Assembly: GCA_963774265.1 (NCBI GenBank)
Contig: CAVZDU010000002.1
Span: forward strand, 128,001-192,000
Length of the DNA: 64,000 bases
Direction of reading: 5' to 3'
Source: an uncultured Chloroflexia bacterium
Lineage (GTDB): Bacteria > Chloroflexota > Anaerolineae > CG2-30-64-16
Shown here: piece by piece, positions 1-64,000 of the stretch
Layout: each line of letters opens with the position of its first letter
How positions within the stretch are numbered: the first letter of the stretch is position 1
Notes under the pieces: model-generated
Told to the model about the DNA's origin: nothing
Seen by the model: the letters and a program-made list of their open reading frames with translations, nothing else
The model's database searches: none
Translations under genes and position numbers: made by a program

Positions 1-789
1 CCACTTGTTGTCGTGCTGCGAGAAGGTCCACAGGTCGCACCGGTTCGATCCGCCAAACACGCAGTACGGCTTCGATTGCTCCTTCTGCTCCCACACATTC
101 CCAACGGGGTCCGTGATCCGGAAGGTGACGGTCGAGATGCCGTCCCCATCACGACGCCCCTCGTTCCGGTCGAAGACCTCCACCTGGAACACCAGACGGT
201 CCCTGAAGACGACGTTGCCAGAGTCAACCATCCACACCACCCCGGGCAGAATGACGTTCCGGCCGTTATTGACCGGGCGATCGTTGCTGATACGCGGCGG
301 GATGGCCGTGTCTTCGCTATCATTGCCGAACACCTTGACAAGAGCAAGCGGCGGCAACCGCGTGGGGGTTGGCGCCGGCGTGCGCGTGACCGTCGGCATT
401 GACGGAATCCGCCCGACTGGCAACGCCGTGAACGGCTGATTACAGATCACAAATTGAGCTCCTGCGGCCACAAAACCGAAGGACCGGCCCGCTGTCTGTT
501 CCACCCCGATCCATGTACCCGAAGGCGTACCGCGCGCTATGAATGAAACACCACGTAACCTCGTGTTCCTCGCCAGGCGTCCAATCACAGGAAAGGCCGT
601 CCCGGGCCCTGCACGCACCAGCAATTGAGACGCTCGGACGATGCAGGTCGCCACGGTCGGCGTAACCGTTGCCTGAGCCAGGGGCGCGACCGCCGGAGCA
701 TCCGCGGGGGATGCGACGACGCGAGCGCTGAAAACAGTCGTCGCTACCACAACCGCACACATACTGAGAATCATGCATATTCTACGCAT
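1..789 (-). CDS. Secreted protein with SH3b-like domain and Thr/Pro linker (runs off window end; absent from ORF track)
   Basis: Hand-translated from ATG 789: MRRICMILSMCAVVVATTVFSA (signal-like), then LLVRAGPGTAFPVIGRL (SH3b-like motif), then PTVTRTPAPTPT. Open to base 1. Start overlaps the stop of the CHAT gene (TGATG). Confidence 0.7.
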   Translation of the reverse strand, partial: MRRICMILSMCAVVVATTVFSARVVASPADAPAVAPLAQATVTPTVATCIVRASQLLVRAGPGTAFPVIGRLARNTRLRGVSFIARGTPSGTWIGVEQTAGRSFGFVAAGAQFVICNQPFTALPVGRIPSMPTVTRTPAPTPTRLPPLALVKVFGNDSEDTAIPPRISNDRPVNNGRNVILPGVVWMVDSGNVVFRDRLVFQVEVFDRNEGRRDGDGISTVTFRITDPVGNVWEQKEQSKPYCVFGGSNRCDLWTFSQHDNKW

Positions 790-3242
790 CAGCCACCTCC
801 AATTTGGACAAGCGCTTGGCTCGCCTGTTGCTGTCCGGGCGTACACCCTTCCCCTATTATCTTGTCCCGTAAGGTGCCATCCTCGGGCAGCAGGTCCCCC
901 TGCGCCACACAAGCCGCGAAATGCTCTCGGGCTTCCTCAAAGAGATCCGCCGCGCGCTCCGGATCCTGCATTTGTAACGCTAAGTTGCCCTGGTACAATC
1001 GCGCGGCGCCCATATACGACCGGCACTGCGCAATCATGCGATACTGTTTGCTCTGGCTCAACGAGTCAAGCAACGGCGACAAATCGCGCACCGCCTCATC
1101 AAACAGAATATCCGCTTCCGCGTCGGTTGCTTCACTCTCGCCCACCCTGTACAATGTCGCCCCGCGCGACACCTGCACGTGTGCGAGTGCTAACTGAGCG
1201 ACACCGTGAGTCGTGCTGCTCAGCGGTGCGTTCTCCAGCGCCGTACGATAGGCCGTCTCAGCACCATCGAAAAGTCCGCCCGGCGACAGTGCCTCCAGGG
1301 GATCAAGCGCCTCGGCCTGCCCCATCAGTGCGCCGCCCAAGATGATCGACGCGCGGACATCGCGTTCGTTGATCGCCAATGCCTTCCGCGCCGCGGCCTC
1401 CGCTTCTTCATTGCGACCGAGAAACAGCGCTTCACGACCGAGGAAAGCGTACAGCGTATCCAACCCGGACACCATCCCGGATTTCGCAACCAACTGGCTT
1501 TCTGGCAGGTCACGCAGGCCGAGGTCAGATTCGATGTCCAGCAGAAGGTCCAGCGCTGCCTGGTGCTTGCCCAGGACATCCTCCCGCAGCGCCAGCACAA
1601 TACGGTAAAGCAAGGCCGTACGGGCGGTGACCTGGGCCGCAACGCTCTCGCGGTTAAGCGCATCCTCAGAGAGATCCGGGCTAAGAGGAATCGGTTCGCC
1701 GAAGGCATACCTGCCAATGCTCTCGCTTGCCTCGGGAGCCAACCGCGAAAAAATAAAGAACTCCTGCACGAGTTGCCGGCGTCCACCTTCTTCATCAATG
1801 CGTCCTGAGATCACGACATCTGCGTTGATCGCCTTGGCCAGGGCTGCGGCCTCGACCTCTCGCTCTTCAGCATTTATCTTCATCAGCACCGGCAACCTGT
1901 TGCGCTTCTGCGTACGCGGCAGTCCATCGTGCCATACGTTCACACGTTCGCCGGCTTCCAGCGCCTGATTCTCCCGATTCAGTGCGGCAACCATCCAGGT
2001 GCGGATCAACTCACCGTCCACGGTTCGGACGGCGCCATCAGATGTGGTGACGTCGGCGGCGTCGGTCACCGCAATGTTCATCGTTGCGACCGGGTCCATG
2101 CGCACAGCACCGAGCTGAGACCAGATCAAAAGGCCGATCAGGGCGACTGCCAACACAGCACCCGCCGCTGCTAATACCCATGTCAGGCGTTTCCGCCGAG
2201 CCGCAGGATCTGGACGCCACAGGTGTCCATCGGCCGCGCGCATGTACAACACGGCCGTTCCCCACTCCTCAGCATGACCGCCCGTGTACAGCGCCTTACG
2301 AGCTTCGGCCAGCGCCTCATCCACTGCAGCGCCGTCCGCCAACGCCGTGTAGAAACTGCGTGCGAGCGCGATGGCGGCGGAGTCCGAAATCGCCTTGCGC
2401 ATGGCTATTACCGCAGGTACACCTCCCCGAACCAGCCGTTGCGCCACGCCGGAGTAGGGGTCTTGCTCCGAGCTGACCGCACCCCGACAGGCGTTGAGCA
2501 GCGCCAGCCGAAGGGAGCGCTGATCCCGGACCAACGCGCTGAAAGTCTCCCCGCTGACGGCTTCTCCCCGATTATCGGCGCCAGATAGAAGAAGTACGCT
2601 ATCGTCGGTCGCCTCGTCAAATTCGCCGTGACCAAGGAAGTGGAGGATATGATACTCGTGCCGCAAGAGCTGTCGTTGCAGGCCTTCAATCGTCGCCGGG
2701 TCAAGACGATCCACCGTCACCGTACCCCGTGACTCAAGCTCAGATAATGCCTCCTTCAGGTTCGCCCATTCGCGCTCTACGTCAAGCGCTGGGTAGTCTG
2801 ACGGACTGGCGATGACGGCCAGCACGCGCAGCCGAATCTCAGGCCGAATCGAGTCGGCTGGTTCCGGCAGATCGAGGTAACGGACCAGGGGCGTCTCACG
2901 CGAGAGTGCGAAGAATCTCGCACGCTGGCGGTCGTAGAGGAGTTCCCACGGCAAGTCAGCCAACTCAGGCACGTCCGCCAGGCGCAGACGGATTCGCAGG
3001 CCTTTCTCAGTTCGTTCTGCCACATCGAGGCTACGACGCAATCCGCTGAGCACCTCATCGCGGAAAACCGCATCAAAGAGGGCGCCCCCCTGCATCTCGG
3101 GCGAAGCACCTGGCTGCTCAGCCTCAATCGGCCCAACCGCCGCACGCGCCTCACCCGCCGGCGAACTCAGCACATGCGCACGGTACTCCCCGTTCGCCTT
3201 CTCTATTTCGATATCGAAGTTCAGATAAACCATGTCAGGCAT
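789..3242 (-). CDS. CHAT (caspase-like) domain protein with one TM helix and a C-terminal TPR-like region
   Basis: LPWELLYD, HFLGHG and LNAC CHAT motifs; hydrophobic stretch LTWVLAAAGAVLAVALIGLLIW after RRKR; helical repeats at the C-terminus. Start placed at MPDMVYLNF. Confidence 0.85.
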   Translation of the reverse strand: MPDMVYLNFDIEIEKANGEYRAHVLSSPAGEARAAVGPIEAEQPGASPEMQGGALFDAVFRDEVLSGLRRSLDVAERTEKGLRIRLRLADVPELADLPWELLYDRQRARFFALSRETPLVRYLDLPEPADSIRPEIRLRVLAVIASPSDYPALDVEREWANLKEALSELESRGTVTVDRLDPATIEGLQRQLLRHEYHILHFLGHGEFDEATDDSVLLLSGADNRGEAVSGETFSALVRDQRSLRLALLNACRGAVSSEQDPYSGVAQRLVRGGVPAVIAMRKAISDSAAIALARSFYTALADGAAVDEALAEARKALYTGGHAEEWGTAVLYMRAADGHLWRPDPAARRKRLTWVLAAAGAVLAVALIGLLIWSQLGAVRMDPVATMNIAVTDAADVTTSDGAVRTVDGELIRTWMVAALNRENQALEAGERVNVWHDGLPRTQKRNRLPVLMKINAEEREVEAAALAKAINADVVISGRIDEEGGRRQLVQEFFIFSRLAPEASESIGRYAFGEPIPLSPDLSEDALNRESVAAQVTARTALLYRIVLALREDVLGKHQAALDLLLDIESDLGLRDLPESQLVAKSGMVSGLDTLYAFLGREALFLGRNEEAEAAARKALAINERDVRASIILGGALMGQAEALDPLEALSPGGLFDGAETAYRTALENAPLSSTTHGVAQLALAHVQVSRGATLYRVGESEATDAEADILFDEAVRDLSPLLDSLSQSKQYRMIAQCRSYMGAARLYQGNLALQMQDPERAADLFEEAREHFAACVAQGDLLPEDGTLRDKIIGEGCTPGQQQASQALVQIGGG

Positions 3243-3475
3243 ACTTGTCCGCTCCGTGAGCGGATTGTATCTCAAGTACAAATAATGCACAAAAGACGAA
3301 CTAAAGAGGACGAGGTAATGCGGCACTAAACTTGGGCAATGGACACACGCCCTGGGGTGAATGTCTAGCGTTTGGAACCAGTCAGCGCGACGAGCGATCG
3401 ATTTCCAGGCGATGGCGCTGGCCAGAAGAGTTTTCGGCGACCACCTGAGCCAACTCAACTCGCGGCCGCAGGCTG

Positions 3476-4690
3476 CTAATGCGGGCCTGCACCTCGCCTT
3501 TGCCGGCTATCAAGAGGTCGGGTGAGATCAATGGTCAGTTCCGGAAGGAGGGCGGCCAGACCACGCAGGAGCGCGTATGCATCGGCCCGGTCGTTGTAAG
3601 CCTGAAATGAGACGCGTATGAAATGCCGCCCGCCCCAACGAATCACGGGCACCTCGACGCGGTGCTCATCATACAAACGCACCTTCAGCACGTCCAGGTC
3701 GCATGGGGGCAGCTCTGCCGCGAACATCTGCCCGAACGCCACCTCATCGCAGACGGGAGACAGCCCAGCCAAAGAGACGATGCGTTCACGGGTTTCAACA
3801 GCCAGCGCATGGCATTGCCGCCGGACCCACGGCCAGTCATGTTGCTCCTGAAAACGGATGGCGTCTGGCACTGTCAAGAAGCTCGACACGTCACGGGTCC
3901 CCTGCCACTCATGCCAATCCACGAACAGGGATGTTCCGGGCTGCTCCCCTTCCCATCCCCAGCTCACTACCAGCGGCTCCAACCACGGCTGAACCTCGCG
4001 CCGCGCATGCAGAAAGGCCGCTCCCTTGGGTGCGCAGAGCCACTTATGACACGCGCCGACGTAGATATCCGCACCGACCGCACCTACGTCGAGCGGGATC
4101 TGCCCCGGTGCGTGCGCGCCATCAACAATCGTTAAGATCCCCTGCTCCCGCGCCCGGCGGCATATCTCACCGACAGGGAAGATCAAGGCGGTCGGACTGG
4201 TGATGTGAGAAATAAAAATCACCCGCGTCCGACCGTTTACACCTTCCCAGAAGTGCTCAACAAGGTCAGCTGACGCGGGCAAGGGCAACGGGATCGGATT
4301 GTGGACGACCTTCGCGCCGACCTGTCCACAAATGTAACGCCAGGTGCGATCCAGCGCGCCGTATTCGTGGTCCGTCGTGAGGACCTCGTCTCCTGCAGCC
4401 AGTCGGGGCGCCTTACCCACGCTGATCAGGCTGCGCGCGACCATGTTTACCGCAGTAGTCGGATTCGAAAAATAGACGACATCGTCGGTCTTCACGCGAA
4501 GAAACCCGGCAAGCACCGCTCGACTCTCAGCGAGCAGCGCGGTCACCTCGCGCCCCAGGAATGCCACAGGCTGGCGTTCCAACTCAGCCTGCCAACATTG
4601 ATACGCTTCAAACACCGGCTTTGGACACGCGCCGAACGAGCCGTGATTGAGAAAATGAATGGACGGATCAAGGTTAAAAAGATGCTTCAT
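3476..4690 (-). CDS. Class V PLP-dependent aminotransferase/lyase (isopenicillin-N epimerase / Egt2-like)
   Basis: FLNHGSFGACP, SHITSPTA, DGAHAPG, and HKWLCAPKG containing the PLP lysine. Confidence 0.9.
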   Translation of the reverse strand: MKHLFNLDPSIHFLNHGSFGACPKPVFEAYQCWQAELERQPVAFLGREVTALLAESRAVLAGFLRVKTDDVVYFSNPTTAVNMVARSLISVGKAPRLAAGDEVLTTDHEYGALDRTWRYICGQVGAKVVHNPIPLPLPASADLVEHFWEGVNGRTRVIFISHITSPTALIFPVGEICRRAREQGILTIVDGAHAPGQIPLDVGAVGADIYVGACHKWLCAPKGAAFLHARREVQPWLEPLVVSWGWEGEQPGTSLFVDWHEWQGTRDVSSFLTVPDAIRFQEQHDWPWVRRQCHALAVETRERIVSLAGLSPVCDEVAFGQMFAAELPPCDLDVLKVRLYDEHRVEVPVIRWGGRHFIRVSFQAYNDRADAYALLRGLAALLPELTIDLTRPLDSRQRRGAGPH

Positions 4691-5102
4691 GCGTTGCTGT
4701 GGATTCCGACGCGCGCTGCGCTGAGACGAGCCGAGTGAAGAGCGAATCCAGTGCGGCCTGCGGATCGATGCACAGCCCCGGATGAACAGGTGAAGGTTGT
4801 ACAATCGTGTTTCGCGGGGATGCGAGCCAACGGAAACGCTCGCCCAGAGGCAACTCGCCGATCTGGCCGGCCGGCGGGCCGCCCTGCACAATGACTGGGA
4901 TCAGGTCGAGTTGCGCCTGGATTCCGGTGATGTCGGCCTCGGGATCGAGAGCCAACACGCGACTCACGTCAAGTGCTATGCGCGCGCCCAAGAAACGCAA
5001 CTGCTTACAGAACAAAAGCACGCCGGCATTGACGAACTCCTCCCGCTCAATAGAAGGAGCCACCCGGAGAACACTGTACTCAAACGACGCGCGCACGGGC
5101 AT
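4674..5102 (-). CDS. DUF3037 family protein
   Basis: FEYSVLRVAPSIEREEFVNAGV...ERFRWLASPRNTIVQPSPVHPG matches DUF3037; overlaps both neighbouring genes. Confidence 0.85.
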   Translation of the reverse strand: MPVRASFEYSVLRVAPSIEREEFVNAGVLLFCKQLRFLGARIALDVSRVLALDPEADITGIQAQLDLIPVIVQGGPPAGQIGELPLGERFRWLASPRNTIVQPSPVHPGLCIDPQAALDSLFTRLVSAQRASESTATHEASF

Positions 5103-5871
5103 TTTCGGCCTCATCGACGAAGACATGTGAAGCGGCCAACCGCTCGGTCAGCCAACGACTGTATGCGGCACGCATCACGGCAGGCGGAACTCCGTCCAGG
5201 AGCCAGCTATCAGGGAGAAGCTCGACAATGCCCGCTATCACTTCGGGATTCAGCAACGGTTTGAGCACTGCATCTGCCTCAGGCAGGGACCCGGCGAATG
5301 CGAGTAGAACGTGGTCCTTAATCAGGGCAAACGGCGTCATGGCTCGCTGAATCGCGGTGTCATCACCGTACCAGGCGGGGCTGTGGTGGAAGTACAGGGA
5401 CGCGCCATGGTCAATCAGCCAAAGCTGCCTGCGATGCAGCAGGATGTTGACGTTGCGAGGGGTGCGGTCGACGTTGGTCACAAACGCGTCAAACCAGACG
5501 ATGGCTGCAGCCTCATCCGGCGCAGGCGATGGCGCCAGCAGGGGATTGTACTCCAACGATTCCGGCAGAAATCGCAGCCCGAGGTTGAGCCCTGAGCTGG
5601 CATTCAGCATCTCACTGATCTCCTGGTGAGCCTCGCCCATGCCGAAGTTCGGCTCGACCTGGATAAATGCGAGATCGGGAACGCGCAGGCCGAGGGCGCG
5701 TCCAATTTCGCCGGCGAGCAACTCGGCGATAAGCGCGCGTCGACCTTGCGCGGCCGCGTGGAACTTAAGTACGTAGAGTTCGCCGTCATCCGCCTCAACG
5801 AGCGCCGGCACCGACCCGCCCTGTCGAAATGGCTGAATGTAGCGGGTCGCCGTTAGAGTACGATCAATCAT
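5080..5871 (-). CDS. HipA-like kinase
   Basis: GGSVPALVEADDG..YVLKF, LIAEL, and NVDRTPRNVN..LWLIDHGASL catalytic motifs. Confidence 0.85.
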   Translation of the reverse strand: MIDRTLTATRYIQPFRQGGSVPALVEADDGELYVLKFHAAAQGRRALIAELLAGEIGRALGLRVPDLAFIQVEPNFGMGEAHQEISEMLNASSGLNLGLRFLPESLEYNPLLAPSPAPDEAAAIVWFDAFVTNVDRTPRNVNILLHRRQLWLIDHGASLYFHHSPAWYGDDTAIQRAMTPFALIKDHVLLAFAGSLPEADAVLKPLLNPEVIAGIVELLPDSWLLDGVPPAVMRAAYSRWLTERLAASHVFVDEAENARARVV

Positions 5872-5939
5872 GGCAAAAAATCGCTGGCTCGCTTTCAGAG
5901 AGTGGTTGATTAACCCGGCGACATTCTACCACAGACCCA

Positions 5940-7370
5940 TCACTGCTCAACCACCACCTGCTGCACCGTGCCACGTCCTAAATCGGCAACGTACACTTCG
6001 CCTGCGTCATCCTCACCGAACGAACTCAGGCTCGACCCGGTCTCAAGGAGCAGAAGAGGTGCGCCAGGATTTGCCGCGTCCAGGCCCCAAATCCGGCCGC
6101 TGCAGAAGTCACCGTAAAGGTAGACGCCGACCAGCCTTGGATGCTGCGCGCCGCGATACACGTAACCACCTGTGACCGAGCAGTCCCCTGCGCCGTGAGT
6201 GTAAGTGGCGACCGGTAGTTCGAGCCCAGCCCGGTCGCAGTTGGCCTGCTGGAAACAAGACCCGCCTTCCATGACCGGCCAGCCGAAGTTCAGCCCGCCT
6301 TTCGATCCCGAGCGCACGACATTTACTTCTTCGATCTGGTTCTGACCCACATCCGCGATCCACAGATCCCCTGTGGCGCGGTCGAAGCTGTAGCGCCATG
6401 GATTCCGCAGTCCCACCGCCCACACCTGATCGCGGACATCCTTGCCCGCCCAGGCCGCACGTACCCACGGATTATCCGCCGGGATCGCATACGGCTGCGC
6501 AAGATCGCTCGTTACGTCAAGCCGCAACATCTTACCCAGGAGCGTATCCGCGTTCTGGCCGTTGCCGTAACGGTCATTGGCCGCGCCTCCATCCCCGGTG
6601 CCAATCCACAGATAGCCATCTGGCCCGAATACGATATTGCCGCCATTATGGTTGGCCGCGGGTTGGTCGAGGCCGAGCACTTTGAACTCGCTTCGAGGAT
6701 CAGCAACATTCGGATCGTCGGTGACTCCGAAGCGTGCAATAACCGTATCCCCGTTCTTATCCGTATAATCGACGAAGAAGAATTTGCGCGTTGCGTAGTC
6801 GGGCGGAAAAACCAGGCCGAGCAAGCCCTGTTCGGAACCAGAACTGGTGATGCGATCAGCGATGTTCAGGAACGGCTGCTCCAGCAGCTGACCGTCAATG
6901 ACGAGGCGGATGGCTCCGGTTTTTTCGACAATGAACAATCGCCCGCTGCCATCGCCCGCGTGGGTGACCAAGAGCGGATTGGATAAACCCTGCGCCACCG
7001 GCGAGAGCCTCAAGCGCAATGCGTGCAGTTGGGGCGCAGGAGCCGGGGCAAGTGTCGCGGCGGCTGGTGGGAAAGGCGATGTGGCTGCTGCAGATGTAGC
7101 GACCGGTTGGGTTCCTTCAGCCGCAGATGGCGGCGCAGATGGCGAGGCAAGCGGGGAGACAAGCGCAGGCTCGGTTTTTGTCGGGCCGGCGATCGGCGAT
7201 ATCGGCCCAGTCGCGGCAGTGGCTACGCCTGTGACGACCTCTGCCCCGGACGTAACGGGTGTCGCGGTTGGTGCGCTTTGTTCTGAACAGGCTGCCATCA
7301 GCAGAGCAAGACCTGCGCACGCCAAAATCATCCGAAATAAGCGAATATGGGCTCGAGTCAGGTGTATCAT
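5940..7370 (-). CDS. PQQ-dependent glucose/sorbosone dehydrogenase family lipoprotein
   Basis: Lipobox LMAAC, Pro/Thr/Ala linker, EQGLLGL, NHNGG.I.FGPDGYL...GDGG, GLRNPWR.SFD. Start uncertain. Confidence 0.9.
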   Translation of the reverse strand: MIHLTRAHIRLFRMILACAGLALLMAACSEQSAPTATPVTSGAEVVTGVATAATGPISPIAGPTKTEPALVSPLASPSAPPSAAEGTQPVATSAAATSPFPPAAATLAPAPAPQLHALRLRLSPVAQGLSNPLLVTHAGDGSGRLFIVEKTGAIRLVIDGQLLEQPFLNIADRITSSGSEQGLLGLVFPPDYATRKFFFVDYTDKNGDTVIARFGVTDDPNVADPRSEFKVLGLDQPAANHNGGNIVFGPDGYLWIGTGDGGAANDRYGNGQNADTLLGKMLRLDVTSDLAQPYAIPADNPWVRAAWAGKDVRDQVWAVGLRNPWRYSFDRATGDLWIADVGQNQIEEVNVVRSGSKGGLNFGWPVMEGGSCFQQANCDRAGLELPVATYTHGAGDCSVTGGYVYRGAQHPRLVGVYLYGDFCSGRIWGLDAANPGAPLLLLETGSSLSSFGEDDAGEVYVADLGRGTVQQVVVEQ

Positions 7371-7586
7371 CCGGATTTCTCGCTTTCTCAATCAACTCAC
7401 TCCTTGCGATAACACGCAGAATGTGGGAACCGAATCCCCCTTATGGCGTCTTACGTTTGTACGATATAGGACGGTCGCGTCCCTTGTCGGTGAAGCAGCA
7501 CACACTGCTTGCCAAAGCGGGCTTCTAAGGGTAACATTTTCACCATAGATATCATGAACCACTTCGCGAAAGGAGATCAACTTGTG

Positions 7587-10022
7587 ATGGCACTTCATGA
7601 ACGCTGTAGCCAGTCGGCCAAGGCGCGCCGACGGAATTCGCACTCTCGGACCATCCGGACGATGTCCGTGATCTTAATGCTACTGCTCACCTCTGTCGCA
7701 GGCCCAGTTGCGTTGGCCGAGGAGACTCCCTATCCAACACCCACGGCCGGCCCACTAAACCCGCTGGAACTCAAGCTACTCGAAGAATCGCGGTTGGACG
7801 TCGAGCCTACGGGCTACCCCTATTTCGAACGCGGCTATCCCAAGGATATCCCTGGATTCGCGCCAGGTGCATCTTCGGATGCAGACGCGGCCGCCATCGA
7901 CGCTCTTGGCAGTTGGAGCAACGAGCAGTTGTGCACCGGCAACGAGCAATGTCTTGTCGGCGACTTCAACGGGGACAATCGCGATGATGTAGCCGTGCTG
8001 TACCGCGACACCCGCGCCGAACCGGATCGCGGGGACGTCAAGGTCGCCCTCTCTGGCGGCGCTTACTTCTCGTCATCCAGCAAGTGGCTGGATGGGGTGT
8101 GCACGGGCAATCAGCTTTGCAAGGCTGGCGACGTGAATCGCGATGGCAAGGATGACTTGGTCATCTTCCATCGCGGCTATGGCGAGGCTGGAACCGGGAA
8201 CGTCCGTGTTGCTATCTCCACCGGCAGCAGCTTCGCAGCGCCCTCTCTCTGGCACTCCTATTTCTGCGTCGGTGATCAGGTCTGCGATGTCGGCAACTTC
8301 GACGGCGTCAACGGAGACGACATCATTCTCTTCGTCCGGAGTACAGCCGACGATCCGTACCGTGGCGATGTCCAAGTCGCACGTTCCAACGGTTTCAGTG
8401 GTTTCGGGACGCCGGAGACCTGGGCAGGTTTCTTCTGTATCAATCAGGAAGAGTGTCGCGTCGGCGACTTCAACGGCGATAGCCGGGACGACATAGCGTT
8501 CTTCGTGAAGTCCGGCGATGGCCAGGGCCGCTTTGGCGTTTCTCTCTCCACGGGAGGTAGCTTCGGCGGGGCAAATGACTGGGCTACCTATTTCTGCGTC
8601 AAGAACGAACAATGTGAGATCGGCGATTTCGACGGCGACGGCCGAGATGACGGCCTAGCCCTTCTGCGAGGCAGTGAAGACGACCTCTCTAAATATGGCA
8701 ACGCATACGTCGCACTCTCGACCGGTGGATCATTCTACAATTCGCAGCTCTGGAGCGACCTGCTCTGCGTGCCGGGTGAGGACTGTGGGGTTGGCGATTT
8801 CAACGGCGACGGCCGAGACGATGTCATCCGATTCGTCAAGCAGTCAGCGGACTCGACCAGAATCGGTCTGGTCCTGGTAGCCCTCGCGTCTGGAACGCCA
8901 ACCGGCTTCTTCCCGACCCCGAAAGGGTCCGGCGGCCTATGGTTGTCAAGCTTCTGTACAGGGGCACAAAGCTGTCTGACGGGCGACTTCAACGGCGACA
9001 ATCGCGATGACGTCGCATTTCTCGTCCGCAACACCCAAAGTAGCGGGGGAGAAGGCGATGTATTCGTTGCGCTATCCGACGGCACACAATTCGGGCCACC
9101 ATTTAAGTGGCACGATTACTTCTGTGTCGGCTCGGACGTATGCGAGGTCGGCGACTTCAACGGTGATGGCCGGGACGACCTCGTCTCGTTCAGCCGCGCA
9201 ACAGCCTCCTATGGCAACGTCTTCGTCACATTATCAGGCGGCGGGAGTTTCCAAACCACCCAGGTGTGGAATGGCTACTTCTGCGTAGGCTCAGAGTGGT
9301 GCGAGGTGGGTGACTTCAACGGTGATAGCCGGGACGATATCGCGCTATTCACTCGCACCGCTTACGGCGAGACGTCCCGCGCGGGCGATGTTGAGGTTGC
9401 AATCTCCACTGGCGACCTGACAAGCGGCCTGTTCGTGCACAGAGGCCTCTGGCATAACTTCTTCTGCATCAACCAGGAATCGTGCCAGACAGGCGACTTC
9501 AACGGCGATGGCTTGGATGACATCGCAACATTCACTAAGGGCGGCAGCGCCAACGTCTGGGTCGAACTCTCGAATGGTGCGAGTTTCGGCGATGGCAACG
9601 CGCCCGCCGAACTCTGGAGTGACCTCTTCTGTGCTGCCAACGAAGCCTGCGACACTGGTGATTTCGATGGTAATGGCCGTGATGACGTCATCACCTTCCT
9701 CCAGTCTGACTATGCCGGCAGCAATCCCGAGACGACCGGCGATGTGATCGTTGGAATCTCGGCTGGCTCGCTTGCAGCTGGGGGATTTGTCTCCCAGCCA
9801 AAGTGGGCCCACTACTTCTGCATCGGCACCGAAATCTGCGAAACGGGCGATTTCGATGGCGACGGAATCAAGGACATCGCGGCCTTCACCCGCGGAACAA
9901 CCGGCAATGTCTACGTAGCGCTGGCGAAGATCGGCACAGGTTACTTTTTCGCGGACACGCCTGGCGTTCCACCAGTACAGCATTGGGTCATGTCTCTGTT
10001 GATACGACACACTGCACAGTGA
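7587..10022 (+). CDS. Secreted FG-GAP/VCBS repeat protein (12 Cys-paired repeats)
   Basis: Signal-like hydrophobic segment, then 12 copies of W..xFC.....C..GDFNGDxRDD; RBS AAGGAG at about 7570. Confidence 0.85.
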   Translation: MALHERCSQSAKARRRNSHSRTIRTMSVILMLLLTSVAGPVALAEETPYPTPTAGPLNPLELKLLEESRLDVEPTGYPYFERGYPKDIPGFAPGASSDADAAAIDALGSWSNEQLCTGNEQCLVGDFNGDNRDDVAVLYRDTRAEPDRGDVKVALSGGAYFSSSSKWLDGVCTGNQLCKAGDVNRDGKDDLVIFHRGYGEAGTGNVRVAISTGSSFAAPSLWHSYFCVGDQVCDVGNFDGVNGDDIILFVRSTADDPYRGDVQVARSNGFSGFGTPETWAGFFCINQEECRVGDFNGDSRDDIAFFVKSGDGQGRFGVSLSTGGSFGGANDWATYFCVKNEQCEIGDFDGDGRDDGLALLRGSEDDLSKYGNAYVALSTGGSFYNSQLWSDLLCVPGEDCGVGDFNGDGRDDVIRFVKQSADSTRIGLVLVALASGTPTGFFPTPKGSGGLWLSSFCTGAQSCLTGDFNGDNRDDVAFLVRNTQSSGGEGDVFVALSDGTQFGPPFKWHDYFCVGSDVCEVGDFNGDGRDDLVSFSRATASYGNVFVTLSGGGSFQTTQVWNGYFCVGSEWCEVGDFNGDSRDDIALFTRTAYGETSRAGDVEVAISTGDLTSGLFVHRGLWHNFFCINQESCQTGDFNGDGLDDIATFTKGGSANVWVELSNGASFGDGNAPAELWSDLFCAANEACDTGDFDGNGRDDVITFLQSDYAGSNPETTGDVIVGISAGSLAAGGFVSQPKWAHYFCIGTEICETGDFDGDGIKDIAAFTRGTTGNVYVALAKIGTGYFFADTPGVPPVQHWVMSLLIRHTAQ

Positions 10023-10492
10023 AAACGCTGGGGATGCGGGTGCTCGAGGCGCGGGACATCCCCTTTGAAGTGGTGACGTACGAGGTGATCGAGCACCTGT
10101 CGGCCGCGGAGGTGGCTGCTGCGTTGGGGCTAGACGCCGGTCAAACATTCAAAACCCTGGTCGCGCTGCCGGAACGCCCACACGCCAAACCCGTGCTGGT
10201 GCTTCTGCCCGGCGACAGCACGTTGGACCTAAAGAAACTGGCCACGGCGAGCGGAGAGAAGAAGATGCGGATGGCCTCCCACAAAGAGGCCGAGCACCTG
10301 ACCGGCCTGGAGAAAGGCGGCATCTCGCCATTGGCGCTGATGGAGAAGAACTGGCCTGTGTATGTCGACGAAACGGTCATCCTCTATGAGCGGATCGAGA
10401 TTAGCGCGGGCAAGGTGGGTGTAGGGGTGCTCGTCGCTGTCCAACCACTTCTTGACCTTCTGCAGGCAGTCCTGGCTGACCTGAAGGCCTAA
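10019..10492 (+). CDS. ybaK: YbaK/EbsC aminoacyl-tRNA deacylase
   Basis: TFKTLV, LDLKKLA, LTGLEKGGISPL, ISAGK.G; GTG start overlaps the upstream TGA. Confidence 0.88.
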   Translation: MKTLGMRVLEARDIPFEVVTYEVIEHLSAAEVAAALGLDAGQTFKTLVALPERPHAKPVLVLLPGDSTLDLKKLATASGEKKMRMASHKEAEHLTGLEKGGISPLALMEKNWPVYVDETVILYERIEISAGKVGVGVLVAVQPLLDLLQAVLADLKA

Positions 10493-10494
10493 GC

Positions 10495-10531
10495 GCTGGC
10501 CCGCTGAGATGCTCTATTTCAGCGGGCCAGC
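10495..10531. terminator. Strong hairpin after ybaK
   Basis: GCTGGCCCGCTGAGAT...ATTTCAGCGGGCCAGC inverted repeat; no clear U-tract. Confidence 0.5.
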
Positions 10532-10634
10532 TCATCGTCGACGCACCAGATTGTCGCGATATGGGACTCTTTCTCACATCCAAGAGCATGTCAGCCTTCG
10601 TATCCTGTAACGCACACACTCAAGGAGGGTGCAC

Positions 10635-11072
10635 ATGAAACGACTGTTCATGCTCGTCGTGATCCTCGCCGTCGTAGGCGTCGTCGCGATCCAACTCATA
10701 CCGGTTGACCGCACAAACCCACCCGTCACTCGCGAGATCGCCTGGAACTCCCCCGAGACCCGCGCCCTGGCCCAGCGCGCATGCTTTGACTGCCACAGCA
10801 ACGAGACTAAGTGGCCCTTCTACGCCTACATCGCTCCCATGTCCTTGATGTTGGCCGATCATGTGACCGAAGGCCGCGACCGGCTGAATTTCTCCGAATG
10901 GGACAGGCAGAATGGAGACTTTGAGGCAATTGCGGAAGTAGTGACTGAGGGAGAGATGCCCCCGGCGAACTACCTGCTTCTCCACCCGGAAGCGCGACTC
11001 ACGGATCTCGAGAAGCAACAGCTACTTAATGGCCTTGAGGCGACCTACCAGCGGGACCCTGCTCGCTTGTAA
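10635..11072 (+). CDS. Haem-binding domain c-type cytochrome
   Basis: CFDCH motif, T.WP.YAYIAP.S, LNFSEW, EMPP..Y...HP.A.L; RBS AAGGAGG. Confidence 0.88.
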   Translation: MKRLFMLVVILAVVGVVAIQLIPVDRTNPPVTREIAWNSPETRALAQRACFDCHSNETKWPFYAYIAPMSLMLADHVTEGRDRLNFSEWDRQNGDFEAIAEVVTEGEMPPANYLLLHPEARLTDLEKQQLLNGLEATYQRDPARL

Positions 11073-11179
11073 GTCAGTTTAGTCCGATGTCTCGCAAATC
11101 GCAGCCCTCGAGGGACGCCTGACTCCGTCGAGGGCTGTTCGCCAGTGGAGACTTCAGCACATTCAGTGAATTGCGGCAC

Positions 11180-12799
11180 CAGCAATTCTAAATATGGCGG
11201 GGAGTGGTAGACTGGGAGGTGAGCCAGCGAATCCGGCGTGAGGTGGGGCGAGGCATGGGTGGGAAACAGGTAAGGTTCAGCGAGTTGCTGCGGTTTTTGC
11301 GGGCCAGCCTGGAACGGATTCCGGAGCACCGGCGGGGTGAGAACGGGCACTATGCGATTGCGGATGCCGGGCTAGCGGCTTTCTCGGTGTTCTTCATGCA
11401 GGAGCCCTCCTTTCTGGCCTACCAAACGAACCTGCAGGAGAACCACGGGCGCAATAACGCCAAGAGCCTGTTTGGCGTGGCGGAGATTCCCAGCGATGGG
11501 CAGACTCGCAATCTGCTCGATCCAGTCGATCCGGTCCTGCTGGGCGAACCCTTTTGGGCGAGCTACGAACTGCTGGCCCGGCGTGGGGCGCTGCGGGACT
11601 ATCACGGTGCGACTGGTAGTCAGTTGGTGTCGCTGGACGGCACGCAGTCCTTTGCATCCCAGAAGGTGCACTGTGACAACTGCCGGGTGACGGTACGCGA
11701 CGGACGTACCTATTATGCGCATCAAGTGTTGCTTGCAGTAGTGGGCGCGCCCGCGCAGCCGCACGTGGTCTGTCTGCCGCCGGAGTTCATCACGCCGCAG
11801 GACGGGGCAGACAAACAGGACTGCGAGCAGCGGGCCATCAAGCGCTGGGTCAAGCAGCATGCCGGGCGCTTTGCGCCTTGGAGTACGACCGTCTTGACCG
11901 ACGATCTGCATGCGCACCAGCCGGTCTGTCAATTACTCTTGGATCACCACCTGCACTTCATCCTCACCTGCAAACCCGACTCGCACCCGACGCTGTACGA
12001 AGAGTTGCAGCTTCTGGAGCGGGTCGAGGGGGCAGTGGGAAGCAAGCGCATCCGGCGCTGGAACGGCCGCCATCATGAGGTCTGGCAATATCGTTGGGCG
12101 AGTGAGTTGCCGATCCGCGAAGGGCAGGACGCACTCAAGGTCAACTGGTGTGAGTTGCGGCTGATCAACCAGGAGAGCGGCGAGCAGCTGTATCACAACG
12201 CCTGGCTCACCGACCACGCTTTGGACGAAACTTCAGTCGAGGCCGTCGCCCAGGATGGGCGGAGCCGCTGGAAGGTCGAAAACGAAGGCATCAACGTGCT
12301 CAAGCAGCGCGGCTACCATTTCGAGCACAACTACGGACATGGCGACCAGCACCTGGCCGCTGTGCTTTTGAGTTTGCTGCTGCTGGCCTTCCTGTTCCAC
12401 ACGGCGCTGGACCTGGCCTGCCTGATGTACCAGGCCATCCGCCAGAAGCTGCGCACCCGCCGCAAGTTCTTCGATGACCTGCGCGGCTTGACGACCTATC
12501 TCTACTGGCGCAGCTTCCAGCACCTGCTCAGCTTCATGTATCGCCAACTGGAGTTGGGTCCGCCAGCCCCAGCCTAATGCCCGATGGGCCTGACCGCCCA
12601 TTGATCCCGGCCCCGGTCGGAGGCTGTCGCCTGTCCAGCGCCAGCGCCCAGTGCCGCCAGCTCCACTCCCGGCCGCCCGACCCGCCTCTTTCCGGCCCTC
12701 AATCTGCCACCGCGGCTGTCCACCCGCACGCAGGCAGCCCCCGGCTACCTCCGACCTTGACTTCACCGGCTTGGAGCCATGCCAAATTCAGAATTGCTG
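11180..12799 (+). mobile_element. Complete insertion sequence (ISNCY-type DDE), 1620 bp
   Basis: Left end CAGCAATTCTAAATATGGC (11180-11198) versus reverse complement of right end CAGCAATTCTGAATTTGGC (12781-12799), 17/19 identical. Target duplication TTGCGGCAC at 11171-11179 and 12800-12808. Confidence 0.93.
11255..12577 (+). CDS. ISNCY-family DDE transposase
   Basis: LDGT..F.S..VHCDNC, PQDG.DKQDCE..A.KRW, DDL...QP, GRSRWKVENE..N.LK..GY.FEHNYGHG. Confidence 0.9.
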   Translation: MGGKQVRFSELLRFLRASLERIPEHRRGENGHYAIADAGLAAFSVFFMQEPSFLAYQTNLQENHGRNNAKSLFGVAEIPSDGQTRNLLDPVDPVLLGEPFWASYELLARRGALRDYHGATGSQLVSLDGTQSFASQKVHCDNCRVTVRDGRTYYAHQVLLAVVGAPAQPHVVCLPPEFITPQDGADKQDCEQRAIKRWVKQHAGRFAPWSTTVLTDDLHAHQPVCQLLLDHHLHFILTCKPDSHPTLYEELQLLERVEGAVGSKRIRRWNGRHHEVWQYRWASELPIREGQDALKVNWCELRLINQESGEQLYHNAWLTDHALDETSVEAVAQDGRSRWKVENEGINVLKQRGYHFEHNYGHGDQHLAAVLLSLLLLAFLFHTALDLACLMYQAIRQKLRTRRKFFDDLRGLTTYLYWRSFQHLLSFMYRQLELGPPAPA

Positions 12800-12816
12800 T
12801 TGCGGCACACCGTCGG

Positions 12817-12845
12817 TTGACATATGGAAAACCTTCATGTATATT
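12817..12845 (+). promoter_or_regulatory. Sigma70-type promoter of the pgsA-like/ECF operon
   Basis: TTGACA-17 bp-TATATT. Confidence 0.65.
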
Positions 12846-12886
12846 GTATATGTATTTAACGGTCATTTATACCCCGAGCGTGAAGC

Positions 12887-13471
12887 ATGGTTGCAAATCT
12901 TGCCAGAGCCTGGAGCGCGCGCATCATCGAACCCATTGCGCGGTTCTTGGGCTCTCTGGGGTTGTCACCAAACTCCGTGACGATCCTGGGTTTCATCCTC
13001 ACACTTGCAGTGGCTGGCGTGCTGGCCAGCGGTCGTCTTCTCCTCGCAGGTCTCCTACTTATAGTCACACTTGCGTTCGATGCGGTAGATGGTACTCTGG
13101 CCAGGCTCTTGGGCCAGACCACTCGTTTCGGCGCTTTCCTGGATTCAACACTGGACCGTTGGGCCGAGGTGGCCATGTTCGTGGCCATCGTTTGGGTCTA
13201 CTTGCAAGTTAATAACCCCCTGGGCGTGATTCTGGCAGTTCTCTCGCTAGCCATGTCGTTGTTGGTGAGTTACACACGAGCCAGGGCCGAAGGTATTGGA
13301 CTCGAGTGCAAGGAGGGCATTCTAACGCGCTTCGAACGGATGGTGATCCTGATTCTCGGCCTGATCGTCGGACAACTCATCTGGGCTCTGGCGATTATCG
13401 CCGCGCTGGCAGGCATCACCGCCGTCCAGCGCATCCTGGTCACCTGGCAGGGCGCCAAGGCGATCAGGTAG
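12887..13471 (+). CDS. CDP-alcohol phosphatidyltransferase (PgsA/PIS-like)
   Basis: SPNSVT, DAVDGTLAR......FGAFLDSTLDR signature, SYTRARAE. Confidence 0.92.
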   Translation: MVANLARAWSARIIEPIARFLGSLGLSPNSVTILGFILTLAVAGVLASGRLLLAGLLLIVTLAFDAVDGTLARLLGQTTRFGAFLDSTLDRWAEVAMFVAIVWVYLQVNNPLGVILAVLSLAMSLLVSYTRARAEGIGLECKEGILTRFERMVILILGLIVGQLIWALAIIAALAGITAVQRILVTWQGAKAIR

Positions 13472-13499
13472 TGGACACTCCGGTGGCCACGAATTTGCG

Positions 13500-14120
13500 A
13501 TGAGTTTGCTAAACTGGCTCGTTTGGGCGTTATCTTTTGTCACCTTTGGCGTCTTCAAAGGTGATGGAACGCGCATTGAGCCGCCAGATGAGGAACAAGA
13601 TCTGCTGGAGAGGGCTATCCGCGCCGAACCGGCCGCTTTAGGGATGCTGTATGATCAGTATGTCGATAGGATATACGCCTACATCTACCATCGAGTTGGA
13701 CAGGCGGACCTGGCTGAGGATCTCACCGGCCAGGTGTTTATGCGGATGCTCGAGGCGGTGCGGACCGGCAGGGGCTGGCGCACATCCTTTTCCGGGTGGC
13801 TTTACCGGATCGCGCATAACCTGGTGATCGATCATTATCGACGTAAACACCGTGCGACCCTGGTCGATATTGACGAAGCAGAACCAGTGCAGGCGCAGAC
13901 CGGAGATCCGGTACGATCGGTGGAAAAACAGTATGAGCGCGAGCGGCTGCGAACAGCACTCGCGAAGCTGACGGAAGAGCAATCCCAGGTGATTTCATTG
14001 CGCTTCCTGGAGGACTTGAGCATCGCTGAATCTGCTGAGATCATGGAGAAGACCGAGGGCGCGGTCAAGGCGCTGCAGTATCGCGCAGTCCTGGCCCTGC
14101 GGCGGGTGATGCAACCATGA
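13500..14120 (+). CDS. ECF RNA polymerase sigma factor
   Basis: Sigma2 (AEDLTGQVF, WLYRIAHNLVIDHYR) and sigma4 (LSIAESAEIMEKTEGAVKALQYRA) regions. Confidence 0.93.
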   Translation: MSLLNWLVWALSFVTFGVFKGDGTRIEPPDEEQDLLERAIRAEPAALGMLYDQYVDRIYAYIYHRVGQADLAEDLTGQVFMRMLEAVRTGRGWRTSFSGWLYRIAHNLVIDHYRRKHRATLVDIDEAEPVQAQTGDPVRSVEKQYERERLRTALAKLTEEQSQVISLRFLEDLSIAESAEIMEKTEGAVKALQYRAVLALRRVMQP

Positions 14121-15976
14121 TACCCCGCGAAAACGACCACCTCAGCGCTTTGCTGGCTGAATGCGCCGATATGATTATGTCGGGGGCCAGCCTGGCTGCC
14201 TGCCTGGAGCGCTTCCCTGAGCAGGCCACTGAGCTCGAGCCGCTGCTGGCCACCGTCGCCGGCGTGCGCGAGCTCCGTCCCGTTCCCCAGCGGCCGGCCG
14301 ACAACGCCATAAGCTCCCGTACAGCCTTCATGACTGAAGTCTTCCGCATGCAAAAGCGGCGGTCAGCTATCAGCCCGTATGCCCCGTGGTGGCAACGACT
14401 CTTCGCAGCACCTCGTTCTGGCGCCCCCTACGCACGCCCTATGGGCCTTATCGCGATTTTGCTAATTGTAATTATTAGTGGTATAGTAATTTCTGGTAGC
14501 GTTACCCTGGCTGCAGACGCACTGCCTGGGGATTTGCTCTACGGCGTGAAGACCGCCTCCGAGAACGTACGCATATTCTTCACGCCAGACGGCGAGACCC
14601 GAGATGAGTTGCGCGCTGTATATCGCCAGCGCCGCATCGACGAAGCTGAGGCGGTTGTCGAAAGCAGGCGACCCGTTGACAACTTAAGACTGCAGGGACT
14701 CATCGAGTCGTTCGACACGACACAATGGGTGATTTCCGGGCTACGCGTGACGCTGGACGCGTCCTCGCAGGTTGAGGGCGAGCCCTTTGTGGGCGCCTCG
14801 GTGGAAGGCGTCGTGCGAGCTCCAGGAGACGGCAAGCTAGTGCTTGTCTATGCGGTGGTTCAACCGCTGCCGGACGGTGCGACGGCGCTGGCAATGCCAG
14901 ACGCCTCAGTCACTCCGACGACGGCGCCGACCCCTACGGCGACACCCACGGTCACGCCGTCACCGACGCTCACGCATGCGCCAGTGCCGCTGTCGCTCCC
15001 GGGAATGACGCCGTCGGAGCCAACCGATGCACCGACCTCGACCGCGACCGTCATGGCGTCGCCTACAGGCACGGCTACGTTGACGCCCACGCTCACCCGC
15101 ACGCAAACGCCGACAGTCACACGAACCCCCACGGCGACGTGGACGCTGCCGGCGCCACGCGAAAAGCCGGTCAAAAGCCGAGTTGTGGGCCGTCTGACGT
15201 CTATCAGCGGCAACGTCTGGACGGTAGGCGGGACTGCCATCGAAGTCAACTCGTCCACAAGCATCACCGGCTCGCCCGTGGTTGGCGCAGTGGTGGAGTG
15301 CGTGGTAGAACAACGATCCGACGCTTTGCCCCTGGCGCTCAGTTGCGTGGTCATCGCACCGCCCGAAGCGACGCCAGAGCCGTACGAATTCCAGGACTTT
15401 GTCCAGGCCATCGACGGTGAATGGTGGTCCATCGGAGGGCAGCGGGTCAAAGTGACCGGCGACACGACGCTGGTGGACAATCCGGTTGTCGGGGATCTGG
15501 TCAATGTCAAAACATTGCGTCAGTCGAACGGCGAATTGTGGGCGACGAGCATTAGCTTAGCCGGAGACGAAAGGCCGATCGATGGGACCATCGAGGCCTA
15601 CGCGGCAGGCAGCTCGATCACCGTCGATGGCTATACGATCGCTATCACGAGCAAAACGGTTATCAGAGGTGCACCGGAAGTGGGTCGTCGGGCACAGGTG
15701 CGAGCCCTGCAGAGGCCAGACGGAAGCCTGATCGCTCTGGAAATTGAAGTCGTCATCGAGACGACTCCGACAGAGACATCAGAGCCCGCTGCGTCGCCAA
15801 CGGTTGCGCCAACTGACACCGCGACGGTTGAACCGACAGCTACCGCGACGGTTGAACCGACAGCTACCGCGACGGTTGAGCCAACGGCCACTGATACAGT
15901 TGCGCCGACGGCCACCGACACGGTTGCACCGGCAGACACCGCCACTAGCGAGCCGACTGCGACGCCTACGCCATGA
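14117..15976 (+). CDS. Putative membrane anti-sigma factor with DUF5667, DUF5666 domains and Thr/Pro linkers
   Basis: N-terminal L.ACLERFPEQA.ELEPLL, TM helix, ALPGDLLYGVK..SE (DUF5667-like), several G.I....W.V.G OB-like repeats. ATGA overlap with the sigma gene. Confidence 0.8.
   Translation: MIPRENDHLSALLAECADMIMSGASLAACLERFPEQATELEPLLATVAGVRELRPVPQRPADNAISSRTAFMTEVFRMQKRRSAISPYAPWWQRLFAAPRSGAPYARPMGLIAILLIVIISGIVISGSVTLAADALPGDLLYGVKTASENVRIFFTPDGETRDELRAVYRQRRIDEAEAVVESRRPVDNLRLQGLIESFDTTQWVISGLRVTLDASSQVEGEPFVGASVEGVVRAPGDGKLVLVYAVVQPLPDGATALAMPDASVTPTTAPTPTATPTVTPSPTLTHAPVPLSLPGMTPSEPTDAPTSTATVMASPTGTATLTPTLTRTQTPTVTRTPTATWTLPAPREKPVKSRVVGRLTSISGNVWTVGGTAIEVNSSTSITGSPVVGAVVECVVEQRSDALPLALSCVVIAPPEATPEPYEFQDFVQAIDGEWWSIGGQRVKVTGDTTLVDNPVVGDLVNVKTLRQSNGELWATSISLAGDERPIDGTIEAYAAGSSITVDGYTIAITSKTVIRGAPEVGRRAQVRALQRPDGSLIALEIEVVIETTPTETSEPAASPTVAPTDTATVEPTATATVEPTATATVEPTATDTVAPTATDTVAPADTATSEPTATPTP
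15809..15952 (+). repeat. Six degenerate 24-bp tandem repeats encoding P(T/A)xTxTV(E/A)
   Basis: CCGACAGCTACCGCGACGGTTGA occurs twice exactly, plus four variants. Confidence 0.85.
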
Positions 15977-15991
15977 AGGTTGGGAGCACTC

Positions 15992-18307
15992 GTGATCCCG
16001 CATCGTCGCTCACAAAGGCGCGGCCTGATTTGGACCGCGACCGTGTTGGTTACCGTGGTTATCGCATTTTCTGCGCTACCCGGTGCCGCTGCTCCTGTGG
16101 CAGATTCACCTCATTCTGTCGTCACTCCGACGCGACTTGAAGGTCAACTCAAAAGCGTCTCAGGCAATACCTGGCTGGTCGACCAGACCACGGTGGTGCT
16201 GGACGCGAACACGACCCTGATCCAACTGAACGGCCAGGCGCAGGTTGGCGCCTGGGTAGTGGTATGGGGCGACCGATTACCTGAGTATTTGCTCGCGGAA
16301 CTCATCCACGTGCTTCGCCCCGCAGGCTCCCCGACTCCGGTCATCCAGTTCACCGGTGTCTTACGCAAGGTTGCGCCGCCCTACTGGGTCATCGATGACA
16401 CCATTGTGATCGTTGATGCGAACACGAATGTGGTTGGTGAGCCGCGTCTTGGATCGCAGTTATCGGTGACTACACAACGAGTAGAGTGGGATCTCGTGGC
16501 CACGAACATCGCGGTGCTCGCGGTGGATGTCGCCAGCGTGCCGTTCGAAATCGAGGGAAAGCTCGAGCAGATCGTCGGTTTGACGTGGGTCGTCGATGGG
16601 ACACGGATCCGCGTCGGGCCGGGAGCTAACCCATCTGCGCGCGAAGGTGATTGGGTCGAAGTCAAGGCCCTGGCGGCCAAAGATGACACGATGGTTGCAC
16701 AGGACACGCGCGTCGTGGATCGCTCCCTTGAGGCACAGCTCGATGGCTACGTGACCGGCATCAGTGGCCTGGGTGACGTGAACCAAACATGGAGCGTCCT
16801 TGTCTTCGATGCCGGCCGACCTCAGACAAAGACCGTCCAAATTTCGGCCGATACTTACGTCGACGAAGATCGGGCCACTCTGGAGCCGGAGATTGAGGCC
16901 ATCGTCGAGGGCAGCAAGTTGGACGCGGCGGCAGTCAAGGCCGATATGATCAGGCTGGAACAGCCCACACCTGCACAAGTGGTGGGCGGGCTAACGGGGT
17001 CAGGCACCGATGGCCTGTGGGACGTAGGCGGACAGCAGGTTTGGTTCGAATCAGAAGCAATGGTAGCGCAGGCGTCCGCTGCGCAATCGGCGAGTGCGTT
17101 CGATGGAGGCGGGCTTCTTATCGTGAGAGGCGTCCGACTCCGCAACGGAGTACTCATTGCGAAGGAGATTACCCCTGGTAACGGTGAGAGCCTCAACGCA
17201 TTTGGGGCCAGCGTGGATGCAGCGCCCTGGTCCATGCCGACAGCAATCGTCCCCCACCTCACGGAAGCTTCTTTGCCCACCCTCTTGTTCGGTCCTGACG
17301 GAGCGGCGCATGTGATCTATGAGTCCGATGGCGCCATTTACCATGCGATGCAGCCGACGAACGGTCCCTGGGGCACTCCGCGAAAAATCGCCACCGGCAC
17401 CTCGCCGTCGGCAACCTTCGACAGTAAGGGCCAACTTCACGTCGCCTATGTCAACGAATTCATGGGCAATTTCGACATCTTTCACGTGCGTATTACCGAC
17501 GGCGCGAGGACGTTGCCCGTCAACATCTCGTCCACATCAGGCAGGTCAGCCGACCCATCTATCGCGACCGACGGCGCAGGCACCGTGTACGTGGCGTGGA
17601 TGGACACCAGCTCCGGACTATGGGCCATCCACACCGGCACGTGGAAAGGTGGCTATTGGACCAACTACCCGGTATCAAACGCGCGTGGACAGAGCCCGGC
17701 CCTGGCCGTGCTGCCTAATGGCGAGCTTTTTCTAGCGTGGCAAGACCGCCAGCCTACCTCGGAGGACACGTGGGGCACCTACGATATCTTCGCCAGTCAG
17801 CGCGAAGGTAATTACTGGACCCTGCCGGTTAATGTCTCCGACAATACCACGTACAGCCCCGGCTCGAACGCCATCGGCGTCAGCGTGGTCACAACCCGCG
17901 ACGGGATGGCGCACCTTGCATGGATCAACGATGGGCAACAAGTGCGCTATAATCCCGGTCGCGGACTGTACTGGCCGAAGCCTGTGAATGTTGGCGAGCG
18001 TCGTTCGTTGGCGCGCGGGCTGAACATGCGTCTCAGCCAGGATGGCATGCTTAATATGGCCTGGGATGAAGGAATGGTTGTCCGAATTGTCTCTGCACCT
18101 CCAACTGCCCAGGTTTGGCCCGAAGCCGAAGACGTGCCAATGCGCGACGGAGGACTATCTGATGTTTCCCTGACCGCTGCCGGGGGCGGCCTGGCGGTGG
18201 CTTGGGTTCACACTGATACCACTGGTGCGGTGGGAATCTATGAGAGCCGATACGATGTGGCGTTAGCCATGTTAAAGTGCTGGCTGCCGCTGATCATCAA
18301 TCCATAG
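15992..18307 (+). CDS. Secreted DUF5666-repeat protein with C-terminal beta-propeller-like region
   Basis: Signal peptide, repeated EG.L..V.G..W.VD units, then repeated PSIA.D..G.V.VAW..W..PVNVS units; ends CWLPLIINP. Confidence 0.75.
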   Translation: MIPHRRSQRRGLIWTATVLVTVVIAFSALPGAAAPVADSPHSVVTPTRLEGQLKSVSGNTWLVDQTTVVLDANTTLIQLNGQAQVGAWVVVWGDRLPEYLLAELIHVLRPAGSPTPVIQFTGVLRKVAPPYWVIDDTIVIVDANTNVVGEPRLGSQLSVTTQRVEWDLVATNIAVLAVDVASVPFEIEGKLEQIVGLTWVVDGTRIRVGPGANPSAREGDWVEVKALAAKDDTMVAQDTRVVDRSLEAQLDGYVTGISGLGDVNQTWSVLVFDAGRPQTKTVQISADTYVDEDRATLEPEIEAIVEGSKLDAAAVKADMIRLEQPTPAQVVGGLTGSGTDGLWDVGGQQVWFESEAMVAQASAAQSASAFDGGGLLIVRGVRLRNGVLIAKEITPGNGESLNAFGASVDAAPWSMPTAIVPHLTEASLPTLLFGPDGAAHVIYESDGAIYHAMQPTNGPWGTPRKIATGTSPSATFDSKGQLHVAYVNEFMGNFDIFHVRITDGARTLPVNISSTSGRSADPSIATDGAGTVYVAWMDTSSGLWAIHTGTWKGGYWTNYPVSNARGQSPALAVLPNGELFLAWQDRQPTSEDTWGTYDIFASQREGNYWTLPVNVSDNTTYSPGSNAIGVSVVTTRDGMAHLAWINDGQQVRYNPGRGLYWPKPVNVGERRSLARGLNMRLSQDGMLNMAWDEGMVVRIVSAPPTAQVWPEAEDVPMRDGGLSDVSLTAAGGGLAVAWVHTDTTGAVGIYESRYDVALAMLKCWLPLIINP

Positions 18308-18366
18308 GCGGCTCGCATGTTGAGAGGGGGCGCCCGTCAGTGACCGGCACCCCGTTGGAAAGCCGG

Positions 18367-18831
18367 TCACTGCGACGCCGAAATCCAGCGCCGCTCGTCG
18401 AAAATCAGACCGCTCCGCAAAAGCTCCTGCCGGATTGTCTCGGCACTAACATCGTTCATGACGCCGCGCTCGATCAGCTGCGAACGCAGCCGCTGCAGCG
18501 ACCAGGCATCAAACTCCAACCCCAACACCCGCGGATCGGTGGTCGCCAAACCTACGATCGCATCGCGCTGTTGCTGACTGAACAGCCGGGGTCGACCAGG
18601 TGAGCGACGGGGGTATAAGCCTTTGAGGCCAAATCTGTTGAAGCGATGAATCCATTTACGGACATTGATCGGATGCAGACCGACGATCGAACTGATTTCG
18701 TGTACGCCACTTCGTTGGGCCGAAAGCAGCACGATTTGCACTCGTCGTGCCAGCTCTTCATCCGCGCCCTTGGCCAATTCCTCCAGCTTCGGCTTCTCGT
18801 CAGCCCTGAGTGACCGGGAATAGAGCGCCAT
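18367..18831 (-). CDS. Stand-alone IS630-type helix-turn-helix protein (no DDE domain)
   Basis: RR.QIVLLSA, NVRKWIHRFN..GL.GL....SPGRP, WSLQRL, VSAETIRQ.L; RBS AGGAGG. Confidence 0.8.
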   Translation of the reverse strand: MALYSRSLRADEKPKLEELAKGADEELARRVQIVLLSAQRSGVHEISSIVGLHPINVRKWIHRFNRFGLKGLYPRRSPGRPRLFSQQQRDAIVGLATTDPRVLGLEFDAWSLQRLRSQLIERGVMNDVSAETIRQELLRSGLIFDERRWISASQ

Positions 18832-19153
18832 GCAACGCCTCCTACACACGAAGTGTGTTAATCTCAGAAATGTCTGGAGCAGCACGCCAAATACATAGGT
18901 TATGACGTAAAGTAGCTACAAAAAGACACGCTATTATTGGTTGGAAGCCGGACGAATCTGCAAATATTACATATTTTTAAGGTGTGCCTCGTGCATCCCC
19001 TCGCGCCGGACTTGACCGTCGCGGACCGGAGTGACGGGCGGTCGCGCGGATATGATAGATGTCATAGCGCGACGAGGGCACTTGCATGTATGCTTGTGCA
19101 CTGTGGCATTCTGACGGTTATCCCCCTCAAACATATCTGGAGGTTAGTGGAGC

Positions 19154-21026
19154 ATGAAACGCTTGACCCCCGTGCCGAGTGATCTGGATATCGCGGCAGG
19201 CAGCCGAACTGAGACCCATCCTCGAGGTTGCCCAAGATCTGGGCTTGACCATCGACGACCTGGAGCTCTTCGGTAAGTACAAGGCTAAGGTCCATCTCGA
19301 CGTCCGCGAGAAATTCGCCGACCGGCCGCAAGGTAAATACATCGACGTCACCGCCATCACTCCCACACCGTTGGGGGAGGGCAAAACAACAACGACCGTA
19401 GGCCTGACACAGGGACTCGGCGTGCTGGGCAAGAAGTCGGTGCTCTGCATTCGGCAGCCATCGCAAGGCCCGACCTTTGGCATTAAGGGCGGCGCGGCGG
19501 GCGGCGGCTATTCGCAGGTGATCCCCATGGAGGACTTCAACCTGCACCTGACCGGAGACATTCACGCCATTACCGCCGCGCACGATCTCATCGCGGCGGC
19601 TATCGATGCGCGCATGTTACACGAGACCGATGTTGACCCGCAGGTCATGTTCGACCGGCTGTGCCCGCCTGACAAGACCGGCAAGCGCGCCTTCGCGCCC
19701 ACCATGCTTCGCCGTCTCAAAAAACTAGGAATTGAGAAGACCGATCCCGCAGCTTTGACCCCCGAAGAGCGTGCCCGCTTCGCAATGCTCGATATCGACC
19801 CGGCCACAATCACCTGGAATCGCGTCATCGATATCAGCGACCGCTTCCTGCGCAAGATCGAGGTCGGCCTCGGGCCCGAGGAAAAGGGCAAAACGCGCAT
19901 CACGGGCTTTGACATCACCGTTGCATCCGAGATAATGGCGATCCTGGCACTGACCACCGACCTGGCAGACCTGCGCGAGCGAATTGGCCGCTGCGTCATC
20001 GGCACCAGCAAGTCGGGCGAGGCTGTTAGTGTAGAAGACCTGGGCGTGGCTGGTGCTGCCACCGTCCTGATGAAGGACGCGATCATGCCCAACCTGATGC
20101 AGACACTCGAAGGGCAACCGGCCTTCGTTCATGCAGGCCCCTTTGCCAACATCGCGCACGGCAACTCCTCCATTGTCGCCGATCAGATCGCGCTCAAGCT
20201 GGCCGATTACGTCATTACCGAGTCGGGCTTCGGGGCAGACATGGGCATGGAGAAGTTCATGGACATTAAGTGCCGCTACTCCGGACTCATCCCCAACTGC
20301 GTGGTGCTAGTTGCTACAGTGCGCGCCCTTAAGATGCATGGCGGCGGTCCCAAGGTCGTCGCGGGCAAGCCGCTTGATTTCGCCTACACCAGCGAGAATC
20401 TCCCGCTGCTCGATAAGGGCATCGCGAACCTGAAGGCGCACATCGAGAACATCAAGCGGCACAACGTGCCGGTCGTGGTGGCTATCAACCAGTTCAAGGA
20501 CGACACTCCGGCCGAGATCGCGCTGATCCGTGAGCGGGCTATTGCTGCTGGCGCTGAAGACGCGGTGCTTTGCGGCCACTGGGCGCATGGTGGCGATGGC
20601 GCCGTCGACCTGGCCAGGGCAGTCATGGTCGCGTGCGAGAAACCCGTTGACTTCCAGTTCCTCTATCCCCTGGACTGGAGCATTAAGGCCAAGATCGAGA
20701 AGATTGCCAAGGATATCTATGGCGCTGGCAGCGTAAGCTACACGCCGGAAGCCGAGGCGAAAATTGAGCTTTACACCCGCTTAGGGTTCGACAAGCTGCC
20801 GATCTGCATGGCGAAAACGCATCTCAGCCTGACGCACGATCCCAGCCTTAAGGGCCGGCCGACGGGGTACGTCTTCCCCGTTCGAGATGTTCGTGCAAGT
20901 GCTGGCGCCGGATTCCTCTATCCTTTGTGCGGAGAGATGCGGACCATGCCGGGTCTGCCGACTCGACCAGTGTTCTACGACGTCGACCTGGACCTGGAAA
21001 CAAATCGGGTCGTGGGGCTATTCTAG
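19154..21026 (+). CDS. fhs: Formate--tetrahydrofolate ligase (one apparent +1 frameshift near 19195)
   Basis: [14 protein letters not shown] from ATG 19154 joins QAAELRPI in the adjacent frame; [42 protein letters not shown]. Confidence 0.93.
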
Positions 21027-21048
21027 ACTCTTAGTCCCCGATTAGCAG

Positions 21049-21079
21049 CGTGCCAGACGTCTGCATGGCGTCTGGCACG
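21049..21079 (+). terminator. Hairpin downstream of fhs
   Basis: CGTGCCAGACG...CGTCTGGCACG, 11-bp perfect stem. Confidence 0.55.
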
Positions 21080-21133
21080 TTCGCGTCATAAACCCGAATC
21101 GTCCAGCGTTTGTCCGGGCCGGCCGTGCGTCAT

Positions 21134-21162
21134 TTGTCAACGAGTGGCGGATGCGCTATACT
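21134..21162 (+). promoter_or_regulatory. Sigma70-type promoter of the FmdB-family gene
   Basis: TTGTCA-17 bp-TATACT. Confidence 0.6.
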
Positions 21163-21235
21163 ACTTATAGGCCTCCGAAGGGCGAAAGTCTTCGGAGGTT
21201 TAGGCGTTTATTGGAAGGTTGCGCGAGGGTTTGCG

Positions 21236-21556
21236 ATGCCCACATATGTTTACGAATGCAAAGACTGCGGCGTCAGATTCGAACGGCTGCAGTCATATAG
21301 CGATCCATCACTCAAAGACTGCCCTGAATGCGGAGGGCATGTGCACCGTGTTATTCAGCCGGTGGGCGTCATCTTTAAGGGATCCGGCTTCTATGTGACA
21401 GACAACAAGGGAAAGTCCTCGACGGGCATCCCTGCAGGCAAGAAAGAAGACAGCACAAGCGCCGCGCCAGCCACGACCAGTACTGAAACAAAAACGGAGA
21501 GCTCCACGAGCACGCCACCTGCGAGCAGACGCGCCGGTGCCCGCAAAAAAAGATAG
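21236..21556 (+). CDS. FmdB family zinc-ribbon protein
   Basis: MPTYVYECKDCG..FE..Q......CPECGG...FKGSGFYVTD with a low-complexity tail. Confidence 0.92.
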   Translation: MPTYVYECKDCGVRFERLQSYSDPSLKDCPECGGHVHRVIQPVGVIFKGSGFYVTDNKGKSSTGIPAGKKEDSTSAAPATTSTETKTESSTSTPPASRRAGARKKR

Positions 21557-21574
21557 CTAACTCGAAAGACACAA

Positions 21575-21619
21575 GACACGGAGGGCGCTGGATGAAGATA
21601 TCTCAGCGCCCTCCGTGTC
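21575..21619. repeat. Intergenic palindrome (GACACGGAG family)
   Basis: 16-bp perfect stem GACACGGAGGGCGCTG/CAGCGCCCTCCGTGTC. Confidence 0.75.
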
Positions 21620-21637
21620 CTAACACAGCCCCTCACT

Positions 21638-23669
<2,032 letters not shown>

Positions 23670-23744
23670 TCGAAGCTGGTGAAACGTGGAGGCTGCTTGA
23701 ACTGCCGTGCAACAGAGGGCGGGAAACCGGGCGCTCGAGAAGGC

Positions 23745-24542
23745 ATGCTGTTTCTGCTGATTCTCTTTCTCATTCAGCTCCCCGCTTGCAGCGCCGGGCC
23801 GACGGTAACGCCCATGCCGGAGCGCCTGCGTATCGCCGGATCCACCAGCATGTCCCCTGCTCTTCGTGAACTGGCTGCCGCGTTCCAGGCGAAAAACCCG
23901 AACGTGCTTCTCGAGGTGCGGGGCGGCGGATCCACTGTCGGGTGGGATGATCTGCGCGCCGATCGAGTAGAGATGGCCGCGCTGTCGTGGTGGTATAACG
24001 GGCGGACCGCACCCTTGGGCTACCGGCTGACACCGGTCGGCCGCGATGCGGTAGCTGTGATCGTCCACGGCCAAAACCCAATCAGCAACGCAACCACCCT
24101 GCAGTTGCGCGCGCTCTTTGCTGGGGAGGTTCTCGAGTGGTCAGCGCTGGGCGGCATGGCCGGCGAGCCGGCCATCGTGAGCCGCGAGGATGGTTCCGGA
24201 ACACGAGCGGCGTTTGAAGCTCAGATTATGGGCGGACAACGGGTGACACTCAATGCCCTGGTCATGCCCACGACGGAAGCAATGGTGGACTACGTGGCAA
24301 CGCATCGGCTGGCCGTGGGCTACGTCACAACAAACGCCGCAGATGACCGGGTGAAGATCGTACCGGTGGAAGGGTTGCTCCCTTCGACCGAGGCTGTGCG
24401 CGCAGGCACTTACTATTTGACGCGAGTGCTTTACCTGGCGGTGCGTGAACCTCCCTCGCCAGCGGCTCAGGCTTTGTTAGATTTCGCGCGCGATCCGCTG
24501 GGACAATTAATCATCGGGAAACATCACGCGCCGATCCAATGA
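23745..24542 (+). CDS. PstS-like phosphate-binding lipoprotein
   Basis: LPAC lipobox, IAGSTS, GGGS..G, SREDGSGTR..F, Y.L.R.LY; start uncertain; no ABC permeases adjacent. Confidence 0.8.
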   Translation: MLFLLILFLIQLPACSAGPTVTPMPERLRIAGSTSMSPALRELAAAFQAKNPNVLLEVRGGGSTVGWDDLRADRVEMAALSWWYNGRTAPLGYRLTPVGRDAVAVIVHGQNPISNATTLQLRALFAGEVLEWSALGGMAGEPAIVSREDGSGTRAAFEAQIMGGQRVTLNALVMPTTEAMVDYVATHRLAVGYVTTNAADDRVKIVPVEGLLPSTEAVRAGTYYLTRVLYLAVREPPSPAAQALLDFARDPLGQLIIGKHHAPIQ

Positions 24543-24559
24543 AGGGTCAGGCGCAGAAC

Positions 24560-24650
24560 TTGACCCCCAGGCAACCTTATGCTATCCTGTGATCATTAGC
24601 TTCAGGCACTCTTCTGCGGAAAGTCGGGACCCCCCCGGCTTTCTTTGTTG
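24560..24650 (+). promoter_or_regulatory. nusA operon promoter and leader terminator hairpin (rimP-leader-like)
   Basis: TTGACC-17 bp-TATCCT with extended TG; hairpin GAAAGTCGGG-ACCCC-CCCGGCTTTC followed by TTTGTTGT. Confidence 0.65.
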
Positions 24651-24716
24651 TAAGGGAGCAGAGAAGTAAGGGCCGGCTGTGCGCCGGGTGGCATCTTGCA
24701 GGAGTTATCAAAGGAA

Positions 24717-26484
24717 ATGAGCAAAGAGCTGATCATGGCTGTAAACCAGATTTGCGCGGAGAAGGAATTGCCGCGTGATGTGATCCTGGGAGCCATCGAA
24801 GAAGCATTGGTGCACGCGTATCGGCGCAATTATGCAAACACGACGGCGAACGTGCTGGTGACAATCGACCCGATCTCGGGGGATTTGCGCATCGCGTGCG
24901 AGAAAACAATCGTGGACGAAGTGCGCGACCCGGCCGTGGAGATTACTCTGCCCGACGCCGCGCAAGATCGATAAGACGGTTGAGTTGGGCGGGACCGTAT
25001 TCGATCAGCGCGAGCCGAATGATTTCGGCCGTATCGCAGCGCAGACGGCGAAGCAGGTGATCTTGCAGCGAATCCACGAAGCGGAACGTGATCAGCTGTA
25101 TGACTTCTATAAGCAGCGCGAGGGGGAGCTGATCAACGGCCAGGTGCAGTCGATAGATTACCGTTCCAATGCGGTGACTGTGACGCTGAGCAAAAAGGCT
25201 GAAGGTCAGATCGCTGCAGAGGATCAGTTGCCCAACGACCGGTATCGCGTGGGGATGAACGTGCGCACGCTGCTGGCCGAGGTCAATAAGGGGACACGCG
25301 GACCACAAATGCGGCTGTCTCGCACTCATCGCAACATGCTGCGCCGGCTGCTGGAACGGGAAATCCCGGAGATCTATAGCGGGACGGTGGAGATCAAGAG
25401 CATCGCGCGCGAGCCGGGCCAACGCTCGAAGGTAGCGGTTTCGGCAAGCCAGCCCGGGGTGGATCCGGTGGGCTCGTGCGTAGGCCTGCGCGGGACGCGC
25501 ATCCAGAATATCGTGGATGAGCTGAACGGGGAAAAGATCGACGTGGTGGAGTGGTCGGCGGATGTGCGCAGCTTTATCAGCAATGCGCTGAGTCCGGCGA
25601 AACCAACGGACACGGTGCTGATTGAAGAGGGTGAAATCCGCACGGCGATCGTGGTGGTGCCCGATCGTCAACTTTCACTGGCCATCGGGAAGGAAGGCCA
25701 AAATGCACGGCTGGCAGCCAAGCTGACGGGCTGGCGCATCGATATCAAGAGCGAGACTGAGGCCGCGACCGAAGGCCTGGCTGAGATTAAGCGTCAGCAG
25801 ATGCAGATGATCAGGGCCCGCACCCTGCACGATAAAGCGGCAGCTCTGCCCGCGACGGATGATTTGTTGAGCCGGGCGGAGTGGCTGTTGCGTGAACGGG
25901 ATAAGACGCAGGCAACGCTGGAGACAGCGGCGCGGCTGTTGGCCGACGCGGATCAAAACCGGACAGAGCTACCCATCATCGAAGCTTCGCAAGAGGGCCT
26001 CGCACAGAAGGACGAAGCTGCACCTACGTCCCCCAGGGCGACTACGCCAGCGGAAGCGGCGGCCGCGCAAGGGGTTGTCCGTCCGCCCGAAGACAAGGAA
26101 GGGGTGCTTGCTGCCGAGGACCACGGGCCGACTCCACCAGTGGTGGAGAGTCCTGAGTCGACGACTGAAGCTGCAACTGCAGTAGTTACGCCAGTGGCGG
26201 CGCCCGTTGAAGCCACGCCCACCGTCGCCCCGCAAACCGAGCAGGATGAAAAGGCCGGCGAGCCCAAGACAATGGGTGAGGCCGATGTGCAGGTATATGC
26301 GGACGCCGAGTTTGTCGACGAAGACGGCGAAGAGGTAGTTGAGGGCGACAAGAAGCCGGCGAAAAAGGGCAAGAAGACCGCTAAGAAACGCGAGCTGGTC
26401 TTCGATGAGAATCTCGGCCAGGTGGTGGCGCGGCGGAAACGTAAGCCGGGTCGCGGCGGCTGGGGCGATCTGGGAGACTACTAG
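24717..26484 (+). CDS. nusA: Transcription termination factor NusA (apparent frameshift near 24960)
   Basis: N-terminus [16 protein letters not shown] in ORF 24696-24974; [25 protein letters not shown] and [23 protein letters not shown] in ORF 24985-26484. Confidence 0.95.
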
Positions 26485-26490
26485 ACCGCC

Positions 26491-26889
26491 ATGCCCAAAC
26501 CCAAGGGCCCTCGGCCAAAACACACACCGCAGCGGACCTGTGTGGTTTGCAGGTCGGAGCGCCCGAAGCGGGAGTTAGTGCGCATCGTGAGGTTGCCGGC
26601 GTCCCAGGGGGATGGTTCCCAATCCCAAAGGGAGGCTCCGCACATTCCAGGGGGAGACTCCGCACGAGCCCACGGGGAGGCTGCGCACACAATCCAGGTA
26701 GATTCAACCGGCAAGGTAGCTGGTCGCGGCGCCTACTTGTGCAAGACCGGTTCATGCTGGGACAACGCAGCGTTGACGCACAAGCTCAACGCTGCGTTGA
26801 AGATGACATTGACCGCCGAGGATCTGACGACGCTGCAGGCTTATCGAGCGACGCTGGCGGATGAAGGAAAACTGAAGGTTCTTCTTTAG
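26491..26889 (+). CDS. ylxR: YlxR/RnpM family RNA-binding protein with an internal insertion
   Basis: PQRTCVVCR...PKRELVRIV...DSTGK..GRGAYLC; canonical position after nusA. Confidence 0.9.
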   Translation: MPKPKGPRPKHTPQRTCVVCRSERPKRELVRIVRLPASQGDGSQSQREAPHIPGGDSARAHGEAAHTIQVDSTGKVAGRGAYLCKTGSCWDNAALTHKLNAALKMTLTAEDLTTLQAYRATLADEGKLKVLL

Positions 26890-26926
26890 TCTGCAACCTT
26901 CAGTTCAAGGTGACCAGGAGATTTTG

Positions 26927-27004
26927 ATGGTTGCGGCCACGCGACCGCTAACTCATATAAGACGGGCGCAGGACACGGGCGTCGCGAGGATGGGCTTATG
27001 GTAG
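26927..27004 (+). CDS. Putative 25-aa uORF in the infB leader
   Basis: AGGAG RBS 6 nt before the ATG; MVAATRPLTHIRRAQDTGVARMGLW*. Confidence 0.35.
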   Translation: MVAATRPLTHIRRAQDTGVARMGLW

Positions 27005-27166
27005 GTTGATTCCCGCCGGCCCTCCCCTCCGTTTTCCTCAGTCCTGCCTCGTTGTTTGACCGAGATACTTTACCGGCCGGTCTTCAGGCCTGGTCTTCGT
27101 TGCCAGTCGCCTGCGACCGCGGTCGCTGCCTACGGGCTGGCTTGCCGGCACAGGAGGATAAACACG

Positions 27167-29813
27167 ATGGCAAACGACAATCCCATAACCGAGCAGGCCA
27201 ACCCAGGCTCGAATGACCGCTCCGACTCCGCGCAAGCGACAGATGACGCAACACCCGAGGAGCGCGTGCCCCGGACTCAACGCGCCGATATTACGGCCCC
27301 AGATCCATCCCACGCGGAGCGTGCACAATCTGGCGCCTCGGCGAACCGACCTGTCCAGGGTGCACCCCGCAACGATGCTGCGCGCCAGCCAAAGACGCCG
27401 TCAATTGCGAAGCCCGCGACCCCGGCACGGCCCGGCGTCAACTCCGGCGGACAGCGGTCCAGTCAGCCCGCCGGAGGCGCTAGCGGTGAGCAGCAGGGCG
27501 ATGCCAATGAGGTATTCAATCAGCGCGTGTTCGATCCGACCTCCGAGGATACGGTCGTGCCACGCGGGCGTCCATCCCCAGGCGCCGGCGGTCGACCCAT
27601 GGCCGGTGGACCACGACCGGGAGAGCGAAGTGGCGGGCAGCGTCCCGCGGGTTCCGGTGGTTTCGGCGGCTCCTCCCAGGGACGCGGACCGGCGCAGGGC
27701 CGGCCCGGGGGCGGCGGCCCAGATCGACCGCAGGGAGCGTTTGGTCCAACAGGGCGGCCTGGCGGCCAGTCGGGCCAACGAAGTCCTGTGGGTGGCACGG
27801 GACCAACAGAGCAACGCCGCCCCAACAGTGGAGGCGGCGCGCCCTCTCAAGGCGGTTTTCAAGGCAAGTCCGGTGCGAGCGGGCAGAAAAGGACTCAGTC
27901 CACAGGACGGCCTGGCGGCCAATCTGGGGGACGCTCGCGGACAGCGGGCGGCTCGCGCAGTGCGGGCACGGATCGGTTGGCGCCACCGCCACTGACCAGC
28001 GCCGCGCGGCCGTCCGCAACTGGCACAGCCGCCGCGGTGACCGAAATCATCATCCCGGAGATGATCACGGTGCGCGACCTGGCTGATAAGATGCACAAAA
28101 GCCCGATCGAGATCATCAAAACCCTGATGAACTACGGCATGATGATTCCGATCACCGAGTCGATCGATTTCGACACGGCAGCGCTCATCGGCGAAGAATT
28201 GGGGATCACGGTCAATCCTGAGCGTGCCCCCGAGCCTGAGATCGTTGCGGAGCCGGTAGAGGCACCTAAGACGCTGCGACAGCGCATCATGGCCCAACAA
28301 AAGGGCGAAGACCTCGAGATCCGGCCACCGGTTGTGGTCGTGCTCGGTCACGTGGACCACGGCAAGACGACCTTGTTGGATGCGATCCGCGAGGCACGCG
28401 TCGTGGAAGGCGAAGCCGGGGGCATCACCCAGCACATCGGCGCGTACCAGGTTGAGATCAACGGCCGGAAGATCACTTTCCTCGACACGCCCGGCCATGA
28501 AGCCTTCACTGCCATGCGCGCCCGCGGCGCCATGGTCACCGATATTGCCATCCTGGTGGTTGCGGCTGACGACGGCGTGATGCCCCAGACCAAGGAGGCC
28601 ATCGCGCACGTGAAGGCGGCGCAGGTGCCCATCATTGTGGCCATGAACAAGGTGGATAAGGCCCAGGCGAACCCTGACCGCGTCAAGCAGGAGTTGGCTG
28701 ACAACGGCGTGCTCATTGAGGAGTACGGCGGTGACGTGATGTGTGTGCCCGTATCGGCAAAGTTCCGCCGGGGCATCGGCGATTTACTGGAAAGCATCCT
28801 CCTGGCCGCAGATATCGACCCGCAAATGGCGAACCCGAAGGGCGACTGCGTCGGCACAGTAATCGAAAGCCGGTTGGATAAAACGCGCGGCCCGATGGCC
28901 ACGTTGCTGGTTCAGAATGGCACTTTGCACGTTACCGACAGTATCGTAAGCGGCGAAACTTACGCGAAAAATCCGCGCCATGTACGATGACACTGGTGAG
29001 CCGATCACCGAAGCCAGCCCGTCGAAGCCCGTTCAGATCCTGGGCTTCTCGGACGTGCCCGTAGCGGGTGAAACCTTCAAGGTTGTGGCGGACGACCGCA
29101 CGGCGCGCGGCCTGGCATCCGAACGGGTGGATGCCAAACGAGCGGCGGCCGGTCCGGCGCCTGTTCGCACGCTTGAAAGCATCTTCGCTGCGGCCGAAGC
29201 CGGCCAGGTGAAGGAGCTCAACCTGATCCTGAAAGCCGACGTGCAGGGGTCCATCGAGCCGATCGTCAACTCGTTGGATAAACTAAGCACCGATAAGCTC
29301 AAGGTAAAGATCCTGCACCAAGGGACGGGCAATATCACTGAATCAGACGTGATGCTGGCCATCGCGTCACACGCCATCATCTTGGGCTTCTCTGTGACCG
29401 CCGACAATGCGGCGCAGCGCATGGCTGAGGCTGACGGGATCGACATCCGAATCTACAACATCATCTACAACATCATTGAGGATGTGCAGAAGGCACTCAC
29501 CGGCCTGCTCGAGCCGGTCTACAAAGAAGTGGTGACCGGTCATGCTGAAATTCGCGCGGTTTTCAAAGTCTCTAAGGTAGGCACGGTGGCCGGATGTTAC
29601 ATCACGGATGGTGAAATCTTCCGCAACGCACCGGTACGTGTGAAACGGGGCGGTGAGATCGTCGCAGAGGATAAGATCGCTGCATTGAAACGATTCCAGG
29701 AGGACGTCGCCGAAGTCAAAACAGGCTTTGAGTGCGGCATCCATCTCCACAACTACCACAACTTCGAGGTGGGCGACATCCTGGAGAGCTACAAGAAGGA
29801 ACGGGTGCTCTAA
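27167..29813 (+). CDS. infB: Translation initiation factor IF-2 (apparent frameshift in A-run near 28968)
   Basis: RBS AGGAGG; Gly/Pro/Arg-rich N-terminus; [21 protein letters not shown]; C-terminal half (KADVQGS, GFECG) continues in ORF 28980-29813. Confidence 0.96.
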
Positions 29814-30220
29814 TGACGTCTCGCCGGCAAGAGCGTGTTGCCGAGGTGTTACTTGAGGAACTGGGTCTCCTCATTTCAAGCGAACTGACCGATCCACGGC
29901 TCGAGGACGCCATGGTGACGGTCACGGACGTGCAGGTGTCGCCGGATCTAGGCAACGTGCGGGTTTATGTCCAACATGCGTTGCCCGATGCGCAGTCGCG
30001 TCATGTGTTGAGCGCACTTCAGCACTCTGCGTCCTTTTTGCGGCACGCATTGGTGGAGAACCTCCACCTGCGCGTCGTGCCTGAGTTGCATTTCTCTGTG
30101 GATACAACGGAGAGGCGAGCGCAGCACATCGACGAAATTCTGGATCAGATCGCTGCGGAACGCGGGAGCACGGCACCTGAGGGCGGGGAACGCGAGGAGG
30201 CTTCGCACGAGACGCGGTAA
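29813..30220 (+). CDS. rbfA: Ribosome-binding factor A
   Basis: RRQERVAE, DPRL...VTVTDV.VSPDL, LR.VPEL.F..D. Confidence 0.93.
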   Translation: MTSRRQERVAEVLLEELGLLISSELTDPRLEDAMVTVTDVQVSPDLGNVRVYVQHALPDAQSRHVLSALQHSASFLRHALVENLHLRVVPELHFSVDTTERRAQHIDEILDQIAAERGSTAPEGGEREEASHETR

Positions 30221-30224
30221 CACG

Positions 30225-31234
30225 GTGACGCGCGGACAGCAGGGCCACGCCGCCAGAGGCGCGACGCCTGGTGATCTTGTTGGACCCATCCTTGGGGCCA
30301 ATTGGATCCTGGCGATTTGCCATGTCAATCCTGATGGCGATGCAATAGGTGCGCTGCTTGGGCTGGGGTATGTTTTGGATGCTCTGCCTGGGCAGCGCGA
30401 GATCGTGCTCGCGTGCCAAGATGCGATACCGGAGGCGCTCCGTTTTCTCCCGGGGGCGGAGCGCGTTGTGACCGACCTGCCCTCGGCCTTCCGGCCTGAC
30501 GTTGTCATTTCGCTGGATGCGAGTGATCCCGCCAGACTGGGGAAGATCTTCGCTGATCTGCCGTTCACCCCGACCCTTCTTGTTGTTATTGACCACCACG
30601 TCACCAATCTCAATTTCGGCGACCTCAATTATGTGGCGCCGGAAGTGGCTTCGACCTCCCAATTGATCGTCCGCCTTGCGGATGCGCTGGGTGTCGCCCT
30701 GCCCCCGGCCGCGGCGACTCCGTTGCTCGTGGGCCTGGTCACGGATACGCTAGGGTTTCGCACGAGCAATGTCACGGCAGCCGAATTGCAGTGTGCGGAA
30801 CGGCTGATGGAGGCAGGGGCCGATCTGGCTGACATCAGCCAGCGCACACTGGCGACCCGGCCGTTGAAGTTCATGCGGCTGTGGGGGGTGGCGTTCGGCG
30901 GAGCGCGAGGCTGGATGGCGCGGTGCTGTGGGCAGAGGTGACGAAGGAGATGCGGCTGGCGGCGGGGATTGAGGACGACGACGATGGTGGACTGGTGAGC
31001 CAACTCATCCCTGCGGCCGAGGCTCGCGTAGCAGCGGTCTTCAACGAACTGTCTGACGGTCGGATCGAGGTGGACTTCCGCGCCCGGCCCGGGTACGATG
31101 TGGCCGCGGTGGCGTTGAGCCTGGGGGGAGGCGGGCATCCTCAGGCGTCTGGTTGTACGATGCCTGGACCGATGACTGATGTGCGGGCGCGCGTGCTTCC
31201 GCTGCTGCAAAGGGCCAGCAGGGGCGTACGCTGA
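30225..31234 (+). CDS. nrnA: DHH/DHHA1 nanoRNase/pAp phosphatase (apparent frameshift near 30906)
   Basis: HVNPDGDAIG, IDHH and GLVTDT.GF in the first frame; GGGGHPQASG in the second. Confidence 0.9.
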
Positions 31235-31244
31235 AGATTCATAG

Positions 31245-32144
31245 ATGGATACGAGCGTGGATGGCATCCTAAATATCGACAAACCGCAAGGCTGGACTTC
31301 ACACGATGTGGTAGCCTGGATTCGGAGCGTGTTGAAGATCAAGCGCGTAGGACATGCGGGGACGCTGGATCCGCTGGCCACCGGTGTACTGTTGGTGTGT
31401 GTCGGCCAAGCAACGCGCGTAAGCGAATACCTCATGGCGTCGGATAAGGTGTATCAGGCGAAAATCCAACTCGGTACGACGACCGATACGTATGATGTGG
31501 ATGGTGAGGTTGTGGCAACGCACCCGCTACCCCAAGGACTGGAACAGGGTGATCTGGAGACGGTTCTGGAAGGATTCGTCGGCGACATTATGCAGGCGCC
31601 CCCCGCGTACTCAGCCATCAAACAGGACGGCGTGGCGCTCCACCGTCGGGTGCGACGAGGGGAAGATGTGCGACCGACCACGCGGCCGGTAAGAATCCAC
31701 AGCATCGAGTTGATTGACTGGTCGTCGCCTTATCTTTCTGTGGCTGTCACCTGCGATCCGGGCACTTATATCCGCAGTCTCGCCCACGACCTGGGGCAGC
31801 AACTCGGATGTGGTGGAACGTTGGCCGGGCTGCGCCGGACCCGTAGTGGGCGCTTCCTGGCGGAAGACGCATTGAGCCCGCAGGGCGTGGCCGAGGCAAC
31901 CCGCGCCGGGGAGCTCAGCCGGCATCTGCATCCCATCAGTATGGCGCTGTCTCGACTGACGCCTGTCTCGGTCGGGGACGATGAAATTCGCAGGCTTCGC
32001 AATGGTCAACCCATTCCAGGGGATGCACCGAATACTGATCGGGGGGGCTATGCGCTGGAAAGCAATAGCGCAGTCGTGGCAATCCTCCGATTTGATGTCG
32101 AAAAGAACGAATGGTGGCCGGAGAAGGTGTTCGCAGGCGAATAG
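31245..32144 (+). CDS. truB: tRNA pseudouridine(55) synthase
   Basis: DKPQGWTSHDVV, GHAGTLDPLATGVL, PPAYSAIK, GTYIRSL. Confidence 0.96.
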   Translation: MDTSVDGILNIDKPQGWTSHDVVAWIRSVLKIKRVGHAGTLDPLATGVLLVCVGQATRVSEYLMASDKVYQAKIQLGTTTDTYDVDGEVVATHPLPQGLEQGDLETVLEGFVGDIMQAPPAYSAIKQDGVALHRRVRRGEDVRPTTRPVRIHSIELIDWSSPYLSVAVTCDPGTYIRSLAHDLGQQLGCGGTLAGLRRTRSGRFLAEDALSPQGVAEATRAGELSRHLHPISMALSRLTPVSVGDDEIRRLRNGQPIPGDAPNTDRGGYALESNSAVVAILRFDVEKNEWWPEKVFAGE

Positions 32145-33488
32145 ATGGATGTATTTGACGGCTTCCCCAAGCCCGCCATCGCCCAACCCGTCTTCCTGAC
32201 CATTGGCAACTTCGACGGGGTGCACCGAGGACATCAGATGCTGGTATCCGAGCTGGCACTGGCGGCGCACGCCGAAGGAGGGGTGGCAGGTCTGCTAACA
32301 TTCGAGCCGCACCCGGTGGCGGTGCTGCGACCCGAGCTCAAGGCCCCGCGCCTCACATCGAACGAGGAGCGCGCGGAGTTACTGGCAGCGCTCGGCCTCG
32401 ATTTTGTCGTGGTCCATCCCTTCACTCGCGAAACCGCAGCGACCCCCGCAGCGCAATTCGTGGCGACTTTGACTGCCCACCTACCCCTACACGAATTATG
32501 GGTTGGTCCGGACTTCGCGCTCGGCCGCGGGCGTGACGGGAACACCGAGCGCCTGGCAGAGCTGGGCCACGAAATGGGTTTCCTCGTACACGTCGTATCC
32601 CCGTTTGACTGGCAAGGTGATCCGGTGCGCTCCAGCCGGGTGCGCGGCCTGCTGACCGAAGAAGGCGCGGTCGCACAGGCGAAGGCATTGTTGGGAAGGC
32701 CCTACCGGGTGTGGGGCGAGGTTGTTAGGGGCGCACAACGGGGGCAAACGCTGGGCTTTCCAACCGCGAACCTGCGGCTGCCTGACGAGCGCCTCGTGCC
32801 AGCGTATGGCGTGTATGCATGCTGGGCGTGGCGAGGCGACGCGGGACATCCAGCGGTTGTGAATATCGGTGTGCGTCCAAGCTTCGACAACGGCCTCCCG
32901 TCTGTTGAGGCCTATCTGTTGAACTTCTCGGGCGATCTCTATGGGGAAACTTTGGGACTGAGTTTCATTCAGCGGTTGCGCGGAGAGAAGAAGTTCGCAG
33001 ACATCGGCCAGTTAGTCGAGCAGATACGGAGCGATGCAGCCGCCGCGGCGGAGATCCTTGCCCACCCGCCGACCGATGCCGGGGAGGGCCACTGGCGCGA
33101 GCTTGCTCATACAGCAGACTGGGCAATAGAAGTTTGGGGCGCCAATCCACGCACGCTATTTGCCAACGCGAGCGCTGCCATGTACGAGCTGCAGGAGCTC
33201 GATCCCGTCCAGCCTATCACGTTGGCGCGGGCCATCTGCGTGAATGGCGACGGATACGAGGAGCTGCTGGTTGCGTGGCTCAACCGGCTTCTGCTAGGAC
33301 AGGAGTTGGGCGGTGAGATGTATTCGCGCTTCGAGATCTTCGAGATGTCGACACGCGGTTTGCGTGGGGTGGCATATGGCTACCGGGGAACACCTACTCA
33401 CACGGAAATCAAAGCCGTGACATACCATGATTTGATTGTTCGCCAGATGACCGACGGCTGGCAGGCACGGGTCACTTTTGATGTGTAG
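32145..33488 (+). CDS. ribF: Riboflavin kinase/FAD synthetase fused to a C-terminal archease domain
   Basis: IGNFDGVHRGH, SSRVR, GFPTAN, NIGVRP, EAYLL, LRGEKKF; then HTAD...ELLVAWLN.LL...EIKAVTYH...VTFDV (archease). Confidence 0.9.
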   Translation: MDVFDGFPKPAIAQPVFLTIGNFDGVHRGHQMLVSELALAAHAEGGVAGLLTFEPHPVAVLRPELKAPRLTSNEERAELLAALGLDFVVVHPFTRETAATPAAQFVATLTAHLPLHELWVGPDFALGRGRDGNTERLAELGHEMGFLVHVVSPFDWQGDPVRSSRVRGLLTEEGAVAQAKALLGRPYRVWGEVVRGAQRGQTLGFPTANLRLPDERLVPAYGVYACWAWRGDAGHPAVVNIGVRPSFDNGLPSVEAYLLNFSGDLYGETLGLSFIQRLRGEKKFADIGQLVEQIRSDAAAAAEILAHPPTDAGEGHWRELAHTADWAIEVWGANPRTLFANASAAMYELQELDPVQPITLARAICVNGDGYEELLVAWLNRLLLGQELGGEMYSRFEIFEMSTRGLRGVAYGYRGTPTHTEIKAVTYHDLIVRQMTDGWQARVTFDV

Positions 33489-33541
33489 CTCGATTATTCG
33501 AGACCATCGAGATCGACACGACCCTGATGATTCGACAGAAT

Positions 33542-34336
33542 CTAGATTGACACGTCAGCTTTGATATGTGGGTGGGGGTCGTAGCCTTCGAGTTCGAAGT
33601 CCTCGAAGCGGAAGCCGGTAATGTCCTTGACGGCTGGATTGATCCGTATGCGTGGCAATGGACGCGGATCTCGGGACAGCTGAATACGTGCCTGGTCGAA
33701 ATGGTTGCGATACAGGTGCGCGTCGCCGCTGGTATGGATGAAGTCGCCGGGTTGCAGGTCGCAGATGTGCGCGACCACGAGGGTGAGCAACGCGTAGGAC
33801 GCAATATTGAACGGCAACCCAAGAAAGACATCTACCGATCGCTGGTAGAGCTGGCACGACAGCAGGCCATTTGCCACGTAGAACTGGAACATGACGTGGC
33901 AGGGCGGCAACGCCATGAGATCGATTTCCCCCACGTTCCAAGCGCTGATGATCAGCCGGCGCGAGTCAGGATTGCGCCTGATCTGCCCCAGGACATCCAT
34001 CAATTGGTCCACGGTGCGGCCATCGGACGTCGCCCAGGAGCGCCACTGCTTGCCATACACCGGCCCTAGTTCACCCTGGGCGTCCGCCCACTCGTCCCAG
34101 ATGCGCACGCCGTGTTCCTGCAGCCACCGCACGTTCGTATCACCATTGATGAACCATAACAACTCATAGATGATAGATTTAACGTGGAGTTTTTTGGTGG
34201 TGAGCAGGGGGAAGCCCGATGCCAGGTTGAACCGCATCTGGTGGCCAAAAATGGAGCGCGTGCCAGTGCCAGTGCGGTCGGATTTGTCCGCCCCGTGGTC
34301 GAGGATCGTTTGCATCAGGTCGAGATAGGCGCGCAT
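33542..34336 (-). CDS. thyA: Thymidylate synthase
   Basis: [41 protein letters not shown]; 264 aa from MRAYLDL. Confidence 0.97.
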
Positions 34337-34359
34337 GACAGTCCTCGAAATAAGCCCCT

Positions 34360-34402
34360 GCACACAGGCACAAAGGAGCAAAGGGACTTTGTGCCTGTGT
34401 GC
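34360..34402. repeat. Intergenic palindrome between the CBS/ACT gene and thyA
   Basis: 16-bp perfect stem GCACACAGGCACAAAG/CTTTGTGCCTGTGTGC. Confidence 0.65.
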
Positions 34403-34418
34403 CTCCGCAGAGGCGCTC

Positions 34419-35063
34419 TTACTGGCCGCGAAAGTCCACGACTTCGACGTCCAGGCCCGAGAGGGCATTGCGGACGCTGGCAGCATCGACATCACTCACT
34501 TTGAGCATGATGAGCGGTCGATCGGGCGTGGCGCCAGCATAAGTGGCGAAGCTGATGATGTTGGCGCCCAGGCCGGTCAGCGCTTGCGCCAGCTTCGCGA
34601 GCACGCCCTTGCCCTGGTGCACGCGCAGAGTGACGCGTAGGCCCGGGATGCGCGCGCCCAGCAGCTCGGCCAGAATCTTGAATACATCGGTTTCGGTGAT
34701 GATGCCGACGAGCTTATCACCATCCACCACAGGCAAGCCGCCGATCTTGTTGTCGGCCATGACGCGCGCTGCCTCCTCAAGAGGAGTGTCCGACGAAACC
34801 GAGATCACGGGACTGGACATGACCTGCTTGATGGTGAGCTTGGCGAGCAGGTAGTGGAGCTCGTACACGCTCAGCGACGTCGCAGGCGACGGCGCTGCGT
34901 GGAGGAGATCCTTGTCGGAGACAATGCCGACCATGTTTCCAGACGCGTCAAGAACAGGCAGGCGGCGCACTTTGCGCTCGCGCATCAGGTGCAAGCCATC
35001 ATCGATGCTTGCAGTCTCTTCAATTGTGACGGGATTGCGGGTCATCCGTTCGCCGACGAGCAT
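34419..35063 (-). CDS. CBS-pair + ACT domain protein (AcuB-like)
   Basis: Two CBS domains, [19 protein letters not shown]-terminal ACT-like GVLAKL..L...GANI. Confidence 0.9.
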
Positions 35064-35103
35064 AGGTTTGCCTCCTCAGGTTGATAATTGCAGCTGCACT
35101 GCA

Positions 35104-36176
35104 TCAGGCAGGGGATGGATTAGTCCGGGTAGGATGATTCCTGGGCCGTTTCTTCTTGGGCATTTGATAGCCCAGACGGCGGAGCTCCTCCTCATCAGTG
35201 CGCCACTTGGGTCGCACCTTGACCCATAGTTCGAGGAACACGCGTGTCTCGAGCAACTCCTCGATCTGTTGGCGCGCAGATTGGCCGATCTGCTTAATCA
35301 TCGCGCCGTCTTTTCCTAGAACAATCATCTTCTGTGTCGGCCGCTCCACGTAGACGACTGCTGAGATGTAAGTTACGCCGTTCTCGCGCTCTTTGAAGTC
35401 ATCAACCAGCACGGCGACTGAGTGAGGGACTTCGTCGCGCAAGTGATGCAGCACTTGCTCACGCACCAGTTCGCCGGCCATGAAGCGTACTTGTTGATCG
35501 GTGACCTGGTCCTCGGGAAACAAAGGCGGGCTGACCGGCATCAATCGCGCCAGCTCATTTGCCAGATCAGTCAGCCTATCGCCGCGCAAGGCAGAAAGCC
35601 GCATCGCGGTCGCGGTGGGTGCGAGTGCAAGGTAGTCCGCCTCGTGCTTGGGAGACCAAACCGCATCTTGCGACGAGGACACCCCGCCCTTACGCTCATC
35701 CGTCTTGTCCAGCTTGTTGAGGCCGAGAAGAAACGGCGTGGGGGCAGAAGACTGCTCGCGCCTGCGGGCGGATGCGATGATTTCCGCCACCTTGCGATCC
35801 TCATCGTTAGGCGGTGAGCTCACATCGACCACCCAGAGCAGGACGTCGGCATCGGGCAGCGTTGCAGCCGCGGTCTCGACCATGACCTCGCCAAGTTTAT
35901 GTAAAGGTGCGTGGATGCCGGGCGTATCGAGAAAAACGATCTGGGCGTCATCCCGCGTTAGAATACCGAGCAACCTGTTGCGCGTGGTCTGAGGCTTTGG
36001 GGAGACAATGCTGACCTTCTGCCCCAACAGTGCGTTGATCAAGGTGGACTTGCCAACGTTAGGACGACCGATTACGGCCACAAAGCCCCGCGAAAGTCGT
36101 CTGGATATACGGTTTTTTCCGCTCCACCGAAGAACTCATCGATCAAAGCATTTTCTTCAGGTTCAGGATCGATCAT
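35104..36176 (-). CDS. era: GTPase Era (apparent frameshift near 36088)
   Basis: GRPNVGKSTL, KPQTTR, DTPG, NKLD, KH domain. N-terminus MIDPEPEE...PDDFR starts at ATG 36176 (ATGA overlap) in an adjacent frame. Confidence 0.93.
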
Positions 36177-36889
36177 GCGTGCAACCTGAATGGATTGAAA
36201 TCGGTGTTCACATCGTAGTAGTCAACACCTTCAGCGCGCTTGAGACCGGCGACCACGCGGTAGGTCACCGGCGTGAAGAGAGCCTCAATCACCACCTTGA
36301 AGATGTAGTTAGCGACGATGATGCTCAACGCTGCGGCCCAAGGGAACACGCCCAGTGCAGCAGCGATCAGTACGAAGATGGTGGTGTCGACGACCTGACC
36401 CACCAGGGTCGACCCGATCGTGCGCAGCCACAGGAAACGGCCCTGGGTCGCCACCTTGAGCTTTGCCAGGACGAAGGAGTTGCTAAACTCGCCGGCAAGG
36501 TAAGCGATCAGGCTGGCCACGATGATCCCGCCGTTGCTCACGCCGCCCAAAATGGCATCGTAGGCGTCCTGTCCTGCCGCGGCCTGCCAGTTGGCCTCAC
36601 CAGGCAAGCGTGCGACCAACCAAAGGGTGAAGCCCATGAGGCCAGCCAGGGCGAAGCCGACCCAGATGACGCGGCGCCCAAACGCATAACCATAAACCTC
36701 GGTCAGCACGTCCCCGAAAATGTAGCTTATCGGGAACAGGAGCGTGCCGGCATCAAAGGCTAACCTTAGGTCACCCACCGACACCCCCCAGTCGATGATC
36801 TTCGCCGAGGAAGCGATGTTGCTGACCAGCAAGACCGCGACGAACGCGGCCATGATCAAATCGTAAAAGCGATAGGGGGGCCGACGCAT
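36173..36889 (-). CDS. Queuosine precursor transporter (YhhQ/Vut_1)
   Basis: LLVSNI...K, FP..YIFGDVLTEVYG, ASLIAYL.GEF.N, LWLRTIGST.VGQ.VDT. Confidence 0.92.
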   Translation of the reverse strand: MRRPPYRFYDLIMAAFVAVLLVSNIASSAKIIDWGVSVGDLRLAFDAGTLLFPISYIFGDVLTEVYGYAFGRRVIWVGFALAGLMGFTLWLVARLPGEANWQAAAGQDAYDAILGGVSNGGIIVASLIAYLAGEFSNSFVLAKLKVATQGRFLWLRTIGSTLVGQVVDTTIFVLIAAALGVFPWAAALSIIVANYIFKVVIEALFTPVTYRVVAGLKRAEGVDYYDVNTDFNPFRLHA

Positions 36890-36898
36890 GTCTCGTCC

Positions 36899-38686
36899 CT
36901 ACACAAGCCGTTGGGCCAATGCCCTTACCTGTTCGGCCATGCGCTGGGGTAGTCGCGCGCCGAACTGGGCGAAATGGCGTTCGATGTCGGGGACTTCGGA
37001 GCGCCACGCGGCAATGTCGACGCGTAGCAGTTCGTCCATATCCTCCGGCGCGATGGACAGACCCGTCGAGTCCAGGTCACCGTCACAGGGTAGCATGCCA
37101 ATCGGTGTCTTGCGTGCGTCCACCCTGCCTTCGATCCGGTCGCACATCCATTTGAGCACACGGCTGTTTTCCCCGTATCCGGGCCACAGCCACTTGCCGT
37201 CGGGCGATTTCCGGAACCAGTTCACGTAGAAGATGCGCGGGGCCTTTTCTCCCAGCCGATCCCCCATCTCCAGCCAGTGGCCGAAGTAATCACTCATATT
37301 GTAGCCACAGAAGGGCTGCATGGCGAACGGATCGCGGCGCAAATTGCCCACCGCGCCGATGTTTGCGGCGGTCGTTTCGGAGGATGCGGTGGCGCCCATA
37401 AACACACCGTGGTCCCAATCGTATGCCTCAGTGACCAGCGGTACGACACCTGCGCGGCGTCCGCCGAACACGAAGATATCAATTGGCACGCCTTCGGGGT
37501 TCTCCCAGTCGGGGCTGATCGACGGGCATTGCCTCGCAGGCGCGGTGAAGCGCGCGTTCGGATGGGCGGCTGGCTCCCCACGGTCAGGTGACCAATCCCG
37601 GCCCTTCCAGTCGATGGCGTGCTGGGGTGCCTGCACCCCCATGCCCTCCCACCAGATATCGCCGTCATCGGTCAATGCGCAATTCGTAAAGATCACGTTC
37701 TCCCGTACGGTGTCCATCGCCATCGGGTTCGACTGGCAGGATGTGCCCGGCGCGACACCGAAGAAACCGGCTTCCGGATTGATCGCGTAGAGCCGGCCGT
37801 CAGGTCCAATCTTCATCCAGGCGATGTCATCACCCAGCGTTTCGGCGCGCCAACCGGGCAGAGTGGGCTGAATCATGGCCAGATTCGTCTTGCCACACGC
37901 TGAGGGAAAGGCCGCCGCGATGTGATAACGCCGGCCTTCCGGGCTGGTGAGCCGTAGGATGAGCATATGCTCGGCCATCCAGCCCTCGCGATGGGCCATC
38001 GCGGACGCGATGCGCAGCGCAAAGCACTTCTTACCCAATAGCGCATTGCCACCGTATCCCGAACCATAGGACCAGATGAGGTTCTCGTCGGGGAAGTGGC
38101 TGATGTATTTCTGATCCATGGGCGCGCAGGGCCACGTGGCATCAGCCATACCCGGCTCGAGAGGCGCGCCGATGGAATGGAGGCACGGGACAAAGTCGCC
38201 GTCCGGCCCCAGTGCATCGCATGCCTGGATACCTACGCGCGTCATGATGTGCATGTTGCAGACGACGTAGGGGCTATCGGTGATTTCGACGCCGATCTTG
38301 GACATGGGCGATCCCAGGGGTCCCATCGAGAACGGTATGACGTACATGGTCCGGCCAGCCATGCAGCCATCGTACAGCCCTAGCATGGTCTGCTTCAGCT
38401 CGTCAGGCGCGACCCAGTTGTTCGTCGGACCGGCGTTGTCTTTGTCGGGCGTGCTGATATAGGTCCGCGCTTCGACGCGGGCAACATCAGACGGATCCGA
38501 GCGGAACAGGTAGCTGTCCGCGCGGCGAGCGAGCGGCTCGGCCATGCCAGACGCGACCATCTGCGCCATTAGTCGGTCGTACTCGGCAGTGCTGCCGTCA
38601 CACCAGTAAACTGCTTCGGGCCGGCACAAGGCAGAGGCTTGATCCACCCAGGCGCGAAGCTTATGATTCTTAACCTCGTAACCCAC
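36899..38686 (-). CDS. pckG: Phosphoenolpyruvate carboxykinase (GTP)
   Basis: [52 protein letters not shown]. Confidence 0.96.
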
Positions 38687-38729
38687 GGGGTTTGCCCTTT
38701 CTCGATTGCAGATTGAAGATTACGTATGC

Positions 38730-39653
38730 CTACGGTGTCAGATGGGCCATGGTGGCGCGGATTAGGTCGGCAGATTTTTTCATCATGCCCTTCTCTCCGT
38801 CGGTCAAATCAAGCTCGAGAATACGCTCGATGCCGTTCTTGCCCAGAATGACCGGCACGCCGAAGCAGATGTCGTTCAGCCCGTACTCCCCCTGGAGATA
38901 CACCGACGCGGGGTAGATATGATGCTGGTCTCGCAGGACGGCCTGAGCCATCTTGCAGGCCGACGCGCCAGGTGCGTAGTACGCACTGCCAGTCTTCAGG
39001 TAGCGCACAATTTCGGCGCCGCCATCACGCGTCCGGGCAACTATGTGGTCGATCTGCGCCTGACTGAGGAAATACGTTAACGGCACCCCTGCAACATTCG
39101 AAAAGCGTACTAAGGGCACCATCTCATCGCCGTGTCCACCCAGCACGGTTGTGTGGATGTTCTCGGGGCTAATCCCTGTTTCCATCGCGATGAAGGTGCG
39201 CATTCGGCCACCATCGAGCACGCCGGCCTGGCCCATGACTCGCTCGCGCGGGAAGCCGCTGACCTTGTAGGCCAGGTAGGTCATGGTGTCCAAAGGATTG
39301 GTCATCATGAGTAGGATTGCGTCTGGAGAATGCTCGACGACCTTCCGAACCACATCTGTAACTATGCCTGCATTGATGTGCACCAAGTCTTCTCGCGTCA
39401 TGCCCGGTTTGCGTGCGACACCGGCGGTAATGATGACGATGTCTGAGTTTGCGGTGTCTGCGTACTCCGTCGAGCCGGTCGCATCGATGGCGTGCCCGGC
39501 AATTGGGCCAGACTGAATCAGATCCAAAACTTTGCCCTTAGCCAGGCCGTCGACCACATCCAGCAGCACGATCTGGCAACCGCCCGAGATCATGGCCCAG
39601 TGCGCCACGGTACTGCCCACATATCCGGCCCCTATAATGCTGACTTTGCTCAT
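38730..39653 (-). CDS. mdh: Malate dehydrogenase (LDH-like)
   Basis: GAGYVG, ARKPGMTREDL (Arg specificity loop), NPLD, GGHGD, GSAYYAP. Confidence 0.93.
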   Translation of the reverse strand: MSKVSIIGAGYVGSTVAHWAMISGGCQIVLLDVVDGLAKGKVLDLIQSGPIAGHAIDATGSTEYADTANSDIVIITAGVARKPGMTREDLVHINAGIVTDVVRKVVEHSPDAILLMMTNPLDTMTYLAYKVSGFPRERVMGQAGVLDGGRMRTFIAMETGISPENIHTTVLGGHGDEMVPLVRFSNVAGVPLTYFLSQAQIDHIVARTRDGGAEIVRYLKTGSAYYAPGASACKMAQAVLRDQHHIYPASVYLQGEYGLNDICFGVPVILGKNGIERILELDLTDGEKGMMKKSADLIRATMAHLTP

Positions 39654-39704
39654 CGACTCGCTCCGTGACTTGAAGATTTCAGATTGAAGATCGTGCCCCC
39701 ACTG

Positions 39705-40646
39705 TCAGGCGGTGGCAGCGGGCGCGGCCACGGGCTGACGGCTGGACACAGCAGCGACCAGTTCGATGCCGTCCGCTGCCAACACAGGTTTGAGTGCCGC
39801 AATGGCGGCCTCGATCATCGATGGATCAGGCTGGCGCGTGGTCAGGCGTTGTAGGAGCAAGCCGGGAGTAATCAAGGCACGCACCCACGGCCACTCAATA
39901 TGGCTGGCGGTGAAGCGCATCACCTCATACGCGATGCCGGCAACAACCGGGATCAATAGAAGCCGCGAGGCCAACCTCAGGAGCAAGTTGTCAAAATGGA
40001 ACGGCGCGAACACCAGTATCGAGATCAGCATCACGGACAGCAGGAAGCTGGTGCCGCAGCGGGTGTGCGCCGTGCTGAACCTGGCCACCGACTCAGGAGT
40101 GAGCGGTTCACCGGCTTCATAAGCGTTAATCGTCTTGTGCTCCGCACCATGGTAGCCGAACACGCGACGAATGTCGGGCATGAACCCGATGGCCCATAAG
40201 TACAGCAGGAAGATGCCGAGGCGGACCAAACCCTCGACGATGCTCGTAACCAGGCCACCTGCGCCTGCGGGCGCCAACCATTTTGCCGCTGCGGTCGGCA
40301 GCATGAAGAAAAGCGCGACCGAAAAGGCTAGCGACACTGCGATCGTGGTCCAGGCGACAGGACCGGCGAACTTGATGTCCTCTTGCCCCTCTTCCTTTAC
40401 GGCCACATCAGCCGACCAGATGAGTGCGCGCATGCCGAGCCCCAGGGCATCCCACAGCATGCCTAAGCCGCGGATGAAGGGCCACTGGCCCCACTTCTTG
40501 GTATAGATGGCCGCGGTAAGCGGCTCCTCATGGACGACGATCTCACCGCTTGGGGCTCGGACGGCCACCGCCATCTGCTTGCGCCCACGCATCATCACAC
40601 CTTCGATTACTGCCTGTCCGCCATAATTGAATTTAGCCAATCTCAC
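39705..40646 (-). CDS. DUF1385 membrane protein
   Basis: [37 protein letters not shown]. Confidence 0.92.
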
Positions 40647-40688
40647 ATCCTCATCTCAGGGCCGCGCAGGGCACCTCATTAGTTACGT

Positions 40689-40717
40689 ATTCTAACCCAC
40701 GTAAGGGTCAGTGTCAA
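40689..40717 (-). promoter_or_regulatory. Promoter of the DUF1385-mdh-pckG run
   Basis: Minus-strand TTGACA-17 bp-TAGAAT. Confidence 0.65.
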
Positions 40718-40866
40718 AGCCTCGACCATTTGTACGTCGTTGGTGCTCAGATTTCACCCTGGTGTGGCGCAATCATAGCACAGCGGTAGGCGGCCACAAG
40801 CGACCAAGCTTCCAGACTGGAGTAGGCCGGGCGACTGTGCTAGACTGTCACCCGGAGGTGAAGCCA

Positions 40867-41649
40867 ATGAGCGGAGTGGAAGAGTCCATGGACCGGATCG
40901 CACGTTTTTTCGACGCCGAATACCTGAGTTATAACGATGATCTACCTGTTCTGGAAGCCTACGCAGACCGAACCGGCGGGCCGCTGCTGGAGCTTGGTTG
41001 CGGAACTGGTCGAGCGCTTGTTCCCCTGGCTAGAGCCGGTCACCAGGTCACGGGCGTCGACGCCAGTCCGTCCATGTTGCGACTGGCACGGGCGAAAGCA
41101 GAGGCCGCGGGCGTATCCCAGCAGGTCAGACTGATCGAAGGTGATTTTGTAGAGGCTGATCTGGGCGGCACTTACCGGTTCGCGTTCACGCTCATGAACA
41201 CCTTCCTGCACCTGCCAGATCTTGTGGCCCAGATCGCCGCACTCAAGCATTGGCGGGAGGTGCTGGCGCCGAAAGGACTGCTGCTAATTGACGTATTCAA
41301 TCCAGATATGGGTCAACTGGCGGCGATGGATGGCCGGCTGGAGTGGGAACAGACCTGGACCAACAGCAGCACAGGCGAGCGTGTGATGAAGTTCCTGACG
41401 CGCGTGGTAGAGCCGGCGGCCCAGGTCATGTCCGTGAATCACATCTACGAAGAGATCGCGACGGATGGCACCCTGCGCCGAACCATGGCAACCTTCAACC
41501 TCCGCTATATATGGCGATTCGAAGCCGAGCTCTTGCTTGACAAGGCAGGGTTCAATCTTGAGGCCGTCTATGGCGACTGGGATATGAGCCCCTATGCTAG
41601 CGACAGCGAGCGCATGATCATCGTGGCACGCTGCGCGAAGCGAAAATGA
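40867..41649 (+). CDS. Class I SAM-dependent methyltransferase
   Basis: LLELGCGTGR, GVD.S..ML, L.P.GLLLID.FNP. Confidence 0.9.
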   Translation: MSGVEESMDRIARFFDAEYLSYNDDLPVLEAYADRTGGPLLELGCGTGRALVPLARAGHQVTGVDASPSMLRLARAKAEAAGVSQQVRLIEGDFVEADLGGTYRFAFTLMNTFLHLPDLVAQIAALKHWREVLAPKGLLLIDVFNPDMGQLAAMDGRLEWEQTWTNSSTGERVMKFLTRVVEPAAQVMSVNHIYEEIATDGTLRRTMATFNLRYIWRFEAELLLDKAGFNLEAVYGDWDMSPYASDSERMIIVARCAKRK

Positions 41650-41716
41650 GGACACGGAGACGGGGACACCCGTGTCACCCCGTCCTTGGTCTCCCCCTCA
41701 CCCAATCACTCCGCTC

Positions 41717-42943
41717 CTATGGAGTCGGAGTAGCCGGCACAGTGACAGTCGTCGTGACGGTCGCCGTCAACGTCACTGAGCTCGCTGCCGTGACCACCGG
41801 GGTTGGTGTCGTCGGCGTGGGGCAGTTGGCATTAGAGCCTATCTTGCCCTGCTCAGCGATCGATTTCTGGCCGAAGAGGCTGTTCAGCTCACTTTCCAAC
41901 CGCTCCTGATCGCCGATCTGTAGCACCTGCGCCCCACCCACCTCGGCGTACACAATCGCATCTGTGCTGAACGTCAGACCGTGTATTGCCTCGCCCTTCA
42001 ACCCCAGGCCCACGCGGGCCAGGCGAATCACATCTAGCAAACCCAGGTCCGTCTGAAAGGTATGCTGCAGCGCGCGCCAGAGCTGCGGCAGCTTGGTGAG
42101 CGCATCCACCTGCAGGGCCCGCTCCTTGATCGCCCAGATGAGCTGCTGCTGCCGCTGCCCCCGGTAGAAGTCGTTCGAGTTGTAGCGGAAGGTGGCGAAC
42201 TTCTTTGCGGCTGCGCCGTCCAAATGGTTGACGCCCACCGGCAACTCGAACTTCTCGAACTCGCCTGGCTTCGTTGGGTGTGGGGTGAGTTCGTAGAGCG
42301 GACAGTTCAACGTCACATCGACGCCGTCGAGCGCATCGACCAACTCGACCAGTCCCTCCTGCTTGATTCGCACCCAATGCTGAGTCGGCACGTCCAGGAT
42401 GTCCTCGATAATCTTGCCGACCAGTGCAGGCCCGCCGCCAGGGTATTTGTTGGATTCCCCGTGGAAATCGGCCTGGTTGATACGGCCCATGCCATAACCG
42501 GGGATCTCCACCCACAGGTCGCGCGGGATGGAGACGATCCCGACCTGGTTTGCCTCGTGATCCACGGCCACGATCATGATGGTGTCGGTCCGCCAGGCGA
42601 TGTCCCCGGGCCGCGGATCGATGCCAAGGACCAGATAGTTGTCCGTCTCTTTGAGCGTCTTGGGTGCGGGCGTCGGGCTGGCGGTAGGGGTGAGCGTTGG
42701 CTCAGGCGTCGCGGTCGGTGTCGACGGCGACGTCGGTGACGACGGGACCTCGGTCGGCGCATCCGTGGCTGTCGGCTCAATCGTCACTTCAGTGATGGCC
42801 GTGAGGACGGGGGGGGGCGTCGCGGGGAGGGAGCTAGTGGCCGCGGGCACAGATTGGCACGCAGTAAGGGTCAGAACGAAGACAAGCAACAGCGCCGGCC
42901 ACGAGCGAACTCCCGGCCGGATCCAGTGGTAGTTTTGTCTCAT
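41717..42943 (-). CDS. LytR-CpsA-Psr (LCP) family lipoprotein
   Basis: LTAC lipobox, Thr/Pro linker, LVLG.D.R, RTDTIM, SIPRDL.V, R..RQQ. Confidence 0.92.
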   Translation of the reverse strand: MRQNYHWIRPGVRSWPALLLVFVLTLTACQSVPAATSSLPATPPPVLTAITEVTIEPTATDAPTEVPSSPTSPSTPTATPEPTLTPTASPTPAPKTLKETDNYLVLGIDPRPGDIAWRTDTIMIVAVDHEANQVGIVSIPRDLWVEIPGYGMGRINQADFHGESNKYPGGGPALVGKIIEDILDVPTQHWVRIKQEGLVELVDALDGVDVTLNCPLYELTPHPTKPGEFEKFELPVGVNHLDGAAAKKFATFRYNSNDFYRGQRQQQLIWAIKERALQVDALTKLPQLWRALQHTFQTDLGLLDVIRLARVGLGLKGEAIHGLTFSTDAIVYAEVGGAQVLQIGDQERLESELNSLFGQKSIAEQGKIGSNANCPTPTTPTPVVTAASSVTLTATVTTTVTVPATPTP

Positions 42944-42950
42944 GGACTGG

Positions 42951-43451
42951 TCAACCTACCTTGTAACCGATTTTGCGGAGGAAGCCCTTCCGCCAGGCAA
43001 CACCGTCGGCATCCTCAAGGCCCTGTGTATGCAAGCCGTCAATCACGCCCAGGATGCCGCGGCCCTGCTCGCTTTCCGCCAGAATCACCTGGACAGGATT
43101 CGCGGTGGCGCAGAAGATGTTGGCCACCTCAGGCACGGCCTTGATTGAGTTCAGGATATTGATTGGAAACGCATCGCGCAGGAACAAAATGAACGAATGC
43201 CCGGCACCCAGGGCGAGAGCGTTACGCTCTGCCAACGCCCGGAGGCCAGCGTCCGTACCGCTAGATCGAACCAACGCAACGCCAGAGGACTCGCAGAACG
43301 CGAGGCCGAACTTCGCATTGGGAACGGCAGTGACGACTGCCTCGTGGATGTCTTCGACGGTCTTGATGAAATGACTCTGACCGAGGATGAAGTTCAGCTC
43401 CTCGGGGTTTTCGATCTGGACAAGCTTGAGTTGGAAAGCGATATCAGTCAT
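42951..43451 (-). CDS. Adenosine-specific kinase family protein
   Basis: NFILGQSHFIKTVED, FGLAFCESSG, GAGHSF, FCATANP, GRGILGVIDG. Confidence 0.9.
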   Translation of the reverse strand: MTDIAFQLKLVQIENPEELNFILGQSHFIKTVEDIHEAVVTAVPNAKFGLAFCESSGVALVRSSGTDAGLRALAERNALALGAGHSFILFLRDAFPINILNSIKAVPEVANIFCATANPVQVILAESEQGRGILGVIDGLHTQGLEDADGVAWRKGFLRKIGYKVG

Positions 43452-43462
43452 AGGATACCCTC

Positions 43463-44809
43463 TCAGATCATCAACATGGCCTGACTGCGAATATCACGCA
43501 GCCGCTTAATCATCTCCGCAGCGCCTTCATCCTCGCCCTGCGCCATCTCATCGGCCATCTGCCCGATCAGATCGAGCAACTCCGGCGTGACGGCCTCGCG
43601 ATTGTCCTGCAGAACCTGTCTCGTGCCGTCGGGATACGGCGCCATGACCAACTCGTTGATGAACTGCACCTCAGGCGGAGCGCTGGCCTGCATGAGGGTC
43701 ATGATCTCCTCGTAGATCATCCCCAGCCGGCTCATAAGCGCTTTGTCGCCCTTCTGCTCCGCGGCCTCCATATTGCGAGTAAGCACGCTGATGAATATGT
43801 CGTCAATTTCCTCGGCGTGTTCGTGCACTGCCGAACGCGGACTGGGTGAGTTGATGATCTCCTGGAGCAACTTAACGCTCTCCTCGATGCCTGCGCGGGT
43901 GGCCTGATCCAATTGCTGGGTCAGATCAAGCAGGCGATCGCGCAACTTCGTCAGGCGATCCTTCTCCGCGCCCTGTGCCGCATCCACGCGCCCTGTTAGA
44001 GACTCGAAGAACCTGTAGTCCAGCGCGGGCCGCGCGGCGAGCGCAATGGCCGACACCTCGTCTTCATCGCCGGCAACAATTTTATCCAGGAATTCCTCTG
44101 GACTCTTCAGGTCCTTTAGCGACTCGACCGCAACGCGCTGCTTCTGTGCGCGCTTGCCCCAAGTCGTCACGGGGAGCAGATTCTCACGCAACATCTCCAA
44201 CCGGCCCTTACTCTTCTCATCGCCTGTGGCGCTGGCCTGTTCCAGCATACCGCTCAGGATGCCGAAAAACTCGCCGTCAAGCTGGGCATCGTTGCCTTTG
44301 ATCATCATCAGGAGGCCTTTGGGATCATCCGCAAAGACCATCAGTTGCTCCACGAGTTTCGCCTTCTTGCGCTGCCGGTCAAGTTCCTCCTGGCTAATCC
44401 CCATCGTGCCATAGACCGCGTCGGTCAGGTTCTGGCGGCTCACGAACTGCCGAGGATTGAAAAAGTAACCCTTGCGTTGCTCTGGCGGTAAGGAACGCAT
44501 CAATGATTGCGTCAGCTCGCCGATCATCTTTTGCTTCTCAAGCTCAGGTATGTTGAGTTGCTGCGGGAAGTAGATCGCCAAGAACTCGGCCTTGGGATCG
44601 TGATAGACCAGCGGCACTTCGAGCATGATCGGCGTGTTGCACTTGGGGCATACGGCCACATTGAGCTGGCCCGAGAGGAAATAGCTGCGAAGCTCCGGGA
44701 CCGCGCCGACATCAATCATCGTGACGACGGGTGACGAATAAGCATTGCCGCACTGCGGACATTGGATGGGAACTTCGTTCCTTTGGGCGGTCTTATTGGG
44801 TTGGGTCAT
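43463..44809 (-). CDS. CpXC domain protein (CxxC-CxxC zinc ribbon plus helical region)
   Basis: CPQCG...CPKC...PLVYHDP, then ERKGY-like QRKGYFFNP and an alpha-helical C-terminus. Confidence 0.8.
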   Translation of the reverse strand: MTQPNKTAQRNEVPIQCPQCGNAYSSPVVTMIDVGAVPELRSYFLSGQLNVAVCPKCNTPIMLEVPLVYHDPKAEFLAIYFPQQLNIPELEKQKMIGELTQSLMRSLPPEQRKGYFFNPRQFVSRQNLTDAVYGTMGISQEELDRQRKKAKLVEQLMVFADDPKGLLMMIKGNDAQLDGEFFGILSGMLEQASATGDEKSKGRLEMLRENLLPVTTWGKRAQKQRVAVESLKDLKSPEEFLDKIVAGDEDEVSAIALAARPALDYRFFESLTGRVDAAQGAEKDRLTKLRDRLLDLTQQLDQATRAGIEESVKLLQEIINSPSPRSAVHEHAEEIDDIFISVLTRNMEAAEQKGDKALMSRLGMIYEEIMTLMQASAPPEVQFINELVMAPYPDGTRQVLQDNREAVTPELLDLIGQMADEMAQGEDEGAAEMIKRLRDIRSQAMLMI

Positions 44810-44855
44810 GCTGAAGGAGCGTCCTTTCAGAGAATGCGTTGCTTATGCGGACGAA

Positions 44856-46949
<2,094 letters not shown>

Positions 46950-46992
46950 TTATACTCTGAATGGAGGGAAGGACAAACAAAAGCGGCACGAA

Positions 46993-47841
46993 TCACAGCG
47001 GAAGCAGCATCTCCCATTGACGGACGCTTACATGAAAGCGCAGGGCAGCAAGTACACGGCTGAGTGGATCATCTGCAGGGACGTTCAAAATTCGCATCGC
47101 CAGGCCGGGATATAGCCGTGAAAGAGCCTGCAGCAGCGGCCGGCCCGCCCTCACCACTCCCGCCTCAGGATTGATGCCTACGTCAAGGATGGACAAGCCA
47201 TCAACGCGTGCCGATACGATGCAGTAGGCCGCCGGGTTGCCATCCAAATCCAGCGTATAGGCGCGTGCGCGGCCCAGCATCCTGCGCAGGGTCTCAGGCT
47301 CGCGCTGCCAACTCGGGGACTCTCTATGCCACGCCTCAAAGTACGGCAGGGGGGCATCGGGCGCCGCCTCGCACAGCAGCTCCTGGGGGATCGGCAGTGA
47401 ATCCGCGTCGGTCGGCAGCGACCAGGTCAGCAGTTCACGAATGTCGATGAAACCCAGGTCCCGATAGAGGCGGTGTGCCTTCTCGTTTTCGCTGATCACC
47501 TCCAGCTTAATGTTCCGGAGCTTCAGACGGCGTGCATTGTCGATGAGAGCCAACATCATGCGACGCGCAATCCCCATGCGTCGAGCCGCAGGCACCGTGC
47601 CCACCCCGCTGATCCAGCCGCGCTCCCCACGCCTCGACAACAACGCCATCCCGACAAGACGCCCTCTCTCCTCGGCGACCACCGACGCATCGACGTCGAC
47701 ATCATAGAGCAGATCCATCTGAGCAATCTGTTCTGCGTCGACGTGGAGGGGGATCATGTAGTCCGCGTAGGCAGCATTCATGCAATGAGCGCGCGCCTCG
47801 AACGAAGCACTACTTGCAGGACAATACTTGATTCGGGTCAT
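46993..47841 (-). CDS. GNAT family N-acetyltransferase (tandem GNAT fold)
   Basis: GVGTVPAARRMGIAR, LEVI.EN..A..LY..LGF. Confidence 0.85.
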   Translation of the reverse strand: MTRIKYCPASSASFEARAHCMNAAYADYMIPLHVDAEQIAQMDLLYDVDVDASVVAEERGRLVGMALLSRRGERGWISGVGTVPAARRMGIARRMMLALIDNARRLKLRNIKLEVISENEKAHRLYRDLGFIDIRELLTWSLPTDADSLPIPQELLCEAAPDAPLPYFEAWHRESPSWQREPETLRRMLGRARAYTLDLDGNPAAYCIVSARVDGLSILDVGINPEAGVVRAGRPLLQALSRLYPGLAMRILNVPADDPLSRVLAALRFHVSVRQWEMLLPL

Positions 47842-47924
47842 GGGCCGATTATAACATGCCGGACGCTCGGTCTGTAGTCTGGCTCATTGCGCATGGCGGT
47901 TCGGACGTCTATAATCGGCTCACT

Positions 47925-49239
47925 ATGGAGACATCGGCGGGGTCACGTGTGGCAATAATCGAGCGTCGAACAGGATGGAGCGTCGTTCTCCGACGCCGCT
48001 CGTGGCTCGGGCTGCTGCTGTTCATTACCAGCCTCCTGATCCCCAGCGACGGCTACGTCGGGGAAGGTCGATTGAATTGGGCGATTTTGAGTGCTGTCTC
48101 CGGCGAGCGATTCGACCTCGTATCCTGGGAGATGCAGGCGATCGGACAGAAGGTGCGTGATCTGGTCCGGCCACCCGGTGCAGCGCTTTCGCCCGATGAA
48201 GAGCACGACCTCGTCCTGGAATATATGAGCGGCGTGCGTCGCAGCAACGAACTCTCGGGGGCAATCGAGGATGCAGCTGCGGGCGTAGGCGGGGGGGACC
48301 TGGTAACAAAGCAGGCGGAACTGCAAAATGAGCTGGACCAACTACGAGTATCTCAGGCGGCGCGCCGGCCCGCAGTCGAGCGCATACTTGAGGAACAAGT
48401 TGCGAGCGTGCTGCTTGAACTCGGCTTCACTACCGTTGGCAAGGTGTTCCCGCCAGTCAGCTTCCAGTTCACCGAAAGCCCCAATTTTCTGATCATTTCA
48501 CCCAGGGATCACATTCGCATCGAGGAAAGCGTACATCTCGACCCAACCATGCCCCTGGAAAAGATCCAAGAGATCGAAGACGAGGTGGCGACAAAGACGG
48601 ATCGCAGCACCCTCATCGAGGGCACGGGCGGTTTCTCATCCTACCCGACGATGGTGCTCCAATCCTCGTCACTGAGCTGGGTGATCGACACGGTTGCGCA
48701 TGAGTGGGCCCACACTTACCTGACGCTACGCCCGCTGGGGTGGAACTACAACAGCAGCGGGGGCATGCGCACGATCAACGAGACCGTCGCGTCAATCTTC
48801 GGCGGCGAAATCAGCCGGATGGTTATAGAGAAGTACTATCCAGACCTGACCGGGCCATTCTCGTGGCCGCGGCCCCTGTCTATGGCTCCGGACTGGCTGA
48901 GCACCAGGCCGGTGGAGCCGGCGTTTGAGTTCGGCGCATTCATGCGGGAAACGCGGCTGGAGGCGGACAAGTTGCTGGCGGCGGGCAAGGTCGCTGAGGC
49001 AGAACTCTACATGGAAGCGCGGCGGCTGGAACTGCTGGAGCAGGGTTACGGAATCCGCAAGCTGAATCAGGCCTATTTCGCTTTCCATGGTTCATATGCC
49101 GTGGGCACGAGTGCTACCGACCCAATCGGTGGCAAGCTGCCGCGCGTTGCGGCTGCGCGCTAGAAACCTGCCGGAGTTCGTGCGAATCGTCGCACGGTTC
49201 AACGATGCGACGGACCTGGATGCTGCACTAACTTCATAG
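47925..49239 (+). CDS. Membrane-anchored putative zinc metallopeptidase (apparent frameshift near 49140)
   Basis: AHEWAH plus downstream NET (gluzincin-like), KLNQAYFAFHGSY. A shifted frame continues LRALRLRARNLPEFVRIVARF to TAG 49239. Confidence 0.65.
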
Positions 49240-49267
49240 TCACCCGCCAGACCGCAACTTTGCTCCT

Positions 49268-50467
49268 TCAAGGCTTCTCGCGCGCCCTCGACACCCACGG
49301 TTCCTCTGGATCGTCCATGAGCGACGCGCGGCGAATGGCAGACGAACCGAACTTGGCGCGGATGCGGTCCAGCGCGGCGTCAAGTTGAGCCTGGCGGTGA
49401 TCCTCCTGCTCAAACAGGCGAAGCTGCCGGCCGGGCTGCACCAGGTTGGAGCCGCCGACGCCCACCAGACGCAGGGGACGGCGATCCCAGGCCTTTTCGA
49501 AGAGTGTGAGCACATGCGCGTAGATGACGGGACCGCTGTCCACGGGGTCAGCAGGGGTAGCCTGGCGGGTCAGGGTTGAGAAATCGCCGTAGCGCAGCTT
49601 AAGATTGATCGTCCGTGCCTGAAGATTATATCTACGCAGGCGCCACGCCACCTCGTCGCTCAGGCGGAGCAGCTCGCGGCGCAACACTTCAGGGTCACGG
49701 ATGTCACGCGCAAAGGTCTCTTCCCGGCTGATCGACTTGGCCTCGTGCTCCGGTGTGACTGGGCTATCATCGACCCCATGGCTGCCGCGGGACAGGCTCT
49801 CGCCCGCGGCAGCGCCAAAGCGTGCGATCAGTTCCTCACGTGGGACACGCGCCAAGTCACCCACGGTCGTGATATTCAAGCGCGCAAGTTCGCGGCCCAT
49901 CACCTCGCCCACGCCCCACAGTTTGCGAATAGGCAGCTGCGCCAGAAAAGCAGCCTCTTCACCCGGCGGGACGACGGTGATACCGTGCGGTTTGCGGAAG
50001 TCGCTCGCGACCTTGGCCAGCAACTTGTTTGAGGCCACACCAAGCGAGGCAGAGAGCTTCAGTTCGGCTTCGATGCGATCCTGGATCGTGCGGGCGAGCT
50101 GAGTCGGAGGCCCGTAGTGAGGTTCCGTACCCGTAACATCGAGGAACGCCTCATCGATAGAAATTGGCTCGAGGAGGGGCGTATAGTCGCCCAGAACAGC
50201 CATCACCCGATCGGACATCTCGGCGTAACGCCCGCGATGTCCGGAGACAACAATAAGTTGGGGACAGCGACGCAAAGCTTCAGCCGTAGGCATGGCTGAG
50301 TGAATGCCGAATTTCCGCGCCTCGTAGGAGGCCGATGCGACGACCCCGCGCACCTCCGGCCGACCACCAACGATCACCGGCTTGCCCGACAGAGAAGAGT
50401 CGTCCAGGCGCTCGACGGCGACGAAAAACGCGTCGAGATCGATGTGGATAATCGCGCGTTGCGGCAT
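49268..50467 (-). CDS. dinB: DNA polymerase IV
   Basis: HIDLDAFF, SYEARKFG, SIDEAFLD, KLLAKVASD..KP.G. Confidence 0.96.
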   Translation of the reverse strand: MPQRAIIHIDLDAFFVAVERLDDSSLSGKPVIVGGRPEVRGVVASASYEARKFGIHSAMPTAEALRRCPQLIVVSGHRGRYAEMSDRVMAVLGDYTPLLEPISIDEAFLDVTGTEPHYGPPTQLARTIQDRIEAELKLSASLGVASNKLLAKVASDFRKPHGITVVPPGEEAAFLAQLPIRKLWGVGEVMGRELARLNITTVGDLARVPREELIARFGAAAGESLSRGSHGVDDSPVTPEHEAKSISREETFARDIRDPEVLRRELLRLSDEVAWRLRRYNLQARTINLKLRYGDFSTLTRQATPADPVDSGPVIYAHVLTLFEKAWDRRPLRLVGVGGSNLVQPGRQLRLFEQEDHRQAQLDAALDRIRAKFGSSAIRRASLMDDPEEPWVSRAREKP

Positions 50468-50515
50468 CTGAGTCCTGCCGGGGGTGACTACCTGACACCC
50501 CCGGACTCATCGAGT

Positions 50516-50986
50516 CTACTCTGGCTTGACCGCGGCGTAGATCAACCCGCCGAGCGCGCCAAGCGCCGCTCCCATGATCAAGCCCACGGGCAAACAACAC
50601 AGCCCGGCGATGCCGGTGATTGTGCCCGTGTTGAGAAATTGGCTGGGATCCAAGCCGGCTTGTTCGAATTGCTGCAACATCTCGGGCGGCAACCGGTTGA
50701 TAATCGCCGCCGTGCCACCCTGCGTCGCGAGAGCAACCGGCGTGAGGATCAGGCTAACGAGGCCGCTGGCAAGGCTGGCAATGAGACCTGCGAGCGCGCC
50801 CTGCCCCGCGGCAGGACCGGTATCGCGGCGGGGAAGCATCAACGCCGCGGCCAACCCACCCACGCCAAGGTAGGCCAGGAATTGCAGCGGAAAGGTCAGA
50901 CAGCTCAGGAAGGGTACCATATTCATGAGGCTGAGCACGATCATGATGCCAGCGCCGATCAGGCCTGCTTTCAACCAAGGTCTCAT
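50516..50986 (-). CDS. Small multi-pass membrane protein
   Basis: Four Gly/Ala-rich hydrophobic helices; RBS AAGGAG. Confidence 0.7.
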   Translation of the reverse strand: MRPWLKAGLIGAGIMIVLSLMNMVPFLSCLTFPLQFLAYLGVGGLAAALMLPRRDTGPAAGQGALAGLIASLASGLVSLILTPVALATQGGTAAIINRLPPEMLQQFEQAGLDPSQFLNTGTITGIAGLCCLPVGLIMGAALGALGGLIYAAVKPE

Positions 50987-51155
50987 CACTCTCTCCTTGT
51001 GCAAAAATGGACGGTCATACAAGAGACTATAGCAGTCGAACGCGGCCTTGTCAACGCGTTCGGCGCCGCAGCTAGCACGACCACATCGCAATTGCGCCAC
51101 AATCGGGCGTCAGATATATAATCATTACTCGAATCTTAGTCAGGCGGTATCATCC

Positions 51156-52112
51156 ATGTCTGTTGCAAGCGAAGGCGACATCGTCCTTCTGGTCAGCCCC
51201 GACGGCAAGCATTACCTCATCCGGCTCAAGCCAGGTGACATGTGGTCTTCGCACAAGGGCAACATCTTCCACGACGATATCATCGGCAAGCCACTCGGCC
51301 GCACACTCTACACACACAGCGGTGCGGGATATCTGGCACTCGAGCCCTCGACTCACGATCTGATCCACGAGGTGCCGCGCACCACTCAGATTATTTACAG
51401 CAAGGATGCTGCACAAATCGCGCTGCGCCTCAGCCTGTATCCTGGCCGCACGATCGTGGAGGCCGGAACAGGCAGTGCAGGTCTCACCCTGGTCCTGGCG
51501 CGCGCGGTCATGCCAACAGGTCGCGTGTACAGCTATGAGACGCGCGCAGAGTCGTTCGATATGGCACACGATAACCTGGACGATCTGGGATTGCTTCCCT
51601 ACGTGACCCTCTACAACGAGGATATCTCCGGGGGATTTCACGAACGCGAAGTCGATGCGGTATTTCTGGACCTGCGCGAGCCCCAGTTATTCCTGGACAA
51701 TGCGTGGACCACCCTTAAGGGGAGCGGCTTTTTCGGTGCGTTGGTGCCGACGGCCAACCAGGCGATGGCGTTGATTGAGGGGTTGCAAGCGCGCCCCTTC
51801 GGTGACATCTTGATGGAAGAGATCTACCAGCGACCCTGGAAGACAGTCCCAGGCCGGCTGCGCCCCGAAGACCGGATGATCGCACACAGCGCATTCCTGA
51901 TTTTTGCGCGAAAGATCGAGGCGGGCGACGAGTCGCTCACCTGGATGCCAGACAAAAGGCGCCGTGCGTACAAGGGCAAGCTGGCAATGGCGGAACGGGA
52001 GAAGCAGGACGCCATGAACGCTGAGCTAAACAGCGCTGCTAACGAACGCAGGCACCCGAACCTGCCCCAAGATGTAATGCGAGAGGAAAACGACGAACAG
52101 AGCTCTCTCTGA
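51156..52112 (+). CDS. trmI: tRNA (adenine-58-N1)-methyltransferase
   Basis: PRTTQIIYSKDAA, VEAGTGSAGL, VFLDL..P, RP..RMIAHS.FL. Confidence 0.92.
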   Translation: MSVASEGDIVLLVSPDGKHYLIRLKPGDMWSSHKGNIFHDDIIGKPLGRTLYTHSGAGYLALEPSTHDLIHEVPRTTQIIYSKDAAQIALRLSLYPGRTIVEAGTGSAGLTLVLARAVMPTGRVYSYETRAESFDMAHDNLDDLGLLPYVTLYNEDISGGFHEREVDAVFLDLREPQLFLDNAWTTLKGSGFFGALVPTANQAMALIEGLQARPFGDILMEEIYQRPWKTVPGRLRPEDRMIAHSAFLIFARKIEAGDESLTWMPDKRRRAYKGKLAMAEREKQDAMNAELNSAANERRHPNLPQDVMREENDEQSSL

Positions 52113-52131
52113 TGTTTCGGTGATCGTCCGC

Positions 52132-53202
52132 CTATCCGTTTCGGCCGGCGGGGGATGCGGCGCGCCGCTTCATCACGCGTGCGCCCAGCAGACCCGCGCA
52201 CAGCAATGCGCTCACCCCGCCGAATAGCAGCCCCTGGGGCGGAGTCGAAGCGGCAGAATCCGGCGCAGTGGCCACCGGCGCAGCCGTGGCTCGTGGGCGC
52301 GGAGGAAGCGTTGACGACGGCGTGACGCTTGGGGTGGCGGTATCCTGGGGCGTCGGGGTGATCGTGGCTGTTGGGGTGTCGGTTGGCGTGGACGTTGGCG
52401 AAGGCGTGGCCGAAGCAGTCGGTTCGAGCGTGGCCGTTGCAGATGGCGCCGGAGTCGCCGTTGCCGGGCGACGAGTTGATGTAGCGGCCGCCGCTACCTC
52501 CTGAACTGGCGCCGGCGCAGGTGGTAGATCGGTCGGCAGGGCGACGACGGGAGCGGTGTCCTGGTACAAACCAACGGCGTCGATGAATATCTGGTTCGCG
52601 CCGGTCGAGTAGTTGTGATCGACCCACACATACACGGTGACTGTCGTTCCACGGGCCATGGCAGTCACGTCGATATTGGAGTGTTTGGGATTACGTACGC
52701 CGTCGGGATTGCTGTCGTTGAGCACCGTGCCCGGTCCACGATGCATGGGCCCCCAGACGATGTTCGGAGAGTTCGGGTCGGTCCCCCCGGTGGGGTCGAT
52801 ACCCAACCGCCGGCCAAACGCGTCGGGTTCCGTCGGTGCACCCCAGCCCATGGATGCACGATAGGTGGCGCCCGGCGTCAGTCCGCCCACCTGGGTGAAG
52901 ATGCCGGCGACAAATACACCGCCGTCGGACCATATCCGCAGGCTCGGTGCACCCCAGTAAGTGTCAACATGGGGATCCATGGAGAGGCCACCGGAGATCA
53001 CGAATGGCGTCCAGCCCGCTGGCGTCTGGCCTTGGGCTGAGGGCACGAACTGATCCATGCCGCAGTTTGGGATCAGGTTGCCGGGAGCGCACCCGTGGCC
53101 ACCAGGGCCGCTGGCATGTGACGGTGACTCGTGGGAAGTGAGGACAAGCAGGACGAGTAACACGACCGCCGTCCTGAAAAGAGTGTTCAGCGGTTTGATC
53201 AC
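52132..53202 (-). CDS. Exported protein: beta-rich (CBM-like) domain, Thr/Pro stalk, C-terminal membrane anchor
   Basis: Signal peptide, NLIPN.G.....P.GW, GIDPTGGTDP....VWG, TP repeats, terminal TM helix followed by KRR. Confidence 0.7.
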   Translation of the reverse strand: MIKPLNTLFRTAVVLLVLLVLTSHESPSHASGPGGHGCAPGNLIPNCGMDQFVPSAQGQTPAGWTPFVISGGLSMDPHVDTYWGAPSLRIWSDGGVFVAGIFTQVGGLTPGATYRASMGWGAPTEPDAFGRRLGIDPTGGTDPNSPNIVWGPMHRGPGTVLNDSNPDGVRNPKHSNIDVTAMARGTTVTVYVWVDHNYSTGANQIFIDAVGLYQDTAPVVALPTDLPPAPAPVQEVAAAATSTRRPATATPAPSATATLEPTASATPSPTSTPTDTPTATITPTPQDTATPSVTPSSTLPPRPRATAAPVATAPDSAASTPPQGLLFGGVSALLCAGLLGARVMKRRAASPAGRNG

Positions 53203-53238
53203 TGCACAAGTATAGCCCAGGAAGGATAAGGCGCCAAA

Positions 53239-54882
53239 ATGAGAAGGTTGAGAGAGGCAAAACTGATCATTAGCTTCGTAGCCATCGTCCTTGCGCTGTC
53301 CGCATGCCAACCCTTGCCTGTGTCAACTCCCTCAGGTGCAGCCGCTCCCACAGAGCCGCGGTCCGGTGGTGTGCTACGCTATGGACTCACTCTGCCAGTT
53401 TCCGGCATAGACCCCCATGTACACGCCAGCTCGGAGCTGACCATTGCGCTGAGCGGCGTGTATGATACGCTTGTGGTGCAGGCGCCTGATGGGACGTTTC
53501 ACCCCTCGTTGGCCGAAAGATGGGAAGTCAGCGAAGACGGCACAACTTACACATTCTTCCTCCGGAAGGGAGTGAAGTTCCACGATGGGACCCCCTTCAA
53601 TGCCGCGGCGGTCGCGGCGAACCTGGCACGCGTGGCTGACCCTGCGACCAAGTCGCAGAAGGCGGTCTTCCTGCTGGGTCCTTACGCCGGCTCCGAACAA
53701 ATCGACGAATATACCATCCGCATCAAGCTAACGAAGCCGTACTCACCGCTGGTTGATGGACTGAGCCAGACTTATTTGGGAATGGCCTCGCCCGCGGCGC
53801 TGGCTCAGTGGGGTGACCAATATCAGTTACACCAGGTGGGCACCGGCCCCTTCAGGTTCGTGAGTTATCAGGAGCGACAAACTCTCGTGATCGAACGCAA
53901 CCCAGATTATGCGTGGGCGCCTGCAATCCGGGGGCGGCAGGGACCTGCGTACATCGATCGGGTGGAGTTCCGCTTCTACGCAGATGCAGCAACGCGGCTT
54001 CCCGCGCTCCTTGCAGGCCAAGCCGACGTGATGGGCGAGCTGCCGACGACAGACGCGCAACAATTGGCTGGCGGCGCCAACGCGACGCGCTTCGGACTGT
54101 ATCCCGTGGCTATCCCAGGACAGTCTGTGCAGTTCTTCATGAATACCACAATGGCTCCACTGGATGACGTGCGCGTACGCCAGGCGCTGCTCTACCTGGC
54201 AGACCGTGCCGCGCTGGTGAAGGCGGTCTTTGGGGAGTACTCACCCGTTGCTACGGGCCCCCTCACCGCTGTGACGCGATGGGCACTCGGACCGGTCTTG
54301 AGCGCGCCCCCGTATCCCCACGATGAAGCCAAGGGCAAGGCACTGCTGGCTGAGGCGGGTTGGACCGACTCGAACGGCGACGGCGTGCTCGACAAGGGCG
54401 GAGATAAGCTGGTCCTAAAGGGCATTCTGATGAGCTGGGGCGAATTGCCCGCCATCGGGACAATCTTGCAGGCGCAGTGGAAGGCAGCCGGTGTCCAGTT
54501 GGACCTGGAGCAAATGCCCTACCCGGCCGCGCTGGAGGCAGGACGCAAGGGCACCCATCACCTGATCCCCTTCAGCAACTCCGGCACGGACGCCTCTCTG
54601 CTGCGGACGTTCTTTCACAGCACCAACATCGGGGGATTCAACTGGGCGCGGATTTCCGACACGTCCGTCGACGCGGCACTCGATGAGGCGGAGCGCCTGA
54701 GCAAGCCTGAGGAACGCGGCCAGCGCTATCTCGAAGTCCAACGTCGCGCAGTGGATCAGGCATGGATTCTGCCCGTACGCGATCCTGTGAACCTGAACGC
54801 CGCATCAAAGCGCGTCCAGGGGCTGGTCTATGACGTACAAGGGTGGGTTCCCGTACTCTACAACGCCTGGCTGAAGGAGTAA
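53239..54882 (+). CDS. Peptide/nickel ABC transporter substrate-binding lipoprotein (family 5)
   Basis: LSAC lipobox, LAERWE.SEDG.TYTF.LRKGVKFHDGTPFNA, GTGPF. Confidence 0.93.
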   Translation: MRRLREAKLIISFVAIVLALSACQPLPVSTPSGAAAPTEPRSGGVLRYGLTLPVSGIDPHVHASSELTIALSGVYDTLVVQAPDGTFHPSLAERWEVSEDGTTYTFFLRKGVKFHDGTPFNAAAVAANLARVADPATKSQKAVFLLGPYAGSEQIDEYTIRIKLTKPYSPLVDGLSQTYLGMASPAALAQWGDQYQLHQVGTGPFRFVSYQERQTLVIERNPDYAWAPAIRGRQGPAYIDRVEFRFYADAATRLPALLAGQADVMGELPTTDAQQLAGGANATRFGLYPVAIPGQSVQFFMNTTMAPLDDVRVRQALLYLADRAALVKAVFGEYSPVATGPLTAVTRWALGPVLSAPPYPHDEAKGKALLAEAGWTDSNGDGVLDKGGDKLVLKGILMSWGELPAIGTILQAQWKAAGVQLDLEQMPYPAALEAGRKGTHHLIPFSNSGTDASLLRTFFHSTNIGGFNWARISDTSVDAALDEAERLSKPEERGQRYLEVQRRAVDQAWILPVRDPVNLNAASKRVQGLVYDVQGWVPVLYNAWLKE

Positions 54883-54903
54883 GACAGTCGGAATTGCCGT
54901 GCA

Positions 54904-55845
54904 ATGAGTGATAGTCCGTCCTCCTTTTTCCTGTTCTTGCGCAGGCGCCTCCTGGTGGCAGCGTTGACGCTTCTCGGCGTCGCCACCGTCGTCTTTGCGC
55001 TGGTGCGCCTGCTGCCCGGTGATCCAGCAGAGACGATGCTGGCGCGCGCGGGCGCAGGACCCGAGGCTGTGGCCGCGCTGCGGGTTGAGTTGGGCCTGGA
55101 CAGGCCCCTGTCGGAACAATACCTCACCTGGCTTGCCGCCACAGTGCGAGGCAACCTGGGCCAGAGCCTGCTCAACGACCGGCCAGTGACGGAGCTCATT
55201 GGCGAGCAGTGGCGCTCCACCGTCATCCTGGCGCTGGTTGCCTTCGCCTGGGCTGTCGTGCTCGGTGTCGGGCTAGGCGTGACTAGTGCGCTCTATCCCC
55301 GTCGCTGGCCTGATCGAATCGCCACCACGCTCGCCGTAGGCGGAGTGGCGGTGCCCGTATTCTGGTCGGGCCTGCTACTCATCTGGTTTCTCAGCATTGT
55401 CCTCGGCTGGCTGCCGCCACCCACCGGATCGCCGGCCAGTGCATTGTTGCCCGGCGTGGTCCTGGGCTATGCGGCAGCGGGCCCCATTGCACGCCTGACC
55501 CGCGCCAGCCTGCTCGACATCCTGGGGCAACCCTACATCACGGCTGCACGCGCCAAGGGGCTGACCTCTCGCCAGGTGCTGTGGGGCCATGCCGCGCGCA
55601 ATGCGGCCATCGCCGTGTTGACCATCGCTGCACTACAGCTAGGTTTCTTGCTTGGCGGTGCGGTCGTCACGGAGACCGTCTTCAACAGGCCCGGCCTCGG
55701 CCGCTTGTTGGTCGACGCCATCCTTTGGCGCGATTTACCCCTGGTGCAGGGTGTAACACTAGTTATCGCCACGGTCTATGTCGTCATCAACCTGATCGTC
55801 GACTTGCTGGCCGGCTGGCTTGACCCGCGCGTGGGGTGGCACTGA
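54904..55845 (+). CDS. Peptide ABC permease (DppB/OppB-like)
   Basis: PGDPA, LGLDRPL..QY, YITAARAKGL, ETVF..PGLG. Confidence 0.93.
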   Translation: MSDSPSSFFLFLRRRLLVAALTLLGVATVVFALVRLLPGDPAETMLARAGAGPEAVAALRVELGLDRPLSEQYLTWLAATVRGNLGQSLLNDRPVTELIGEQWRSTVILALVAFAWAVVLGVGLGVTSALYPRRWPDRIATTLAVGGVAVPVFWSGLLLIWFLSIVLGWLPPPTGSPASALLPGVVLGYAAAGPIARLTRASLLDILGQPYITAARAKGLTSRQVLWGHAARNAAIAVLTIAALQLGFLLGGAVVTETVFNRPGLGRLLVDAILWRDLPLVQGVTLVIATVYVVINLIVDLLAGWLDPRVGWH

Positions 55846-56655
55846 TGCCACCCCGCGCCAACAAAATAATCCCGCTACGACGGCGCGCTCGCGGTCCCGC
55901 TGATCATCGTGCTTGGTCTGGCCCTGGCCGTGCTACTCGCGCCAATTCTTGCTCCTTATGAGCCGGACCAAACCGATCTCACCTCACAGTTGCAGCCGCC
56001 ATCGGCTAATCATGGGCTGGGGACCGATTTCTACGGCCGTGACCTCTTGACCCGCTTGCTCTATGGCGGGCAGGCGACGTTGACAGTCGCGATCGGGGCG
56101 GTCATCCTCGCCGCGACTGCAGGCAGCGTGGCAGGTCTGCTGGCAGGCTCGACCCAGGGCTGGCCTGCACAAGTGTGGACAGGCATCTTCGACCTGATGC
56201 TGGCTTTCCCTGCACTGCTGCTGGCATTGATGGTCGTGGCGGTGCTCGGGCCGGGATTGCCTGCGCTTGGCCTGGCGGTCGGCATATCCAGCACCCCCGT
56301 TTACGCCCGTCTGGTCCGAAGCCTTACGTCCACCCTGCGCAGCGCACCCTTTGTGGAATCTGCGCGGGCGCTTGGCGGGGGTCCCCTCCACATTATCTTT
56401 CGTCACCTGGTCCGAAATGTTGCCCGGCCGGTCCTGGCGCTGACGACGCTGGACCTGGGCCGGGCAATCATCAGCGTCGCTGCTTTAGGTTATCTTGGAC
56501 TGGGCGCCTCACCCCCGCAAGCTGAATGGGGGTTGATGCTCTACGAGGGGCGCGGGTACATGACCAACGCCCCATGGGCCAGCCTCGTACCGGGCCTCGC
56601 CATCACGGCCACCGTTCTGGGAGTCACACTGCTTGGCGATGCATTGACGGAATAG
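55845..56655 (+). CDS. Peptide ABC permease (DppC/OppC-like; probable frameshift near 55870)
   Basis: LGTD..GRD, FVESARALG, LGYLGLG..PPQAEWG. The coupled ATG at 55845 is one base out of frame with the body. Confidence 0.88.
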
Positions 56656-56724
56656 CGCAACAAATTACGGCAAAGTGATTGAACCCTACGAACTGCGCTC
56701 GTCCCACCCGAAGTGACCGATAAT

Positions 56725-56752
56725 TTGACACATGTCCCCAAATCCGTATAAT
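56725..56752 (+). promoter_or_regulatory. Consensus promoter of tRNA-Glu
   Basis: TTGACA-16 bp-TATAAT. Confidence 0.8.
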
Positions 56753-56765
56753 GCCCTTCGTTCGT

Positions 56766-56841
56766 GGCGGATTCGTCTAGAGGCCCAGGATATCGCCCTC
56801 TCAAGGCGGAGACACGGGTTCGAATCCCGTATCCGCTACCA
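56766..56841 (+). tRNA. tRNA-Glu (anticodon CTC)
   Basis: Acceptor stem GGCGGAT/ATCCGCT, anticodon arm TCGCC-CTCTCAA-GGCGG, T-loop GTTCGAATC, encoded CCA. Confidence 0.97.
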
Positions 56842-56844
56842 CGC

Positions 56845-56885
56845 AAAGCCCCGGGGAGGTGGATTCCCCGGGGCGTTTTGTTTGT
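56845..56885 (+). terminator. Intrinsic terminator after the tRNA
   Basis: GCCCCGGGGA...TCCCCGGGGC followed by GTTTTGTTTGT. Confidence 0.8.
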
Positions 56886-56930
56886 CCGATGGCATTTTCT
56901 GAGTGATCGAGCAGCGCATTGCTTCCTTCA

Positions 56931-57941
56931 ATGATCAGCATCCAAAATCGAGATAACTTCTTCCGGGCCCATGGCCGTGCGCGGGTGCACGAGCTATTTG
57001 CACGGCTGGGCGGCAAACCAACATCGTTGCTGCCGTTCGAAGTGTTGGCGTCCATTCTCAAGGGCTACCAACAGGTGCCCCTGCCTGAGACAGAGATGGT
57101 CCCGCTGAACAAGATCGTCGGATCCGTTGGCCGCTACAATGACTTCACTCGCGATTTCCTGCCCAAGAACGTTGCTATGGGCGACCGGTGGGCGCGTGTC
57201 GAACAGGCGATGGAAAGCCTCGAAGGCACACCCCCCATTGAGGTCTATCGCATCGGCGACGTATATTTCGTGGCCGACGGAAACCACAGGGTCTCCGTGG
57301 CGCGAGCATCTGGCTTAGATGCGCTTGAGGCGCATGTGACCGAGATACCCAGCGCCATCGATCTGGAGCCGGGTGACACCCTGGATGTGGCCATTATGAA
57401 AGCCGAGCGTGCCCGTTTCCTGGCGGAGACAGGGCTCGCCGAACGAGTCCCGGTCGTCGACATGTACCTCACCCGACCAGGGGGTTTCATCAAACTGTTG
57501 GAACATGTTCATCTCCATCGGCGTTTACTCTCCCAAGAGCAGGAGAGCGAGGTCACCCTAGAGGATGCAGCGGAAGACTGGTATCATACTCGCTATCTAC
57601 CAATCATCGAAGCCATCCGGGATCGTCAGTTGTTGCGACGATTCCCTGACCGGACCGCGGCCGATTTGTATGTGTGGATCTGGAACTACATCGTTGAGAC
57701 CTACCGGCGTGTCGGAGAAAAGATTCCGCCTCAAGAGGCTGTGGCGGCGTTGGAAGCGGCCGCGCCTTCTCCGTTCCAGCAGGCTGTGCAAGGCCTGATG
57801 AACCGCATCACCGAAATCTCGCGGTCCATCGGTTCTGGCGGCGAACGCGTCCCTGACTGGGTCACGCAGACCCCCGAATGGGGCGACGGATCCCTAAGCG
57901 AATTGGCCGAATCAGTGAGGGAGACGCAAGTTGATGACTGA
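56931..57941 (+). CDS. ParB/Srx-like N-terminal domain plus DUF4032-like C-terminal domain protein
   Basis: VPL..IVGSVGRY.DF...FLP, PPI.VY..G.VYFV.DGNHRVSVA, WY...YLP, FPDRT.ADLYVWI. Confidence 0.8.
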   Translation: MISIQNRDNFFRAHGRARVHELFARLGGKPTSLLPFEVLASILKGYQQVPLPETEMVPLNKIVGSVGRYNDFTRDFLPKNVAMGDRWARVEQAMESLEGTPPIEVYRIGDVYFVADGNHRVSVARASGLDALEAHVTEIPSAIDLEPGDTLDVAIMKAERARFLAETGLAERVPVVDMYLTRPGGFIKLLEHVHLHRRLLSQEQESEVTLEDAAEDWYHTRYLPIIEAIRDRQLLRRFPDRTAADLYVWIWNYIVETYRRVGEKIPPQEAVAALEAAAPSPFQQAVQGLMNRITEISRSIGSGGERVPDWVTQTPEWGDGSLSELAESVRETQVDD

Positions 57942-58587
57942 GCCTATTGAGAAAGGCGCACCGCCGCAGGCCACGCGCATCCTGCTCATCCGCCACGGCG
58001 TTAATGACTACGTGAAGAAGGGACTGCTTGCTGGGCGGACGCCGGGGGTTCACTTGGACGAAGAAGGGCAGAAGCAAGCCTTCATGCTTGCCGAAAGGCT
58101 GGGCTGCGAAAAAATCGCCGCTATCTACAGCAGCCCAATCGAACGATGCCAGGAGACTGCCGGCCCTGTGTCTGCACGCCTGGGATTGCAACTCTGTACG
58201 CTTGACGACGTTCAAGAGACAGATTGCGGCGACTGGACCGGCCAGGCTCTCGAGGAACTGCGCAAGGCTGAGATATGGCAGCAGGTGCAGTACAGCCCAT
58301 CGACATTCCGCTTCCCCAACGGCGAGAGTATGTCAGAAATCCAGGCTCGCATGGTAGCGGTGTTGGAGCGACTGCACCGACAGCACACGAGTGAGACCAT
58401 CGTCGTGGTTTCGCACAGCGACCCTATCAAGCTGGCGGCGGCGTACTACCTGGGGATGGCGCTTGACTTATTCCAACGATTGGAGGTATCGCCAGCGTCG
58501 ATATCCGAGTTGGACTTCAGCCCGCTACGCGTGCGTCTGATCCGCTTGAACGACTGCGCACACATACCATCCGTATCTTGCGTTTAG
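57934..58587 (+). CDS. Histidine phosphatase (MSMEG_4193-like)
   Basis: LIRHG, LAGRTPGVHL, SSPIERC.ETA, VSHSDPIK, FQRL.VSPASIS. Confidence 0.9.
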   Translation: MTEPIEKGAPPQATRILLIRHGVNDYVKKGLLAGRTPGVHLDEEGQKQAFMLAERLGCEKIAAIYSSPIERCQETAGPVSARLGLQLCTLDDVQETDCGDWTGQALEELRKAEIWQQVQYSPSTFRFPNGESMSEIQARMVAVLERLHRQHTSETIVVVSHSDPIKLAAAYYLGMALDLFQRLEVSPASISELDFSPLRVRLIRLNDCAHIPSVSCV

Positions 58588-58606
58588 AGAGATTTCGATT
58601 AGATTA

Positions 58607-59215
58607 ATGTATATGACAGATTTACTCCCATCCTACGCCGCACTCCCCTATTACGAGGGGGATGACGTATATCCCGTTACCCGCATCACCGCAGGCGCGG
58701 TGGGTGTGTTTGGCCGCCGTACTTTTGTCCTGCAAGCCTTCTTTGGCTCCGAGCCATTCTGCTGGGTAATCGAGAAGGATCAGGCAATGGCGCTCAGCAA
58801 GGCGATCCCGGAGCTTCTGGATGACGTACGAATCGAGTTCCCCGAGTTGGGCGAACCATTGGTGGCAGCTGCGCCCAATCTCACCCTGGTCGAACCTTTG
58901 CAGCCGCTCTTCCGAGTCGGCAGCATCGGCGTGGAGTATGATCGATTGCATGATCTGGTGATCTTCACCTTGGTGGACGCCGACACAATGACCGGCGAGG
59001 GCGAGGAAGAACTGATCGATGCCGACGCTGAGCCACCCGAACATCAAATATACACAACGCGTGGTCAGGCTAAACTACTGGGTGAACAGGCTGAGAAGAC
59101 CGTGGTGGCAGGACGCCTCCTGTGCCCGAGTTGCAGCATGCCGATCGACGAATTCGGCCACTTCTGCCCGCCGGCCAACCCACGGACCCGCCGCGGCGGA
59201 GAAATCGTGCATTGA
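58607..59215 (+). CDS. DUF3090 family protein
   Basis: ITAGAVG..G.RTF.LQA, IEK.Q..AL, FRVG.IG, AGR..CPSC..PID..GHFCP. Confidence 0.85.
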   Translation: MYMTDLLPSYAALPYYEGDDVYPVTRITAGAVGVFGRRTFVLQAFFGSEPFCWVIEKDQAMALSKAIPELLDDVRIEFPELGEPLVAAAPNLTLVEPLQPLFRVGSIGVEYDRLHDLVIFTLVDADTMTGEGEEELIDADAEPPEHQIYTTRGQAKLLGEQAEKTVVAGRLLCPSCSMPIDEFGHFCPPANPRTRRGGEIVH

Positions 59216-59217
59216 TC

Positions 59218-59997
59218 ATGGCGCGCCGGCAACGCCCTGATTGCATTGTACCCTGGGCGACAAGTGATACGGAGACTGATACTCTGCTCGATCTGCTTGG
59301 CAAGGGAAAGCTTGTGCTGGCCGGCTTGATGCCGTGGAGTTCTAACTACACCTTCCTAGGCACGGTGTCGGACACATCAGGAACCCATTTGCAGATCATT
59401 TATAAACCCATCCGTGGCGAACGACCCCTCTGGGACTTCCCCCGCGGCAGCCTGGCCAAGCGTGAGGTGGCTGCTTACGTCGTGTGCCGCGGCCTGGGCT
59501 GGGATTTCGTCCCGCCTACCGTCCTTCGCGGTGGACCGCATGGCCGGGGTTCACTTCAGCTATATGTCGAGTGCGACCCGGACGCACACTTCTTCACCAT
59601 TCGCGAGGACCCGGCTTTCAGACACAGCCTGCAGGCGCTGGCCCTCTTCGACATCATTACGAACAACGCGGACCGCAAAGGTGGCCACTGTCTCCGCGCC
59701 GGCGACTCCTGTGTTGTGGCAATCGACCAGGGACTGTGCTTCCATGTTGAACCCAAGCTGCGCACTGTGATCTGGGATTTCGCCGCCGAGCCTATTCCCC
59801 CTGATCTGCTTGATGACCTACGCACGCTCCAAGAGGATCTGCAGCGTCCGGAAAACGAAACACTCGCGCAACTCCGGGAGTTACTGTACGACGGTGAGAT
59901 CAAGGCGCTGCGAGAGCGCCTTGACATATTGCTCGATGCCGGATGCTTCCCCGCCCCCCCTGAAGATCGCCGCCCCTATCCCTGGCCCCTGGTTTAG
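59218..59997 (+). CDS. SCO1664-family PI3/4-kinase-like protein
   Basis: SSNYTF, YKP.RGERPLWDFP.G.LA.REVAAY, FD...NNADRKGGH, IDQG.CFH, KLRTV.W, PWP.V. Confidence 0.9.
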   Translation: MARRQRPDCIVPWATSDTETDTLLDLLGKGKLVLAGLMPWSSNYTFLGTVSDTSGTHLQIIYKPIRGERPLWDFPRGSLAKREVAAYVVCRGLGWDFVPPTVLRGGPHGRGSLQLYVECDPDAHFFTIREDPAFRHSLQALALFDIITNNADRKGGHCLRAGDSCVVAIDQGLCFHVEPKLRTVIWDFAAEPIPPDLLDDLRTLQEDLQRPENETLAQLRELLYDGEIKALRERLDILLDAGCFPAPPEDRRPYPWPLV

Positions 59998-60022
59998 CTG
60001 CGCGCCCACCCGAATCGGATTA

Positions 60023-60481
60023 TCATTCGTCTCCGTGCACCCGGCCACGCGTCTGCTTTCGCTGCGACCGCACGCGCTTTTCCGCCAGTCGCGCTTCACG
60101 AGCAGCTTTGGAAGGCTTAGTCGCTACGCGGTGCTTGCGTTGGCGTAATGCGTTCGCTAGTAAGGCTTGAAATCGCTTCACCGCCTGTTCGCGATTCTCA
60201 AGTTGGCTCCGCGTCGTCGCACTGACTACACGCAAGACCCCATGTCCGTCGATTTGACCGCCCAGACGCGCCAATATGCGCGCCCGCTGCTCTTCACTGA
60301 GAGATGGCGAGTTTGCGACATCGAACAGCAACTCCACGCGCGTATCGCTGCGCTGTACATGCTGCCCGCCAGGACCGCTGGAGCGGCTGAAACGAAAAGA
60401 CAGCTCACTCTCAAGGATCGCGAGTTGCCCATTAATCACCACCGTGGTCCGCAGATCGTCCGTCTCAGCCAGCTCATCCAC
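60023..60481 (-). CDS. arfB: Alternative ribosome-rescue peptidyl-tRNA hydrolase
   Basis: FSRSSGPGGQHV, RSQ..NR..A, basic tail TKPSKAAREARLAEKR; start uncertain. Confidence 0.92.
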   Translation of the reverse strand: MDELAETDDLRTTVVINGQLAILESELSFRFSRSSGPGGQHVQRSDTRVELLFDVANSPSLSEEQRARILARLGGQIDGHGVLRVVSATTRSQLENREQAVKRFQALLANALRQRKHRVATKPSKAAREARLAEKRVRSQRKQTRGRVHGDE

Positions 60482-60580
60482 GATATTCGCCTCAAAGCAC
60501 ATTTTTGAGATCGCACGCGCGAACAGACGCCCGGGCCAGTATTGTCCGGGCGTCTGTTACCCCTCAACGCGGCGCGCCGC

Positions 60581-61309
60581 CTACAGCTTCGTGGCGCTGA
60601 AGCAGAGCTCCGCTACACCCGCTTGCTCGAAGAATTCAATAGTCCAAGTGTGCCAGCCGGCGGGGATCCACACATCCACGAAGAAGCCGCGCACTGCCTG
60701 CTCGCGCCATTCGTTCAGCACCAAAGCCCCGTCGACATAGACCCGCACGCCGTCATCCGTCCTCACCGCAACGCGGTACGTTCCGCCAACCGCGTTCGAG
60801 ACCGTCGTCCAGCGTGCAGAGAAGTAGTCCGGCGTGACCTGTGGCGCGGGCGAGCCCCAGCCCCAGTTGTAGCACGGCCGGCCTTCGGGCCGATTCAGGA
60901 CCACCGGTCCGGACAGATCCATGCTGTTATAGTAGGTCGCATTCCAGGCCCCATAGGGGGGTTTAGGCCATGGCTGGGGGTGCGGCTGCGGGTGTGGACC
61001 CGGTTGTGGGTGCGGCTGTGGACACGCACGGTAGATCACCAGTGTCTGTCCCACATAGATGCGGTCGACGTTCCAGATGTTGTTCCACCGCTGAAGCTGG
61101 GCCACGGTCACGCCGTAGCGATAGGCAATCCGGGTAAGATTGTCACCTCGCGCCACGCGGTGGTACACAGAACAGGTCGTCGCCCCCTGACTAGTGCTCG
61201 CAGCGCTCGAAGACGCCGGGGCAGCCCCCGCCGCAGGGACGAGCACAGCGGTCAGCAAGAGGATGACGACCATGAGGGCGCCAAACCGGCGCATCGAGGG
61301 TGTGGACAT
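60581..61309 (-). CDS. Secreted LysM + PA14 domain protein
   Basis: Signal peptide, HRVARGDNL..IA.RYGVT...IYVGQ.L (LysM), PQPH repeats, WGWGSP..DYFSARW..TDDGVR (PA14). Confidence 0.9.
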   Translation of the reverse strand: MSTPSMRRFGALMVVILLLTAVLVPAAGAAPASSSAASTSQGATTCSVYHRVARGDNLTRIAYRYGVTVAQLQRWNNIWNVDRIYVGQTLVIYRACPQPHPQPGPHPQPHPQPWPKPPYGAWNATYYNSMDLSGPVVLNRPEGRPCYNWGWGSPAPQVTPDYFSARWTTVSNAVGGTYRVAVRTDDGVRVYVDGALVLNEWREQAVRGFFVDVWIPAGWHTWTIEFFEQAGVAELCFSATKL

Positions 61310-61384
61310 TGTGCGCTCCTTTCGCCTGACTTCTTACTAATAAAGACGTTGCCGCTGACAGGACGTTCCCATCCTTTTGGGCCT

Positions 61385-61414
61385 TTGACAGGCCCCCGTC
61401 GCGTATGCTATTAT
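61385..61414 (+). promoter_or_regulatory. Promoter of the tyrS leader
   Basis: TTGACA-18 bp-TATTAT with TG upstream of the -10; predicted start coincides with ATG 61421. Confidence 0.65.
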
Positions 61415-61420
61415 ACGCGC

Positions 61421-61492
61421 ATGTTACGGATTTTTCTACCACTAACTCTAACCTATTATTATGCGGGGGGCAACTGCCCCCATTCCGCCTGA
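61421..61492 (+). CDS. Putative leaderless Tyr-rich leader peptide of tyrS (MLRIFLPLTLTYYYAGGNCPHSA)
   Basis: ATG 6 nt after the -10; TAT TAT TAT at 61454-61462; followed by hairpins and a terminator before tyrS. Confidence 0.7.
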   Translation: MLRIFLPLTLTYYYAGGNCPHSA

Positions 61493-61534
61493 CACACGGG
61501 CGACACGCCGGTTCAGCACCTGTGGTGCCTTCCC

Positions 61535-61565
61535 GCAGCGTGGCGTTTGCCACGCTGTTTCGTTT
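61535..61565 (+). terminator. Attenuator terminator in the tyrS leader
   Basis: CAGCGTGGC-GTTT-GCCACGCTG followed by TTTCGTTT. Confidence 0.75.
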
Positions 61566-61629
61566 GCGTGAGACTCTCGCGTAATACTTATCGACAATTA
61601 TACAACACTTTCTTTTGGAGCGCAAGAGG

Positions 61630-62861
61630 ATGAATGCCCCAAAATCAGTTCATGAGCAACTTGCGATCCTGATGCGCGGGGTCGAATTCGGCGACGAGAC
61701 GACCCGTGTCAATATGGAAAACGAACTGCGCCAGCGGCTGACAGAGTCGGTACGCGACAGCAAGCCCCTGCGCGTCTACTGCGGCTTCGACCCAACCAAA
61801 CCCGACCTGCACCTGGGTCACACTGTGCCCATGCGCAAGCTGGCGCAGTTTCAGGAACTAGGGCATGAAGTTATCTTCCTGATTGGCACCTTCACCTCGT
61901 TGATCGGCGACCCAAGCGACAAGACCACCGCGCGCCGCCAGCAGACCGAGGAAGAGGCGCGCGATCACGCCAAGACATACGACCGACCAGGCATGGAACA
62001 TCCTGGACCCTGAGAAGACCCTGGTCATGTACAACGGCGACTGGTTGTCGAAACTGACCTTCACCGACATCATCGGCTTGGCTTCCAACTTCACGGTGCA
62101 GCAATTCCTGGTGCGCGAGAACTTCGCTCTGCGCTTCGAGAAGGGCGAACCGATCTGGCTGCACGAGTTCATGTACGCCCTGATGCAGGGATACGATGCG
62201 GTCGCCATGAAGACGGATATCCAGATCGGCGGCACAGATCAGCTCTTCAACCTGATCGCCGGTCGCAAGCTGATGGAGTCGTTCGGGCTGCGACCCCAGA
62301 CCATTCTCACCTTCCCAATCCTGGTCGGCACGGATGGCGTACTGCGTATGACCAAAAGCACAGGCAACCACATCGGCATCAGCGAGGCGCCCGAGGTGAT
62401 GTTCGGCAAAGTGATGAGCATCCCAGACAACGCCATGCGCAACTACGCGGACCTGGTGACTCGCTGGTCGCCGGATGAAATCCGCGAGAAGTTCGCCGCG
62501 TTAGAACGGGGCGAACTGCACCCGCGCGACCTGAAGATGCAGCTGGCATTTGAGATCGTCGATATCTTCCAGGGTCCCGCGGCTGCCGAGACAGCGCAGG
62601 AACACTTCCGCAAGGTCTTCCAGCAGCGGGAGCTGCCGTCCGAGATGCCCGAGTTGCGGCTTCTACAACCCATCAGCTTGCTCGACTTGCTCACCAATGC
62701 CGGCCTGGCGCCCATCCAAGAGCGAGGGGCGGCGCCTGGTGCAGCAGGGCGGCGTCAAGCTCGACGGCGAGCGCGTCGAAGACTTCAACGTGACCATAAC
62801 TCCCGCGGGCGAGCATGTGCTCCAGGTGGGGCGCCGCAAGTTCTTGAAGCTCATTGCGTGA
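61630..62861 (+). CDS. tyrS: Tyrosine--tRNA ligase (two apparent +1 frameshifts near 61981 and 62712)
   Basis: GFDPT.PDLHLGH, IGDPS; then [20 protein letters not shown]; then the S4 domain [25 protein letters not shown]. Confidence 0.94.
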
Positions 62862-62887
62862 CAACCTCACGAGATAAAGGAGTCAGA

Positions 62888-63781
62888 GTGTCACCATCTT
62901 TCCACGGTCTGCGTACACGCAGCCTCACCAACGGCCGGCTCAATCTCGAATACCTCGATGAAGCTGGCCCGCGCATCGTCCATCTTTCGCGTGCCGGTAC
63001 AGACGAGAACCTTATGGCCGAAGTCCCCGACATAGGCATCCCAACCGCCTACGGCACGTTTCGGCTCTACGGGGGGCACCGACTGTGGCACTCTCCGGAG
63101 GCAATGCCGCGCTCGTACGTGCCCGACGACGGGGGCTGCATCGCTGAGCTGATCCCCGATGGCGTGCTGTTATCAGGACCCGTCGAGACCCCGACGGGCA
63201 TCAAAAAAAGCCTCCGGGTCCAATTGGCGCCCGACCGTGCCGCGGTCACCGTCACACACCGGCTGGAAAACTGCGGTTCCTGGCCGGTGGAGCTCGCTCC
63301 GTGGGCGATAACCCAACTTCGACTGGGCGGCGTGGCCATCTTCCCACAAACGCAAGGCAAGCTCGACGGGCCCGGCCTGCTGCCCAACCGCAACCTGGTG
63401 CTGTGGCCCTACACTCGTCTTGCTGACCCGCGGCTCAGCCTTAACGACGACCTCTGCCTGCTTCATGCTGATCCGGACGCACATCCGGTCAAGATTGGTT
63501 ACCTTAACCGTGCAGGCTGGGCGGCGTATCTGACCGGCGGAGTGCTCTTCGTGAAGCGCTGGACGCCTCAGCCCGAGGCCGAGCACGTCGATTTCGGCTG
63601 CAACTGCGAGAGCTACTGCAACGACCGGTTCATCGAGGTCGAGACCGTGGGCCCACTCGCATCTTTGGCCCCTGGCGAAACGGCAACGCACATGGAAGAG
63701 TGGGAACTACTCAGCACTGAAGGCATCGCGCCGACGCTGGACGGAGTGCGTGAGTTGGTGACGCAGCTTGGCCTCATGTAG
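62888..63781 (+). CDS. DUF4380/galactose-mutarotase-like protein
   Basis: [16 protein letters not shown]...SY.PD, APWAIT, E.Y....FIEVET.GPL..L.PGE...H.E.W; own GTG after a TAAAGGAG RBS. Confidence 0.78.
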
Positions 63782-63821
63782 AGCTCATACAGGCTAGACC
63801 CCCGACACGCGCGGGCATGCA

Positions 63822-63870
63822 GAGACACGGAGTCGCGGCGAGCAGACGGCTTTCCACAACTCCGTGTCTC
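63822..63870. repeat. Intergenic palindrome (GACACGGAG family)
   Basis: GAGACACGGAGT/ACTCCGTGTCTC 12-bp stem. Confidence 0.65.
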
Positions 63871-63874
63871 CCTC

Positions 63875-63903
63875 TTGACAATTCCCTCTCTGCGTAGTAT
63901 TAT
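63875..63903 (+). promoter_or_regulatory. Sigma70-type promoter
   Basis: TTGACA-17 bp-TATTAT. Confidence 0.7.
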
Positions 63904-63942
63904 CGCAATCAATCGTAAATATTCGAAACTCATCGGAGCAAT

Positions 63943-64000
63943 ATGAAAGATCTGTCCGTCGCCGAGCGGCGACAGGGCATCCTCAACCGGGTCTCCGAAA
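63943..64000 (+). CDS. 5' fragment, probably a DeoR-family regulator
   Basis: GGAG RBS; MKDLSVAERRQGILNRVSE resembles DeoR N-termini (ER...IL). Only 19 codons are visible. Confidence 0.5.
   Translation, partial: MKDLSVAERRQGILNRVSE

Follow-up and report, generated by a model that had tools for sequence, protein, structure and literature searches.

The window analysed here is a 64,000-nucleotide stretch of DNA from an uncultured Chloroflexia bacterium, and all positions refer to it. Near its end lies tyrS, the gene for tyrosine--tRNA ligase. The region in front of tyrS contains a promoter, a short upstream open reading frame (uORF) with three consecutive Tyr codons, hairpins and an intrinsic terminator. 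The features are listed below in their order.

61385-61414, + strand: promoter, with -35 box TTGACA (61385-61390), 18-nt spacer and extended -10 box TGcTATTAT (hexamer TATTAT, 61409-61414); 11 of 12 consensus positions
61421-61492, + strand: leader uORF of 23 codons plus TGA, MLRIFLPLTLTYYYAGGNCPHSA; from the ORF reading and the coding signature in relatives
61454-61462, + strand: TAT TAT TAT, Tyr codons 12-14, proposed sensing site; relatives carry Y-x-Y or YYY at these codon positions
61466-61481, + strand: hairpin 1, GGGGGC-AACT-GCCCCC (arms 61466-61471/61476-61481), -13.9 kcal/mol; compensatory changes at the two outer pairs
61486-61502, + strand: hairpin 2, CGCCTG-ACACA-CGGGCG (arms 61486-61491/61497-61502), -8.0 kcal/mol
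61504-61542, + strand: candidate antiterminator, in which CACGCCGG (61504-61511) would pair with CCG (61533-61535) and GCGTG (61538-61542), -16.3 kcal/mol
61535-61565, + strand: intrinsic terminator, stem CAGCGTGGC/GCCACGCTG (61536-61557), loop GTTT, tail TTTCGTTT (61558-61565), -18.9 kcal/mol with the flanking pair
61566-61629, + strand: spacer between terminator and tyrS, with a small hairpin, a conserved block ATCGACAATTATACAACAC (61590-61608) and a likely Shine-Dalgarno sequence GGAG (61617-61620)
61630-62855, + strand: tyrS, the regulated gene, ATG at 61630; from TIGR00234 and tblastn

The promoter, the ATG at 61421 and the 23-residue ORF with its three TAT codons are all present where the original prediction had placed them, as are the GGGGGC/GCCCCC, CGCCTG/CGGGCG and CACGC (61504-61508) elements. 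Two promoter-like sites were found in 61000-62000, and 0.3 were expected from shuffled sequences. The start codon of the uORF (61421-61423) lies 6 nt past the -10 box, its A being the seventh nucleotide, and no Shine-Dalgarno sequence is possible. Because the ATG is so close to the -10 box, the tyrS leader mRNA is probably leaderless, as far as promoter spacing can tell. TAT is the minor Tyr codon here (34% of Tyr codons). The original prediction added, as speculation, that the AT-rich codons may make the leader responsive to tRNA-Tyr modification.

Hairpin 1 is located inside the uORF and begins 3 nt past the Tyr codons. The stop codon TGA (61490-61492) falls in the 5' arm and loop of hairpin 2. 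The candidate antiterminator encloses a further hairpin, hairpin 3 (GCACC 61516-61520/GGTGC 61524-61528). The terminator, a stem of 9-10 pairs and a T tract, stands between the uORF and tyrS. It had been predicted to lie 65 nt before tyrS; the terminator itself is there and the distance is 64 nt past the T tract. An internal promoter in the conserved block 61590-61608 was rejected, for neither inspection by eye nor a promoter scan gave an acceptable -35/-10 pair.

The assembly splits tyrS over three reading frames, and the tblastn frames place apparent frameshifts near 61980 and 62700. Its first 127 residues score 100.4 bits against TIGR00234, and the intact ortholog of the relative L002 scores 345 bits. 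The gene was matched only once in the source genome.

Conservation of the leader

The leader was compared with 44 distinct related leaders from Anaerolineae (Chloroflexota); the sequences are related and their counts are not independent. An in-frame ATG or GTG is found 6-9 nt past the -10 box in 39 of the 44 (6 nt in 27, 7 nt in 2 and 9 nt in 10). These 39 relatives all have a spacer of 17-18 nt, and TTGACA is perfect in 38. The first Tyr is preceded by 11 codons in 22 leaders, 10 in 9, 16 in 4, 15 in 2, 14 in 1 and 19 in 1; therefore, start and first Tyr are separated by whole codons in each of the 39 leaders. The Tyr-x-Tyr motif mostly begins at codon 12, and, one leader apart, the sequence before it varies in length by multiples of three. 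A Y-S-Y-S-Y version occurs in L071, from a Litorilinea aerophila MAG. As exceptions, L009 has its ATG 34 nt before Tyr and out of frame, and four Caldilineaceae-type leaders have no promoter-adjacent start by the criteria used. Each leader peptide carries two to four Tyr. All three stop codons occur among the 44 leaders (TGA 31, TAG 8, TAA 5). The terminator pattern was matched in 37 of the 44 relatives, and L003 and L018 have no clear terminator.

The coding signature was obtained from the 15 leaders with 11 codons before Tyr. Synonymous changes account for 161 of 952 differing codons in frame vs 41 of 853 and 65 of 848 in the other two frames. The entropy is 1.57 at the third codon position vs 1.25 and 1.33 at the first and second. 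In a conserved L-P pair, Leu is encoded by CTA, TTG, TTA, CTG or CTT. Judged from these patterns of change, the uORF evolves like a translated frame. The original prediction depended on a uORF and Tyr run being conserved in relatives, and it held up well: the uORF, its frame, the start beside the -10 box and Tyr-x-Tyr are kept together in 39 of the 44.

None of 200 dinucleotide shuffles folded as well as the leader (z -4.0 and -3.5). In the family alignment, which was fitted to the structure of the model, 96% of the cells of hairpin 1 and the terminator are paired, and five pairs carry compensatory changes. The stem sequence of the terminator is kept across genera, with covariation at three pairs. 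Hairpin 2 was found in the closest relatives (L002-L004) and not seen in L005 and L006, and hairpin 3 is retained in L002 via one compensatory change.

The covariance model gave one match in the genome of the window, at the tyrS leader site, and matched 23 of the 37 genomes of the family, once each. The whole arrangement is kept in at least 11 genera of the family and also outside it, in other families. A metagenome pattern scan blind to genes returned 17 loci, 14 of them with tyrS downstream, and the downstream gene was tyrS wherever one was visible. A strict scan of the source genome (TTGACN-16..19-TANNNT-5..9-ATG/GTG) gave 102 candidates. The tyrS leader was the only short ORF with a Tyr run among them, and no other convincing leaderless codon-run leader was found by this promoter pattern.

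A wider sample consisted of 81 species-level tyrS upstream regions, with the reverse strand as control. YYY occurred at 15 loci on the forward strand vs none on the reverse strand, and for the other two-codon amino acids a run of three occurred in at most one locus each on the forward strand. A Tyr-rich uORF followed by a terminator-like hairpin was found in 51 of 81 regions vs 0 of 81 in reverse. The Tyr uORFs at tyrS belong to several leader designs unrelated in sequence, which have only the Tyr-codon run and the terminator in common. Tyr codons are the common feature of the tyrS leaders in this class. In the same genome as the window, an FYYYF leader with a terminator precedes a chorismate mutase/DAHP synthase operon, whose genes were recognised by eye.

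The proposed switch

The leader is likely to be a ribosome-mediated (leader-peptide) transcription attenuator that adjusts tyrS to how much charged tRNA-Tyr is available. The comparison among relatives strongly supports the original interpretation as a Tyr-sensing attenuator. We infer its working parts, namely the leaderless start, the stalling on Tyr codons, the identity of the antiterminator, its selection by ribosome position and the read-through, as follows. Transcription would begin at or beside the A of the ATG at 61421, and therefore a 70S ribosome would load on the 5' end. When Tyr-tRNA-Tyr is plentiful, the ribosome would pass the three TAT codons, unwind hairpins 1 and 2 and reach the TGA at 61490; the terminator at 61535-61565 would then halt most transcripts before tyrS. 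When Tyr-tRNA-Tyr is scarce, the ribosome would stall on codons 12-14, leaving hairpin 2 and the strand CACGCCGG free. This strand would pair with the emerging left arm of the terminator to form the antiterminator at 61504-61542, and RNA polymerase would read through into tyrS.

The antiterminator at 61504-61542 is plausible from the folding calculations. In the nascent transcript it is predicted to form with a probability of 0.88-0.98, before the right arm of the terminator exists. On the other hand, the weak point of the attenuator reading is how ribosome position selects it; masked folds and shuffle controls do not show such selection. The original prediction had looked to a blocked 61445-61475 for a change of fold, and none came: at equilibrium the terminator has a probability of 1.00 whichever stretch is blocked, 61445-61475 included. 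A ribosome placed on Tyr and one placed on the stop codon leave the antiterminator equally well formed in the nascent transcript, so simple masking does not explain the switch in the window. The antiterminator is lost only when the block extends to 61505, which is 3 nt past the standard footprint.

Equilibrium folds of 17 leaders with ribosome masks revealed no consistent direction of change in terminator probability between ribosome positions. The pairing of CACGC with the left arm, as first predicted, is plausible in the window; its family-wide counterpart is no better than shuffled sequence (mean z -0.19 for complementarity between the post-stop region and the left arm, 17 leaders). The 5' part of the ORF and the post-stop region were only weakly more complementary to each other than in shuffles (mean z -0.86; window -0.94). 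In nascent transcripts of 39 leaders, left-arm pairing was greater for the stalled than for the stop position in 10, the reverse in 1 and no different in 28; this result was not relied on, as the terminator finder often took larger composite structures.

A single-ribosome sensor is a different form that the switch might take, although we think it unlikely. On a leaderless transcript, the constant count of 11 codons between the 5'-terminal AUG and the first Tyr, the conserved L-P-Q...Y-S-Y peptide and the strong hairpin that starts 3 nt after the Tyr codons would then act together, the nascent peptide or this hairpin helping to keep the ribosome in place there. A leader that is not translated would be ON, and only a ribosome arriving at the stop codon would bring about termination. 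If true, such a default-ON sensor would depart from the trp/phe paradigm, in which a leader without translation terminates.

Alternative readings of the leader

Three other explanations were weighed against the attenuator. According to the first, the uORF is translated and does not sense tyrosine as such; it would couple tyrS to general translation capacity or encode a small peptide with its own role, e.g. a nascent-chain arrest peptide. This is quite unlikely. At the amino acid level, conservation extends to L-P(-Q) at codons 6-8 and to the G-G behind the Tyr codons, which is more than a passive codon carrier needs, and 22 of 39 leaders have exactly 11 codons, counted from the 5' AUG, before the first Tyr. 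However, G-G and A-P are encoded where the arms of hairpin 1 lie, and therefore RNA structure explains them. The Tyr run is also the only feature common with the other tyrS leader designs, and the regulated gene is tyrS at every locus with a visible downstream gene.

The second explanation, which we consider very unlikely, takes the leader for a structured RNA that is not translated and has a protein or a tRNA as its ligand, such as a degenerate T-box-like element or a TyrRS autoregulatory operator. The UAC-UCG-UAU stretch and hairpin 1 would be its recognition elements, and the open frame would be incidental. TAC-TCG-TAT is indeed conserved more tightly than the amino acids demand, being near-invariant in nucleotides though Ser has six codons, and this may point to a constraint at the RNA level or on particular codons. 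No other structure is as well conserved as hairpin 1, and the ribosome-mask folds fail to explain the switch. However, neither a T-box nor any other Rfam family matched 61000-62000 at E<=10, in agreement with the original statement that the leader has no T-box. Nine matches to the T-box family RF00230 were found elsewhere in the same genome and none at the tyrS leader (C2:189 kb). In five family genomes without this leader, no T-box adjoined the weak TyrRS-like matches; as those matches may not be tyrS, the result carries no information. The reading frame also speaks against an untranslated RNA: its start stays beside the -10 box, leaders that differ in length by 3, 12 or 15 nt preserve it, it ends in any of the three stop codons, and an excess of synonymous changes is confined to it. 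The loop of hairpin 1 varies and therefore cannot mimic an anticodon loop. Moreover, the unrelated tyrS leaders have Tyr codons in common and not this RNA motif.

Finally, a chance grouping of promoter, short ORF and terminator, in which the terminator just closes off a small transcript or shields tyrS and nothing is regulated, agrees with the equilibrium folds that always favour the terminator, but is extremely unlikely given the arrangement kept across genera and families, the empty reverse-strand controls, and tyrS being essential and matched once in the genome, so that a constitutive strong terminator before it would need a bypass.

Comparison with known systems

The control of tyrS is a textbook case of the T-box. 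In B. subtilis, the tyrS T-box (RF00230) reads the charging of tRNA-Tyr and chooses between terminator and antiterminator in the tyrS leader. The attenuator proposed here would do the same job for the same gene. However, the T-box binds the tRNA directly, whereas the present leader is proposed to be ribosome-based and has no match to RF00230. The tyrS decision is thus apparently made by the translating ribosome, in a phylum using T-boxes for other genes. Its recurrence in several unrelated leader designs across Anaerolineae would represent regulatory exchange and convergence. Naville and Gautheret (2010, PMC2965389) stress that T-box and leader-peptide control can replace one another at the same gene.

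No published description of Tyr leader-peptide attenuation was found for tyrS or in this bacterial group, in a search whose scope ended before the taxon lists in the supplements of PMC2965389 and PMC4833913. tyrS appears in PMC1262725 only within a reference title and is absent from PMC2965389; the former also states that tyrosine operons in Actinobacteria have no conserved RNA regulatory structure upstream. Most likely, this is classical attenuation in a gene and a bacterial group for which no published description was found. The mechanism is classical, so the advance is in scope and not in principle. Gene callers and Rfam miss these uORFs; therefore, adding them would improve the annotation of many uncultured Chloroflexota.

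A close precedent in logic is the pheM attenuator of pheST in E. coli, cited as such in PMC1262725. In both cases a leader ORF rich in the cognate codon and then an intrinsic terminator precede the matching aminoacyl-tRNA synthetase gene, and by the same logic a ribosome stalled on hungry codons would permit read-through. Unlike the probably leaderless Tyr leader of tyrS, pheM senses Phe, is led by a Shine-Dalgarno sequence, belongs to another phylum and has no sequence similarity to it. The 1:2/2:3/3:4 pairing scheme is established for pheM and could not be demonstrated for the tyrS leader.

Other leader peptides before synthetase genes have likewise been predicted by comparative genomics. 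Seliverstov et al. (2005, PMC1262725) predicted classical attenuators before trpS and leuS in Streptomyces, and Naville and Gautheret (2010, PMC2965389) a His leader peptide before hisS paralogs in bacilli. These cases concern other amino acids, genes and phyla than the present leader. For the probable leaderless start, a parallel is offered by the leaderless polycysteine short-ORF attenuators of mycobacteria (bioRxiv 10.1101/834739). There, a leaderless mRNA opens with the sensing uORF, whose run of codons signals to the genes behind it how much of one amino acid is available; however, those uORFs sense Cys and control biosynthetic or operonic genes, not a synthetase. The tyrS leader, with its probable leaderless start, would be a natural system for attenuation without Shine-Dalgarno-led initiation.

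The tyrS leader in the window

Comparison of tyrS leaders among relatives makes it quite probable that the tyrS gene of the window is controlled by a tyrosine leader-peptide attenuator, in which a ribosome stalled on Tyr codons would favour an antiterminator and read-through into tyrS. All of the features that the original prediction had placed in 61385-61630 (promoter, ATG, uORF with a TAT run, hairpins and terminator) were present.

61385-61414: promoter from the promoter scan; -35 TTGACA (61385-61390), 18-nt spacer, -10 TATTAT (61409-61414), TG just upstream of the -10
61421: ATG of the 23-codon uORF, peptide MLRIFLPLTLTYYYAGGNCPHSA, TGA stop at 61490-61492
61454-61462: Tyr run TAT TAT TAT within the uORF
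61466-61481: predicted hairpin 1, GGGGGC/GCCCCC, -13.9 kcal/mol
61486-61502: predicted hairpin 2, CGCCTG/CGGGCG, -8.0 kcal/mol
61516-61528: predicted small hairpin 3
61535-61565: predicted terminator CAGCGTGGC-GTTT-GCCACGCTG with tail TTTCGTTT, -18.9 kcal/mol

The promoter matches the consensus at 11 of 12 positions, and the scan gives two promoter-like sites in 61000-62000, compared with an expectation of 0.3 from shuffled sequence. Transcription normally starts about 6 nt past the -10 hexamer. The ATG at 61421 lies 6 nt past it, which leaves no room for a Shine-Dalgarno sequence. We infer both this leaderless start and the exact antiterminator described below. The leader fold beats all of the dinucleotide shuffles (200/200; z -4.0 and -3.5). 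The block ATCGACAATTATACAACAC (61590-61608), located 3' of the terminator and 5' of the ribosome-binding site of tyrS, is near-invariant within the genus and its core GATTATAC(A/C) reappears in other genera; a promoter or structure convincingly explaining this block was sought and none was found. A small hairpin immediately past the terminator (about 61565-61585) is likewise conserved.

The gene at 61630 is tyrS, with a TIGR00234 score of 100.4 bits over the first 127 residues; the intact ortholog of a relative scores 345 bits. Compared with the intact ortholog of a close relative, tyrS (61630-62855) is matched in three frames (61630-61980, 61937-62713 and 62646-62855), which implies two frameshifts, near 61980 and 62700. 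Indel errors of the assembly seem more likely than a pseudogene. Several ORFs behind T-boxes at other sites of the assembly, which has 10 contigs and is 84% complete, look broken too. The product of the divergent neighbour (60581-61309, minus strand) has 242 residues, an N-terminus resembling a signal peptide and a LysM-type region; NCBIfam cell-wall hydrolase families match it only weakly (residues 33-95). The promoter of this neighbour should be located in the spacer 61310-61384.

Conservation and probable translation of the Tyr-codon frame

The tyrS N-terminus was searched against 40 related genomes and the upstream regions were read. Most of the same-family genomes have a TTGACA / TAT(T/G)AT promoter with a start codon directly after it, a T(T/C)CTACC(T/C)CA-like block encoding F-L-P-Q, the codons TAC TCG TAT (Y-S-Y; replaced by YYY in the window and in the relative closest to it, and by YLY in two others), a GGGGGGC/GCCCCC hairpin followed by the stop codon and often by CGCGC, and a terminator stem nearly identical to that of the window. 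A covariance model built from 11 related leaders gave a single match in the window's own genome, at the tyrS leader. It matched 23 of 37 family genomes at one site each, and 7 of 151 class-sampled genomes, the window's own included. One locus among these seven, L059, was matched through its terminator alone and was rejected as a false positive. The 14 family genomes without a match belong to genera where the TyrRS query gave only weak matches or led to no leader. Metagenome contigs were also scanned with a gene-blind pattern, which yielded 17 loci; by tblastn, tyrS is downstream in 14 and absent from the available downstream sequence, short in some, at three. The relatives are assigned to Chloroflexota and for the most part to Anaerolineae/Anaerolineales; Caldilineaceae and Litorilinea stand further out. 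In some lineages (loci L043, L047 (1649-2575); L055, L143 (545-1264), L154, L155 and L157), this leader type heads a two-gene unit, in which tyrS begins about 1 kb further on, behind a gene for a two-domain glyoxalase/VOC-family protein (Pfam PF00903) or a HAD-family hydrolase (PF00702).

Pooling of all sources and removal of duplicates left 44 distinct leaders of the window's type, and the predicted uORF and Tyr run proved to be conserved in most of them. An in-frame ATG or GTG follows the -10-like hexamer in 39 of the 44, at a spacing of 6 nt (27), 7 nt (2) or 9 nt (10), and every peptide contains 2-4 Tyr. In 38 of these 39, the -35 matches TTGACA perfectly. The first Tyr is preceded by 11 codons (22 leaders), 10 (9), 16 (4), 15 (2), 14 (1) or 19 (1); since the spacing from start to Tyr is in whole codons throughout the 39, all length differences are whole codons. 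The stops are TGA (31), TAG (8) and TAA (5). By the promoter criteria, no promoter-adjacent start was found in four Caldilineaceae-type leaders among the 44. The remaining exception is L009 from a relative's genome (G007; leader about 1186-1382), whose ATG lies 34 nt instead of 33 ahead of the Tyr codons and is therefore out of frame with them, the sole such leader of the type. A single-base error in this 20-contig assembly is possible.

The substitution analysis covered 15 leaders, each with exactly 11 codons ahead of Tyr. Because the sequences are related, these counts, like those of the leaders, are descriptive and not independent tests: synonymous pairs make up 161 of 952 differing codon pairs in the uORF frame versus 41 of 853 and 65 of 848 in the other frames. 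Third codon positions are the most variable (entropy 1.57 versus 1.25 and 1.33), and five different codons spell the Leu of the conserved L-P pair. In its substitution pattern, the uORF frame resembles a translated one.

Specificity for tyrosine was assessed in 81 species-level tyrS upstream regions (the window plus the genome collection's 80 best relatives). On the forward strand, 15 of the 81 carry three Tyr codons in a row, against none on the reverse; any other two-codon amino acid reaches a run of three at one forward-strand locus at most, and Tyr accounts for only 2.7% of all codons in the 81 regions. A short YY or YxY frame followed by a terminator-like hairpin precedes tyrS in 51/81 forward versus 0/81 reverse; three or more leaders known to be of the window's type escaped this filter.

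The tyrS leaders comprise several designs without evident sequence relationship, the window's type among them. A second has ...H-T-Y-T-Y-x-x-G-L and a different long hairpin, a third, also upstream of tyrS, has M-E-L-L-Y-N-S-A...L-Y-Y-Y-P-x-L, and there are several others. A design other than the window's stands upstream of tyrS at L021, L026, L078, L083 and L087: its uORF ends in ...H-(T/A)-Y-(T/I)-Y-x-x-G-L-stop, with the stop located within a long hairpin, AGCGGATTGTAGCGC...GC(T)ACAATCCGCT, after which a distinct terminator follows. In a large group, with many Anaerolineales, the Tyr run (...YYYAR-E/P-stop) forms the C-terminal end of a conserved protein about 170 residues long, encoded just upstream of tyrS (L090, L101, L104, L105, L111, L115, L117, L122 and others, about 830-1420). 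The protein has predicted membrane segments, and Pfam matches it solely to a bacterial PH domain, weakly and below the cut-off. Directly 3' of its gene lies a terminator that looks switchable. An attenuator sensing through the 3' end of a real gene would be unusual. Where designs were read in detail, a few nt separate the stop codon from a downstream strand able to pair into the terminator, which is the textbook geometry of classical attenuators.

The candidate antiterminator switch

The switch is the least secure part of the attenuator reading for the window. In the candidate antiterminator (-16.3 kcal/mol versus -18.9 for the terminator), which encloses hairpin 3, CACGCCGG (61504-61511) would pair with two stretches of the terminator's left arm, CCG (61533-35) and GCGTG (61538-42). 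Hairpin 3 is kept in the closest relative through one compensatory change, and the same two strands are found in three relatives. The pairing of the post-stop strand with the left arm, as originally proposed, is predicted to form in a transcript ending ahead of the terminator's right arm (probability 0.88-0.98), but across 17 leaders the complementarity of these regions is no better than in shuffles (mean z -0.19). For the 5' part of the frame against the post-stop region, complementarity exceeds that of shuffles only modestly (mean z -0.86; best -2.7, -2.0 and -1.5; window -0.94).

In the full leader at equilibrium, the terminator forms with P=1.00 under every block tried, and the proposed blocking of 61445-61475 left it unchanged. 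Whether the ribosome is placed on the Tyr codons or on the stop codon makes no difference to antiterminator formation in the nascent transcript; the antiterminator is lost only when the block extends to 61505, 3 nt past the standard ribosome footprint. In the window, the two ribosome positions differ in whether hairpin 2 can form beside the antiterminator, and we can only suggest that hairpin 2 formation, or kinetics, decides the outcome. Many relatives from other genera have a conserved CGCGC box 0-8 nt past the stop; a terminating ribosome would cover it there, an arrangement that fits the classical model better than the geometry of the window does.

T-boxes and known leader-peptide systems

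The absence of a T-box from the leader was borne out, as Rfam at E≤10 returned neither a T-box (zero matches) nor any other family at the tyrS leader. The T-box model matches nine other sites in the window's genome (contig:position C10:334695, C1:935292, C8:204073, C1:1183541, C1:298920, C3:372842, C6:378412, C5:118520 and C1:788383), two of them above the Rfam gathering score. By eye, we take the ORFs behind four of the nine to resemble anthranilate synthase, valyl-tRNA synthetase, an AlaX-like protein and aspartokinase. T-boxes of ileS and trp genes are among those reported for Chloroflexi (PMC2494555).

A second aromatic leader of the same genome lies outside the window (contig C7, about 437,700-437,975, minus strand) and consists of a promoter, the uORF MRSQLSGANFYYYFTSPP... 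(MRSQLSGANFYYYFTS...) and the terminator AGCGTGGA...TCCACGCT-T8, whose stem resembles that of the tyrS leader. The ORFs behind it are presumably, by eye only, chorismate mutase and DAHP synthase.

No description of a Tyr leader peptide for tyrS, or of leader peptides in Anaerolineae, was found by full-text searches of the main articles. E. coli pheST is a known leader-peptide attenuator ahead of synthetase genes. Among the predictions in PMC1262725 are leader-peptide attenuators before trpS and leuS in Streptomyces, and PMC2965389 includes a leader peptide predicted before hisS paralogs in bacilli and stresses swaps between T-boxes and leader peptides. For mycobacteria, leaderless codon-run uORFs are described as attenuators for cysteine (10.1101/834739). 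The kind of regulator to which the tyrS leader element would belong, as a new member, is already well known.
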